Shown: piece by piece, positions 1 to 64,000 of the stretch
How the letters are laid out: every line of letters starts with the position of its first letter
Position numbering within the stretch: the first letter of the stretch is position 1
DNA from: Chiloscyllium plagiosum
Lineage: Eukaryota
Direction of reading: 5' to 3'
Length of the DNA: 64,000 nucleotides
Assembly: GCF_004010195.1 (NCBI RefSeq)
Contig: NC_057719.1
Coordinates: forward strand, 35,216,137-35,280,136
Notes under the pieces: model-generated
What the model saw: only the letters and a program-made list of their open reading frames with translations
Database searches by the model: none
Told to the model about the DNA's origin: nothing
Translations under genes and position numbers: made by a program

Positions 1-470
1 GAGGTTGAGAGCCAAGTTCGGTAACCATGAGGACAGTCTCAACCAGAATCTTGACTTCATGTCGCCCTACAGCTGATCCCACCACACGATACACTCTCTC
101 ATAGACACTCACACACACACAGTCTGTCACACAAAAACACTCACACAGTCTCTGTCTCGCTCTCACACACTCTCTCGAGCGCGCAAGCTCACTCAACACA
201 TAAATCTACGGGGTAAATTCGCATTTGCAGATTTGTATTTACAGGTACATACTATTTTGTTCAAAAAGCACACTATTTGTAGAAAGTCAGTCAATGTGAC
301 ATTTTATAAGTTCCTGCTTTAGAAATAAAACCAGTCTGACTCCCAAGTCGTGAAACTGACTCCAAACCAGACCTCACGCCTAAAATGCATTGTCTCACCT
401 GAAATGTCACCTCTTTTATATTGATAAAGAGTTAAGTTATCTTGGGGCAGTGATTTGAAAGGAATTCTGG
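1..470 (+). mobile_element. Penelope-like element 3' relic (ORF C-terminus plus CA/CT-rich 3' region)
   Basis: Degenerate 'AKFGxHEDxLNxxLxFMSxY' type terminus at 1-76 followed by CA/CT-rich simple sequence. Confidence 0.45.
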
Positions 471-704
471 GATGTACATATTACACGTTTATACTCATGT
501 ATAGGTCAAACTTTTAAGACTATTTTAAAGGTTCAGTTTAGAGGGTCGACTAATACACAGGCACAAGTTTTGAGGGGCTGAAATTCATGTTGCATTTTGG
601 AATACTGTATTGGCAGAAGTTGATTTGATCGCACAACTAATTCTGAGTAAAGAAGAAAAACAATGAATTACAGTGAAGGTAATTACTGGTACAAAAAATT
701 TATC

Positions 705-1012
705 ATTGAATCCCTACAGTGTGGAAACGGGCATTTCAGCCCAACAAGTCCACACCACCCCTCCAAAGAGTAAACCATCCAGACCCATTCCCCCTATCCT
801 ATATTTACCCCTGACTAATACATCCCTGAACACTATGGGCAATTTAGCATGGCCAATTCACCTAATCTACACACCTTTGGATTGTGGGAGGAAACTGAAG
901 CACCTGGAGGAAACCCATACAGGCACAGGGAGAATGTGCAAACTCCACACAGTTGTCTAAGGCTGGAATCGAACCCGGGTCCCTGGCGCTCTGAGGCAGC
1001 AGTGCTAACCAC
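705..1012 (-). mobile_element. HE1-like tRNA-derived SINE
   Basis: B box GGTTCGATTCC on - strand; body and LINE-like tail (..ccacactgtaggga) shared with other copies. Confidence 0.8.
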
Positions 1013-1338
1013 TTTACATTTTACATTACATTACATTACAGTGTGGAAACAGGCCCTTTGGCCCAACAAGTCCACACCGACCCACCGAAGCGCAACCCAC
1101 CCATACCCCTACATTTACCCCTTACCTAACACTACAGGCAATTTAGCATGGCCAATACACCTGACCTGCACATCTTTGGACTGTGGGAGGAAACCGGAGC
1201 ACCCGGAGGAAACCCACGCAGACACGAGGAGAACGTGCAAACTCCACACAGTTGTCCAAGGCAATTGAAGCGGGAATTGAACCTGGGTCTCTGGCGCTGT
1301 GAGGCAACAGTGCTAACCACTGGACCACCATGCTGCCC
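1013..1338 (-). mobile_element. HE1-like tRNA-derived SINE with (TGTAA)n tail
   Basis: A box TGGTCCAGTGG and B box GGTTCAATTCC on - strand; TTACA repeats at 1013-1040. Confidence 0.85.
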
Positions 1339-1398
1339 CAATATCAAACAGTCTTTGAAATCGTGCAAAATAACACTCTTCAACATTGTCATGGCCTG

Positions 1399-2217
1399 GG
1401 AGAAAGTGAGGACTGCAGATGCTGGAAACCAGAGTTGAAAAATGTGGTGCTGGAAAAACACAGCAGGTAAGGCAGCATCTGAGGAGCAGGAGAATCGATG
1501 TTTAAGGCATAAGCCCTTCTTCAGGAATGAGGCTGCTGTGCTAAGTGGGCTGAGATAAAGGGTAGAGGGGAGGGAATTTGGGGGAGGGGTGCTGGGAATA
1601 TAATAGGTGGAAGGAGGTGAGGGTGATAGGCCGGAGAGGGAGTGGGGACGGAGAGGTCGGGAAGAAGATTGCAGGTCAAGAGGCGGTGCTGAATCCAGGG
1701 GTTGGGACTGAGATAAGGTGGGGGGAGGGGAAATGAGGAAGCTGGAGGAATCTACATTCATCCCGTGTGTTTGGAGGGTTCCTAGGCGGAAGATGAGGCC
1801 CTCTTCCTCCAGACCTGCATGTCATTGGCAGGGTGGGAGGGGGAGTTAAAGTGTTCAGCCACAAGGTGGTTGGGTTGGTTGGTGCAGGTGTCCCAGAGAT
1901 GTTCCCTGAAACATTCCGCAAGTAGGCGGCATGTCTCCCCAATGTAGAGGAGACCACATCAGGTGCAACGGATACAGTAAATGATGTGTGTGGAGGTGCA
2001 GGTGAATTTGCGACGGATATGGAAGGATCCATTGGGGCCTTGGAGGGAGGTGAGGGGGGAGGTGTGGGCGCAAGCTTTGTACTTCTTGCGGTTGCAGGGG
2101 AAGGTGCCAGATATATTTCCCTCCCCACCCCTATCAGCGTTCCAGAGAGACCACTCCCTTCGCGACTCCCTTGTCAGGTCCACACCCCCTACCAACCCAA
2201 GCTCCACTCCCGGCACT
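1399..2217 (-). mobile_element. Penelope-like retroelement (family A), GIY-YIG region plus 3' repeat, with inverted 5' segment
   Basis: Minus strand reads GTFPCNRK..C..FTCTSTHIIYCIRC..CGLLYIGET..AERFREH (GIY-YIG endonuclease); terminus ..CACTTTCTCC; 2111-2217 in opposite orientation. Confidence 0.85.
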
Positions 2218-2489
2218 GATTTTGGTTTAAGTGAAACATGTGGTTTTCTTTGTAAGAGGTTCATAATATGTAGGGTCAACCTATACATGAAATATATGGA
2301 AAACACGAGTTTTTGGCTAAAATAAAGGGTTGACTTACACATTAGACTTGAGTATATCTGGTAATCAATTGCCAGCACCCCCCCCTGCCTCCATTCTACC
2401 TGATTTAAAGATTTAACAGCCACATCGGTTGTATGACTCTTTGATCTTTTACTTATAAATTCTAAGTCTAAGGCCTCCCTCTCTCACTA

Positions 2490-2565
2490 GCCCCTGAAGA
2501 GGGAGCATGGCTCCAATAGCTTGTATTTTGTGGGACTATTACCTGGTGTCATGTGATTTTTGACC
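2490..2565 (+). mobile_element. Penelope-like terminal repeat (family D) with degenerate hammerhead motif
   Basis: CTGAAGA-G-GGAGC-ATG-GCTCC-AATAGCTT then ggactattacctggtgtcatgtga, homologous to 35622-35700. Confidence 0.55.
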
Positions 2566-3088
2566 TACCTCCTGAAACAAATCATCTAGGTAACTATCTC
2601 CCTCCCTGATGTGTTGCAATGTCCTAGGTTTGAATTCTGATTCATCAGCTTTGTGAATTGGCCTGACGTCTTTTCAGTGAGTTGGAAGCTCTTAATAAAG
2701 ATAATTCTTTTCAGCTTTGTAATGCCAGAGCATCAAAGGCACAAAAAAAGCCTTGAGGAAAGGTTGCCTAATTATAATAATAATTTCATAGTATGTGACA
2801 GCAGCCTGTACTCTACTGAGGACCCACTTCCCTTGTTATTCTTGTAGTTGATGAATTAAGGTGAAGGTGGAGTTTATAAATAGTATTGAGAAGTGTTTCA
2901 AAATAATAGGAAGGTTCTTCTACATTTAATTTATTTCAAACCTATTTAAAAAGATTTGGGTTCCTCAGTGATCAGATTATACAACCCTCTTTATTTTAAA
3001 TATATTTAATACATATATTTATAAAAGATCAATACCCTGGTGTGCAAGGGGCAATTTCAAAGTTTGAGGACCGCACAAGTCTCCGGAG

Positions 3089-4790
3089 AATTGAATTTAA
3101 TTTAATTGAATTTATTGTCACTTGTACTGAAGCACAGTAAAAAGTTTTGTCTTGCGAACAATACAGATATATCACAGAGTTAAGTAGCATAGATAAGTAA
3201 ATAATAGGTAAACAGCGGCAGAAACAAAAACACAGGCACAGGCAAATGTTAAGGGTTTGTGAGACAATCAGTATTCTAACAACAGTAGGGTAGAAATTGT
3301 TTTGAAATCAGCTAGTGCGTGTGCTCAGGCTTCTGTACCTTCTCTCTGATGGAAGAGGTTGTAGAAAAACTTTGCCAGGATGGGATGGATCTTTGCGAAT
3401 GCTGGCAGCCTTATCTTAACAGCGAGGCTGGTAGGTGGATTCTATAGATGGGCCTTTTGTGATTGTCTGGACCAAGTTCACCACTCTCTGTAGATGTCTC
3501 TGATCTTGAATGGTACAGTTGCCATACCAGGTAGTGATACATTCAGACAGAATGCTCTCAATGACGCACCTATACAAGTTGGCAAGGGTATTTGCTGTCA
3601 TGCCAAATTTCCTCAGCTGCTTGAGGAAGAAGAGACGTTGTTGGGCCTTTGTAACCAGTGCGTCCACATGAAGAGTCCAAGAAAGCTTGTTGTGGATGAC
3701 CACTCCTAGGAGCTTTACATTCTCCACTCATTCCACCTCTGTGCTGTTAATGTGTAGGGGGGGATGAGTAACATCCTACCGAAAGTCAATAATGAGTTCC
3801 TTGGTTTTGCCGGCATTGAGAGCTAGGTTGTTCTCAGTGCACCATTTTTCTAGGTCTTCCACCTCCCAACAAGTAGTCTATTTAGTCGCTATCTGAGATT
3901 TGACCGACTATGGTGGTGTCATCAGCAAACTTGTAAATGGCATTAGTCTGTTGGCGACGCAGTCATGGGTACACAGTGAGTACAGTACGGGGCTGAGTAT
4001 GCACCCTGGGAGGCTCCAGTGTTGAGTGTTAGTGAGGATGAAATATTGTCCCCAATCTTCACTGATTGTGGCCTGTGGGTCAGGAAACTGAGGATCTAGT
4101 TGCATAGAGTGGGAGATCCTAAGTTTAGTATTCAGTCTCGAGGGAATAATAATGTTGAAGACTGAACTGTAGTCAATGAGTAGGATTCTCACTTAGCTAT
4201 TCTTGGTGTCAAGATGTTCTAGGGAGGAGTGAAGGGCAAATGATATAGCATCTTATGTGGATCTGTTGGTCAGATAGGCAAATTGGAGTGGGTCAAGAAT
4301 AGTGGGGAGGCTGGAGTTGATTAATGCCACGACCACTGAAGTTAGGGCCATTGGGCGGTAATCATTGAGACATGCTGCATGAGTCTTCTTAGGCACAGGG
4401 ATGATGTTGGCCCTCTTGAAACAGGGAGGGTCAGGTTGAAGATGTCCGAGCAGACCTCTGCCAGTTGATCTGTGCATTTTCTGAGTGCACGGCCTGGTAC
4501 TCCATCTGGTCCCATCGCTTTCCTTGGATTCACACGAAGGAAAACTGATCTGACCTCTGATGCAGTGACTGTTGGGATAGCTTTGTCAGGACTTGTCAGA
4601 ATAGGTGTTACCTCTCTGCCGAAATTCTGCACCAAGCAAGCATAGAAAGCATTGAAATGATCTGGGAGGAATGTGTCATCGTCTGCTATCTTGCACTGTC
4701 TCTTTTTAGAGTTTTGTGATGTCATTCAGTCCTTACCATAGTTGCCGGGTGTTTGTCTGAGTCTCTAGTTTGGATAGGTATTGGTCCCTG
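3089..4790 (-). mobile_element. Rex1/Babar-type LINE, 5'-truncated, decayed RT
   Basis: ORF fragments [64 protein letters not shown]-rich repeat tail near 3089-3115. Confidence 0.85.
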
Positions 4791-5345
4791 TAAATTGTGA
4801 GAAAAGCAGTATAGAACCTCAAAAAGATATATTGGTAGAGTGTGCTTGTAGATGGTAGATAAAGTTCAGTGCAGAGACCTGTAGAACTGAGGTGATAAAC
4901 CTTTGGTATGGGGACACAGCGGGACAGTGGAAAGTAAAGGGTACTACTCTAAAGGGTGCGCAAAAGGTGAGTGCATAAGTCATTAAAGGTGGCAGAATAA
5001 GTAGGCTTCATTATAGGAGTATAGTGTAAGAGAGGGGAGGATATAGTGTAACACTAGTTAGACCTCAGCTGAGTAGTACATACAATTTTGGATGCCACCC
5101 TATAGAAAGGACGTGAATGCGTTGGAGGAAGTGCAGCAGAGATTTGTAAAAGTGGTTTCAGGGATGAGACATTTCAATTATAAGGAAAGGCTAGGGAAGT
5201 TGCTTCCTTTAGACAGAAGACAATTAAGAAGAGATTTGATAGGAGTTTTCAAAATCATGAAGGTTCTGGGCAGAGTAGATAGGGAGAAACTGTTGTAAAC
5301 AGATTGAGAACTAGAGGATACAGTTTTGAAGTGTTTTGAAAAAGA
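4791..5345 (+). mobile_element. CR1-type LINE 3' fragment
   Basis: PYRKDVNALEEVQQRF...RRDLIGVFKIMK, CR1 ORF2 C-terminus. Confidence 0.75.
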
Positions 5346-5351
5346 TGGTGA

Positions 5352-6113
5352 CTAGTTTTGAGAAGATTTGTAGTCCAGGTTGAGGTTCTGGATGTAGGTT
5401 TGCTTGCTGAGCTGGAAGGTTCATTTTCAGACGTTTTGTCACCACACTAGGTAACATCATCAGTGAGCCTCCAGATAAAGCACTGGTGGCCTGGCCCGCT
5501 TTCTATTTATGTCTTTAGGTTTCCTTGGGTTGATGATGTCATTCCCTGTGGCGACGTCATTTCCTGTTCTTTTCTCGGGGGTGGTAAATTGGGTCCAAGT
5601 CAATGTGGTTGTTGATAGAGTTCGAGTTGGAATGCCATGCTTTTGGGAATTCTCTGTAGTGTTTGTTACAGTCTACTACATTGGACAAACAGGCAGAAAA
5701 CTAGCCACCAGGATACATGAACATCAACTAGCCACAAAAAGACATGATCCACTCTCACTCATATCTTTACATACAGATGAGGAAGGACACCACCTCGACT
5801 GGGACAACACATCCATCCTAGGACAAGCCAAACAGAGACACGCATGAGAATTCCCAGAAGCATGGCATTCCAACTGGAACTCTATCAATAAACTCATTGA
5901 CTTGGATCCCATTTACCACCCCCTAAGAAAAAGAAAAGGAAATGATGTCACCACAGAGAATTACATCACCAACCCAAGGGAACCTAAACACATAAATAGA
6001 AAGTGGGCTACACCACCAGTGCTTCATCCGGAAGCTCACTGATGATGTTACCTAGTGTGGTGGTGAAACATCTAAAAACGAACCTTCCAGCTCAGCAAGC
6101 AAACCTACATCCA
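5352..6113. mobile_element. Penelope-like element (family B) as a fold-back insertion
   Basis: Inverted arms about 5352-5655 and 5845-6113; + arm encodes YYIGQTGRKLATRIHEHQ (GIY-YIG); hammerhead motif in each arm. Confidence 0.85.
6036..6075 (+). ncRNA. Minimal hammerhead ribozyme motif, family B (decayed)
   Basis: CTGATGA-T-GTTACC-TAGTGT-GGTGGT-GAAACATC; mirror copy at 5427-5467 reads CTGATGA-T-GTTACC..GGTGAC-AAAACGTC-TGA. Confidence 0.6.
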
Positions 6114-7299
6114 CAATGTAAGATGATCTTTGATAATCTGATCTCTAAGGAAATCCAATCTTTCCGAAAGTTTTGAAATAAATTTAATTAAGAAAGATTT
6201 TCCGATTGTTTTGAAACACCTCTCTAAATATAAAACATAAACACACAGGTTAGGGTCAGCAGTTCTCTAATTTTGGTGGAAGCAGGTTAGATTGAGGCAT
6301 TCAAGATGGCATTGTTTCCAAATAAATAATCACCCAATGTGCAAGGTTATGAGGAAAGAAGATTGTCACTAAGTTGAAGTATCAGACATGATGGGTCTAG
6401 TGGTCTCATTCAGCACTTTAACAACGCTGATTCTAAGTTTAAACTGACCAGCAAAAAGTAGAGGAAATAATAAACATACAGAAAGCTTTTACTTTTAGTA
6501 ATTTGGCTTGAAATCTCTTTTTTCAGATGCATATAGATCCTCCACCACTGAATAGGTACTGTGAAACAAATTTTGAAAATTATTTTCTTATGTTATTCCC
6601 AGAATTGATGCTTAACTAATTTAAGCACATAATGAACATAGTTTTTTTTTCACATTTTACTTGTACTTAATAGAGTGATTTGTTAAAATGAAGTAGTAAA
6701 TTTTATGTTTAGCCAGCAGAAGCTTAATTAAATACTTGAACACTTCACATCTATTTTCATTGAATAATATAACCTTATGCAAGTTAGACTGAAAGAATGA
6801 AGTGGTCAGATTCCAACATTTAAACTCCATGTTTACTACACAGAATCCAAAAAAAGCAGTCACTACCTATATTCTAAAATCCAACATTCACATCAATTAA
6901 ACAGAATTAATGGGTGAATTAGGTTGATTGTTGAACCAATTCAAAATTTACAATATACTCGGCATATTTATCATCAATCTCTGTCATAAAGTGTTCAAAA
7001 TTACTTATGAATATTTTCAGCTTCTACACTTCAGTCTGATTCCTAACCAATGTCAGCCAACCTAGATGGACAGTCTACACCAGAAATGAAACATGCGTGG
7101 AAAGCCTCTTCAGGTTTTGCTTACAATGCTCTGGAATTTCAAAGATCCACTAATCTTATCTTTAAGTAGTGGAAAGAGCTACAACAACAATACGTTTGTC
7201 TAATCCCTCTTTCAGGATCTACCTTCCCTTTTCTTTAGTCTGCCTGTAATGCATCACTGGGTTCAATGTCATCGAATTGAGCTCTGATGACTTGTGTTC

Positions 7300-7836
7300 T
7301 TCATACGAACAAGGAGCAAGAGTAAGCTACTTGGCTCTTCGGGGCTGCTTTGCTATTCAACAAGATTACAGCTGATCTGATTTTAACCTCTATCTTCCTG
7401 CACATCTACAAATTTTTCATTCCCTAAGTAATCAGGAAACTATCTACATCTTTTGAGGAAGGGAAATCTGAAGACTCCAAATCTTCTGAGACAAAAAATG
7501 TTTCTTCTTCACTCTTAAAAGGGTGGCCCCCTATTTTGTAATCTGTGACCTCTAGTTCAAAGTTCTTCCCAAGAGGAAAAGTCCTTTTGACATTCACCCA
7601 GTCAGGTTCCCTCAGGCTCTTCTGTTTCAGTGAAGTCACTTTGTCACTTTTCTAAATTCAATATTCAGCCTAACCTATCTAGCCTTTCCTGATGAGATGA
7701 TCTGCTCATTCCAGTATTAGATCACTAAACCTTCTCCAAACTACTTCCAATGCATTAACATCCTTCCATAAGTATGGAGACCAGTATTACAGATAGACCA
7801 CCAGATGTGAGCTCACCAATGCCCTATATAACTGAA
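7300..7836 (-). mobile_element. CR1-type LINE 3' fragment
   Basis: Homologous to other CR1 ORF2 C-terminus and 3' UTR copies in the window. Confidence 0.65.
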
Positions 7837-9142
7837 GGAGAAAGTGAGGACTGGAGATCAGAGTCAAAACGTGTGGTGCTGGAAAAGCACAGCAGGCCAG
7901 GCACCATCTGAGGAGTAAGAAAGTTGACGTTTTGGGCATAAGCCCTTTATCAGGAATCTGCGTGGGTTGGGTGGGGGCTGAGAGATAAATGGGAGGGGGT
8001 GGGGCTGTGGGAAGGTAGCTTGGAAGGTAATAGTAGGAGATTTGGGTGGGGGGGTGATGGTGATAGGTCGGAGCAGAGGGAGGAGCGGATAAGTGGGAAG
8101 GAAGATGAACACGTAGGACAGTTCAAGAGGGTGGTGCCAAGTTGGAGGGTTGGATCTGGAATAAGGTGGGCGGAGGGGAGATGAGGAAACTGGTGAAATT
8201 GACATTAATGCTGTGTGGTTAGGGGTTCCCAAGCAGATGAGGCATTCTTCCTCCAGGCGGCAGGTGGCTTGGATTTGGCAGTGGAGGAGTCCCAGGACTT
8301 GCATGTCCTTGGTGGAGTGGGAGGGGGAGTTGAAGTGGCCAGCCACAGAGCGGTGGGGTTGTTGGGTGCGTGTTTCCAGGAGGGGTTCTCTGAACGGTTC
8401 CGCAATTTGGTATCCTGTCTTCCCAATATAGAGGGGACCACATCAAGAGCATGGCCTCCAAATCCTCCATGACTTTCAGTTCCCCAGCCCCCAATGCCTC
8501 ATCTTCACCATGGACATCCAGTCCCTGTGCACATCCATCTGCCATGACGACGGCCTCTAAGCCCTCCGTACCCCTCAACCGACACACTTTTTCAATTGCC
8601 TGAACTGGTCCTCACACTCAACAACTTCTTCTTCAAATCTTCCCTCCCACTTTCTCTAGACCAAAGGGGAAGCCATGGGCACCCGCATGGGCCCTGGCTA
8701 TGCCTGCCTTTTTAGGTATGTGGAATAGTCCATCTTTTTTCGTTACACTGACACTATTATCCACCTGTTCCTCTGCTACATTGATGACTGTGTATTGGCA
8801 CCACCTCGTGCTCCCACGAGGAGGTTGAACAGTTCATCAACTTCACAAACACCTTCCATGCTGACCTCCAGTTCACCTGGACCATCTCGGACATCTCCTT
8901 TCCCTTCCTGGACCTCTCCATCATCATTTCCAATGACTGACTCAACACAGACAAGTACTTCCAACCCACCTCCTCTCAACACTGCCCCCCCCCAATAAAA
9001 ACGCTATCCCTTACTCCCAATTCCTCCACCTCTGCCTCATCTGTTCCCAGGAGGAGTAATTCCACTCAGAACATCCCAGCTGGCGTCCTACCTCAAGGAC
9101 CGCAATTTCTCCTCCCATGTGGCCAACAATGCGCTCCAGCAA
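7837..9142. mobile_element. Penelope-like element (family A): 3' part on - strand (7837-8445), inverted RT segment on + strand (about 8450-9142)
   Basis: Minus strand: GPLYIGKT..IAERFRE and ..CACTTTCTCC end. Plus strand: IFTMDIQSL, ELVLTLNNF, GEAMGTRMGPGYACLF, YIDD-type RT motifs. Confidence 0.85.
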
Positions 9143-9144
9143 CT

Positions 9145-10610
9145 CTATAAAAATAAAGAGAGAAATCAAAGTGAACAAAGACCCCTTAGAAAATGATTCT
9201 GGGGAGATGGTTTTGAGGAGGAAAGAAATAACAAAGGAATTAAATAGATATTTTGCATTAGTCTTTATCATGGAAGATACTTTGGACATCCAATTAATAC
9301 TAAAGAATGCAAGGAAAGAATTAAGTGCCATCACCATCACTATAGAAGTAGTATTAGATAAACTTATGGGGCTAAAGGCAGATAAGTCCCCTGGCCCTAT
9401 GTCTTGCATCCTAGGATCCTAAAAGAAATAGCTCCATACATATTGAATGCATTAATTGTACTTTTTCAAAAATTGTTGGGTACTGGAGAAGCACCAGAGG
9501 TTTGGAAAATTGCTAATATAAAACCCCTATTTAAAAAGAAAAGGAGGCAAAAACCAGGTAAGTGTAAGATGATTAGCCCAATGTTTATTGGTGGAAAAGT
9601 ATGGCATCAATTATTTAGGAAGTAATAGCATTACGTTTGACAAATGATAATCTAAGCAAGCAGAGTTGATGTGGTTTCATGGCTGGACAGTAGCTCAGTG
9701 GTTAGCACTGCTTCCTCACAGCACCAGCGACCTGGGTTCAATTTTACACTCAAGGGACTGTCTGCGTGGAGTTTGCATGTTCTCCCCGTGTCTGAGTGGG
9801 TTTCCTCTGGGTGCTCTGGTTTCCTTCCACAGACCAAAGATGTGTAGGCCAGGTGGATAGGCCCTGCTAAAGTTTCCATAGCGTCCATGGATATGTAGGT
9901 TACGTGGATTAGCCATGGGAAATGCAGGATAGGGGAGTTGGTCTGGGTGGAATGCTGCTTGGAGAGTGGTTGTAGACTAGTTGGGCTGAATGGTCTGCTT
10001 CCATGCTGTGGAGTTTCTGTGATTCTGTGCAAGAGAAATCATGTCTAATTAATTTATTTCAGTGTTTTGAGGAAGTCTCAACCAGCGTGGGTAGAAGGAA
10101 TCCATTAGATGTGTTGTATTTGGACTTCCAGAAGTTGTTTGACAAAGTACTTCACAAATGGTTGAGTATTAAAATAAGAGCCCACAATGTTGGAGGTACT
10201 TTATTGGCATGGGTAGAAAATTGGCTAATGACAGGAAACAGCAAGTGGGAATAAGGAGTTCTGATGAAGAGTCACTAGATTCAAATTTCTCCCCACAGAT
10301 GCTGCCAAACCTGCTGAGTTTCGCCAGTAATTTCTGTTTTTCTTTACGGGATTCTTTTTCAGGTTTGCACCTCGTGACCAGTAGCATTGCATGGGGATCA
10401 GTGCTGGGACCATGACTGTGTAATGTATATTAATGACTTAGAAGAAGGAAGTGAATGGTGCTGTAGCCACATTTGTAGACAACACAAAGTTAGGTGGAAA
10501 GGCAGTTGCAGGATGGATACATAACGTTTACAGACAGAAATTGCCAGGATAAATAAATAGGCAAAAAGTTGGCAAATGAAGTATAATATAGAAGAATGTG
10601 AAGTTGTTCA
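9145..10610 (+). mobile_element. CR1-type LINE ORF2 fragment interrupted by a SINE and a family C repeat
   Basis: KADKSPGP, HPRILKE, SCLINL, YLDFQKLFDKV, GSVLGP motifs. Confidence 0.8.
9683..10025 (+). mobile_element. HE1-like tRNA-derived SINE
   Basis: A box TAGCTCAGTGG, B box GGTTCAATTTT, same body as other copies. Confidence 0.8.
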
Positions 10611-11599
10611 TAGAATCCCTACAGTGTGGAAACTGATCATTTGGCCAAACAAGTCCACGCCAACCCTCTGAAGAGTAATCTACCCCAGACCCATTTCCCT
10701 ATCCTATTACTCTACATTTACCCTGACTAATGTACCTAACTAAACACAGCCATCACATTTAACTGAAGAAATGATACTAGGGTTTCCTGATTTACTTTAT
10801 TGGCAATTAATTAGTAATATAATTGAAGGAGAAACAGACTATCAAAATTTCAACTGGCACACTCTCTAGCATTTTTGATAACTTCTTTATGGTGTACTTA
10901 CAGGGTTTCCTCAAAGAACATAAGTAATCTGATGTTTAAGTTCTTCAGACCTGTCAATGTGTTCTTATCTTTATTTAAATATTAAAACAATATGAAGTTA
11001 TAAAGCAGTGACAACTGCATTTATTTACCATGTGACCTTGTATAACTCATGAAACTTAAAGAATTTACTGCAAAAAGCAACTAGGTTCCATGCAAAAGAC
11101 ACAAAATCCCAGTCGGTATTTACAGTGTTTGGTACTTGCTTGTGCTATACAATATGCATTGAGCCGAGAAACTGAAAGAATCTCTCATTGTCAGTCAAAC
11201 AACAATTTTATACCGTCATATTTCTGGTAGATTTGTGTCCCAGCAGAATATCAGGGCCAATGTGTTTCTATGCCACTAGATATTTTTATATATTGATGTA
11301 AACAAAGGAGGATGTAGAAAAAAAGACATGATCTTATTTAATTTCAGGGTAGGTTTCAGTATGACTGGTGTCCTCAGATTTTTGGAGCTGGTAGCAGGGA
11401 GTCTTATTTTTGAGGCAAATGCTTTGAATTCAAAGCCAAGCCTCGAGAGTAAAGAACAGAAAGGGAGCCTTAGGTATTTTAGTATTTGTTACAATATCAA
11501 GTGATGTTACAGTTAGTATATCTTTTATTCAACAACATAGGAATGGCTAGTGGAGTTCTGTGACAAAGTTCTTGGTTGGTAGGCTATCGGATGAAACCG

Positions 11600-12205
11600 T
11601 AAAAGATGAAAGTATTGGTAGTCTGAACTGCTATACACAAGGCATTGGTGAGATGACACCTGGAGTATAATAACAGTTTTGGTCATCTGTTTAAGAAAGA
11701 ATGTTCTTGCTGTTGAGAGACTGCAGTGAAAGTTCACCAAATTGATTCCTGGGATGGCAGATTGATGTATGAGGAGAGATTGAGTGAAATAGATTGTACC
11801 TACTGGAGTATAGAAGAATGATGAGGGACCTCCTGGAAAGCTATGAAATTCTAACAGAACTAGACAGGTTAAATGCAAGAAGAATGTTCCTGATTAGAGG
11901 GGAAGTCCAGAACCAGGTTTTATGGTTTAGGATAAGGGAGTAAACCTTTTAAGACGAGATGAGGAGAAATGTCTTTGCCCAGCAAGTTGTGAACCTGTAG
12001 AATTCCCGACAACAGAAAGTGGCTGAGGCCAAAACATTGTGTTTTAAAGAGCAAAGTAGATATAGCTCTTGTGGCTAAAAGGATCAAGGGATACCGGGGG
12101 AGAGTGAGATCAGGGCATTGAGCACGATGATCAGCCATGATCATATTGAATGGTGGAGCAGGCTCAAGGGGGAGAATGGCTACACCTGCTCCTATCTTCT
12201 ATGTT
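11600..12205 (+). mobile_element. CR1-type LINE 3' end
   Basis: Decayed ORF2 C-terminus and 3' UTR ending cctgctcctatcttctatgtttcta. Confidence 0.7.
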
Positions 12206-12611
12206 TCTACTAATCTCCTATTTGTTTTGAAATTCTCACAGTTCATTAATCATGCAGATTGTGGATGTGTGGATAACGAGATTTGTAGCACATTTTTAGT
12301 CATGGTCTCAGCCACTACTCTATACTTTAATAAATCTCAATATGGAATGGTTATTATAATGTCTGTCCTTGTGAAATATAAAGAAAAAGTCACTATAACA
12401 CTCAGAAACTCAAAACTTAAAGTCACCTCCGTTAATGACTCCATGCATTAGTTAAAATTGAGCAGACCAAATAATAGTTTGACTGTGAAAAATAAACCAG
12501 CACATTCTGTTTGTAGTTTTACTTTAACTGCAGTAGTTTGACTGCAGGCAAAATTATTGTTTAATAGCACAGTTGACTTTACTAAGATGTCCAACACTTT
12601 TTTATTTACAG

Positions 12612-12690
12612 GGCGGAGGAACCCATTGCCTGAAGGTAAAATAAAGAGTTACATGTATCAACTATGTAAGTCCCTTGATTACATGCACAG
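12612..12690 (+). CDS. MOK: MOK (RAGE) kinase internal exon, 79 bp: (G)RRNPLPEGKIKSYMYQLCKSLDYMH(R)
   Basis: Polypyrimidine tract + tttacag acceptor, AG/gtaagg donor; peptide resembles recalled vertebrate MOK (GRRYPLSEKKIMHYMYQLCKSLDHIHR); frame joins next exon. Confidence 0.93.
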
Positions 12691-12779
12691 GTAAGGAAAG
12701 TATATGCAGTGAAAATAGGTATCGTAAATATTTTCCAGCCAATAATGTTAAGCTAAGTGGTAAACTGATAAAGAAGGTA

Positions 12780-13800
12780 TACACACATCGGATCCAGGGT
12801 AACTTGGCAAGTTAGATCCAAAATTAGCTTAGTGGTAGCAGACAGGGTGGTGGTTGAAGGTTGTTTATGTGGTGTGACTGGAGGCTAATACCTTATGCTT
12901 AATCCCTGAATATTTGTGGTATATACAAACAATATAATTGAGAATGTGGAGCAGATAATAATTAAATTTGTGGATGACATAAAGTTTAGCTAGGTTGTTA
13001 ACAGAAAGTAAGAAGGTCTTAGGTTACAAAGAAATAAAAATGAGTTGGTCAGATAAGCAAATCAGTGGAGGATGGAATTTAATCCTGAAAAGTGTGACAT
13101 GATGTTACTGCTTCCAAAGTGCAAGACAAGGAGTACTAAATGAATGGCAGGGCACTAGGAACCTCAATGTAACAGAGGATGGTTAAGAAGCCAAATGGGA
13201 AGCTTACCTTTTATCAGTTTGTGGCATAGATAAAGCAGGGATATTACACTGGAAGCTGTACAAAACTTTTGTTAGGCCACAGTTGGAGTACTCTGTACAA
13301 ATCCGGCTGCCACACAGTGGGAAGGATGGGTTTACGTTGTAGGGTTGCAGAGGAAATTCGCTAGGATATTGCCTGGATGGAGTGTTTTAGCAGTGAAGAG
13401 AGATTGTATAGGCTTGGTTGTATACCAGTGGAGCCTGAGGGGAACCTGACTGAGGTGCATGAAATTGTGAGGGCTGTGGATAGGTTAGATAGAACAACTT
13501 AGTTCAAGGGTCAATAACAAGGTGGTATAATTTTAAGGTGAAAACCAGGAAGTTTTGAGGGGACGAAGGGAAAAGTTCTTTTTGACCCAGAGGGTGCTGG
13601 GAATCTGGAACATAATGCCTGAGTGGGTAGTAGAAATGCGATATCTCGCAACCTTTAAAAAGCACTTGGATGAGCACTTAAAATTTCATAATATTCAAGG
13701 TTGTGGGCTAAATGCTGGAAAGTAACATTAGTATAGAAAGGTAATTTTTTTTTAGTCAGTGCAGACTCAGTGTGTAGAAGTGCCTCTATTATATGACTTA
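12780..13800 (+). mobile_element. CR1-type LINE 3' fragment, old
   Basis: Degenerate KFVDD, WxMEFNPEKC and RPQLEY motifs and 3' UTR. Confidence 0.7.
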
Positions 13801-14157
13801 CCTCTGTTTGCTAATTACTAAGCAATTAATTTAAGATGTTCAAATTTATGGACTGAATGCTTCTTGTGGCACAGTGGTAGTGTCCCTACCTCTGGACCAC
13901 ATGGTCTGGTTTCAAATCTCCCTGCTTCAGTGGTGTGAAATACCCGGTCTAAAAAAAATTTAAATTTTAGGACTGTTGGATGGATTATAGTGGCAATAAT
14001 CTTTTCAAGATATACATGTTCATTGTAAAACAAAAGTATCTCCGCTGATAACAGTTGATTGTTATATGAATGGTATAGTGATGAAATTGCTGAGAGAATT
14101 ATAAATGAAAATCATGGATCAACTCATTTAGTTCACCAAAGCTTTTATTCATCACAG

Positions 14158-14206
14158 AAATGGGATTTTTCACAGAGATGTAAAGCCAGAAAACATTTTA
14201 ATTAAG
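14158..14206 (+). CDS. MOK: MOK exon, 49 bp, catalytic loop: (R)NGIFHRDVKPENILIK
   Basis: cacag acceptor, AAG/gtaggt donor; HRDxKPEN kinase catalytic motif; phases match both neighbours. Confidence 0.95.
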
Positions 14207-14577
14207 GTAGGTTTTTTTAAAAAAATGTGATTCAACTCTCAGTATTACAGAGTAGTGGGATTTCTTTGTAAATTCGTTCATGGGATGTGGGTATTTTTGT
14301 CCAGACCAACATGGGTCTGTCCCATTTGCTCTGGAGAATGTGGTGGTGAGCTGCCTTCTTGAACCGCTGTAGTCCATATATTGTATGAACACCCATAATT
14401 CTTCAGGAATGGTGTTCTAGAATTTTGACTCAATGACAGTGAAGGAACAGTGATCTACTTCTAAGTCAGGATGATGTGTGACTTTGAAGGAAACCTGCAC
14501 TTGCTTCACATGCTCTTTTATTTAGTTTGTAGGCTTGAAGATGATGTCAAATATGCCATTGATTGTTCTTCAGACCA

Positions 14578-14685
14578 TTCTGCTCTGAAGAAGGGTCACC
14601 AGACTCGAAATGTTAACAACTCTTTTCACTCCACGGATGCTGCCAGACTTGCCAAGTTTCTCCAGCAATTTCTGTTTTTGTTTGA
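14578..14685 (+). mobile_element. Penelope-like terminal repeat (family C) with hammerhead motif
   Basis: CTGAAGA-A-GGGTC-ACCA-GACTC-GAAATGTT-AAC then gatgctgccagact..tttctccagcaatttctgtttt; related copies at about 10257-10345, 19348-19391 and 60115-60213. Confidence 0.65.
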
Positions 14686-17599
14686 GGTACTAGACCTGTT
14701 CAAAGTCTGTCCCATGTAGCATGGAGGCAGTGCCACACCTCAGGATGGGAGGGACTGGGTCACCACAACAGCTGTATGATTGTCACTCCTAATGAAACTG
14801 TCATGAACAGACCAATCTGTGACATAGATTGGTGAGGACAAGGTAGGATAAGTATTTTTCTGTCTTAATGGTTGCCTCACCACCTGGCACAGGCACAGTC
14901 TTGCTATGCTGTCCGTTACATGGTGATTTATCAATCCTAGCTGTGTTGCCTGGGGAATGTACTCAGGCTCTTGACTGAGAAATTGAGAAGTTCAAATTGA
15001 ATTAGCATGCATGAACCTTTGAGATTAAGGTGGAGTAGAGAGAAGTTTACTCTGTATGTGTAGCATATGCAAACTAAAATTGCTTGTCACAAACATGAGA
15101 TGTCACTTTCACAAGCACAAGAATCGGCATTGTATCTTTGCAAAAATTGAACTCTATGGCTTGCAGAATACAAAGAGAAAACATTAACTAATTTGGATTA
15201 AAATTGAATTAACTATGATGCTGTACTGTAAATGCATTGATATATTATATGTTGAGACTTTAAATCCTTGATAATGTGACATACACATTATCTAAACTGG
15301 TAGTTGGGGAATAGTGAATGGACTAGGTCTGGATGTTTGCTAAAAAGTACATTGGAATTTGACAGTGCAAGAATTCCAAAATAGCTTTGGAACTCCAGGA
15401 TGCATGTTGGGGATGGTATAATGGTCCAGTCCAAATATATCGTTGGCATCAGAAAGAGTCCCACAGAATCCTATCATATGATTTTCCAGTCTCCTCACAG
15501 CAGATAATAGTTTTTCCCAACTTCACAATGACAGATGTCCCTAATGCAGGTGTTATCTTTCCAACATAACTTTGTCTTCTCCAAATGGAAAGTGATGGGC
15601 TGAACATTAGAGATTCAAGATGGATTAATCTCAGATTTTTCATCAGGTTGTTCAACTATGCAGACTCCTTTGGCTTTTTTTGACACCATGTGACATCATA
15701 TTTATAAATGTTGCTATATAATTTCCTGTTTCTTTAACTTCGGAGTATTTTGTGGATAGAATTACATGTATCATCCCTTTTTCTGTAACTTAAGTTTCTT
15801 TTTTGTCTGTGCCAGCTATGTGGAGGTATGAGCATGTATAACTGTGCTGGGCAGCAATTACATACATAATAATGCCAATTATGTGTCTCAAAGTAAAATT
15901 ATTAGCTGTTAATCAGTTTGATTTACCAAAAGGAAAGATTTGCATAAATATATTCTTTCATTCTATTAGGAATGGCTACAGGTTGTTCAGTGTCCTGGAC
16001 ACCACAGACTGCTGGGTCTTCCAGCTGTTATTGAATGTTGCCGTGCCAACTTGATATTAATTATTTCTGACATACAAAACTATAGGTTTGTGTTCTGGGT
16101 ATTAGACTTCTAAAGTTGCTGACCACAAAATAGCAGGGGTTAGTCTAACTTATGCAGGGAAGCTTTTCATATGGAATATACCTAATGCTTAGTGCTCACT
16201 TGTTTGGAATTTCTAGTGCTGCTGGAGCCATGTAAAAGGAAGGTTACTTAAAAGGTAAGTGGCCAAGTGGAGGACGAAGAAATTCTGGCTCCTAAAATTG
16301 AAGACAGCAGAGAGCTGGTAATTCATTATAATGTGTAAAGAAAATGTAACTGCAGAAACAACAAAAACAATCCATTGCTACATAAATTTAATCTCCCTTT
16401 TTGATGGAAGGTGGAGAATAGATTTTACTGAATGAGAAGTGCAGTATGCTTGCAAGGTGGTGGATACCATGGTAAAGAGGCCTAATTGTTTCTCATTTAC
16501 TGAAATACTTTTACAGCTTTGTCTGGGCTGTGTTAGCTTGACAGGTATGGAGGAATGGAGTTGAGGACATTCAAGCTGAAGGAGTTGAAGAATTCTGCAG
16601 AATATTCAGTCCACTGAACACTGCACAAAAACACATTTTTGATGAGCTCCTTTTCATTCTTAACTCTCAGCTGGGAAGGTTCTTTTGGACTTGGGCTATA
16701 GATTATTATCTCAATAGTATTGAAGAAACTGTGTTTGTTGGTGTCTACAAGTCGCTGGATGTCCTGCAGTCTTTTTACCCACTATTTGTTCTTTTATTTT
16801 GTGGGGTTTTTTTTGCTATAGAATTACTTTCTGACACCTGTAAGACTGCTGCTTTTCTCTTGAGCCATGGAAAAATTTCCAGTCAAGGAAAACTTTGTAT
16901 TTGTACTCAGTTAGGTATCTCTTGATAATTTTGTTGAGTCCTGATGTTTTTTGCTAGTCAGGATCAAAGACCTCATCACAGATGCTTGTTATGGTGGACT
17001 TCAGGTTTGAGCAGAAAATATATACACTAGCTGTAGGAGCTGGAGAGGTTGGTAATGAGGCACTGACACAAAAGGGCCTCCTTGCTGGTACCTTAGTGGC
17101 CTAAGTCGTTAATATTTTTGCGGCATTGCTTCTATTACCTCTGCTGCTTAGAGGCCAAATAGATTGAGATGGTAAATTGGATAAGATGGTGATTGATCCA
17201 GTGTAAGTCAATACCGGTCATGGCACACATGGTGTAAACCTGTCTGCAGTCCCCTTGTCTCACTGTCAGAATAGGAAGTTACTTATGACACTGTCATGGT
17301 TCTAGACATTTTGTCAAGTTGAAGATTTCTGTGAAGTTCATTTTCTTGATTCCTTCCCTTCATGTTGCAGTTTTCCAGAGATTGTCTTCCTTCTCAGGAG
17401 GAAGAAATCTCCAAGCAGAATCAGTTTGCTGGGACAAGGATTAGGGATTTCTTGGGGTTAGTGCTTCCTTGTTCTTGTCATAAAGTCATAGAGGTCTAGA
17501 AGGCATAGAAAAAGACTCTTCAGCTTATTAAGTCTATGCCAGTCAAAACAGCCACCTATTTTAATCCCATTTTTCAGCACTTGGTCTATATCCTTCTAT

Positions 17600-17948
17600 G
17601 TTGAAACTTTATTGCTGGAACAGCACAGCAGGTCAGGCAGCATCCAGGGAACAGGAGATTCGACGTTTCGGGCACAGGCCCTTCTTCAGGAATGAGCAGA
17701 GAGTGTTCAGCAGGAGAAGATAAAAGGTAGGGAGGAGGGACTTGGAGGAGGGGAGTTGGCCCCTCCTCCAAGTCCCTCCTCCCTACCTTTTATCTTCTCC
17801 TGCTGAACACTCTCTGCTCATTCCTGAAGAAGGGCCTGTGCCCGAAACGTCGAATCTCCTGTTCCCTGGATGCTGCCTGACCTGCTGTGCTGTTCCAGCA
17901 ATAAAGTTTCAACTTTGATCTCCAGCATCTGCAGACCTCACTTTCTCC
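17600..17948. mobile_element. Young family A fold-back element: perfect 154-bp inverted arms, 6-nt spacer, TSD
   Basis: 17600-17753 is the exact reverse complement of 17760-17913; TSD (c)tatatccttctatg at 17586-17600 and 17948-17962. Confidence 0.95.
17820..17855 (+). ncRNA. Minimal type I hammerhead ribozyme motif, family A (intact); mirror copy on - strand at 17658-17693
   Basis: Stem I ATTC/GAAT, core CTGAAGA, extra A, stem II GGGC-CTGT-GCCC, GAAA, palindromic ACGT, predicted cleavage GTC^ after 17851. Confidence 0.75.
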
Positions 17949-18277
17949 TATATCCTTCTATGCCTTGGCATCGCAAGTGAACATCTAAACACTATATAAA
18001 TGTTTGAGGATTTCTGCCTCTACCACTCTTCCAGGAGGTGAGTTCCACAATCCCACCACCCTTTGGATGAAAGTTTTTTTCACTCTCACCTCATCTAAAC
18101 CTCCTGCCCCCTTACCTTAAATCAGTCCCCTGGTTATTGATCCTTCATCAAGAGGAAATGTTTGTTCCCATCTACCTGTCTGTGCCCCTCATAATTTTAT
18201 ACATCTCAATCATGTTCCCCTCAGCCTCCTCTGCTCCAAGGATAACAACCCCAGTCTATCCAATCTCTCTTCACGAT

Positions 18278-19342
18278 TATTTAAGAAAGGTGGTAAGGAA
18301 AAACCAAGAAATTATCGATCTGTGTCCCTGACATCAGTGGTGGACAGTTGTTAAAGGGGATCTTGAGGGACAGGATTTACATGTATTTGGAAAGGCATGG
18401 ACTGATTTAAGGATAGTCAGTGTGACTTTGTAAGTGGGAGATCATGTCTCACTAACTTGATTAAGTTTTTTGAGGAAGTAACGAACATGATTGAAGGCAG
18501 AGTGGTGGACGTGATCTATATGGACTTCAGGAAGGCATTCAACAAGGTTCCGCATGGTAGACTGGTTGGCAAAGTTAGATCACATGGAATACAGGGCTAT
18601 GTAGCCATTCTGATACAGAACTGGCTCAAATATAGGAGAGAGGGATAGTGGCAGAGGGTTGCTTTTCAGACTGGAGGCCTGTGACCAGTGGTGTGCCACA
18701 AGGTTCAGTGCTGGGTCCACTGCTTTTTGTATAATCGTGTATATAAATGATTTGAATGTGAATATAGGAGGTAAGGTTAGTAAGTTTTCAGATGACACCA
18801 AATTTGGTGGTGTAGTGGACAGTGAAGAAGATTACCTCAGAGTACAACGTGATTTGTTGAGATTGGCCAGTGGGCTGAGGAGTGGCAGATGTGGAGTTTA
18901 ATTCAGATAAATGTGAGATGCTGCATTTTGGAAAGTCAAATCAGGGCAAGACTTATACACTTAATGGTAAGGTCCTGGAGAGTGTTGCTGAACAAAGAGA
19001 CCTTGGAGTGCAGGTTCATAGCTCCTTGAAAGTGGAGTAGCAGGTAGATAGGATAGTGAAGAAAGCGTTTGGTAAGCTTTCCTTTATTGGTCAGAGTATT
19101 GAGTACAGGAGTTGGGAGGTCATGTTGCGGCTGTACAGAACATTGGTTTGGCCACTTTTGGAATAATGTGTGCAATTCTAGTTTCCCTGCTACAGAAAGG
19201 ATGTTGTTAAACTTGGAAGGGTTCAAAAAAAAGATTTATAAGGATGTTGCCAACGTTGGAGAATTTGAGCTTTAGGGAGAAGCTGAATAAGCTGAATAAT
19301 GCTAGAGACTGAGGAGTGACCTTAGAGAAGTTTAAAAATCAT
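18278..19342 (+). mobile_element. CR1-type LINE ORF2 RT fragment
   Basis: [38 protein letters not shown] motifs with frameshifts. Confidence 0.85.
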
Positions 19343-20152
19343 GAAGAAAGCAGAGTTTGCATTTTGAGTCCTGTGACTCTTCATCAGAACAAGGACCAGA
19401 TATATCATCGCAGTCAAAGAGATTTTTCTTAGAAAAACTGTGCCTTCACTGCAAGCATTGGGTCAAGACAATATCTTCTACACCTTCGCAGAGTATAGAG
19501 TGATCATCAATCCCAGAAGGTTATTGTTAGCAATCAAACTAGATAAACACAACAGTTACCACTGCAACAACATTCTCTGCGAGAAAATGAAAAAGCCGAA
19601 ATAGTAACATCACCTAGGAATCAGCTGATACTTGAGGACCTTTAAGAGACCTAAATACTATGGAAAAAGTCAATGAAAAGGGGAATGTTTGGAGAAATAC
19701 AATTGTCCCCTTCAGTGAATGCTTGCCTTGCTGTCGCAATGTGACCTCTATCTCCACTGTATGTTTGCAATCTGTCAGAACAATTAAGGACATATTACTT
19801 TTAATAGTCAGACTGAAATCTTTCTTTTCAATGGTGGGAGAAGGGCAGCAGACTGACCAATATACTTTAATTAACAATGGAGATCAGGACATTTATTTGG
19901 AATTTTGCACTTGTTGTACAGCCAATGTAGTCAAAGCAGTTTTCCTTCACATTGTCTCTCCTCCATTTTTCCTTGCTGTAAATTGCATCTCACAGCTAGC
20001 AAATTACCTACTGGCATGGTGACCTTGTTGGAAATCTATACTGCCTTCAGTCCAAAATTAAACCACTTTAACTTCATTCATAGAGCTAGAGAATGCATGT
20101 GATGTTTGTGTGTTCACCTACACATACACTGAACTTCGTGTCAATTTTAAAC

Positions 20153-20782
20153 AAAAAAAATCCAAAGAACTTCACATGTTGGAAATCAGAAACAAAAGTA
20201 GAAATTGCTGGAGAAAACTCAACAGGTCTGACAACATCTGTGGAGAGAAAGCAGAGTTAATGTTTTGGATCCAGTGACCCTTCTTCAGAACTGATTTGTA
20301 ACTAGGAAAAGGTGAATAAGTTAGGGTGAGAGGAGTAAATGATATTTGGAGCCCAGAGAGATAGAGAACAATGCTTGGGCAGACAAAGGAATGGGTAATG
20401 GTCAGCCGGGAGAATCAAGAGTTGCAAATGGGAACTATTAGTAGATTACAATGGGTTGGTTGTGGTAGCAGCCCACATGATGACAAGGCCTGGGGATTGG
20501 GGTAGGGACATGGAAAAATAACTCAGTATTGAGTCCTAAAACTGCAGGGTCCCCAAGTTGAAAATGAGTTGCTGTTCTTTCAGTTTGTCCTGATCTTTAC
20601 TGAAGCACTGCAACTAACATGAGAGAGAGATGTTAGCCAGGGAACAGGAAGTTTAGGGTTACTTTTGTGGTCAGAATTTAAGTGTTCTACAAAGTTGTTG
20701 CCTCTGCTTAATGTTAATTCTGCTATCTTTACACACTTGCTGTCAGACCTACTGATTTTTTTTCCAGTAACTTCTGTTTTAT
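20153..20782. mobile_element. Penelope-like element (family C), - strand body with short inverted + arm
   Basis: Minus strand 20251-20294: CTGAAGA-A-GGGTC-ACT-GGATCC-AAAACATT-AACT; inverted tail copy at about 20710-20782. Confidence 0.6.
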
Positions 20783-21733
20783 TAGGGTCAATTTTGTTTG
20801 TTTCTCTGAAGCATGTGAGAAATAGATAAGTTCCTGGAAAAAGTAATTAATTTTAATACTATGGGTGTACCCCTACACCACAAGGTCTGCAGCAGTTCAA
20901 GTAGGGGATTGGCTGCTTGAGGGCAAATAGGGATGAACAACAAAATCTGGCCTTACCAATGATTCCCACATCCCATGAAAGAAAAATATATAATTTTTTA
21001 TGTCTTTAGAACCACCTCTTGGCAAGGTAGGTATGGACAATGAAATTCATCAGTCTCCAACACACCAATTCAGCCTTTTGTTGACCGAGGACCAAGATCT
21101 CAAATACAAGACTAAGGTCATGGTTTATTGGGGAGCAGTGATCCCTGCTCTTCTATGTTCTTTAGAGACTTGGATGTGAGCTGTTGTTTGAGCAATAAGG
21201 ATTGATGTCCATCTAGAATTTGTGCTTCCCTGCGGAATGTGATTGGATAGTCATGTTTAAGAAATTATGAATAAAGTATGTTTTTGTTATGAAATGAACA
21301 GCTATCTTTTAAAATTGGTTATTGAGGGCTATGTAATGGTTTGGGTATTTTACTGAAATAAAATGTTAAAAAGAAAAATTCAAATGGTAATACGTGATTG
21401 TTTAGTGAGTTTGATTACAATATTTAGAGAGAAATCGATTGAAAGAGAAGCTAGCTGTGCCTCAAATTAAAATTTATTAAATTACTAATGCTCACTAAAA
21501 TGGAAACCTGTATTTATATCATGATCAGTTCTGTTAGCTGAGGTTAGTCCCTTCTTCCATTTGGTCCCTTGGATGACTCCAACTTAGTCCAATAAAATCA
21601 TTTAGAAAAGGAAATTGAAGTAGACAAATGAAGTGGATTTTATGATCTTTTCTGTAACTGGTCAGTTTATTCCAATAGAAAGATGATATTGGTAACTATT
21701 CCATGTTTTAAATATGCTGGGTTTACCTTGCAG

Positions 21734-21912
21734 CAAAACGTGCTGAAGTTGGCAGATTTTGGTTCGTGTAGGAGTGTCCTCTCAAAGCAGCCATATACAG
21801 AATATATTTCTACCCGATGGTATAGAGCCCCGGAATGTCTTCTTACAGATGGGTACTACAGCTTCAAAATGGACATCTGGAGCACAGGCTGTGTTTTCTA
21901 TGAAATAACAAG
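21734..21912 (+). CDS. MOK: MOK exon, 179 bp: [59 protein letters not shown](S)
   Basis: ttgcag acceptor, AG/gtgaac donor; DFG, TEY activation loop and STRWYRAPE; overlaps ORF 21683..21916. Confidence 0.97.
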
Positions 21913-23062
21913 GTGAACTTTGAATTCTACTGTTATCGAAGTATTATGTGATGTTGTTGAAAAATGTTTGTCCTAGACCAGAAGATGTAAGAACAGAAAA
22001 AGCCATTTGGCACATCAGGGCTTCTTTGCCATTCAGTGACATCAAGGCTAATCTGATAATCCTCAACTCCATTTGCCTCAACCAAGTTTCCCTTAACCCT
22101 TGATTTCCTCACTGGCTAAAAGTCTGCCTATCTCACCTTCGAATTAGACTCTAGAGCCTTCTGTGGTAAAGAATCCACAGAATCATGACCCTCCGAAGGA
22201 AGAAATTCCTCCTCATCTGTGCTGTAATTGGGCAACCCTGTACTCTGAGAATGTCCCCTCTGATGCCAGATTCTCGCACAAGTGGAAGCATCTTCTCCGC
22301 ATCTACCCTGTCAAGTACCCTAAGAATCATAAGGTTGCGCCTCATTCTTCTAAATTCCCAATGAGTACAAGCTCTCCTCAAAGGATAGTCCCTCTATATC
22401 AGAGATCAACTTAGTGAGCCTTCTCTGGACTGTGTCCCTTAGAAAAGGGAACCAAAACTGTTCAGTTTTCCAGCTGTGGTCTAACTAGTGTCTTGTATAG
22501 TTTTAGTAAGACTTACCCTAATTTTATATTCTGTTTCCTTTGAAATAAAGGACAACATTTTGTCTGCTTTCCTTATACCTGCTGAACTTGTATGTTAGCT
22601 TTTTTGTAATTTATGCACAAGGCTTCGAAATTGTCTTCTGTAGATTTCTGCAGTCTTCTTCCATTTAAATAATATTCATCTCCTCTTCTCACTGCTAAGG
22701 TGCAAAATCTCACACTTTCCTACAATACATTTCATGTGCCAAGTTTCTACTTAGTCACTTGACCTATCTTTATTCTTCTGCATTCTCTTTGTCATTCCTG
22801 ACTCACTTGCCTTCCCACCTATCTTTATGTTATCTGCAAACTTGACTGCTACATTTTTACTTTCCTCATCCAAGTCATTTATATATGTGACCCCAACATT
22901 GATCCTTGTGATTCTCCATTCATTTTGGGTTGCCATCCTTTAAAATGTCCCTATCCCTTTGTCCAAACTTTCTGCCTTCTATTAGTTAGCAACTCCTCAA
23001 TGTATGTTAATATATGACCTCCACAACCATGGGCTCTTATCTTATTGAATACCCAAATATGT

Positions 23063-23748
23063 TCTGGATGTAGGTTTGCTCGCTGAGCTGAAAGGTTGAT
23101 TTTCAGACATTTTGTCACCATACTAGGCAACATCTTCAGTGAGCCTCCAGATAAAGCACTGCCAATGATTCCTGCTTTCTTTTTATATGTTTGGGTTTCT
23201 TTGGGTTGGTGATGCTGTTTCCTGTGATGTCATTTCCTGTTATTTTCTCAGGGAGTGGTAAATGGGGTCCAAGTCAATGCGTTTGTTGATAGTGTTCCTG
23301 TTGGAATGCCAAGCTTCAAGGAATTCACATGCCATTCCTGAAGAAGGGCTTATGCCCGAAACGTCGATTCTCCTGTTCCCTGGATGCTGCCTGACCTGCT
23401 GCGCTTTTCCAGCAACACATTTTCAGCTCTGATCTCCAGCATCTGCAGACCTCACTTTCTCCTCAATGAATTCCTAGAAGCATGGCATTCCAACCAGAGT
23501 TCTATCAACAAACACATTGACTTGGACCCCACTTACTACCTCCTGAGAAAATAACAGGAAATGACATCACCAACCCAAATAAACCCAAACATATAAAAAG
23601 AAAGCAGGAATCATCAGCACTTTGTCCACAGGCTCACTGGTGTTGCCTAGTATGGTGACAAAATGTCTGAAAATTAGCCTTCCAGCTCAGTGAGCAAAAC
23701 TACATCCAGAATCTCAACCTGAACTAGAAATCTTCTCAAAACTTGCTA
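23063..23748. mobile_element. Family B Penelope-like fold-back element with TSD
   Basis: Inverted arms about 23063-23326 and 23468-23710; TSD acccaaatatgt at 23051-23062 and 23749-23760. Confidence 0.88.
23333..23462 (+). mobile_element. Family A terminal repeat with intact hammerhead core, lying in the spacer of the family B fold-back
   Basis: cattcCTGAAGAAGGGCTTATGCCCGAAACGTCgattc...CACTTTCTCC. Confidence 0.88.
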
Positions 23749-24574
23749 ACCCAAATATGTGCTAACTTATACCAACTGGAAATCCAAATATATCACATCC
23801 TCTTCTTTCCCTTTATCCTATTTCTTACCTCTTTACTCTTCATAAAGTCTTGCTGACTCTGCTTGATTATATTATGTGTTTTCAAATGCTCTGCTATTGC
23901 ATGCTGTACAGTACACCCTACATTTCCCAACAACTGACATTAAGTTAACTGGCATTTTTTTTTTACCTCCTGTGTTTTTGAATAAAGGTGTTACTTTAGC
24001 AGGTTTCCAAGTCTCCAGAACTTTTCCAGAATCTAAACAATATTGGAAGCAACTTCTTTTAATATCCCATAAGGTTCAAGAAACTTAGTCTTTCGCCCCA
24101 GTAGATTGTTTAGTACTTTTTCTGTAGTCATAATTACTTATTTCCTCTCCCCTTTTTCCTCTTTAATTAGATGGTATTTTTAATATTTTTTATTGTGAGT
24201 ACTAATGCAAATTATTTAAACTCCTCTGCTGTGGGGGGAAAAGAAACCGGAGCATGCAGATACGAGGAGAACATTAAAACTTCTCACAGACAGTCACCCG
24301 AGGTGGAATCAAACGCAAGTCCTTTGCGCTGTGAGGCAGCAGTGCTAACCACTGAACAATCATGCCACCTTATGATACACTGTGGTCAAATAGCCCATCA
24401 TGAAAACTGGGCGACTGACAAAAAGGAAACCAAGGAACCATATCTTGGCAGAATGAAGTTATGAAGCAATAACAACAATTTATATGATGCTTTTAATGTA
24501 ATAAAATAGCTGCAGCTCTTCACAAGAACATCATTAAACAAATAATGGGTGAGCAAAACTTGGTAGGTTTAAGT

Positions 24575-24958
24575 CAGGGTGACCTTAAAGAGGTTTATAA
24601 AATCATGAGGGGCATGGATAGAGTAAATAGACAAGATCTTTTCCCTGGGGTGAGGGAGTCCAGAACTAGAGGGCATAAGTTCAGGATGAGAGGGGAAAGA
24701 TATAAAAGGGACCTAAGGGGCAACGTTTTTCATGCAGTGGGTGGTGCGTGTATAGAATGAGCTGCCAGAGGAAGTGCTGGAGACTGGTACAAATTACAGC
24801 ATATAAAAGGCATCTAGATGGGTTTATGAATAGGAAGGATTTAGAGGGATATGGGTCAAGTGCTGGCAAATGGGACTAGATTAGATTAGGATATCTGGTC
24901 AGCATAAACGAGTTGGTCGAAGGGTCTGTTTGCATGCTGTACCTCTCTATAACTCTGT
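24575..24958 (+). mobile_element. CR1/HER1-type LINE 3' end
   Basis: GDLKEVYKIMRGMDRV..SRTRGHKF plus 3' UTR. Confidence 0.8.
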
Positions 24959-27900
24959 GTTTCCTGATTCACTATCATTATTTCACCAGTCTCACTCTCT
25001 AAGGGTCCTGTGTTCCCATTAGCCACTCTCTTTCTTTTTACATATTTAGGTCAGTTTTATTGTCATGTATTTAAAGAAGCTCCTACTGTCCATCTTGATA
25101 TTACTTGTAAGTTTATCCTCAAAGTTTATTTTCTTGTACAGTGCAGAAATTACTTGCCACTTGTCAGCCCAAACCTGCATATTTTCCAGGTCTGGTTGTA
25201 TTTTGACAATGGTTGCTCCAGATCTAAGGAGTTGCAGATAGTACTGATAATTGTGCAATCATCAGCAAACAACTCCATTTCTGATTTTATGATGGAAGGA
25301 AAGTTGTTTAAACACTGAAAATAGTTGGGCCTTTTGAGGAACTCCTGCAGTGATGTCCTAGTACGGAATGACTGACCGCCAACCATCTTTTGTGGCAGTT
25401 ATGACCCCTGCCATAAATGTTTAGCCAAACAGGAAGATACTGGATACTTAACCATTGACAAAGAGATAAGTTTCAGGAAGGCTTCCTAAACTGAAAATTT
25501 GGCTGATTGATTGAATAAATTATTGTCAAATGTATTGAGTGAAAAGTTTATACAATTGCCATGAATCAACAGCATTCTCATTAACCTAAAATTAAAAAGT
25601 AATTAACTTAAAGAGAGTCCAACCTTTTCTTCGCCGCCATTTATAGTCCCACACCAGACTTCACCAGCCCAATCCACTCAGCAGCCAGAGACCTGCTCCA
25701 GGTTTCACCAGCGCACATCATGCCGCCAGCAGAGTTTGCAGTTTAAGCATTAGGGGGTTTGGGAGAGCATTCCAGTAACATCAGCCCAGACCATGAAAGA
25801 TATAGCTATGGATGGTGAGTCAAAGAGAAGGGTTTGTCATGTCCAAAATGTCAGTCAGTCAGAGGAACATGCAGTTTTGGAGGAATGTTAAAAATACATT
25901 TTTCAAGGCTAAAGGAGGCCGCAGAGTTAAGGTGGCAAATCTGAAAGATATCATAAACTTTATACATCCTCAAATCTTTTGAAAATTTTTCCCCTATTTT
26001 AACAATTACATATTCTTATAGTTAACTAGCAACTAATCATTATAACAATGGCTGTTTTGTTAAATACAAAGTTCTGATTTGTATGTTAGATATAAAGTAA
26101 GAAGCTCTGATTTAAAATCCAGTCAAGCTGGTTTGGAATTAAGTTTTAAAAGTGTTAGATGAAAGGAAATTCATATTAGGGTTTTTCCACATATCCAAGT
26201 ACAGTTCTGATAATGATGGAAGAAATCACAGTAACCAATATGCTACAGCAAGATCACTCAAAAGAAAATTCAAGTAATATATGACAAGATCATCTGTTTT
26301 AGTGGGGCTGGTTGAGAGATAAACAGATAAATGACCTTTTTGTGGTTCACAAGTATGTTTGCTGCACTCTTTGAAACTTAAAAGAATGACAGTAAATATT
26401 ATTGAATTATAAGATTCCAAAAGGGCTTGACATGACAAGAGTGTATAAGATCATGAGAGGAATGGATAGGGTGAATGCACTTAGTCTTTTTCCCAGGGTT
26501 GAGAGTTTAAGGAAAGAATAAAGGGGAGCTTGAGGGACAACGTTTTTACACAGAGGGTGGTACGCATATAGAATGAGCTGCCTGCAGAAGTGGTTGAAGC
26601 GGGTACATTAACAACATTTAAAAGGCATTTGGACAAATACATGGATAGGAAAGGTTTAGAAGGATACTGGCCAAGTGGGGAGAAATGGAGTTAGCATGGA
26701 CGGACATTTTGATCGGCATGGTCCAATTTGGACCAAAGGGCTTGTCTCCATGCTATAGGACTCTGACTTTATGATAGATTCTGGGAAACATTTTCTCTCA
26801 TTGGAAAATCGAGAACTGGGGTGGTCACAGTTTAAAAGATGGCAACAAGGAAATATTTCTGTTTGCAGAGATTCAAGACTTTTGGAATTTTTTTCCACAG
26901 CAAAACATGAAACTAGTATGTGTAATGTATTCAAAGCTGTTTTAGTCAGATTTTTGATCAAAAAAGGAATTAAAAGCTGATGGGAATAGCCAGAAAAGTG
27001 GAGTTAAGGTGACAATCAAGTTGGTGGTAATCTTAACATGGCAGAATAGGTTCAATGGGCCAAATGATCTACTCCTATTTCTTATGTTTGTTTGATTCAT
27101 CTGTGGTATGTGGGGTGGCACTAGCTAGACCAACATTTGTTGCCATCCTTTATTTCCCTGGAAAAAAAATCCATAAATTGTGAACCACCTCAGTCCTTCA
27201 GGTGTAGTAAGAAGTCCTCAACTCTTAGTAATAAGTTGCAGGATTTTGTCCCAGCAATGGTGAGGAAATTACAATATAGTTCTAAGGCAAGATTGTGTGG
27301 CTTGGAGGGAACTTGTAGTTGGTGGTGTTCCCATACATCTGAAGTTCTTATTTTTCTGGGTTGCAGGTTTATACTCAGTTTGGGTTCCGCCAGGGCTACT
27401 TAGTTCCTAATGTCTTTATAGCTGTGTTTTCTCACATCCTCAAAGAATTCAATAAGGCTTGTGAGGCATGACCTGTCCCTCTCAAAGCCATGCTTGACTA
27501 TCTCTAATCAATCTGTGCTTTTCCAAGTAATCATAAATCCTGTCTCTCAGAATCTTGTCCAATAATTTGTCCACCACTGGCGTATGACTAACTGCTCTGT
27601 ACTTCTCAGGGTTATTCCCATTCCCTTTCTTGAACATTTGCCAGACTCTAATTATTTGGTACTACTCCAGTGGACAGTGAGAACACAAAGATCATCGCCA
27701 AAGGCTCAGATATATCTTCTCTTGCTTTCCATAGTAACTTTGGGTATATCCCGTCTGGCCCAGGGGACTGATCTATCCTCATGTTTTTCAAAATTTTCCA
27801 GCATATCCTCCTCCTTAACATCAAACTGTTCTAGCATATCAGCGTGTTTTACACTGTCCTTACAAACAACAAGGTCCCTCTCAGTAGTGAATACTGAAGC

Positions 27901-28540
27901 AAAGTATTCAGTAAGGACCCCCTTCCACCTCTGACTCCAGGTACAAATTCCCTTCAGTATCCTTGATCAACCCGACCCTCACTCTGGCCCTCCTCTTGTT
28001 CTTCACTTAAGTGTAAAATGCCATGGGGTTTTCCTTAATCCTACCCACCAAGACATTTTCATGCCCCCTTCTATCTGTCCTAAGTCCATTCTTCAGTTTC
28101 TTCCTGGCCACCTTGTAACACTCTAGAGCCCAGTCTGATTCTTGCTTCCTCAAGCTTAAGTAAGCTTCCTTCTTCCTCTTCATGAGATGTTCCACATTTC
28201 TTGTCACCCGAGGTTCCTTCACCTTACCATCCTATCCTTGCCTTAGTGGGACAAACCTATCCAGCACTCGCAGCAAGTGCTCCTTAAACAATCTCCACAT
28301 TTCTTTTGTGCATTTCCCTGAGAATATCTGATCCCAATTTATGCTCCATACTTCCTGCCTAATAGCATGGTTATTCCCGCTCCTCCAATTAAACACTTTC
28401 CCATACCGTCTGCTCCTATTCCTCTCCATGAGTACAGTAAAGGTCAGGGAGTTGTAATTACTGTCACCGAAATGCTCTCTCACTGAGAGATCTGACACCT
28501 GACCTGGGTTGTTGCCAAGCATCAAATCCAATATGGCCTC

Positions 28541-29238
28541 TGTTACGACACTGTGTAAACCCTCCTGCTTAATTTAAACCAGCAACACAAAAAAGATTTA
28601 TCCCGAGGAGTCATCTGTGAAAATTCGAGAGGCCAAGAACTATTTAAAGAGGAAATTAACGACTTCATTTCTTAAGGTATAACAATTATTTACAACCCCT
28701 TCCTCTAATCTATCTTTTACTTTCTGCCTCTACAATTCTAGTCCGATATAACCAACCCACCTACCCGATTTAGGATTAGCCAAAAATTCAAGTTTTCAAA
28801 ACCAGCCAGCTGTCAAACCTTCTGTTTGGATCTTCCTGTGTCTTCTTTTCTTCTTCTTATGCTTCACGTGTCATGGATCGATAAAGATACATTTAAGAGA
28901 GCTAGTCTCCAGACGGTCTGCAGATGTTGGTGCTTGGCAGTTCTCCTCTCAACTGTTCAATTTTCCATGGTCTTATACTCTCAAAGAATCGGATTGTGTC
29001 ATTGGCTTTTAAGATTGTCAATATACTAAATTCAAACTTGATTGGAGTTTGGGTTTTTTTTTTCGGGGGGTATAATTTATACTGATTGGCCTAATTCGAA
29101 TTTGTTTTTGCGTTCAGGCAACCAGCTTTCGACCAAGTGTTACATTGTTACCTTATTCAGAACCCTTGGTGCTGTGTCAGGTAGTTCTGCTAGCTTTTAA
29201 CTCTCTTAAACGTACAGTACACCCACATCTTCCTAATA
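28541..29238. mobile_element. Probable solo LTR inserted in CR1 endonuclease sequence
   Basis: About 700 bp of unrelated sequence starting TGTTAC and ending ..TAATA; CR1 sequence resumes on both sides; TSD not clean. Confidence 0.5.
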
Positions 29239-30138
29239 CTACCCCTCTAATTGGCCTGTCTACATACTGAGTCAGATGTCCTTCCTGGACACATCTGATA
29301 AAATCTGCTCCATCCAAAGTATTCGCACTAAGGAGGTTCCAATCAATATTAGGGAAGTTGAAGTCACCCATGGCAACAACCCTGTTACTTCTGCACCTTT
29401 CCAAAATCTGCCTCCAATCTGCTTCTCCCTATCTCTGTTGCATATGGGGGGGTCTGTAGAAAACTCCCAATAAAGTGACTGCTCCTTTTCCAGTTTCTGA
29501 CTTCCATCCCTAATGACTCAGTAGACAAACCCTCCTCGATGACCTCCCTTTCTGTAGCTGTGATACTGTCCCTGATTAGCAATGCCACTTCCCCACCTCT
29601 TTTACCTACCTCCCTGTTCGATTTGAAATATTTAAACCTTGGAACATCTAACAATCATTCCTGCGTCAGTGATATCCAAGTCTTCGTAATGGCCACAACA
29701 TCATAGTTACAAGTACTGATCCATGTTGTAAGCTCATTGCCCTTATTTCTGGCACTTTTTGCACTAAAATAGACCCATCACACTGACTGCAACTTTGTCC
29801 TATCAACTATATGTTCTTCCTGACAGAGTCTCTGCACACTGTATCTACATATTCACCAGCTACCCCATCCTCTGATCTGTAGCTCCAGTTCCCATCCCCT
29901 ACCTGAAGAGCTCTAGCAAACCTCCCGCCCAGGATATTGGTACCCCTGAAGATCAAGTGCAACTTGTCCTCCTTGTACAGGTTCCAGCTCCCCCAGAGAT
30001 GGTATCCCAATGAACCACATATCTGAAGCCCTCCCTCCTACATCAGCTCTGAAGCCATGTGTTCAGCTGCGCTCACTCTCTGTTTCTTGCTTCACTAGCC
30101 CGTGACACCGCTAGCAATCTTGAGCTTTCTACTCTGCT

Positions 30139-30330
30139 CATCCTTGTAAGTGTAGAGGGAGGAAGAGAGCTTCTTCAAGGAAGGCATCCTTGTAAGTGTA
30201 GAGGGAGGAAGAGAGCTTCTTCAAGGAAGGCATCCTTGTAAGAAGGGCTTATGCCTGAAACGTCGATTCTCCTGTTCCTTGGATGCTGCCTGACCTGCTG
30301 CGCTTTTCCAGCAACACATTTTCAACTCTG
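30139..30330 (+). mobile_element. Family A insertion with 46-bp tandem duplication at its 5' end
   Basis: Unit 30139-30184 equals 30185-30230, plus a partial third copy; then AGAAGGGCTTATGCCTGAAACGTC; TSD actctgYtcatcct at 30131-30144 and 30325-30338. Confidence 0.8.
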
Positions 30331-32509
30331 TTCATCCTGCCTTTTAGCTTCCAACCTAACTCCCAATATTCATTTTTTCGGCCCTCATCCCTTTTCCCAG
30401 CTATGTCATTGGTACTAATGTGTACCATGACTTCTGGCTGCTCGCCCTCCTCCTTAAGAATCCTGTAGACCCAATCCAAGACATCCCTGACCCTGGCACC
30501 CAGGAGGCAGTATACCATCCGGAAGTCTCGTTCACGACCACAGAATCTCCTGTCTGTTCCTCTAACCACTGAATCTCGTATCACTATCACTCTCCTATTC
30601 TCCCCCCATTTCCTTCTTAGGGGAATAGCCATAGGGGATCCCTGCACTGACTGCCTATTCCCTTTCCATCTCCTGACGGTCACCCAGCCATCTTAATCCT
30701 GTAACTTAGGTGTGACTACCTCCCTATAACTCTTCTCTATCACCACCTCTGCCTCCTGAATGACCTGAAGGTCATCCAGCTCCAGTTCTCTAACGTGGTC
30801 TGTGAGGAGCTGGAGTTGGGTGCATTTCTTGCTGGTGAAGTCAGCAGGGACAGTAGTGGTGACCCTTAGCTCCCACATCCTACAAGAGGAGCATGTAACT
30901 GCCATAGCTTCCATCCCCCCTGCTCACAATTGCCAAAAGAATTTTTTTTAAAAACTTACCTTACCATCCCTCCATACACAGTCTTTTTTTAGTCAGAGGA
31001 GGAGGAGGAGGACAGTGGGAGGCACCACATGTGTAGTGTTTCAGGTTTAGCCACTACCCAAATTTATTAGTTCACTTACCCAGCAGTCCCCGTGTCCACT
31101 TCTGTTTCTGTTCAGCTTTCGCTGTGCTAATTCATGAGGTAAGTATTTAATATTCAAATTTTCCTTCCCAGCTGCTCCTGGCTTGTGTTCTCATGACTCC
31201 TACTGCTGATGTGGAGGCTGCTGATTCATGAGGTAAGTATTTTACATTCTAACTTAGGTTCCCAGCTGCCTTCTGGCTCGCACTCTCAACTCACACTGCT
31301 GAAGTAGATTTCTGACACTGCCACAATAGGCTTGCCTAGCAGTTAATATTGAAAGTGTTATTATTAAGTTAAATGTAGTTTCCAAGAGATTAAAATTGCA
31401 AAACTGCACAGTATTTAGGAAAATGTACATTAAGATTTAGTTGTAGAGTTTGAGTCAGAGTGCCTTTGGCAATGAGCATTAGTTTAGAGTTTCTAACGAA
31501 CATTCACAGCTTTTAATATTTATTCCCAGTAATCAAAACTACAGTTTTATGTGGGAATGAAGGAAGATTAATGGGTGCACTGTGGTCTATGATTAACTTA
31601 TTGCAGTTTTAAGAATGGTCATAAAATTAATGTTTCCAAACTGCTGATGCTTCCATTGTGTTTAGTAACTGCCTTATAATGATTGACAACCTTTCATAAA
31701 TTTCATCCTTACATCTCATAGTACTCATTAATAAATATCTTCTATCCCTAGTTATTAACTGGTGTCCAGCCCTTTAGATCTATTGAAGACTTCTATTTAT
31801 TTAAAAGTCATTGAATTGCCATTGCCATTGCTATCCTGTTTGGAAAGGGTACCCTTATGAATACTTGGAAAAAGGGGTGATTTGGAATGTTAACTGTTAT
31901 ATTTCAGATTAATTTGTTCAAGTTATGTTTTTTTTATTGTTACATTTTGTCTACAGAAGTGCTTCTTTCTAGGTTTTTCTCTTCTGTAATCATTATGTTG
32001 AGATGTTTTCTGTATTGAATCATATACCCCAAAGCCTATTTGGCACAGTATGCGTAAGATAGCTTTCTGAAAGAATAATGAATTTCATACCTAGTCTTGC
32101 TTAAGTTTTATAAATGTAACTTTTCCTCTTTGGTTTGCTTTAATTTACAGGCTCATGCTTAGGATAATGCTTGTTTTAGTTTACGCTTGATACGTTGAAT
32201 TATAATATCTTCCATGTTCATCGTTACGCTTTCAGAGATCTTCTCAATATGCCCTCTACTGGAGTGATTTTGAAGAACTCCCTATGAAATCAATTTGTTT
32301 AAGTTATTCATTCACTTTTTTCAATTCACTTCCTTTAAACATAAAATATTGTCAGAATTGGAGTTGTTTATTAACAATTTTGCACTATTTGGTTCCATTC
32401 TCAATTCCTAAGATATGAAGCAATCTCTTCAAAGTTGCAACAAAACCTGAAAAACTTTCAAATTAGAAAAAAGACCAGCAATTGAGATTCACGCGAGACA
32501 AGTGCCATC

Positions 32510-33200
32510 TCCAACTAGATAGAGTGTAATTGCCTTCCCTTGATGTTCAATGGTATTTACCATTTTTGTATCTGACATTGTAAAAATCTAGAGGGTGATC
32601 ACAAACTTAACTGGATGAGCCGCATACATACTTTGGCTACCACAGCAGGTTAAATGTTGGATAGTTTGTGGCAAGTGACTCACTTGACTCGTTAGTCTTT
32701 CTACTACCTAAAAGGCACAGATCAAGAGTAAATGGGAATACTCTCCACTTGTTTGGAGAGTATGTCTCTCACATCAGCCAGGTCAAGCATTCCATTTGAC
32801 TGATACACATTTATCACCTTAAACATTCACTTCTTCCATCATCAGTGCAAAGTGGCTGCAGCATGAATCTTCCACAAAATGAACCACAGTACATTTCCAA
32901 ACATCCCTTCCATAGCAGCTCACAAACTGGAATTTATTCCATCTATCTGGATAATGCAGTAAATGCATGGGAACACTGCCATTTACAATTGCCTCCCTTG
33001 CCACCCTGACTTGGAAATGTATCACTGTTCCTTCACTGTCACCCAAAATCCTGGTATTTCCCACCTGGTAGCAGTATGGAAGTACCTATATAACACAGAC
33101 TTCAGTTCAAGAAGCATATCACCTCCCTGTCCTCCAGCACATCCAGAATGTGTAATAAATACTGTCGTTACCAGTGAAGCCCAAATCCTGTGAATGAATA
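32510..33200 (+). mobile_element. Old LINE 3' fragment of a second CR1-like family
   Basis: 3' end homologous to fragments at about 14270-14500(-), 20860-20980(+) and 27095-27360(-). Confidence 0.5.
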
Positions 33201-33369
33201 CAATTTGACTTTTGATATTTCTGAATCCCAGTTTATGTTGCCCTAATAATTCTGTGGTTGTTATCCCTCAATGGTATTTTAACTTCTATTTTCTACTTCT
33301 ACTCTCCTGTTATCCAGGCTATATATGGATATCCGATCAATATGAGCACTGTCTCTTGTCACTTTCACC

Positions 33370-34238
33370 CGCACCAATCAACCCCATCGCCCCGTAGCTG
33401 AACACTTTAACTCCCCCTCCCATTCTGCTGATGACATGCAGTTCCTGGGCCTCCTCCATTGCCACTCCCTTACCACCTAACGCCTGGAGGTAAAACGCCT
33501 CATCTTCCGCCTCAGGACCATCCAACCCCATGGCATCAAACATTAGATTAGATTATTTACAGTGTGGAAACAGGCCCTTCGGCCCAACAAGTTCACACTG
33601 ACCCGCCGAAGTGCAACCCACCCAGACCCCTTCCCCTACATTTACCCCTTCACCTAACACTGCGAGCAATTTAGGATGGCCAATTCACCTAACCTGCACA
33701 TTTTTGGACTGTGGGAGGAAACTGGAGCACCCGGAGGAAACCCACGCAGACACGGGGAGAATTTGCAAACTCCACACAGTCAGTCGCCTGAAGCGGGAAT
33801 TGAACCCGGGTCTCTGGCGCTGTGAGGCAAAAGTGCTAACCACTGTGCCACCGTGCCACATCCATTAATGTGGATTTCACCAGTTTCCCCATTTCTCCTC
33901 CCCCCACCTTACCCAGGTTCCAACCTTCCAGCTCAGCACTGCCCTCATGACCTGTCCTACCTGTCCATCTTCCATCCCACCTATCCACTCCACCCTCCCC
34001 TCTGACCTATCACCATTACCCCATCTCCATCCACCTACTGCACTCTCAGCTAGCTTCCTCATCAGCCCCACTCTCCTTCCATTTATCTCTCCACCCCGAG
34101 GCTCCCACTCTCATTCCTGATGAAGGGCTTTTGCCCAAAACATCGATTTTCCTGCTCCTCAGATGCTGCCTGACTGGCTATGCTTTTCCAGCACCACATT
34201 CTTGGCTCTGATCTCCAGCATCTGCAGTAATCACTTTT
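33370..34238 (+). mobile_element. Family A Penelope-like 3' portion interrupted by a SINE
   Basis: VAEHFNSP..DMQFLGLLHC..RLIFRL peptide relic; hammerhead motif 34113-34148 (GAAA decayed to AAAA). Confidence 0.8.
33543..33858 (-). mobile_element. HE1-like tRNA-derived SINE
   Basis: A box TGGCACAGTGG, B box GGTTCAATTCC on - strand; TTAGA-repeat tail. Confidence 0.88.
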
Positions 34239-35530
34239 GTCGTCTTGTCACTTTCATTATGACATTCTTAAAGCAGATGTGTATTATGTTAACCATCTTC
34301 TTGACTGAATAATTTGGGTTCTTCCAAATTATATTTGATGATAAATTATTTTGAAATGCAGTGCTTGTTTCTAAGTAGACAAATTTACAATACATAAAAA
34401 TGTAACGCATCACTAATCTATTTAAACCTCTGTTAATGATTGATCTATAAAAATGCATTGTGTTTAAATTAATATAAATTAGATTTTGAATATTGTTTTT
34501 CTGAATATTGCATGCTACATGTGTATATATTTGTATGCACTGAAAATCAAATTTTGTGTTATGATCTCCTGTTTCTAAGTCATCAAGTTCAGTTAACTTA
34601 TGCTACATTTTCTGCTCCAGTAGGAGAATTTTGCCCAGAACTTCTATTTAAAAGGTTAATTGAGTGCGGATGTATGCTAGAGAATTGAAAAGTGACCAAT
34701 ACTGTGCCAACTTGTAAAAAGGTAGAAGGAGATTAGCTTCCATGATTGGGGAAACTTCAGAGATATTAATAAAGCACATCTGACTGTTGAGAAAATAGTT
34801 GGAAATAGCTAGCAAAAATTTTCTAAAAGGACAACCATGCCTGACAAACTACTTAAAATTCTTTGAAGAGCTAAGAAATGGAAAATGCGGTGATATAGTG
34901 TGCAAGGCCTTTAAGAAAGCCTTTTTTTAAAACAAATACGCTGGAAATTAATAGATACAAAGCTAAGAGGAAGATGGAAAATTAAATTAATGTTGTACAG
35001 AAGAGAGAAACTGATATACAGTTAATAGCTTTTCAGTGTAGTTTGGAAGTGAATTATATGTTTCAAATTCTGTTCATTATGTATATTAATGAATTAGTAT
35101 TGATCTAAAATAATCACTCTGCCCCTTATTGCAAAATAAGGGATATAATTCATTCTTTAAAACAATAACTTCAAATGAAGTTACAAATGAAAAAATATTG
35201 ATGGAATCATAGAATAGAATAGAGGCAAATATTTGGACACATTGTGTCTCTGCTGACTCTCTGCAAGAGCAACATGCTTAATTTCCCTTTAGCTGTCCAT
35301 ATTATCTCTCTCCATATGTTTGCCCAATTCAATTTTGAAAGTCGGGATGAAATTTGCCTCCTCCACCTTCTTTGATAATGCATTCCAGATCCCAGCCATC
35401 TTTTATACTAAAAAATCGTAATGTCCCCATTGCTTCATTTTGCTAATCATCTTAATTCACTCCCATTTTGATTCTTGATCCTTGTATGAACAGGAACCGT
35501 TTCTGTCTATCTACTCTGCCACTTAAATGA

Positions 35531-35703
35531 CATGGAGGTGCCAGTGTTAGAACGGGATGGACAAAGTCATACAACACCAGGTTATAGTCCAACAGGTTTA
35601 TTTGAAATCGTCAGGTGAAGTCTGACAAAGGAACAGTGTTCCGAATGCTTGTAATTTCAAATAAACATGTTGGACTATAACATGGTGTCGTGTGATTTCT
35701 GAC
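35531..35703. mobile_element. Family D mini fold-back element with hammerhead relic in the loop
   Basis: Arms about 35567-35608 and 35654-35695; loop CTGACAA-A-GGAAC-AGT-GTTCC-GAATGCTT; TSD cttaaatga at 35522-35530 and 35704-35712. Confidence 0.7.
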
Positions 35704-37596
35704 CTTAAATGATCTATAAACATATATCTTCTGTTCTGTCAGCATTTGCATTGACTTTAAAGTTGAACCATTTAGTTTGTACTAACTTTCCCATTCTTTT
35801 AACAAAGAATAATTTCAAGTTTCCTGCAGTCAATTTTGTCTGTCTTTCATGTTTTTTCATGTGACATCTGCAAACTTTTAAATGTATCCTGTGTGCTAAA
35901 ATTTAGGTTATTTATACTTATCAGGAAAAGTAGGAGCCCAATTCTGGGATTCCAAGGAGTCAACATATACCTATCGATGGTCTAAAAAACAAACAATCAT
36001 CACCATTGTTTCATAGAGTCGTAAAGCACAGAAACAGACCCTTCATTCCAACCAGTCTATGCTGAATATAATCCCAAACTAAACTAATCCCACCTGCCTG
36101 CCCCAGGCCCATATCCCTCCAAACCTTTCCTATGCATATATCCATCCAAATGCCTTTTAAACTTTGTAATTGTGCCTGAAACCATCACTTCCTCCGCAAG
36201 TTTATTCCACATGTGTAAAAAAAATTTACCTCTCGTGTCTTTTTTAAAATCTCTTTCCTCTGACTTTAAAAATGTGCCAACTAGTCTTGAAATTCCCCAT
36301 CTTAGGGAAAAGACAACCACCATCAACTCTATCTGTACCTTTCACTCACACACTTAATCTTTTTCTATACTGCTTTTATTCCATGGGGTGTAACTCTGCT
36401 GACAGGCTTGTTGTGAGGCATTTTTTCAAAAAGCCTTTTGGCTCTCCACGTACATCACCAAAAATACCTATATCAACTGGCTGTGTTACTTCCTCGAAAA
36501 GCTCAAGCAAATTTCCTTTAACAAATCCATGTGGCTTTCCTTAATCCATATTTGTTCAAGTGACTGAGACAAAAACTGAAACATTTATTTCAGATTTCAA
36601 TGGTTCTTTGTTTATTTTTGTCCAAGTGAGTGTTAGTTTTGTTCTGAATACACTGTAGTTACTTATAAAAGGTTTCCCGTCATAGAGATTAATTGGCTGG
36701 TTTGTAGTTTATTGGCTCAGCCTTGCATCATTTATTGAGCAAGAGTATAACATTTCCAATCTCCATTCCTCTGGCACCACACCTGCATGTAAGGCGGTTT
36801 GGAAAATTTTGGCCAGTGCCATTGGAATTTCCTTACTTTCCTCCGTATCCTTGGATGAATCTCATTCAATCCTTATTAACTTTACATTCAGAATGGTGGG
36901 TGAAAGAACTGAGGAATTTTGAGATGCACATCAAGAAGACATGGAAGATGGTATCTCACAATGATAAAGCAGCAAAGTTAATCAAGTTCGAGGATTTATC
37001 ACAAGTAGTATAGAATGTCAGAAACAAGTGGTAATAATCAGCCTGTGTAAAATCTCAGGCCCTCAGTTACAGTACTGTGTATAGTATAGAGCTACAACCT
37101 ACAGGTAGGATGCTGTTGCTTCTGAGGTGATACAATGACCAAACTTTAAGATGCTGCCTGGCATGTAGAAAATAGAAATGTTTTTGCATTAGAGCAATGC
37201 AGATGCTTTGGTAATATGAAAATATAGAAAATTCTGAAAGGATAGGCTTGATAGAATCTGATGGATCCTATATATGAAACATCAAGGTTAAATGCAGAAC
37301 ATGTAAACCAGATTACAGGAGAAAGCTCTTTCCCAAAAGAGTTTCGAGGATTTCCATTCAGAATTGGTGGGTGAAATGGAAACAAAATCAACATTAAAAA
37401 TTAAATTGAGTGGTTGATGAAAGTATACTGTAATGAAATGGTTACATTTTGAGATGCACATGTGGATTTGGTGGGCCAAAATTCTGTAACGTCTGTATCC
37501 ACAGGTGAACCAGTATCTCCAACACACTTAATTTTTCATCATAATGAAACATAGAATTATTACTTCAGATTTATTTCCAAAATTGTTTTACCACAG

Positions 37597-37698
37597 TCTA
37601 CAGCCACTTTTTCCTGGTTCTAATGAAGTTGACCAAATTGCAAAGATCCATGAAGTCATTGGAACTCCGAACTCTGAAACGCTAAGGAAATTCAAACA
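37597..37698 (+). CDS. MOK: MOK exon, 102 bp: (S)LQPLFPGSNEVDQIAKIHEVIGTPNSETLRKFK(Q)
   Basis: ccacag acceptor, CA/gtaagt donor; CMGC-kinase PLFPG..E.DQI..I..V.GTP motif. Confidence 0.95.
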
Positions 37699-38472
37699 GT
37701 AAGTAGATCCTAAATTACAATAAATGCTGATCATTTATAGAATATTGATTTGGACCATTTACTGTTAATGCATTTTTATGGCCCCATCTCACCTACATTT
37801 CTAAACCCAATAACACTGGCTAAGCTGTGGTTATAAGGTCAATGACAGCATATACCTAAAAACTGTTGGCCATTGGATCAGGACCATTTGGACATCCACA
37901 CTGCCACTATGGGGATAACAAGTGAGATATGACAATGCTGAACATAGACTGGGAGACACTTACTAACCACTGTGTGACCACTGGAAACTGACTATCCGGA
38001 AGGATGTAGGGAGAGGCAAGGTAAAACTGGAAACTTGGCTGTGTCTAACCTGTAAGATCACAAGATGTTTATAGAAGTATATAAAATCATGGGGGATATA
38101 GATAGGGTTAATGGTAGTTGCCTTTTCCCAACGGTGGGTATTTCAAGGATAGTGGACACATTTTTAAGGAGAAAGGGATTTTAAAAAATTCATGGGGGGG
38201 CAAATCTTTAACACAGGGTGGTTCGTGTGAGGAATGACCTTCTGAGGAAGTGGTGGATGTCGGCACAATTACAGCATTTAAAAGATATTTGGATAAGTAC
38301 ATGAATAGGAAAGGTTGGAGAGATATGGGCCGGAAGCAGACTAGTTTCGTTTGGCGATTATGTTCATCATGGCCTGGTTGGACTGAAGGGTCTGTTTCCG
38401 TGCTGTATGACTCTGTGATTATGACTGTGTAGAAGCAGAAGTAGATCATTTTGTTCCACCATTCAATGAGAT

Positions 38473-41400
38473 AGAACATAGAACAATATAGCGCAGAACA
38501 GGCCCTTCAGGCCTCGATGTTGCGCCAACCTGTGAACTATTCTCAGCTCGTCTCCCTACATTATCCCAAAATCATCCATGTGCTTATCTAAGGATTGTTT
38601 AAATCTCCCTAATGTGGCTGAGTTGACTACATTAGCAGGTAGGGCATTCCATGCCCTTACCACTCTCTCGTAAAGAACCTGTCTGACATCTGTCTTAAAT
38701 CTATCACCCCTCAATTTGTAGTTATGCCCTCTCGTACAAGCTGACATCATCATCGTAGGAAAAAGACTTTCACTGTCTACCCTATCTAATCCTCTGATCA
38801 TCTTGTATGCCTCTATCAAATCCCCTCTTAGCCTTCTTCGTTCCAATGAGAACAGACCTATGTCTCTCAGCCTTCCCTCATAAAACCTTCCCTTCAGATC
38901 AGGCAACATCCTGGTAAATCTCCTTTGCACCGTTTCCAGTGCTTCCACACCCTTCCTGAAATATGGGGACTAGGACTGTATACAACATTCCAAGTGTGGC
39001 CACACCAGCGATTTGTATAGTTGCAGCATGATATTACGGCTCCAGAACTCAATCCCTCTACAAATGAAACCTAACACACCGTATGCCTTCTTAACAGCAT
39101 TATCCATCTCGGTGGCAACTTTCAGGGATCTATGTACATGGACTCCAAGATCCTTCTGCACATCCACACTACCAAGAATCTTTCCATTGACCCAGTACTC
39201 TGCCTTCCTGTTATTCTTACCAAAGTGCATCATCTCACATTTAGCTGCATTGAACTCCATTTGCCATCTCTCAGCCCAATTCTGCAGTTTATCCAAGTCC
39301 CCCGTAACCTGTAAAATTCTTCCAAACTATCCACTACTCCACCGACTTTAGTGTTATCTGCAAATTTACTAATCCATCCACCTATGCCTGCGTCTGAGTC
39401 ATTTATAAAAATGACAAACAGCAGTGGTCCCAAAGTAGATCCTTGTGGCACACCACTAGTAACCAGACTACTGGCTGAATACTTTCCATCAACCACCACT
39501 CGCTGCCTTCTTTCAGTAAGCCAGTTTCTAATCCAAACTGCTAAATCACCCTCAATTCCATGCCTCTGCATTTTCTCCAACAACCTACCATGTGGAACCT
39601 TATCAAAGGCTTTATTGAAATCCATATATGCCACATCAACTGTCCTACCCTCATCTACGTACTTGGTCACCTTCTCAAAACCTCAATGAGATTTGTGAGA
39701 CATGACCTGCCTTTGATGAAACCATGTTGACTATCTGAAATCAAATTGATGCTTGCTAGATGATTATAAATCTTATCTCTTATAATCCTTTCCAAAGCCT
39801 TTCCTACAACAGAAGTAAGGCTCACTGGTCCATAATTATCTGGGTCATCTCTACTGCCCTTCTTGAACAAGGGCACAACATTTGCAATCCTCCAGTCATC
39901 TGGTACTAAACCTGTAGACAATGACGACTCAAATATCAAAGCCAAGGGCTCTGTTATCTCCTCCCTAGCTTCCCAGAGAATCCTCGGATAAATCCCATCC
40001 AGCCCAGGGGACTTATCTACTTTCACTCCTTTTAGAATTGATAACACCTGTTTGTAACCTCGATCCTTTCTAGTCTAATATAACATACCTCATTCTTCTC
40101 CTCTACAATATTTTCCTTTTCCTGAGTGAAAACCGATGAGAAATGTTCGTTTAGCACCTCTCCGATCTCCACAGGGTCCATACTCAGCTCCCCACTTCTG
40201 TCTTTGACTGACCCTATTCCTACCCTAATCATCCTTTTATTCCTCACATACCTATAGAAAGCTTTAGGGTTCTCCTTTGTTCTATTTGCTAAAGACTGCT
40301 GTTGTCCTCTCTTTGCTCTTCTTAACTCTCTCTTTAAATCCTTCCTAGCTGATCTGTAACTCTCCATCGCCTCATCTGAACCATCTTGCTTCATCAACAC
40401 ATAAGCCTCCTTCTTCTTCTTAACAAGAGATGCAATTTCTGTAGTAAACCACGCTTCCCTTACCTTATCACTTCCTCCCTGCCTGACAGGGACATACCGA
40501 TTAAGGACACGCAAAATCTGTTTCTTAATCCAGCTCCACATTTCCATTGTCTGCATCCCTTGCATTTTGCTACCCCATTTTATGTATCCTAATTCTTGCC
40601 TAATCACATTATAATTGCCCTTGCCCCATTGATAACTCTTGACCTGTGGCATGTACCTATCCTTTTCCATCGCTAAACTAAACGTAACTGAATTATGGTC
40701 ACTCTCTCCAAAGTGCTCACCTACAACTAAATCAAACACCTGGCCTGGTTCATTACCAAGCGCCAGATCCAGTGTGGCCTCCCCACTTGTCGGCCCTTCG
40801 ACATACTGTGTCAGGAAACTCTCCTGTACACATTGGACAAAAAAAACGATCCATCCGACATACTAGAGTTAAAGCATTTCCAGTCAATGCTGGGGAAGTT
40901 AAAGTCTCCCATTTTGACCACCCTGTTCCTTTCACTCCTACCCAGAATAATTTTGCCAATCCTCTCTTCCACCTCCCTGGAACTCTGCATAGGCCTATAA
41001 AAAACTCCAAGCTGTGTGACCTCTCCTCTCCTGTTTCTAACTTCAGTCCACACTACCTCAGTAGACGAGTCGTTGTCAAAAGTTCTCTCAGCCACCATTG
41101 TACTATCCTTGATTAACAAGGCCACACCTCCCCCTCTTTTACCACCTTGCTTGTTCTTAATGAAAGATCTAAACCCTGGAACTTCAACATCCATTCCTCA
41201 CCCTGCTCTATCCATGTCTCCATGCTGCAAGCTCACCTACCTTATTTCAGATACTTCTGACATTGAAGTAGACACATTTCAAACCAGTTTGCTGTCTGCC
41301 AGCACATTCCTGTGACCCTGAAATCCTGTCCCTGTCCTTCGTACTCTCATCCTCCTGTGCACTGCAGATATACCTCCGGTTCCCATCCCCCTGCTGGGCT

Positions 41401-42090
41401 AGTACTCTCATCCTCCTGTGCACTGCAGCTATACCTCCGGTTCCCATCCCCCTGCTGGGCTAGTTTAAACCCACCCGAATAGCACCAGCAAATTTCCCAC
41501 CCAGGATATTAGTACCCCTCTGGTTCAAGTGAAGACCGTCCTGTTTGTACAAGTCCCACCTTCCCTAGAATGAGCCCTAATTATCCAAGAACCTGAAACC
41601 CTCCCTCCTGCACCATCCTTGCAGCTGATATCTCTCCCTATTCCTTGCCTCGCTATCACGTGGCATGGATAACAAACCAGAGATAACAACTCTGTTTGTT
41701 CTAGCTCTCAGCTTCCATCTAGCTCCCTGAAATCCTGCCTTGCATTCCTGTCCCTCTTTCTACCTATGTCATTGGTACCTACATGGACAACGACTTGAGG
41801 CTGGCCACCCTCTCCCTTCAGGACCCCAGAGATACGATCCGAGACATCATGGACCTTGGCACCTGGGAGGCAACACACCAATCGTGAGTCTTGTTCGCTC
41901 CCAACAAACCTTCTATCTGAGCTTCTAACTATTGAGTCCCCAGTGACCAACACTCTCCTCCTTTCCCTCCTTCCCTTCTGTGCAATAGGGACAGACTCTG
42001 TGCCAGAGACCTGGGCCCCACTGCATATCTCTGGTAAGTTGTCCCCCTCAACAGTATCCAAAACTGTATATGTGTTTTTCAGGGGAATGA
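38473..42090 (-). mobile_element. Near-complete CR1/HER1-type LINE (ORF1 esterase C-half + ORF2 APE/RT + 3' UTR), frameshifted
   Basis: VLVTGDSIVR..VHVGTNDIG (SGNH); YFNVRSI, GVFYRP, MGDFNF, GESDHN; YMDFNKAFDKVPH, VPQGSTLGP, KFADN; tagaaca-repeat tail. Confidence 0.93.
41341..41462. repeat. 61-bp tandem duplication inside the CR1 ORF1/ORF2 junction
   Basis: 41341-41401 and 41402-41462 differ at one base. Confidence 0.9.
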
Positions 42091-42795
42091 TCATACCAGC
42101 TAGTGCAGAGCTGCTTGGTTGGTTTATTTCCTTTTCCTTTCCTGATGTATCCCAACTCTCCTTCTTGGCTTAAATAATGGACATCTCATACAGCTTATGC
42201 AAATTTGGACCTTTATGTTCAAATCCAAAGTTAGTCTCTCATAATATCCTTCATCTGCCTTGTTGTAAGGAGCAAAGACAAGGGCAATTTGGCATGGTAG
42301 CCAGTGTCTTAGAAGTACTAAAGCAAAGGCAGGTGCATTCCAATTATAAGTAAACGTCACTGCAACTGTCACTCATTCTTTGGTGGACAATTGGTGCCTG
42401 TTATAACGGTACCCTAGAGTGGGTACAGTTGCTCATTATTACTGTGCTGTGCTAATTGCAGTTTGACTGAAGATGCTTTTACAATATCTAGTAGAAGAAA
42501 GATCAATTGGTTGATATATTCTCATTATGGGAAAAGAAATTTCAAAGGTTGAAACCCTTGTCATTTTCTGTTAGTAATCTTGTCATTACTCTGATACTTA
42601 AAAGGTGCTGAATGGTGATGTTTTACGAAGTAGGCAATTCTATAAAACCATACTCAAGTACTGAAGTTCAAACAACATGTGTGGTTTCCTCTGTTCATGT
42701 TTGTAGATTTCTTCTACTTAATGTTTAAATGGTTTTGTTTTAAACAAAACTACTCAATTATATTAATTATTATTTTTATATGATTTTTAATGTAG

Positions 42796-42969
42796 AACTC
42801 GGGCAATGAGTTTTGACTTTCCACAGAAAAAGGGAATAGGAATATCTTGCCTCATTCCGCACACTACTTCTGAGAGTATTTCGCTGATGAATGCAATGAT
42901 GGAGTATGACCCTGAAGAAAGGATCACTGCTAAGCGGGCATTACAACATCCTTACTTTCGTGAATTGAG
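42796..42969 (+). CDS. MOK: MOK exon, 174 bp: (Q)TRAMSFDFPQKKGIGISCLIPHTTSESISLMNAMMEYDPEERITAKRALQHPYFREL(R)
   Basis: tgtag acceptor, AG/gtaaag donor; kinase subdomain XI YDP.ERI.A..ALQHPYF. Confidence 0.95.
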
Positions 42970-43024
42970 GTAAAGCAAATTTATTTCCCTCATTCAGTGT
43001 TAAATTTGTCTTTGACTATAAAAT

Positions 43025-44700
43025 GAATAATCATACAGCAGAGAATCAGGCCCTTCATCCCACCATGTCTATACTGACCAACAAACCCCAAACTACACTA
43101 ATCCCATTGCATTTGGTACATAGCTTAGTATGCCCTGGCATTTTAAGTGCTTATCGAGATGCTGTTTAAATGTTGCGAGTGTTCCTGCTCCCACCACCCT
43201 CTCAGGCAGTGCATTCCATATTTCTGTCATCCTCTGGGTGGGGAAAAATATTCCTCTGATCCCCTTTAAATCACTTCTCATAATAAAATTGTACTATCTG
43301 GTCGTAGACATGTCTGCCACGGGGAAAAGATTCTCATGATCTACCCTATGTTTATTATAATTTTGGTCCCCCCCTCAGCCTCCTGTGCTGCTGAGAAAAC
43401 AAACACAGCCTCTGTCCTTTTTATCCCAGACAACATCCTGGTGAATCTCCTCTGCACCCTCTCCAGTGCAGTCACATCCTTCCTATAGTGTGGTGACCAG
43501 ATTTGCATACAGTACAGGGCGACCCCCATATCCATGGAATTGTCTTCCGAAGTTTCAGTTATCTACGGATTATCATGGTCCGAGCATATTATTGGGAATG
43601 TTCCAGCACCAGGGATCAGGAGGTTGCTGGGAAGGTACATTTCCCATTTAAATAAATGGGTTCACTCCTATCTGCGGTTTTGGGCTTCCACGGTAGGTCC
43701 TGGAACGTAACCCCTGCAGGTACAGCGGGGGGACTTCTGAATTCCATCTTTCAAGATGAGAGTGGTGCTGGAAAAACCCAGCAGGTCAGACAGCATCGGA
43801 GGAGCAGGATGTTTCGGGGAAAAGCCCTTCATCAGGAATGAGGCAGGGAACCTCCAGGCTGGACAGATAAATGAGAGGGGGGGTGGGGCTGGGGAGAAAG
43901 TAGCTAAGAGTGTAGTAGTGAATGGAGGTGCTCCACCCTGCTCTCCAACCTATCACCTTCATCCCCACCTCCATCCACCTATTGCACATTAACTACCTTC
44001 TACCCAGCCCCCCTCCTATTTATCTCTCCATTCAAGAGGCTCCCTGCCTCATTCCTGATTAAGGGCTTTTCCCCGAAACATCGATTTTCCTGCTCCTCCG
44101 ATGCTGTCTGACCTGCTGTGCTTTTCCAGCACCACATTAAGTGTGACTCTGATCTCCAGCATCTACAATCCTCATTTTCGCCTTGTATTCCATCTGTGCC
44201 CCCCCCAATGTTTAATGAAGTTGTAACAAAACCTCCTTGCTCTTCTATTCTACATCCTGGCTCATGAAGGCAAGCATCCTGTATGCCTTCTTCACCTGTC
44301 TACTGTGCTGACACCATCAGGGAACTATGGAGTTGTACACCATGGTCTCTTTGTTCGTTCGTACTCTCAAGGGACATACCATTCATTGTGTATGTCCTTC
44401 CCTAATTAGACCTCCCAAATGCATCATGTTGCACTTGCCAGGATTAAATTCCATTTGCCATTTCTATGTCCAATTTATCAGCTGTAGTCTGAGACCATCC
44501 TCCTCGTTATTAACACCACCACCAATTTTCATGTCACATGCAAGCTTACTAATTATACCTTCAACTCGGCAACATAGATAACAGCAAGGGTCCCAACAGT
44601 GATCCCTTTGGAAGCCTATGACCAGCAGTGTACCAATCACAAAAATGACCCTCTACTATTATCCTTTGCCACTATTTGCAAACTAACTTTGGATCCAGTT
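43025..44700 (-). mobile_element. CR1-type LINE 3' fragment with nested insertions
   Basis: QIWSPHYRKDVTALERVQRRFTRML motif and 3' UTR. Confidence 0.75.
43755..44181. mobile_element. Family A fold-back element
   Basis: Inverted arms about 43760-43925 and 43975-44135; hammerhead-like motif in both; complete tail on the right. Confidence 0.82.
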
Positions 44701-44702
44701 TG

Positions 44703-45540
44703 GAGAAATTGAGGACTGCAGATGCTGGAGATCAGAGTCAAAAGGTATGGTGCTGGAAAAGAATAGCTGGTCAGGCAGCATCCGAGGAGCAGAAGAGTCA
44801 ATGTTTTGAGCATAAGCTCTTCATCAGGAATGTGGGGGGTGCCCAGGATAACTGAGAGTTAAATGGGAGGGGTGTGGGGCTGGCTGGAAGGTAGCTGGGA
44901 ATGCAATAGGTAGATGGAGTTGGGGTATGATGGCAATAGGGTGGAGCGGATAGGTGGGAAGGAAGATGGACAGGTAGGACAGTTCAAGAGGGCAATGCTG
45001 AGTTGGAGGGTTGGATGTGGGATAAGGGGAAGGGAGGGGAGGGGAGATCAGTATCAGTAGTGGGGTTGATACTTCAACTCACCCTCCCACTCCACCAAGG
45101 ACATGCAAGTCCTGGGCCTCCTCTACTGCCAAATTCTAGCCACCCAACACCTGGAGGAAGAACACCTCATCTTCCACCTTGGGACCCTCAAACCAGACGG
45201 GATCAATATCGATTTCACCAGTTTCCTAATCTTCCCCTCCCCCCACCTTATCCCAGATTCAATCCTTCAACTCAGCAACACCCTTTTGAACTGTCCTATC
45301 TGTCCATCTTCCCTCCGACCTAACCGCTGCGACCTATCACCATCACCCCCAAAGTCCATCTACCTATCACATTGCCAGCTACCTTCCCTCCCCCCCAATC
45401 CTACCCCCTCCCATTTATCTCTCAGCCCCTTTCCCCCCACCACCATTCCTGATGAAGAGTTTATGCTCAGAACGTCAACCGTCCTGCGACTCGGATGGTG
45501 CCTGACCAGCTGTGCTTTTCCAGCACCACACTTTGTGACT
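44703..45540. mobile_element. Family A fold-back element with 17-bp TSD
   Basis: Complete tail on left (- strand), inverted + arm about 45073-45540; TSD actttggatccagtttg at 44686-44702 and 45538-45554. Confidence 0.88.
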
Positions 45541-45599
45541 TTGGATCCAGTTTGCCAACTTGCCTTGGATCCCGTGGGCTCTTACCCTATGAACCAGTC

Positions 45600-47350
45600 T
45601 TCCATGCAGAATGCTGCTCCAACAATATGTGTGAAATCGGAAACACTTCAAGTGTTCATGGTGACCACATATTCAGGAAATATTATCAGCTGCAACTCCT
45701 GATTAACCGCATGGAGCAACTGGAGGATGTCATGGATAGTATATATAATGATGTGGTCACACCACAAGTAAGGGCTGCACAGGCAGAAAAGCATAGAGTG
45801 GTCAACGGGAAGACTGGTAAGCATAGCCAGCTAGTACAGGAGTTCCCTGTAGCCATCCCCACCTCAAACAGATATACCATGTTGGATACTGTTGGCAGGA
45901 TGGGGTACCTCTCAGGCAACAGTCAAGTTTGTGGCATCATGGTTGGCTCTGCTGCAGAGCAGGGGAGGAAAAAGACGAGGAGACCTTTAGTGGGAGGTCT
46001 ACTAAGGGGAACTGATAGGCAGTTCTGTGGCAGCAACCAAGACTTTTGAATGGTATGTTACCCCTCTGGTGCCACATTCAGGGATGTTTCAGAGGGGCTG
46101 CTGCAGGACATTCTGAAGGATGAGGGTAAACAGCCAGCAGTTAAGGTACATATCAGTACCAGTGATATGGATTAGAAAAGAAATGAGGTTGCCTCCTGCA
46201 ATAGGCATTTAGAGAGTTAGAGACTACTTAAGTTGTAATCTCTGGATTACTTGCAGTGCCAGAACTTCTGGTGTAGTAATTGGAAAATGTATCTCAAAGG
46301 ATAGTATAGGAAGGAAGGCTTTAGATTTTTGGTTCATTGGGACAGCTTGTGGGGTAGGTGGGATCTCCACAAGCTAACTGGGTTGCACCTGAACTGGAAT
46401 GAGTACAGTATTATTACTGAGAGGTTTGCACATGCTATTGGGGAGGGTTTAAACTAATTTGGCAGGGAATGGGGAATAGAGTAGATGTAAAGTCAGGAGT
46501 AAGATCCAATCAGACATAGAAGGAATGCTAAAATAGTCCAGCAGAGAAAACATGGGCATGATGAGAGGTCCGGAAAGCTAAATTGTAAATATCTTCATGC
46601 AAGGAGCTTGACTAGTAAAATGGATGAACTTAAAGCATTGGTCAGCATGTGGGAATATGATATTGTTGTAATCACTGAGACTTGGTTGAATGAAGGGCAG
46701 CTCAACATTCCAGAATATAAAAGCTTCAGATGGGACGTTGGGGATAGTGCATTATTGATAAAGGACACTATCACTTCAGTACTGAGGGAGGATTTCTTAG
46801 AAGGCTGTTCAAATAAGGTCATCTGGGTAGAGCTTAGAAATCAAAAGAGATGTTTATTTTGCTGGGATCTACCAGCCTCCTAACAGTCAGAGTAAGACAG
46901 AGGAGCAAATATGCAGGCAAATCACAGATAAGTGCGAAATAGTGTTATAGTTGTTGGGGATTTCAACTTTGCTAACATTAACTGGGATCGCCTTATTCTG
47001 AAAGGATTAGATGAGTTGGAATTTTAGAAGTACATCCAGGAGAGAATTTTGTGTCTGTACATGTATAGTCCGAGAGATGTGGCAGTGCTAGACCCAGACC
47101 TAGGGAGTGATGCTGGTCAAATGATTGAAGTTTCAGTTTGGGGTTGGGAGAGCATTTTGGGGATAGTGACCACAACTCTAAGTTTCATTCATTGTGGAAA
47201 GGGATAAGGATAGTGCAGACGTTAAATGTTTAAAATGGAAGCAGGCCAGTTTCAATATCATTAGATCAGATCTGGCAAACATAGACTGGGAGCAGCTACT
47301 TGCAGGTTAAGCCTACTTTTGGAAGGTGGGAGTTGTTTAAAGATGTAGTG
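45600..47350 (+). mobile_element. CR1-type LINE ORF1 and endonuclease fragment
   Basis: ECCSNNMCE..LQLL..SNRYTMLDTV..RGTDRQFCG; YDIVVITETWL; GDFNF. Confidence 0.8.
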
Positions 47351-48089
47351 AGAATTTATGTTTATTGCTCTGTTCAAATCTAGATATTTCTACTGGACAA
47401 ATGAGCTGTTCCACACCTGTCACTCAATGAAGTTTCTTCAATTGTTTTGAAAATATTTTCATTAAAATAATAACATTTTATTTTACACTTAAGAAATTGG
47501 TTTGATTTATAGGTATAAAATTGAATGTCCCCTCATTCTGTATTTTCTCCACAAAGGAAATGCTAACTGGGACATTATGGATTGGTTGCCTTAAAATAAC
47601 ATTTAATTTATTTTGATCATGTCTCACTCATCACTGCCACGCTTGAAACCAGACTTGGAAAAGGAACATCAATTAATACAGAATGAATAGTTGTGCTGAC
47701 AGTGCAGACATTTTCATCTGCTAGAAATTACATGTATTAACACAAAGAACCCTGTTTGTCCAAATGTTGCACCATTTTCATTGGAAAAGAGTCATGGAGA
47801 CTGTCAATCCCAGCTGCATTCTCCACAGCAACATCCTGTGCAATCTGAATCTGTCTGCCTGATCTGTGTTCTTTTCTGCTAAGATTGACAGTTAAAAGTT
47901 CCCAATCATCTCCTGGCCAACCAATCAGCACCCTGTTCTCATGTGATGTAAATTGGTGTCCCCTTTCCAAGTTTGGTTTCTTAGTTATCAGTCTTGATGA
48001 GATGATGTTAAGCATTTGCTTTGTTTCTTTGCAGCATTGCTTAAGCTTTTGTACTACCAAGCAATTATTCCTTTGCAGTAGTAATATCC

Positions 48090-50905
48090 AAAGTAGACTG
48101 TGAGAAATCACTTAACAGACTAGCTTACAAATACAGTTACATAGCACCCATTAAACAGATTCCTGAGCCTCCAGTATAGAGTCATAGAGATGTACAGGAT
48201 AAGGAATGCCAGAAGCTTGGGCTCATGATGGGTCAAAAATATAAGGACATCAAAGTCAGTGAAAGACTGAGATAAATTCACCAAAGACTGAGGTAAATTC
48301 AGAATCTAGCAAAGGAGGATTAAAAAGAAAGTGAAGATAGACAACATAAACTACAAGGGCAAACTAGTGAGAATATAAATACTTGACAATAAGAGCTTCT
48401 TTCAGTATATAAAAGAGAAGAGAGATCAAAATTTTAAAAAAGACTCCAGTTTAAGGGACAAGGAAATACCAGAAGAGTTAAACAAATATTTTGCATCAGT
48501 GTTTACAGTGGAAGATGCTTCAAATATTCCATTGAAAGAAGGCTTTCCACAAGATACCTCATAAAATGTTAAATCTTAAGATAAGAGCCCATGGTGTTAA
48601 AGGAAGTATATTGGCATGGATAGAGAATTGGCTAGTGAGCAGGAAACAGCGAGTGCGGATAAGGGTTTTTTTCAGGCTGGCTCCCCCATATTATTTAGTA
48701 TTAATGGAATGTACGAAGCATCTTCCACTGTAAAGACTGATGCAAAATATCTGTTTAACTCCTCTGCCATTTCCTTGTTCCCCCTAAACCATCTCCCAGA
48801 TTCATTTTCTAAGTTTGACATTCATTTTGACCTCTCTCTCCTTTTTTATATATTTAAAGAAGCAAGTATTGTCAAGTATTTATACTCCTCACTAGTATGC
48901 CCTTGTAGGTTATTTTCTCTGTCTTTATTCTCTTTTTAGTCCTCCTTTGCTGGATTCCGAATTTGTCTTTGGTGCTATCACTGACTTTGGTGTCATAGAG
49001 ATGTAAGGCATGGAAACAGACCCTTCGGTCCAACTCATCTATGCCAACCAGATATCCTAACCTAATCTAGTCCCATTTCTCAGCACTTGGCCCATATCCC
49101 TCTAAACTTTTCCTATTCATATACCCATCCAGATGCCTTTTAACCTTATTTTAGAACTATCATGAGCATGAGCTTTTGGTATTCCCTACTGGAGTCTCAG
49201 GAATCTGTTTAATGGGTGTTGTGTAACTGTATTTCTAAGCCACCCTGTTAAATGATTTCTCATAGATTACTTTTCAGGTGGGGTTCCACAGGGATCAGTG
49301 CTGAGACCATAACTGTTTACAATATATATTAATTATTTATTGGAAAGAAGTGAATATACTGTAACCAAATTTGCAGATGACACAAAAACAGGTGGAAAGG
49401 CAGGTTGTGAAAAGGATACATACAGTTTGCAGAGAGATGTTGATGGGTTAAATAAGTGGGCAAAATGTTGGCAAATGGAGTATTATGTGGGAAAATATAA
49501 AATTGTTCATTTTGGAAGGGATAACAAAAGAACAATATTATTTTAATGAAGAGAAACTGCAAAATGCGGTAACATAAAATCTTACTACAACTTCACAAGG
49601 TGCTGGAGTGCTGTGAGCAGTTTTGGCCCTATTTAAGAAAACATATAATTTCATTGGCAGCAGGTTCAGAGCCTGTTCACTGGGATAATCCCTAATATGG
49701 AGGGATTGTTTTATGCATTACGGCTCAACTGGGTAGGACTGTTCTGATTGGAATTTAGGAGAATGAGAGGTGATTGTATTGAAATAAAAATAAAGCTTAA
49801 GAGGCTTGACAGGGTAAAAGCTGAGAAAATATCCCCCCTCATGGGAGAGTCTCGAACCACAGGGCATACTCTCAGAATAAAAGGTTACCACTTTAAGCTT
49901 GAGGAGGAATTTCTTCTGTCAGAAGGTTGAGAGTCTTTGGAACTCTTTGCCACAGACAGCTGTGAGGGTAGGATCCTTATACAGAGGAACCTCAATTATC
50001 TGAACGAGATGGGTGGGCACTGTTTCATTTGGATAACTGATTAATTCGATTAATTGATTCAGTGGCTCTCCTCTAGGGCTCGGAGTTTTCTGTGAAGTCT
50101 GCTCCCCATTCAGGAGACTAGGCAGTAACACACCGGATGCGAACACCCACACACCAATCCTGCCTATCCGCCCACCCCCAAACTCTGTCCCATCTCTGTC
50201 TGACCCCGCCCCCCAAAAGACCTCCACCCCACCCATTGTCTGACCCCCGTCTGTGGCCTCGTCCCCGACTGAGTCCTCCCTCCCCTTCGTCGGACTGTAC
50301 ACCGACAGTATGACTGCTGCTGCCTTTGTGGGACAAGTCTCCAAATAGAGCATGTGTGCGCGCGCGCGCACACGCGCACAATGTTTTACTGCAACTTTTT
50401 GACAGATTCCACCTTTGCCCTGTAATGAATAATGTTGGAGAGGTTATCTGGGGAAGGCAGGTTTAGAGTACATCCCTGTGTAGAACTCCAGTGAAAATGT
50501 GAGGAGAGAGAGAGCGGGAGGTTATTCATTTAGAGACGGTGACTGGACTGTCCAGGACTGTTCTTGGCAGCATTTCAGTGAGCTGAGTTCATTTTTAATC
50601 ATTGTACCTGTAAGCAAAAGACGCGATCAGAGTTGAAACAGCTCTTTGATGTAAGGTTTCTATTGGGACCTCGAGATCTCCTTCAGATAATCCAATATTT
50701 GTGTAATTGATATTCGGATAATTGCAGTTCCTCTGTATATTGCTGATATCTGTAGGTTCTTGATCAAGAAGAGAATCAAGGATTACGGGGAAAGGGCAGC
50801 AAGGTAGATGTGAGGAATGTGAGATCAGCCATGATCTTATTGAATGGTGGACCAGACTTGAGGGGCCAAATGGCCTACTCGTTCCTATTTCTTATAGTCT
50901 TATGG
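48090..50905. mobile_element. Rearranged CR1-type LINE fragments including an inverted duplication
   Basis: KFADDTK and GVPQGSVL motifs on + strand; 48090-48530 inversely repeated at 48706-49270. Confidence 0.7.
49982..50735. mobile_element. Tc1/mariner (Tigger-like) MITE
   Basis: TIRs cagaggaacctcaattatctgaa / ttcggataattgcagttcctctg with TA on both sides; interrupts a CR1 3' end. Confidence 0.8.
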
Positions 50906-51499
50906 AAATAAAAGAATGGCTGACAATGCCTTGGCTTGAATCTGAAAAACTAGGTTTTCATGTGGCTTAATTGTCAGTTCTTTAAGTGATCATCTTTTAA
51001 GTTGCAACCAACGATCCATTCTTCCTACCCAGTTATTGTCTTCCCATTCATCATAATTACATGAAATTACATTGCTTTGTTCCATTCTTTTTCATTCCAC
51101 CTTATTTGCGACATGTGTATATTGAGGCCAATGGCTCAAATGTCCAGAGTGCCTCTGGCTTTGTTATTTTGGTGCAGGGCCATTTCTGTGTGTCCTCCAC
51201 ACTTACCTGGGATATCTAGAAAGAACATTTTGAATTATTTGATTGATAAATCAACAAATGCTGAAAGTTAAGATTGGAAAACTGAATGGTAAGTGTGCTA
51301 TTGGGATTTTAGAATGTATAAAATTTTAAACAAACTCGTAACCACAATTTGTCAGCTAGAGTAAGGTTTATGGATAGGAAATCGAGTCTGATTTAAGATC
51401 TTTAATGAGTTGTATAGATTATTAAGTTTAGTAAGAAAGATGTTAATTCATTTTAAGTAACAAAACTATGCACATTTATGCATTGCCTCCTTCCTGTAG

Positions 51500-51620
51500 A
51501 TTAGCAGAGAAACAAGCTGCCACCTTCCAGCGTAGAGTGAGATGCTTAGAAGGGAATGAAAACAATCTAAGCCCGGCTGTGGTGCACAACCTCTGGAGAA
51601 TTCATAAGGGGCGTAAGCAG
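51500..51620 (+). CDS. MOK: MOK exon, 121 bp, start of C-terminal tail: (R)LAEKQAATFQRRVRCLEGNENNLSPAVVHNLWRIHKGRKQ
   Basis: cctccttcctgtag acceptor, CAG/gtaaaa donor; open in the expected phase; ends GRKQ like recalled human MOK (..EGRKQ). Confidence 0.85.
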
Positions 51621-53297
51621 GTAAAATAAGAAACCCTGCCTTTCTCAGTTCTAACAGAAAGTCAACAGTTCCACCATTAAAACAAATATCAAGTATTTTG
51701 CAAACCAATTTATCTGAAATAAGTACATAATTCGGTAATAGTGTAGTTATTTGCATCATATTTCTATGACCTTAGATATTTTTAAATTGGAATCAGAACC
51801 GTTTACTTTTCTTCAGCAGAAATGATAATTTTACATATTACCCTAGTTTCATGTTTTATAACACATTTAATATTTAATATAGACTTAAAGGACAAAATTC
51901 TGTAAATTGCAGTAACAAATGTGTTTTTGCCCAGACCTATCACCTTTTGAGAAAACAATAAAGCAGTATGATTTACCATTGAAGAACAAGGAGTTCACTT
52001 TCTGGGTTGTAATTTGACAGATCAGTTGCAAGGGTTCTTGTGGCACAATGATAGTGCCCTTACCTCTGGGTCAAAGGACCTGAGTTAAAGTCCAACCCAC
52101 TCCATAGAAGTGTCATGACAATGCATCAGTTAAAATATTCAGATAAAAATATTAAATTTTGTCTAATTGTGTGAGAGAGACAATGTTCACAACTTTGGAG
52201 AAAGAACTTACTTTCTTATCAACCAGTTCAGAGGTTTAATTACAAACCTTTGGAACTGGTGGACTTAAACTCAGGCTTCCTGGTTCAGAAGTAGAGAAGG
52301 ATGGAGGATTTTAAAAAAAACTCAACCTGCTCAGGCACACATCTGGAGCAGGTGGGACTTGTATTTTTTTTCTGAATCAACCTGTTCATTGTACACTCCT
52401 GAAGAAGGTGAGACTTGAACCCAGGTCTTCTGGCTTAGGACTACATACACTACCACTGTACCACAAGAGCCCTTATGATTGTAAAGGATTGAATGTCTAA
52501 TCTCCAATTTTCAGCTCTGATCTTTCAAATCAGTATGGACTTTGCTTATCCACAGTCCAAGATAATATAGCAGGAAGACCAAGATGCAAGGAGAGCTTCA
52601 GCTGCAAGAAGGCCAGCAGCAGGAACACCCATCAGCATTTGCAGCTGTAGCATTCTGTTCATTAGACATTCATCAGACAATGGAGGAAGTGGGCACACTG
52701 CAAAAGTTTCACCAGGGCCACTTGGCTCTAAAACTCATTGATTCAAATGTGCGCAAAAGTGTTAAATTCTAGAGGCAATGTGAGAATGATTGTTGGGACA
52801 ACAAAGTAGCTGTTGCTCAAATGAGGAATCAAGGAATGCTAGTAAAGCTGATATTTCAACAATTGGGGTCATTTCTTGTACAAGAGTTAATCAGACGGTA
52901 TCCAATAGCTTTCATTTTCAGCTGCTCACAAATGACCATCCCTCTAAATAAGTTCAGAGGTGAGGACATTTGATGATTATTGCATTGCATTCAGTACAAT
53001 TGTGACATTTTAGATACTGTAACTGTCTGTGCCTGCATGTAACAAGATGACTCTAATGAAACTGGCTGATAAGTAGCAAGTAACATACACATTGTGCAGG
53101 TCTCAGGCAATTACCAATTACAAGAAGAAGAGAATTTTCCTTCACATTTAAGTACATTACCATCACTGAGTCCCTTATTATCAGCATTCTAGGATTTATC
53201 ATTGATCAGAGTTTAAATGAATTAGCTCAGAAATGTAATGGTTACAAGAACAGGTGAGAGACTGGATATTCTTCAGTGGGTAACTCCAAAAACTCAT

Positions 53298-53826
53298 GGA
53301 ACAGTTCAGGGAACATCTCTGGTCCATACGCACCAACCAACCCCACCTTCCGATAGCTATCCAGTTCAACTCTCCCTCCCACTCCCCGATGACATGTCCA
53401 TTCTGTACTACCTCTGCTGCCTAAACATGACCACCCGCAAACTGGAGGATGAACAAATCATCTTCCACCTCAGGAGCCTACAACCATATGGCCTCAACAT
53501 TGAATTCACCAGTTTTCAAATTTCCCCGCTCCATCCCAGATCCAGCCCTCCGACTCTTGACCTGACCTACCTGTCCATCTCTTTTTCCTCCTATTCGCTT
53601 CACCTCCCTCACCGACCTATCACAATCCCCTCTTACCTGCATCCAACTGTCGCCATCCCACCTACTTTTCGCTCAGCCCCCTTCCCCCTCTTTAGTCTTG
53701 ATGAAAGGTCCTGCCTGAAATGTCAACTCTCCTACACATCAAATGCTGCCTGACCTGCTGTGCTTTCTCCAGCACTACACTCTATCTACTCTGATTCGCC
53801 AGCATCTACAGTCCTCACAATCTCCT
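53298..53826 (+). mobile_element. Family A Penelope-like 3' portion, old
   Basis: DDMSIL..RKLEDEQIIFHL relic and terminal repeat with decayed hammerhead near 53698-53727. Confidence 0.75.
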
Positions 53827-54153
53827 GTCACAGCATTGTTACAGAACAGAAGGTTGCCATTCAGCCTATTATGTCTGCATTGGCTTTCCAACAATCATTG
53901 ACTTGGTGTCAGTCTTGTCTCCATAACCTTGCATATTGTTTATATACAAATAATCATCTAATGTGATCTGTCATGTTTCATAGACTCTGTCTTGCCACAC
54001 ATGCAGGCACTAAATTCCAGACCTGAACCACTAATTTTATGAAGAAGTTTATCACAACTATGTTTGCAAATAACTAAATCTGTGGCCATTTGTTCTCAAT
54101 CCATTTACGAGCAGGAGCAGTTTATTCTTAAGTACACTATCCACGTCTCTATA

Positions 54154-54374
54154 CAGTCAGTTCCGCTGTAATGCGGTAATTCTGTTCTTTTGCAATCCTG
54201 TGTTATAAGAAAATTGGGTAATAGCAGCACCATTTAAATATTGGGGCAAGAATTGCATTATAGTCAATATGTGCTTTAAAACTTCCAACTTTAGAATCAG
54301 TGTCCCCAGTTTGTCAATCAGTGTTTTATAGCAAATTTGTGTTAACAAATCGCACATTATAGCAGAACGGTCTG
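54154..54374. mobile_element. Tc1/mariner (Tigger-like) MITE
   Basis: ta|cagtcagttccgctgtaatgcg ... cacattatagcagaacggtctg|ta. Confidence 0.7.
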
Positions 54375-54699
54375 TATTTTGAAAACTTCTCTCACACTTC
54401 CCCTCACTTAAGTTACTCATCTCTGTAAATTTTGTTCATCTGTGCTGACCTCTATCCACTGCATTCAAATCCTTTTTACAGTGTTGCACCCAAAATTGTA
54501 CACAATTCACCAGCAATGGTCTAACAAACGTACAAGTTCTACATAACCCTTCCTCTTGTACTCTATATCTTTATTAAACTCATAATATTGTTTATTTCAC
54601 TTGATCTGCTACATTCAATGAATCATGCACATAAAAATCCAGTTCATCTGCTTCTGCATTCCTTAAGTATTCCCTGTTGTGTATTGTCTGTCCATGTTA

Positions 54700-55171
54700 T
54701 TTTCCTGATATTGATTGGGAAAGCTATAGCTCAAGTTCGTTAGATGGGTCAGTGTTTGTTCAATGTGTGCAGGAGAGTTTCCTGACACAATATGTAGACA
54801 GGCCAACAAGAGGTGAGGCCATACTGGATTTGGTTCTGGGTAACGAACCAGGCCAGGTGTTAGAATTAGAGGTAGGTGAGCACTTTGGGGATAGTGACCA
54901 TAATTCGGTGATTTTTACTCTCGTGATGGAGAGGGATAAGTGTGTACTACAGGGCAAGAGTTATAGCTGGGGTAAGGGAAATTATGATGCGGTGAGGCAT
55001 GACTTAGGATGTGTGGCCTGGAAAAGTAAGCTTCAAGGCAAGGGTGTAATTGATATGTGGAGCTTGTTCAAGGAGAAACTATTGAGTGTCCTTGATAATT
55101 ATGCACCTGTCAGGCAGCAGCAACACATTTTTCAGCTCTGATCTCCAGCATCTGCAGTCCTCACTTTCTCC
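54700..55171 (+). mobile_element. CR1 endonuclease fragment joined directly to a family A 3' tail (about 55117-55171)
   Basis: FPDIDW..TRGEAILDLVL..GDSDHN peptide, then cagcaacacatttttcagctctgatctccagcatctgcagtcctcactttctcc. Confidence 0.75.
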
Positions 55172-55883
55172 AAATAGATAGAACTAACAGGTGATGGATC
55201 CATGACATTACTGTCATTTAGCTGATGTTTTTAACAGCTGTGATTGTGATTATCTGATATAAGGCCATACCCTCAGTCTTCTTTTGACTGAACTGGCAAA
55301 GTGTGCCTGTGCCAAATGCCAATATTTCTGTTGTTGACTGTACTTTAGTGAAAGTGACCCCAGGGACCAGGTCTGCAATAATTACTCCAGCAAAGAAATC
55401 AGTTGATAGGCTGTCCATTTAACAAAATAAAAACAGTATAATTTGGAAATCTCGAATGTGTGAAAACTTCTGACTTGCAATGACTTAAGTGTAGTTCAAA
55501 TTGTGGTTCATTTTAAAAAGTAATTGTGCCATCTTTTGCCAATTACCAACTAGAAACAGACGTGAGACACCAGAAAGCAGTCCTACGTCAGCAAGATGAA
55601 CTTTTTACATTCTCAGATAAACGTTCAGATCTCAACATCACATAAGTCTCATGAAAGAATAATGAGTTAAAACATGGAGCTGTAAGGAATACTATCTGAA
55701 AATGAAGGTACTGGTGGTAGTGGAGTTCTGTTTTAAAGGAGAGAAGATGAATCAGGCCAATATGGATGACATGGAAATGCTGCTGTTTCTTCCAGAAGTG
55801 AGGGAAATGTCAGGCAGAATCTCAAAGGGCACAGAGGACAGAATGTTACATTCCTAGAGTGCTGCTTGGCATGTGGCTGGGAA

Positions 55884-56007
55884 TCCTGATGAAGGGCTTA
55901 TGCCCGAAATGTCAATTCTCCCACTCCTCGGATGCTGCCTGACCTGTGCTTTTCCAACGCCACACTCTTGACTCTGATCTCCAGCATCATCAGTCTTCAC
56001 TTTCTCC
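55884..56007 (+). mobile_element. Solo family A terminal repeat starting at the hammerhead
   Basis: tcCTGATGAAGGGCTTATGCCCGAAATGTC...CACTTTCTCC. Confidence 0.8.
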
Positions 56008-56317
56008 TGGGGAACTCACTGGAGTAAGGGCTGATCCCCATCAACTTTTTTGACATTTAAAACAGGGTCATTAAATACTTTTAAGGGAAAGGTGGGTAGA
56101 TTCTTGTTCAGCTGGGATGGAAAGGTGGAATTTAAAACACGAACCGACTGGCACTGACCTAAGCACCGGAAATGACAACAGCAGACCCAGCCTTGTTCAC
56201 ATTGCAAAGTCCTCCTTACAAATGGGGAGTAAAATTTAGGAAAGCTGTCTCAGAGACTAGTCAAGTAACAGCCTGACACAGTCATACTCACAGAACAAAC
56301 CTTACAATGTCCCCATT

Positions 56318-57415
56318 GGAGGTATGGCATTGAGGGTGAGTTGGAGGTTTGGATTAGGAATTGGCTGGATGGAAGAAGACAGAGGGTAGTAGTTGATGGC
56401 AAATGTTCATCTTGGAGTGCCGTCACTAGCGGTGTTCCGCAAGGATCTGTTTTGGGACCATTGCTGTTTGTCATTTTTATAAATGACCTGGAAGAGGGGT
56501 TAGAAGGTTGGGTGAGCAAGTTTGCGGATGATACGAAAGTCTGAGGAGTTGTTGACAGTGAGGAAGGATGTGGCAGGTTACAGCGGGATATAGATAAGCT
56601 TTAGAACTGGGCAGAAAGGTGGCAAATGTAGTTCAATGTAGCTAAGTGTGAGGTGATTCACTTTGGGAAGAATAACAAAAAGATGGGGTACTGGGCTAAT
56701 GGTCGGATACTTGGTAGTGTGGATGAGCAGAGGGATCTTGGTGTCCATGTACACAAATCTTTGAAAGTTGCCACTCAGGTAAATAGTGCGGTGAGGAAGG
56801 CATATGGCGTACTGGCTTTTATTGGTAGAGGGATTGAGTTCCGGAGTCCTGGGGTCATGTTGCAGTTGTATAAGACTCTGGTGCGGCTGCATCTGGAGTA
56901 TTGTGTGCAGTTTTTGTCGCCATACTATAGGAAGGATGTGGAGGCACTGGAACGGGTGCAGAGGAGGTTTACCAGGATGTTGCCTGGTATGGAAGGAAGA
57001 TCGTATGAGGAAAGACTGAGACACTTGGGGCTGTTTTCATTAGAGAAAAGAAGGTTTAGGGGTGACTTGATTGAGGTGTACAAGATGATTAGGGGGTTAG
57101 ATAGGGTTGACAGTGTGAACCTTTTCCCGCGTATGGAGTCGGGTATTACAAGGGGGCATAGCTTTAAATTAAGCGGGGGTTGATATAGGACTGAAGTTAG
57201 GCGTAGGTTCTTCACTCAGCGAGTCGTAAGTTCATGGAATGCCCTGCCAGTAGCAGTGGTGGACTCTCCCTCTTTATGGGCATTTAAGCGGGCATTGGAT
57301 AGGTATATGGAGGATAGTGGGTTAGTATAGGTTAGGTGGGCTTGGATCGGCGCAACATCGAGGGCCAAAGGGCCTGTACTGCGCTGTATTCTTCTATGTT
57401 CTATGTTCTATGTTC
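56318..57415 (+). mobile_element. Young 5'-truncated CR1/HER1-type LINE with (TTCTATG)n tail
   Basis: Nearly open RT C-half ([18 protein letters not shown]) with a few stops; tail ttctatg x3. Confidence 0.92.
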
Positions 57416-57499
57416 ATCCTCCCAAAATGCAACACCTCACACTTCTCCATATTGACCTTCCTCTGCTACCTGTCTGCCCATTTAGCTATCTTAGCAATT

Positions 57500-59465
57500 T
57501 ACAATGCTTTCTCTCATGTAAAAATAAGTTTAATAATGCTAAAATATGTAAGGAAAGCAGGAAAGAACTTAAACAAGGAATTAGGGTGAAAATAAGTCAT
57601 GAAAAATAATTAGCATATGGATGTAGGTTTGCTTGCTGAGCTGGAAGGTTCGTTTTCAATGAAAATGAAAATGAACCTTCCAGCTCAGCGAGCAAACCTA
57701 CATCCTTGACCTGAGCTACAAATCTTCTCAAAACACTCTAATATATATTATATATGTACATTTATGAAGCAATAGGGTAGACAGGGAAAGGATGATCTCA
57801 GGGAAGATGGGGTTGGTTAGTGCGTATGGACCAGAGATGTTCACTGAACTGTTCCATGAGTTTTTGGAGTTTCTAAGCCAAGTTGCTATTAAAATGGAAG
57901 AGGTGTTGTGCGTCTTAAAAAGTATTAAGGTAGGTAAGTCCCCGGGTCATGATGATATCTATCCCAGAATGTTGAGGAAGGCAAGAGAACCAATTGCTGG
58001 GGCATTGACAGACATTTTTGTATCCTCTTTGGCCACAGGTGAGGTCCCAGAAGAATCAATGTTGTCCCCTTGTTTAAGAAGGGTAACAGGGATGATCCTG
58101 GAAATTACAGGCCTGTGAAACTAATGTCGGTTATAGGGAAATTATTGGAAAAAATTCTCAGGGACAAGATCTATACACATTTAAAAGCAAATAGACTTTT
58201 AGCGACAGACAGCATGGTTTTGTGCGGGGAAGGTCATACCTCACTAACTTGATCGAGTTTTTTGAGGAGGTGACAAAGATAATTGAGGGAAAAGTGGTTG
58301 CTGTTCTCTACATGGACTTCAGTAAAGCTTTTGAAAAGATCCTTCATGACAGACTTCAAGATGAAGTCACCTGGTTTTAGTGGTGAGCTGGCAGGATGTA
58401 CACAGAACTGGCTTAGTCATAGGAGACAAAGAGTAGTGGTAGAAGGATGCTTTTTGGAATGGGGGGTTGTGACCTAGTGGTATTCCACAAGCATCAATGC
58501 TGGGACCTCTGCTGTTAGTGATCTACATAACTGATTTGGAGGAAAATGCAGCTGGTCTAAGTTTGCAGACGACATAAAGATTGGTGGAGTTTGCGGATAG
58601 TGAGGAGGATTCCCGAGGGTAGGAGTGGATATAGGTCAGTTGGAGGCATGGACGGAAAAATGGCAGATGGAGTTTAATCTGGACAAACGTGAGGTCCTGC
58701 ATTTGGAAGGTCACGTACAGGTGGAAATTATACACTGGCAGAATCCATGTGTGTATTGATATGCAGAGGGATCTCGGGGTGCAGGTCCACAAATCACTGA
58801 TGGTGGCAGCACAGGTAGTTAAGATAGTAAAAAAGGCTTATGGAAAGCTTGCCTTCATTGGAAGGGGCATAGAGTTTAAGGATAGACAAGTTATGCTGGA
58901 ACTTTTGCAACTTTATTTAGGCCACACTTGGAATAATGCATACAGTTCTGGTCACCACACTACCAGAAGATATGGATGCTTTGGAGAGGGTACAGAAAAG
59001 GTTTACCAGGATGTTGCCTGGTATGTGGGATTTTAGCTATTAAGAAAGGTTGGATATACTGGATTTGTTATCACTGGAACATAGGAGGTTGTGGATAGAA
59101 CTTTGTAAGATTGTGAAAAGCATGGATAGAGTAGAAAGTATGAGGCTTTTTCCCAGGGTGGAGTGGCCAATTACTAGGGATCACAGGTTCAAGGTGTGAG
59201 GGATGAAGTTTAAAAGAGATGTGCAAGGCAAGTGTTTCACATGAAGGGTGGTGAGTGTATAAATTGCATTGCCAAAGGAGGTGATGGAAGCAGACAGAAT
59301 AGCAGCATTCAAGAAACACCTGGATGAATACAAGAATAGGAAGGGAATAAAGGGACATGGATTCTATAAGTGAAGACAGTTTTAGTATGGAGGGGTAAAA
59401 TGTGTCAGCGCAGGCTTGGAGCGTTGAAGTGCCTGTTTCTCTGCTGGATTGTTCTTTGTTCTTAA
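57500..59465 (+). mobile_element. CR1-type LINE ORF2 fragment
   Basis: KSPGHDDIYPRML, FKKGNRDDPGNYRPV and QRDLGVQVH motifs; 3' UTR. Confidence 0.82.
57619..57738. mobile_element. Family B mini fold-back lacking the hammerhead core
   Basis: Arms 57619-57658 and 57666-57705, both starting at TGAAAA, followed by the family B tail. Confidence 0.85.
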
Positions 59466-60351
59466 ATTAGCAGATTCCTTCATCAATCAAATAATCTATT
59501 ATCCATTACTTGGATCTTAACTTTGGACTGGGTAAAATGCCGAATGTGGTAGACAGGATCAGTTGCCGATGATTGGTTTGATTCTCTACATGAGTAAATG
59601 AGGCTTCAGTGGATTAAATAAGATATATAATCCTTCCCATCTGAGTTTCCATCTACATTTGACCGAGACATGTGAATCACTTGAGTAGCCAGAAATATAC
59701 CTGATTGTATTTTGTGGTACTTGAGTTTGTGCAAAGGCAATGGTTAGACCACAGTTAGAATATTGTGAATATTCAGCAAATCCAGTTGTTATCTGTAGAG
59801 GGAGAGAGACAGTTAACATTTCAGATCAATGACATTTTGTTGAAAAAACCTTGATGGACACAGGGCTGCTGGTACTGACAGCAACCCTGCTATGTTGGCT
59901 AGCTGTGTCCTAATCACAAATGCTGAAGAATTAGGAGGAAAGGACATTGGTAATTTAACTGGCTGAGGAGAAAGTAATGGGAAACTGTAAGTTCTACACA
60001 CTCCCAGATTATTCAAAAACAGCAGAAAGTTTGAACATATTCCTTTTATATGCAGGGAATGGGTCTTTGTCTATATAAGTCGCTTTCAGCAAGCCTAAAT
60101 GAACCATGCTGGGAGATCTGAAACAAATAAAAATAGAAATTGCTGGAGAACTTCAGCAAGTCTGGCAGTGAAATCAGAGTGACTGTTGCAAGTCCAGTGA
60201 CCCTTCTTCAGAACATACTAGGAGATTGACTGATTAACCTAAATTAGTCATGAGTGTAATTAGTAGTGCAGTCAGAATTATTTAATAAGTTCACAGAATC
60301 ACATCTAACAATAGATATTTTGTATGCACAGATTTGTCCTGTAACTATTAC

Positions 60352-60565
60352 AAAGCGCAACAGGTCAGGCAGCATCCAAGGAGCAGGAGAATCAACGTTT
60401 CGGGCATGAGCCCTTCTTCAGGAATCTTCAGCCCTTCTTCTTGAAGAAGGGCTCATGCCCGAAATGTCGATTCTCCTGCTCCTTGGATGCTGCCTGACCT
60501 GCTGCGCTTTTCTAGCAACACATTTTCAGTTCTGATCTCCAGCATCTGCAGTCCTTACTTGCTCC
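60352..60565. mobile_element. Family A mini fold-back with 16-bp TSD
   Basis: Arms about 60352-60424 and 60438-60510; TSD tcctgtaactattaca at 60337-60352 and 60563-60578. Confidence 0.9.
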
Positions 60566-61849
60566 TGTAACTATTACAGACAACCAAAAGAACGTGCTGT
60601 TTGATTCAATCTGCCAGTTGCTGGGTGTGAAGAACAGTGTATAGGTTTATGTCAGGTGGTTTGTCCAGTTTAGTTCTTTACAAGTACAGCTAGTTCATTT
60701 CAGTTTCTGGTTAGTGATAACCCCCAGCACATTGTTAGGCTGAAGACTTGGTGCAGAATGGAGGGCTTTAGATTCCTAGATCACAAGATCCATTTCTGCA
60801 TGGGTTATTTTTCATCAATTTGTTCAGACATATTTAAACATACATCTGGGGCAATGGGATGAAAGCAAAATACTGTGGATCTGGAAATCTGAAACACAAA
60901 AAAAATGCTAGAGAAGTTTAACAGGTCTGGCAACATCTGTGGAAAGAGAAACAATGTTAACATTTCAAGTCCAGTGTGACTGTTCTTCACTTGACTCAAC
61001 ATTAATCCTGTTTCTACCTTTACAAATGATAATAAACCAGATGAGTTGAGGATGCTAATTAACATGAGAATATGACATCATTGCTATCACAGATACATGA
61101 TTGAGGTTGGGCTTAACTGCCCACACAATAATCTGGCATATCAAATCTTCACATTAGAGGGGAGTGTAAAAGAAAATGTATGTCACAATATTGATCAAAG
61201 AGTCAATTACTGCCATAAAGAGAGATGATAAATATATGAATAAGAAATGTTTGGAGGCATATGGACCAAGTGGAGGCAGGTGGAACTAGTTTAGTTTGGG
61301 CTTATGGTTGGCATGGACTGGTTGGACCGAAAAGTCTGTTTTTGTACTGTATGATTCTAAGACTCAACCTTCAACGTCCCAATATTTCAATCCTGTGTTT
61401 ACCTCTTTAAATATTTTAGTGATCTTGCCTTCACAATCCACTGGGTTTGAGAATTCCAGACATAATGACCCTCTAGCTGAAGAAATTCCTTTGCATCTTT
61501 GTTTTAAATGAGTATTACCTTATTATGTAACTATGTTCTCTAGTTTGAGATTCCTCCCTTAATGCAAACATCTTCTCAACGTCCATCCTGTCAAGTCTTC
61601 TAAACTGTAATGAATAAATACCTAACGTGTAGCCATTCTGAATTAGTCATCTTCATCTAAAGAGCCAATCCAGCAAATCTGCTTTGAACTGCCTGCAATG
61701 TCAGTACATCCTTTACAGATTCTGGAAATCACTTCTTAAAACAGAGCAGTACAGGATAGGAACAGGCCCTTCGGCCAACCAGGTTTGTGCCAACCATGAT
61801 GATGTTCTAACTAATCCCATCTACCTGCAAAGGGTCGATGTCTGTAGAG

Positions 61850-62470
61850 GTCCTGTTTTTCAACTTCCTACTTCCTGATTCATTCTACAGGACTTCATTT
61901 GTCTTTCTGTCTGTATGGTTAGTACTAATACAGACCACGATCTCTGGCTGCTCATCTTCCCCCTCAGAATATCCTGTGCACTCTTGGAGACATCCTTGAC
62001 CCTGATACCAGGGAGACAACACACCATCCTGGAATCTTGCTTGTGGCCATACAAATGCATATCTGTGCCCCTAAAGAAGACCCTATCATTGCTACTTGCC
62101 TACACTTCAAACCTCCCGGCTATACAAAAGAGCCAGTTGTGTTGCCACTGATCTGACTGCTACTGTTGTTTTCTTGTGAGAGGTCATTCTCTCTAAAGTA
62201 TCCAAGGATGTGTATCTGTTTGAGAGAGGAATGGCCACAATAGTCTGCTGCACGGCCAAACTTACTAGTCTTCCTGGTGATCATCCAACTCTTTTTTTTG
62301 GTCTGTGTAGCCTTTACTAGTAGTGTGACCAACTCACTGAAATACGAGTCATGACATTCTCAGCCTCAAGAATGTACCATGGTGAATCCATATGCAGCTC
62401 CAGGTGCTACATGTGGCAATCGGGAGATGCAGCTGATGCACCTCCCACATGCATAGTCATCATGGATACT
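61850..62470 (-). mobile_element. CR1-type LINE ORF1 fragment
   Basis: DSRMVCCLPGIRVKDVS motif shared with other ORF1 copies. Confidence 0.7.
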
Positions 62471-62659
62471 TAAATTTGGGCACCAAATTGTACACAGTTC
62501 CCTAGGTACAGCCTCTATAGTTGTGACAAAATTTGCCTATTTTTAAACTCCAGCAATAAAGGCCAAAATTCCATTTGCCTTCTTAATTACTTGCTGCACA
62601 CGATGCTAACCTTTTTTGTGCTTAATGCACACGATCACGTAAATCTCACTCTATTGTAT

Positions 62660-64000
62660 TAAGGGGAAAGGAAAGGGCAGGACTTATCCAAAGTGTATGG
62701 ATCCAGAAGATATAGCTGAGGCTTTAAATGAATACTTTGCATTACTATTGAGAAATATAATATGGGTATGGAAATCAGGGAAGAAAACTGTGATATTCTT
62801 AAAATACAATTGAGAAAGAAGAGTTTTTGTGGTTTATGCAGGTTTAAAATTGAACAGATCTCCAAGTCCCAATGAGTTAGGCTGCAGCAGGCAAGGTGAG
62901 ATTACAGGCGTCCTGACATTTATTTTCAAATCTTCTCTGGCCACATGGAGATGCCAGGGACTGGAGGACTGTTGATGTACCATTTTTCAAGAAGGATGAT
63001 AGGGATAAACGTGGGAATGATAGGCCCATGAGTTTAACATCAGTGGTAAGGAAACTTTTGGAAAAACCTCTGAGGGACCAAATTAATCTCTACTTGGAGA
63101 GGCAAGGATTAATCAGGGATAGTCAGTATGTCTTTGTCAGAGGGTGATCACATCTGACAGATTTGATTTGAGTTTTTTAAGAAGGTTATTAGTTGGAAGA
63201 GTGTAGTGTTGTTGATGTACTCTACATAGAATTCAATAACAACTTTTTAAAAAATTCATTCACAAAATTTTTTCCTTATCCTTAATTGTCCAGAAAACAG
63301 TTAGGAATCAACCAGATTGCTGTGGGTCATGTGTAGGCTATACCAGGTAAGGATGGCAGATTCCCAAAAGGATATTAGTGAATTAGATAGGTTTTCCTCC
63401 AGCAATTCGCAATGGCTTCATTAAACCTTTAACTCCAGAGTTTTATTGAATTCAAATTTTACCATAAACAATGGCAGGATTTGAACCTGGATCTCTGGAT
63501 TAATAATCAAGTGATAACAATTTGCCATCACCTCCCCTCCCTTCTGACACACATTGCATGGGAGATTCTTTAAGAAGGTAAGTCCCATGGGATCCAGGGA
63601 AATTTGGAAAATTGGATTTAGAGCTGAAAAATGTGTTGCTGGAAAAGCACAGCAGGTCAGGCAGCATCCAAGGAGCAGGAGAATCGACATTTCGGGCGAT
63701 TCTCCTGCTCCTTGGATGCTGCCTGACCTGCTGTGCTTTTCCAGCAACACATTTTTCAGCTCTGATCTCCAGCATCTGCAGTCCTCACTTTCTCAAAATT
63801 GGATTTATAATGGACTTGGTAGGAGGAGGCAGAGGCTAACTGTTAAAGATTGATTTTGTGACTGGAAGTCTGTGTCCACCTGCATGCTGTAGGAATTGGC
63901 ACTGTGTCCTTTGCTGTTTGTAGTGTAAATTATTTATCTAAACACAAATTGAGCAGGTTTGATTTGTAAGTTCATAGATAACATGAAAAGTGGTGGTGTG
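62660..64000 (+). mobile_element. CR1-type LINE ORF2 fragments with nested insertions
   Basis: Degenerate LNEYFA, PFFKK..RP.SLTSVV and SQY.FV motifs. Confidence 0.6.
63620..63794. mobile_element. Family A mini fold-back, 67-bp arms, 13-bp TSD
   Basis: 63620-63686 is the reverse complement of 63697-63763; TSD aaaattggattta at 63608-63620 and 63795-63807. Confidence 0.92.

Follow-up and report, generated by a model that had tools for sequence, protein, structure and literature searches.

Both arms of a head-to-head Penelope-like stub in Chiloscyllium plagiosum open at a predicted hammerhead cleavage site

The element considered here lies at 57619..57738 of the 64,000-nucleotide stretch of Chiloscyllium plagiosum DNA that we analysed (the window; NC_057719.1 35216137-35280136), and its relatives were sought in the 3.56 Gb genome. 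Positions within it are numbered from the base that follows the GUC^ of the predicted hammerhead ribozyme (GTC in DNA), which is +1. An inverted arm on the minus strand (57619..57658) runs, by comparison with a long copy of repeat family B, from +1 at 57658 to +40 at 57619. It is followed by a strandless 7-nt junction spacer, ATGAAAA (57659..57665), made up of an A and a repeat of +1..+6, by a plus-strand sense arm covering +1..+40 (57666..57705), whose first base is the first after the predicted hammerhead cut, and by a plus-strand Penelope tail of about +41..+81 (57706..57740), in which a small replacement at 57706-57708 puts TTG in place of the first 9 consensus bases. The alignment bears out an earlier note on this DNA, which had the left arm stopping at 57658 and the right arm starting at 57666; the note had also recognized the extra TGAAAA of the spacer, but had omitted the A that precedes it. 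Against the long copy (5340-5700, minus strand), the same reference base, 272, opens both arms and GTC ends at 271, so that each arm does begin on the first base after GTC^, as had been claimed, and the hammerhead core is absent from both. The reading of the long copy as AAAACGTC^TGAAAATGAACC also stands, although its end coordinate, given as 5419, was one base short; the correct interval is 5437-5418.

The end of the inverted arm at 57619 is family B's fixed inner end, CATCC, and most family B fold-backs have their left end at about +39..+50. The arms differ by two mismatches, both at sites of CpG decay, and fold as a 40-bp hairpin (-76.7 kcal/mol, z -16). No clear target-site duplication was found for the element at 57619..57738 (score 4). 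Its spacer, unique among 46 elements in which both arms open at +1, looks like one added base followed by a re-copied TGAAAA. Its layout and its match to family B identify the mini element as a Penelope/Poseidon-like retroelement stub with head-to-head arms. It is placed between fragments of dispersed repeats of the D7-D11 and D17-D19 type, window families that we take to resemble the tRNA-derived SINE and CR1-type LINE ends of sharks. Two other identities were considered and rejected. As a microRNA precursor, the element draws only generic hairpin matches in Rfam (39-41 bits against gathering thresholds of 60-95). A non-LTR retrozyme, in the definition given in bioRxiv 10.64898/2026.07.22.740005, has tandem units with a complete hammerhead in each, and the mini element is a single head-to-head unit with no core.

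From its layout, its hammerhead and a weak GIY-YIG match, the parent of family B appears to be an EN+ Penelope-like element of the Penelope/Poseidon type. Passages of two papers describe the insertion unit of such elements as an inverted 5'-truncated pLTR, a 30-40 bp tail and a target-site duplication (PMC3846280, PMC8557442). Family B has the inverted 5' copy and a tail on one end only, and it shares with that unit the head-to-head arm, the one-sided tail, a target-site duplication of 8-15 bp and a palindromic junction. It differs in that both arms of the mini element stop at the hammerhead cut, without the core, and the passages in question do not link junctions to the cut. The 3' part of a GIY-YIG endonuclease coding region, interrupted by one stop codon, can be translated from 5650..5892 on the plus strand, and the motif YIGQTG..R..EH is read upstream of the pLTR in translated long family B copies. 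Pfam PF01541 matched a longer copy, L103, at E 0.0023 and 18.6 bits, below the 22.6 cut-off, and the Pfam GIY-YIG model gave no match on the short window piece. An ATG at -28 lies at stem II of the hammerhead, such that the pLTR overlaps the start of the ORF, and the frame opened by this ATG reads through the tail and continues past +81.

The consensus of 30 position-ordered family B copies contains a minimal type I hammerhead with the core boxes CUGANGA, GAAA and NUH and an extra base before 10.1. In the long copy this core occupies 5430..5463 on the minus strand (C3 at 5463, C17 at 5430, +1 at 5429), and its G12 has been lost through CpG decay. Across 109 gap-free arms, N7 is U or A about equally often, the remaining non-CpG core positions are 91-100% conserved, and each pair of the 6-bp stem II is kept in 95-107 arms. 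At -37:+3 in stem I, U-A is found in 87/109 arms and C-G in 13/109, a covariation that makes this a compensated pair. The helix III seed is the palindromic ACGU, and stem I beside the core is only 3 bp long. No hammerhead family appeared among the 40 Rfam matches at E<=1 in the window, and the minimum-energy monomer fold from ViennaRNA contained no hammerhead core.

Breakpoints around the cut were mapped genome-wide with two search designs. The first matched +10..+19 on both arms and left the gap between them open. It found 66 places; the first 50 of these, less one non-family place, supplied 98 fold-back arms, of which 53 open at +1. The gap of 18 that corresponds to an exact fold at the cut accounts for 19 of the first 50 of the 66 places and the next bin for 4; 17 of these 19 are exact by script, one more is exact by eye, and the last is an unrelated join in the core. 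When the 17 exact TCA|TGA junctions are set aside, 21/64 arms are at +1 and the next bin holds 7. Gaps of 35-65 gave 44 places, which are scattered. In 14/98 rows, -9..-1 or -12..-1 has repeatedly been deleted between TGA(AA) repeats; such losses take out the 3' half of the hammerhead core and mimic +1 starts, and the rows were classed apart.

The second design combined non-consensus sequence at -15..-12 with the same anchor, which imposes one filter on breakpoints from -11 to +1. Among the first 100 of its 133 places, 49 open at +1 and 51 are distributed over the 11 positions from -11 to -1, or 4.6 per upstream position, with -1 and -2 not enriched (5 and 2 of 100). The +1 class comprises 29 exact folds, 6 other folds, 12 non-folded copies and 2 deletions, the 29 exact folds being over-weighted because they always pass the filter and other junctions pass about 1 time in 3. 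Non-folded copies alone number 12 at +1 against 1.18 per upstream position (binomial p 2e-7 to 5e-6), although in one of the 12 (L270) the sequence joined at +1 is not host DNA but comes from further downstream in the element itself. In a broader, thinner breakpoint sample, only 2 non-folded copies among 101 rows started at +1 and there was no significant peak; of 30 unselected arms, 0 were at +1. By a rough weighting, +1 starts make up about 1-2% of arms, with 6468 anchored arms in the genome. A query-based genome search was biased to fold-backs and served for junction and lineage data only. Several non-folded +1 copies (L063, L073, L074, L075, L081, L244, L277 and L278) follow 3-9 nt of their own start in inverted form, and these short inverted starts (TCA to GTTTTCA) resemble a very short second arm or a hairpin opening. 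The check for evenness that the earlier note had proposed thus returned a sharp peak at GTC^TGAAAA. The note's caution that a single example might be a chance truncation is lifted, because the +1 peak recurs genome-wide, with 53/98 fold-back arms and dozens of sister stubs. Its proposal that self-cleavage made the 5' end of the copied RNA gains support from the occurrence of the peak in both fold-backs and non-folded insertions.

The 46 elements with both arms at +1, pooled from several searches, allow the history of the stubs to be followed. The junction is a blunt TCA|TGA without spacer in 32/46 and carries a spacer in 14/46; 2 of these 14 are cases of a mutated +1 base, and the others present 12 distinct spacers beside intact +1 ends. 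Target-site duplications are present in 41/46 sister elements, as against 1.4 in shuffled pairs. The marker at +33 agrees between the arms of most elements: of 43 scorable, 7 are T/T, 31 are C/C and 5 are discordant (Fisher p 7e-5), and in long copies (105 long arms) this marker is linked to four upstream sites. CpG decay between the arms is unshared (16 observed vs 16.0 expected), and the +33 agreement must therefore have been in the template. Gene conversion between the arms was rejected on the unshared CpG decay and the linkage of +33 to upstream sites. Shared non-CpG variants other than +33 numbered 4 vs 1.9, which is not significant (P 0.13). The +3 G lineage is represented on each of the two arms of L039. 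On these markers at least two lineages gave rise to the +1/+1 stubs, more than a single amplified master can account for. Among non-folded +1 copies, 8/25 carry a target-site duplication by eye, and one, L307, comes from a distinct tail subfamily. Some elements have a more complicated local history. L017 and L237, a pair in this pool, are one mini on two contigs, with flanks 90% identical, that was duplicated with its host sequence; L224 (G000:C15:24567049-24568086) contains two +1/+1 minis about 420 bp apart, in the same orientation and with different target-site duplications, which could be the product of local re-copying. In several asymmetric fold-backs the TTCA|TGA centre is intact; these may have begun as exact minis and later lost sequence on one side.

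Two loci bear on whether a free RNA end existed at +1. A U6 search with one exact short pattern gave one match, at L305:1370-1550 (G000:C16:2825965 region), where the 3' part of U6 is joined at +1 or +2 in both arms, a T run making the two joints ambiguous; the U6 parts score E 4e-8 and 3e-6 in Rfam, below gathering because they are partial. The joining of U6 to retroelements has been attributed to RtcB ligation, which requires a 5'-OH (PMC6789731). Since that ligation needs a 5'-OH and a template jump needs a run-off end, the L305 RNA would have ended at the cut, and the presence of the same U6 chimera on both arms suggests either that one RNA was copied twice or that one cDNA was recopied. 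The chimeras of U6 with L1 described in the same paper are alike in joining the U6 3' end to a retroelement 5' end, and unlike in that the L305 partner is a Penelope fragment at the ribozyme site and the chimera occupies both arms. At L270:275-585 (G000:C20:42511998-42512230), about 185 bp from the downstream ORF of the element itself (+62..about +240) lies between two +1 ends; this locus carries a target-site duplication, and a circular RNA or a template jump might have produced its layout. A similar join at L374 ends at the same CTAGCCA word.

Family B also has a second preferred end. Gaps of 105-135 gave 226 places, and 11 of the first 50 have a gap of 120 with both arms at -51. This peak at -51/-52 is larger than that at +1. 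Position -52 is a genomic G, and -51/-52 is probably the transcription start of family B, upstream of the ribozyme. Loci L290-L304 are symmetric fold-backs of the form GAAG|CTTC at -51/-52, some with one extra base. The corresponding search in family A gave no excess: none of the first 50 of 3193 places had the exact length, and the gap length of the cut occurs at 82 places, where gap lengths average 103 places each. By eye, about 23 of the first 50 among these 82 are symmetric at the cut, but TCGA is a natural palindrome there and confounds the comparison. The window itself holds two family A fold-backs. At 63620-63794 the right arm opens at, or one base before, the predicted cut and the left arm extends into the family A core by 11 bases, and at 17595-17918 lies a young palindrome with 159-nt arms that are 99% complementary, a 6-nt spacer and the hammerhead on both arms. 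At the RNA level, a poly-A single-cell run, a library type blind to 5'-OH ends, contained 566 family B reads, whose starts and ends did not pile up anywhere, and a second such run contained no family B reads.

Could the peak count copies rather than events, one or a few palindromic master minis having arisen once and then been multiplied by the Penelope protein? Copying a palindromic RNA from each of the two nicks would give the same layout, and such amplification would suit the exact junction common to 32/46 elements, the TTCA|TGA centre kept in several asymmetric ones and the neighbouring minis of L224. We nonetheless judge it improbable. At least three lineages can be told apart (+33 C, +33 T and +3 G), a shared change specific to minis is absent, and the 12 spacers are all distinct. 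A palindromic master, moreover, cannot yield non-folded +1 copies with target-site duplications, L307 with its own tail subfamily included, nor does it account for the U6 case or for L270, and the founders of any master would themselves open at the cut. About as improbable is an RNA end at +1 that is real and owes nothing to the ribozyme, whether a second start, a splice or host-nuclease site, or a stall of reverse transcriptase at the folded core. The larger run-off peak at -51/-52 does show that family B has at least one defined end other than the cut, and metazoan minimal hammerheads are described as weak in vitro (PMC4209133). Against this, the end falls on the exact GUC^ bond, with -1 and -2 unenriched. 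A cap would place a G next to +1, which 0/12 of the spacers beside intact +1 bases do; stem I would presumably stall reverse transcriptase downstream of +1; and the joining of U6 by RtcB calls for a 5'-OH (PMC6789731).

Explanations at the level of DNA fare worse. Longer palindromes might, once inserted, have lost their centre, or a +1 start might be mimicked by deletion of core sequence between repeated TGAAA words, and deletions between short repeats evidently do occur in the core, as the 14/98 rows attest. Those rows still carry upstream element sequence and were classed apart, however, the TCA|TGA junction has no microhomology to the consensus, a microhomology fold at ACGT was seen once in 50 (L236), and the non-folded and U6 cases would be left unexplained by repair, so that we consider this origin very unlikely. 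Chance truncation or an assembly artefact is harder still to credit: it could appeal to the Logan contigs, none of which spans the mini junction, and is opposed by the statistics of the peak, the target-site duplications and arms that have diverged by independent CpG decay.

We therefore favor, with good confidence, the reading that the arms of the mini element both open at the predicted hammerhead cut because they were copied from ribozyme-cut RNA. In a small fraction of RNPs the minimal hammerhead, probably acting as a dimer with assistance from the protein of the element, would cleave GUC^U and leave a 3' product that retains two reverse-transcription start regions, at about +40 and +75..81. 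The endonuclease would nick both target strands, and each nick would prime a cDNA, most likely with the same RNA molecule as template for both; that both arms tend to end together and share lineage markers argues for one RNA copied from both nicks. Both cDNAs would run off at +1, and their ends would be joined bluntly (TCA|TGA) by an end-to-end template jump or by end joining, or else through a short filler, as in the element at 57619..57738. A single completed cDNA would leave a simple, non-folded stub from +1. The +1 stubs would be a dead-end side path, with most copies made from uncut RNA. A broader proposal seems to us evenly balanced between right and wrong: Penelope RNPs would copy one RNA twice, once from each nick, and fuse the cDNA ends, and the junctions would map the 5' ends of germ-line RNA, with the main start at -51/-52 and the ribozyme end at +1. 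The hammerhead, lying inside the ORF start, would on this proposal cut a few percent of templates in vivo and serve as a self-limiting switch, not as an obligatory processing step.

Several pieces of this scheme have precedents. A different route, self-priming on an antisense template, has been proposed for Penelope-like elements (PMC3846280). The protein of Poseidon PAc from Anolis extends both strands from two reverse-transcription start sites bounding the tail, and the Anolis hammerhead cuts when protein is added; the reaction in vitro did not need cleavage, and none of the RNA-seq reads had either end at the cut (PMC11167929). Poseidon of Anolis carolinensis resembles family B in an ORF that starts at stem II, a cut 26-28 nt downstream and two reverse-transcription start sites (PMC11167929), whereas in family B of C. 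plagiosum a minority of insertions form a breakpoint peak at the cut. For the minimal hammerheads of metazoan Penelope-like elements, in vivo evidence was stated to be absent, and cleavage followed by circularisation was proposed (PMC4209133). The family B motif agrees with them in its core boxes, the extra base between 9 and 10.1, the G10.1-C11.1 pair and the palindromic ACGU in place of helix III (PMC4209133), but its 3' product appears to have been copied directly. A closer parallel in method is R2, whose genomic 5' junctions track the cleavage site of an HDV-like ribozyme; as here, the position of the cut was deduced from junctions in the genome, which show non-templated additions and putative template jumps (PMC3774820). 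In R2 the cut sets the normal 5' end, whereas in family B it lies inside the ORF start and would give rise to abortive stubs.

The layout of an inverted arm plus tail, the ribozyme and the reading of a cut from junctions were thus known already. Our literature searches returned no report of Penelope genomic breakpoints at a hammerhead cut, on which supplementary figures of the Anolis study may bear, and the concentration of Penelope breakpoints at the bond cut by the hammerhead is likely to be new here. Falling on the exact scissile bond, the +1 peak would constitute heritable germ-line evidence of cleavage that is readable from any assembly, and the junctions yield a rate, about 1-2% of arms. 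The finding would also constrain the unsolved second half of Penelope integration.
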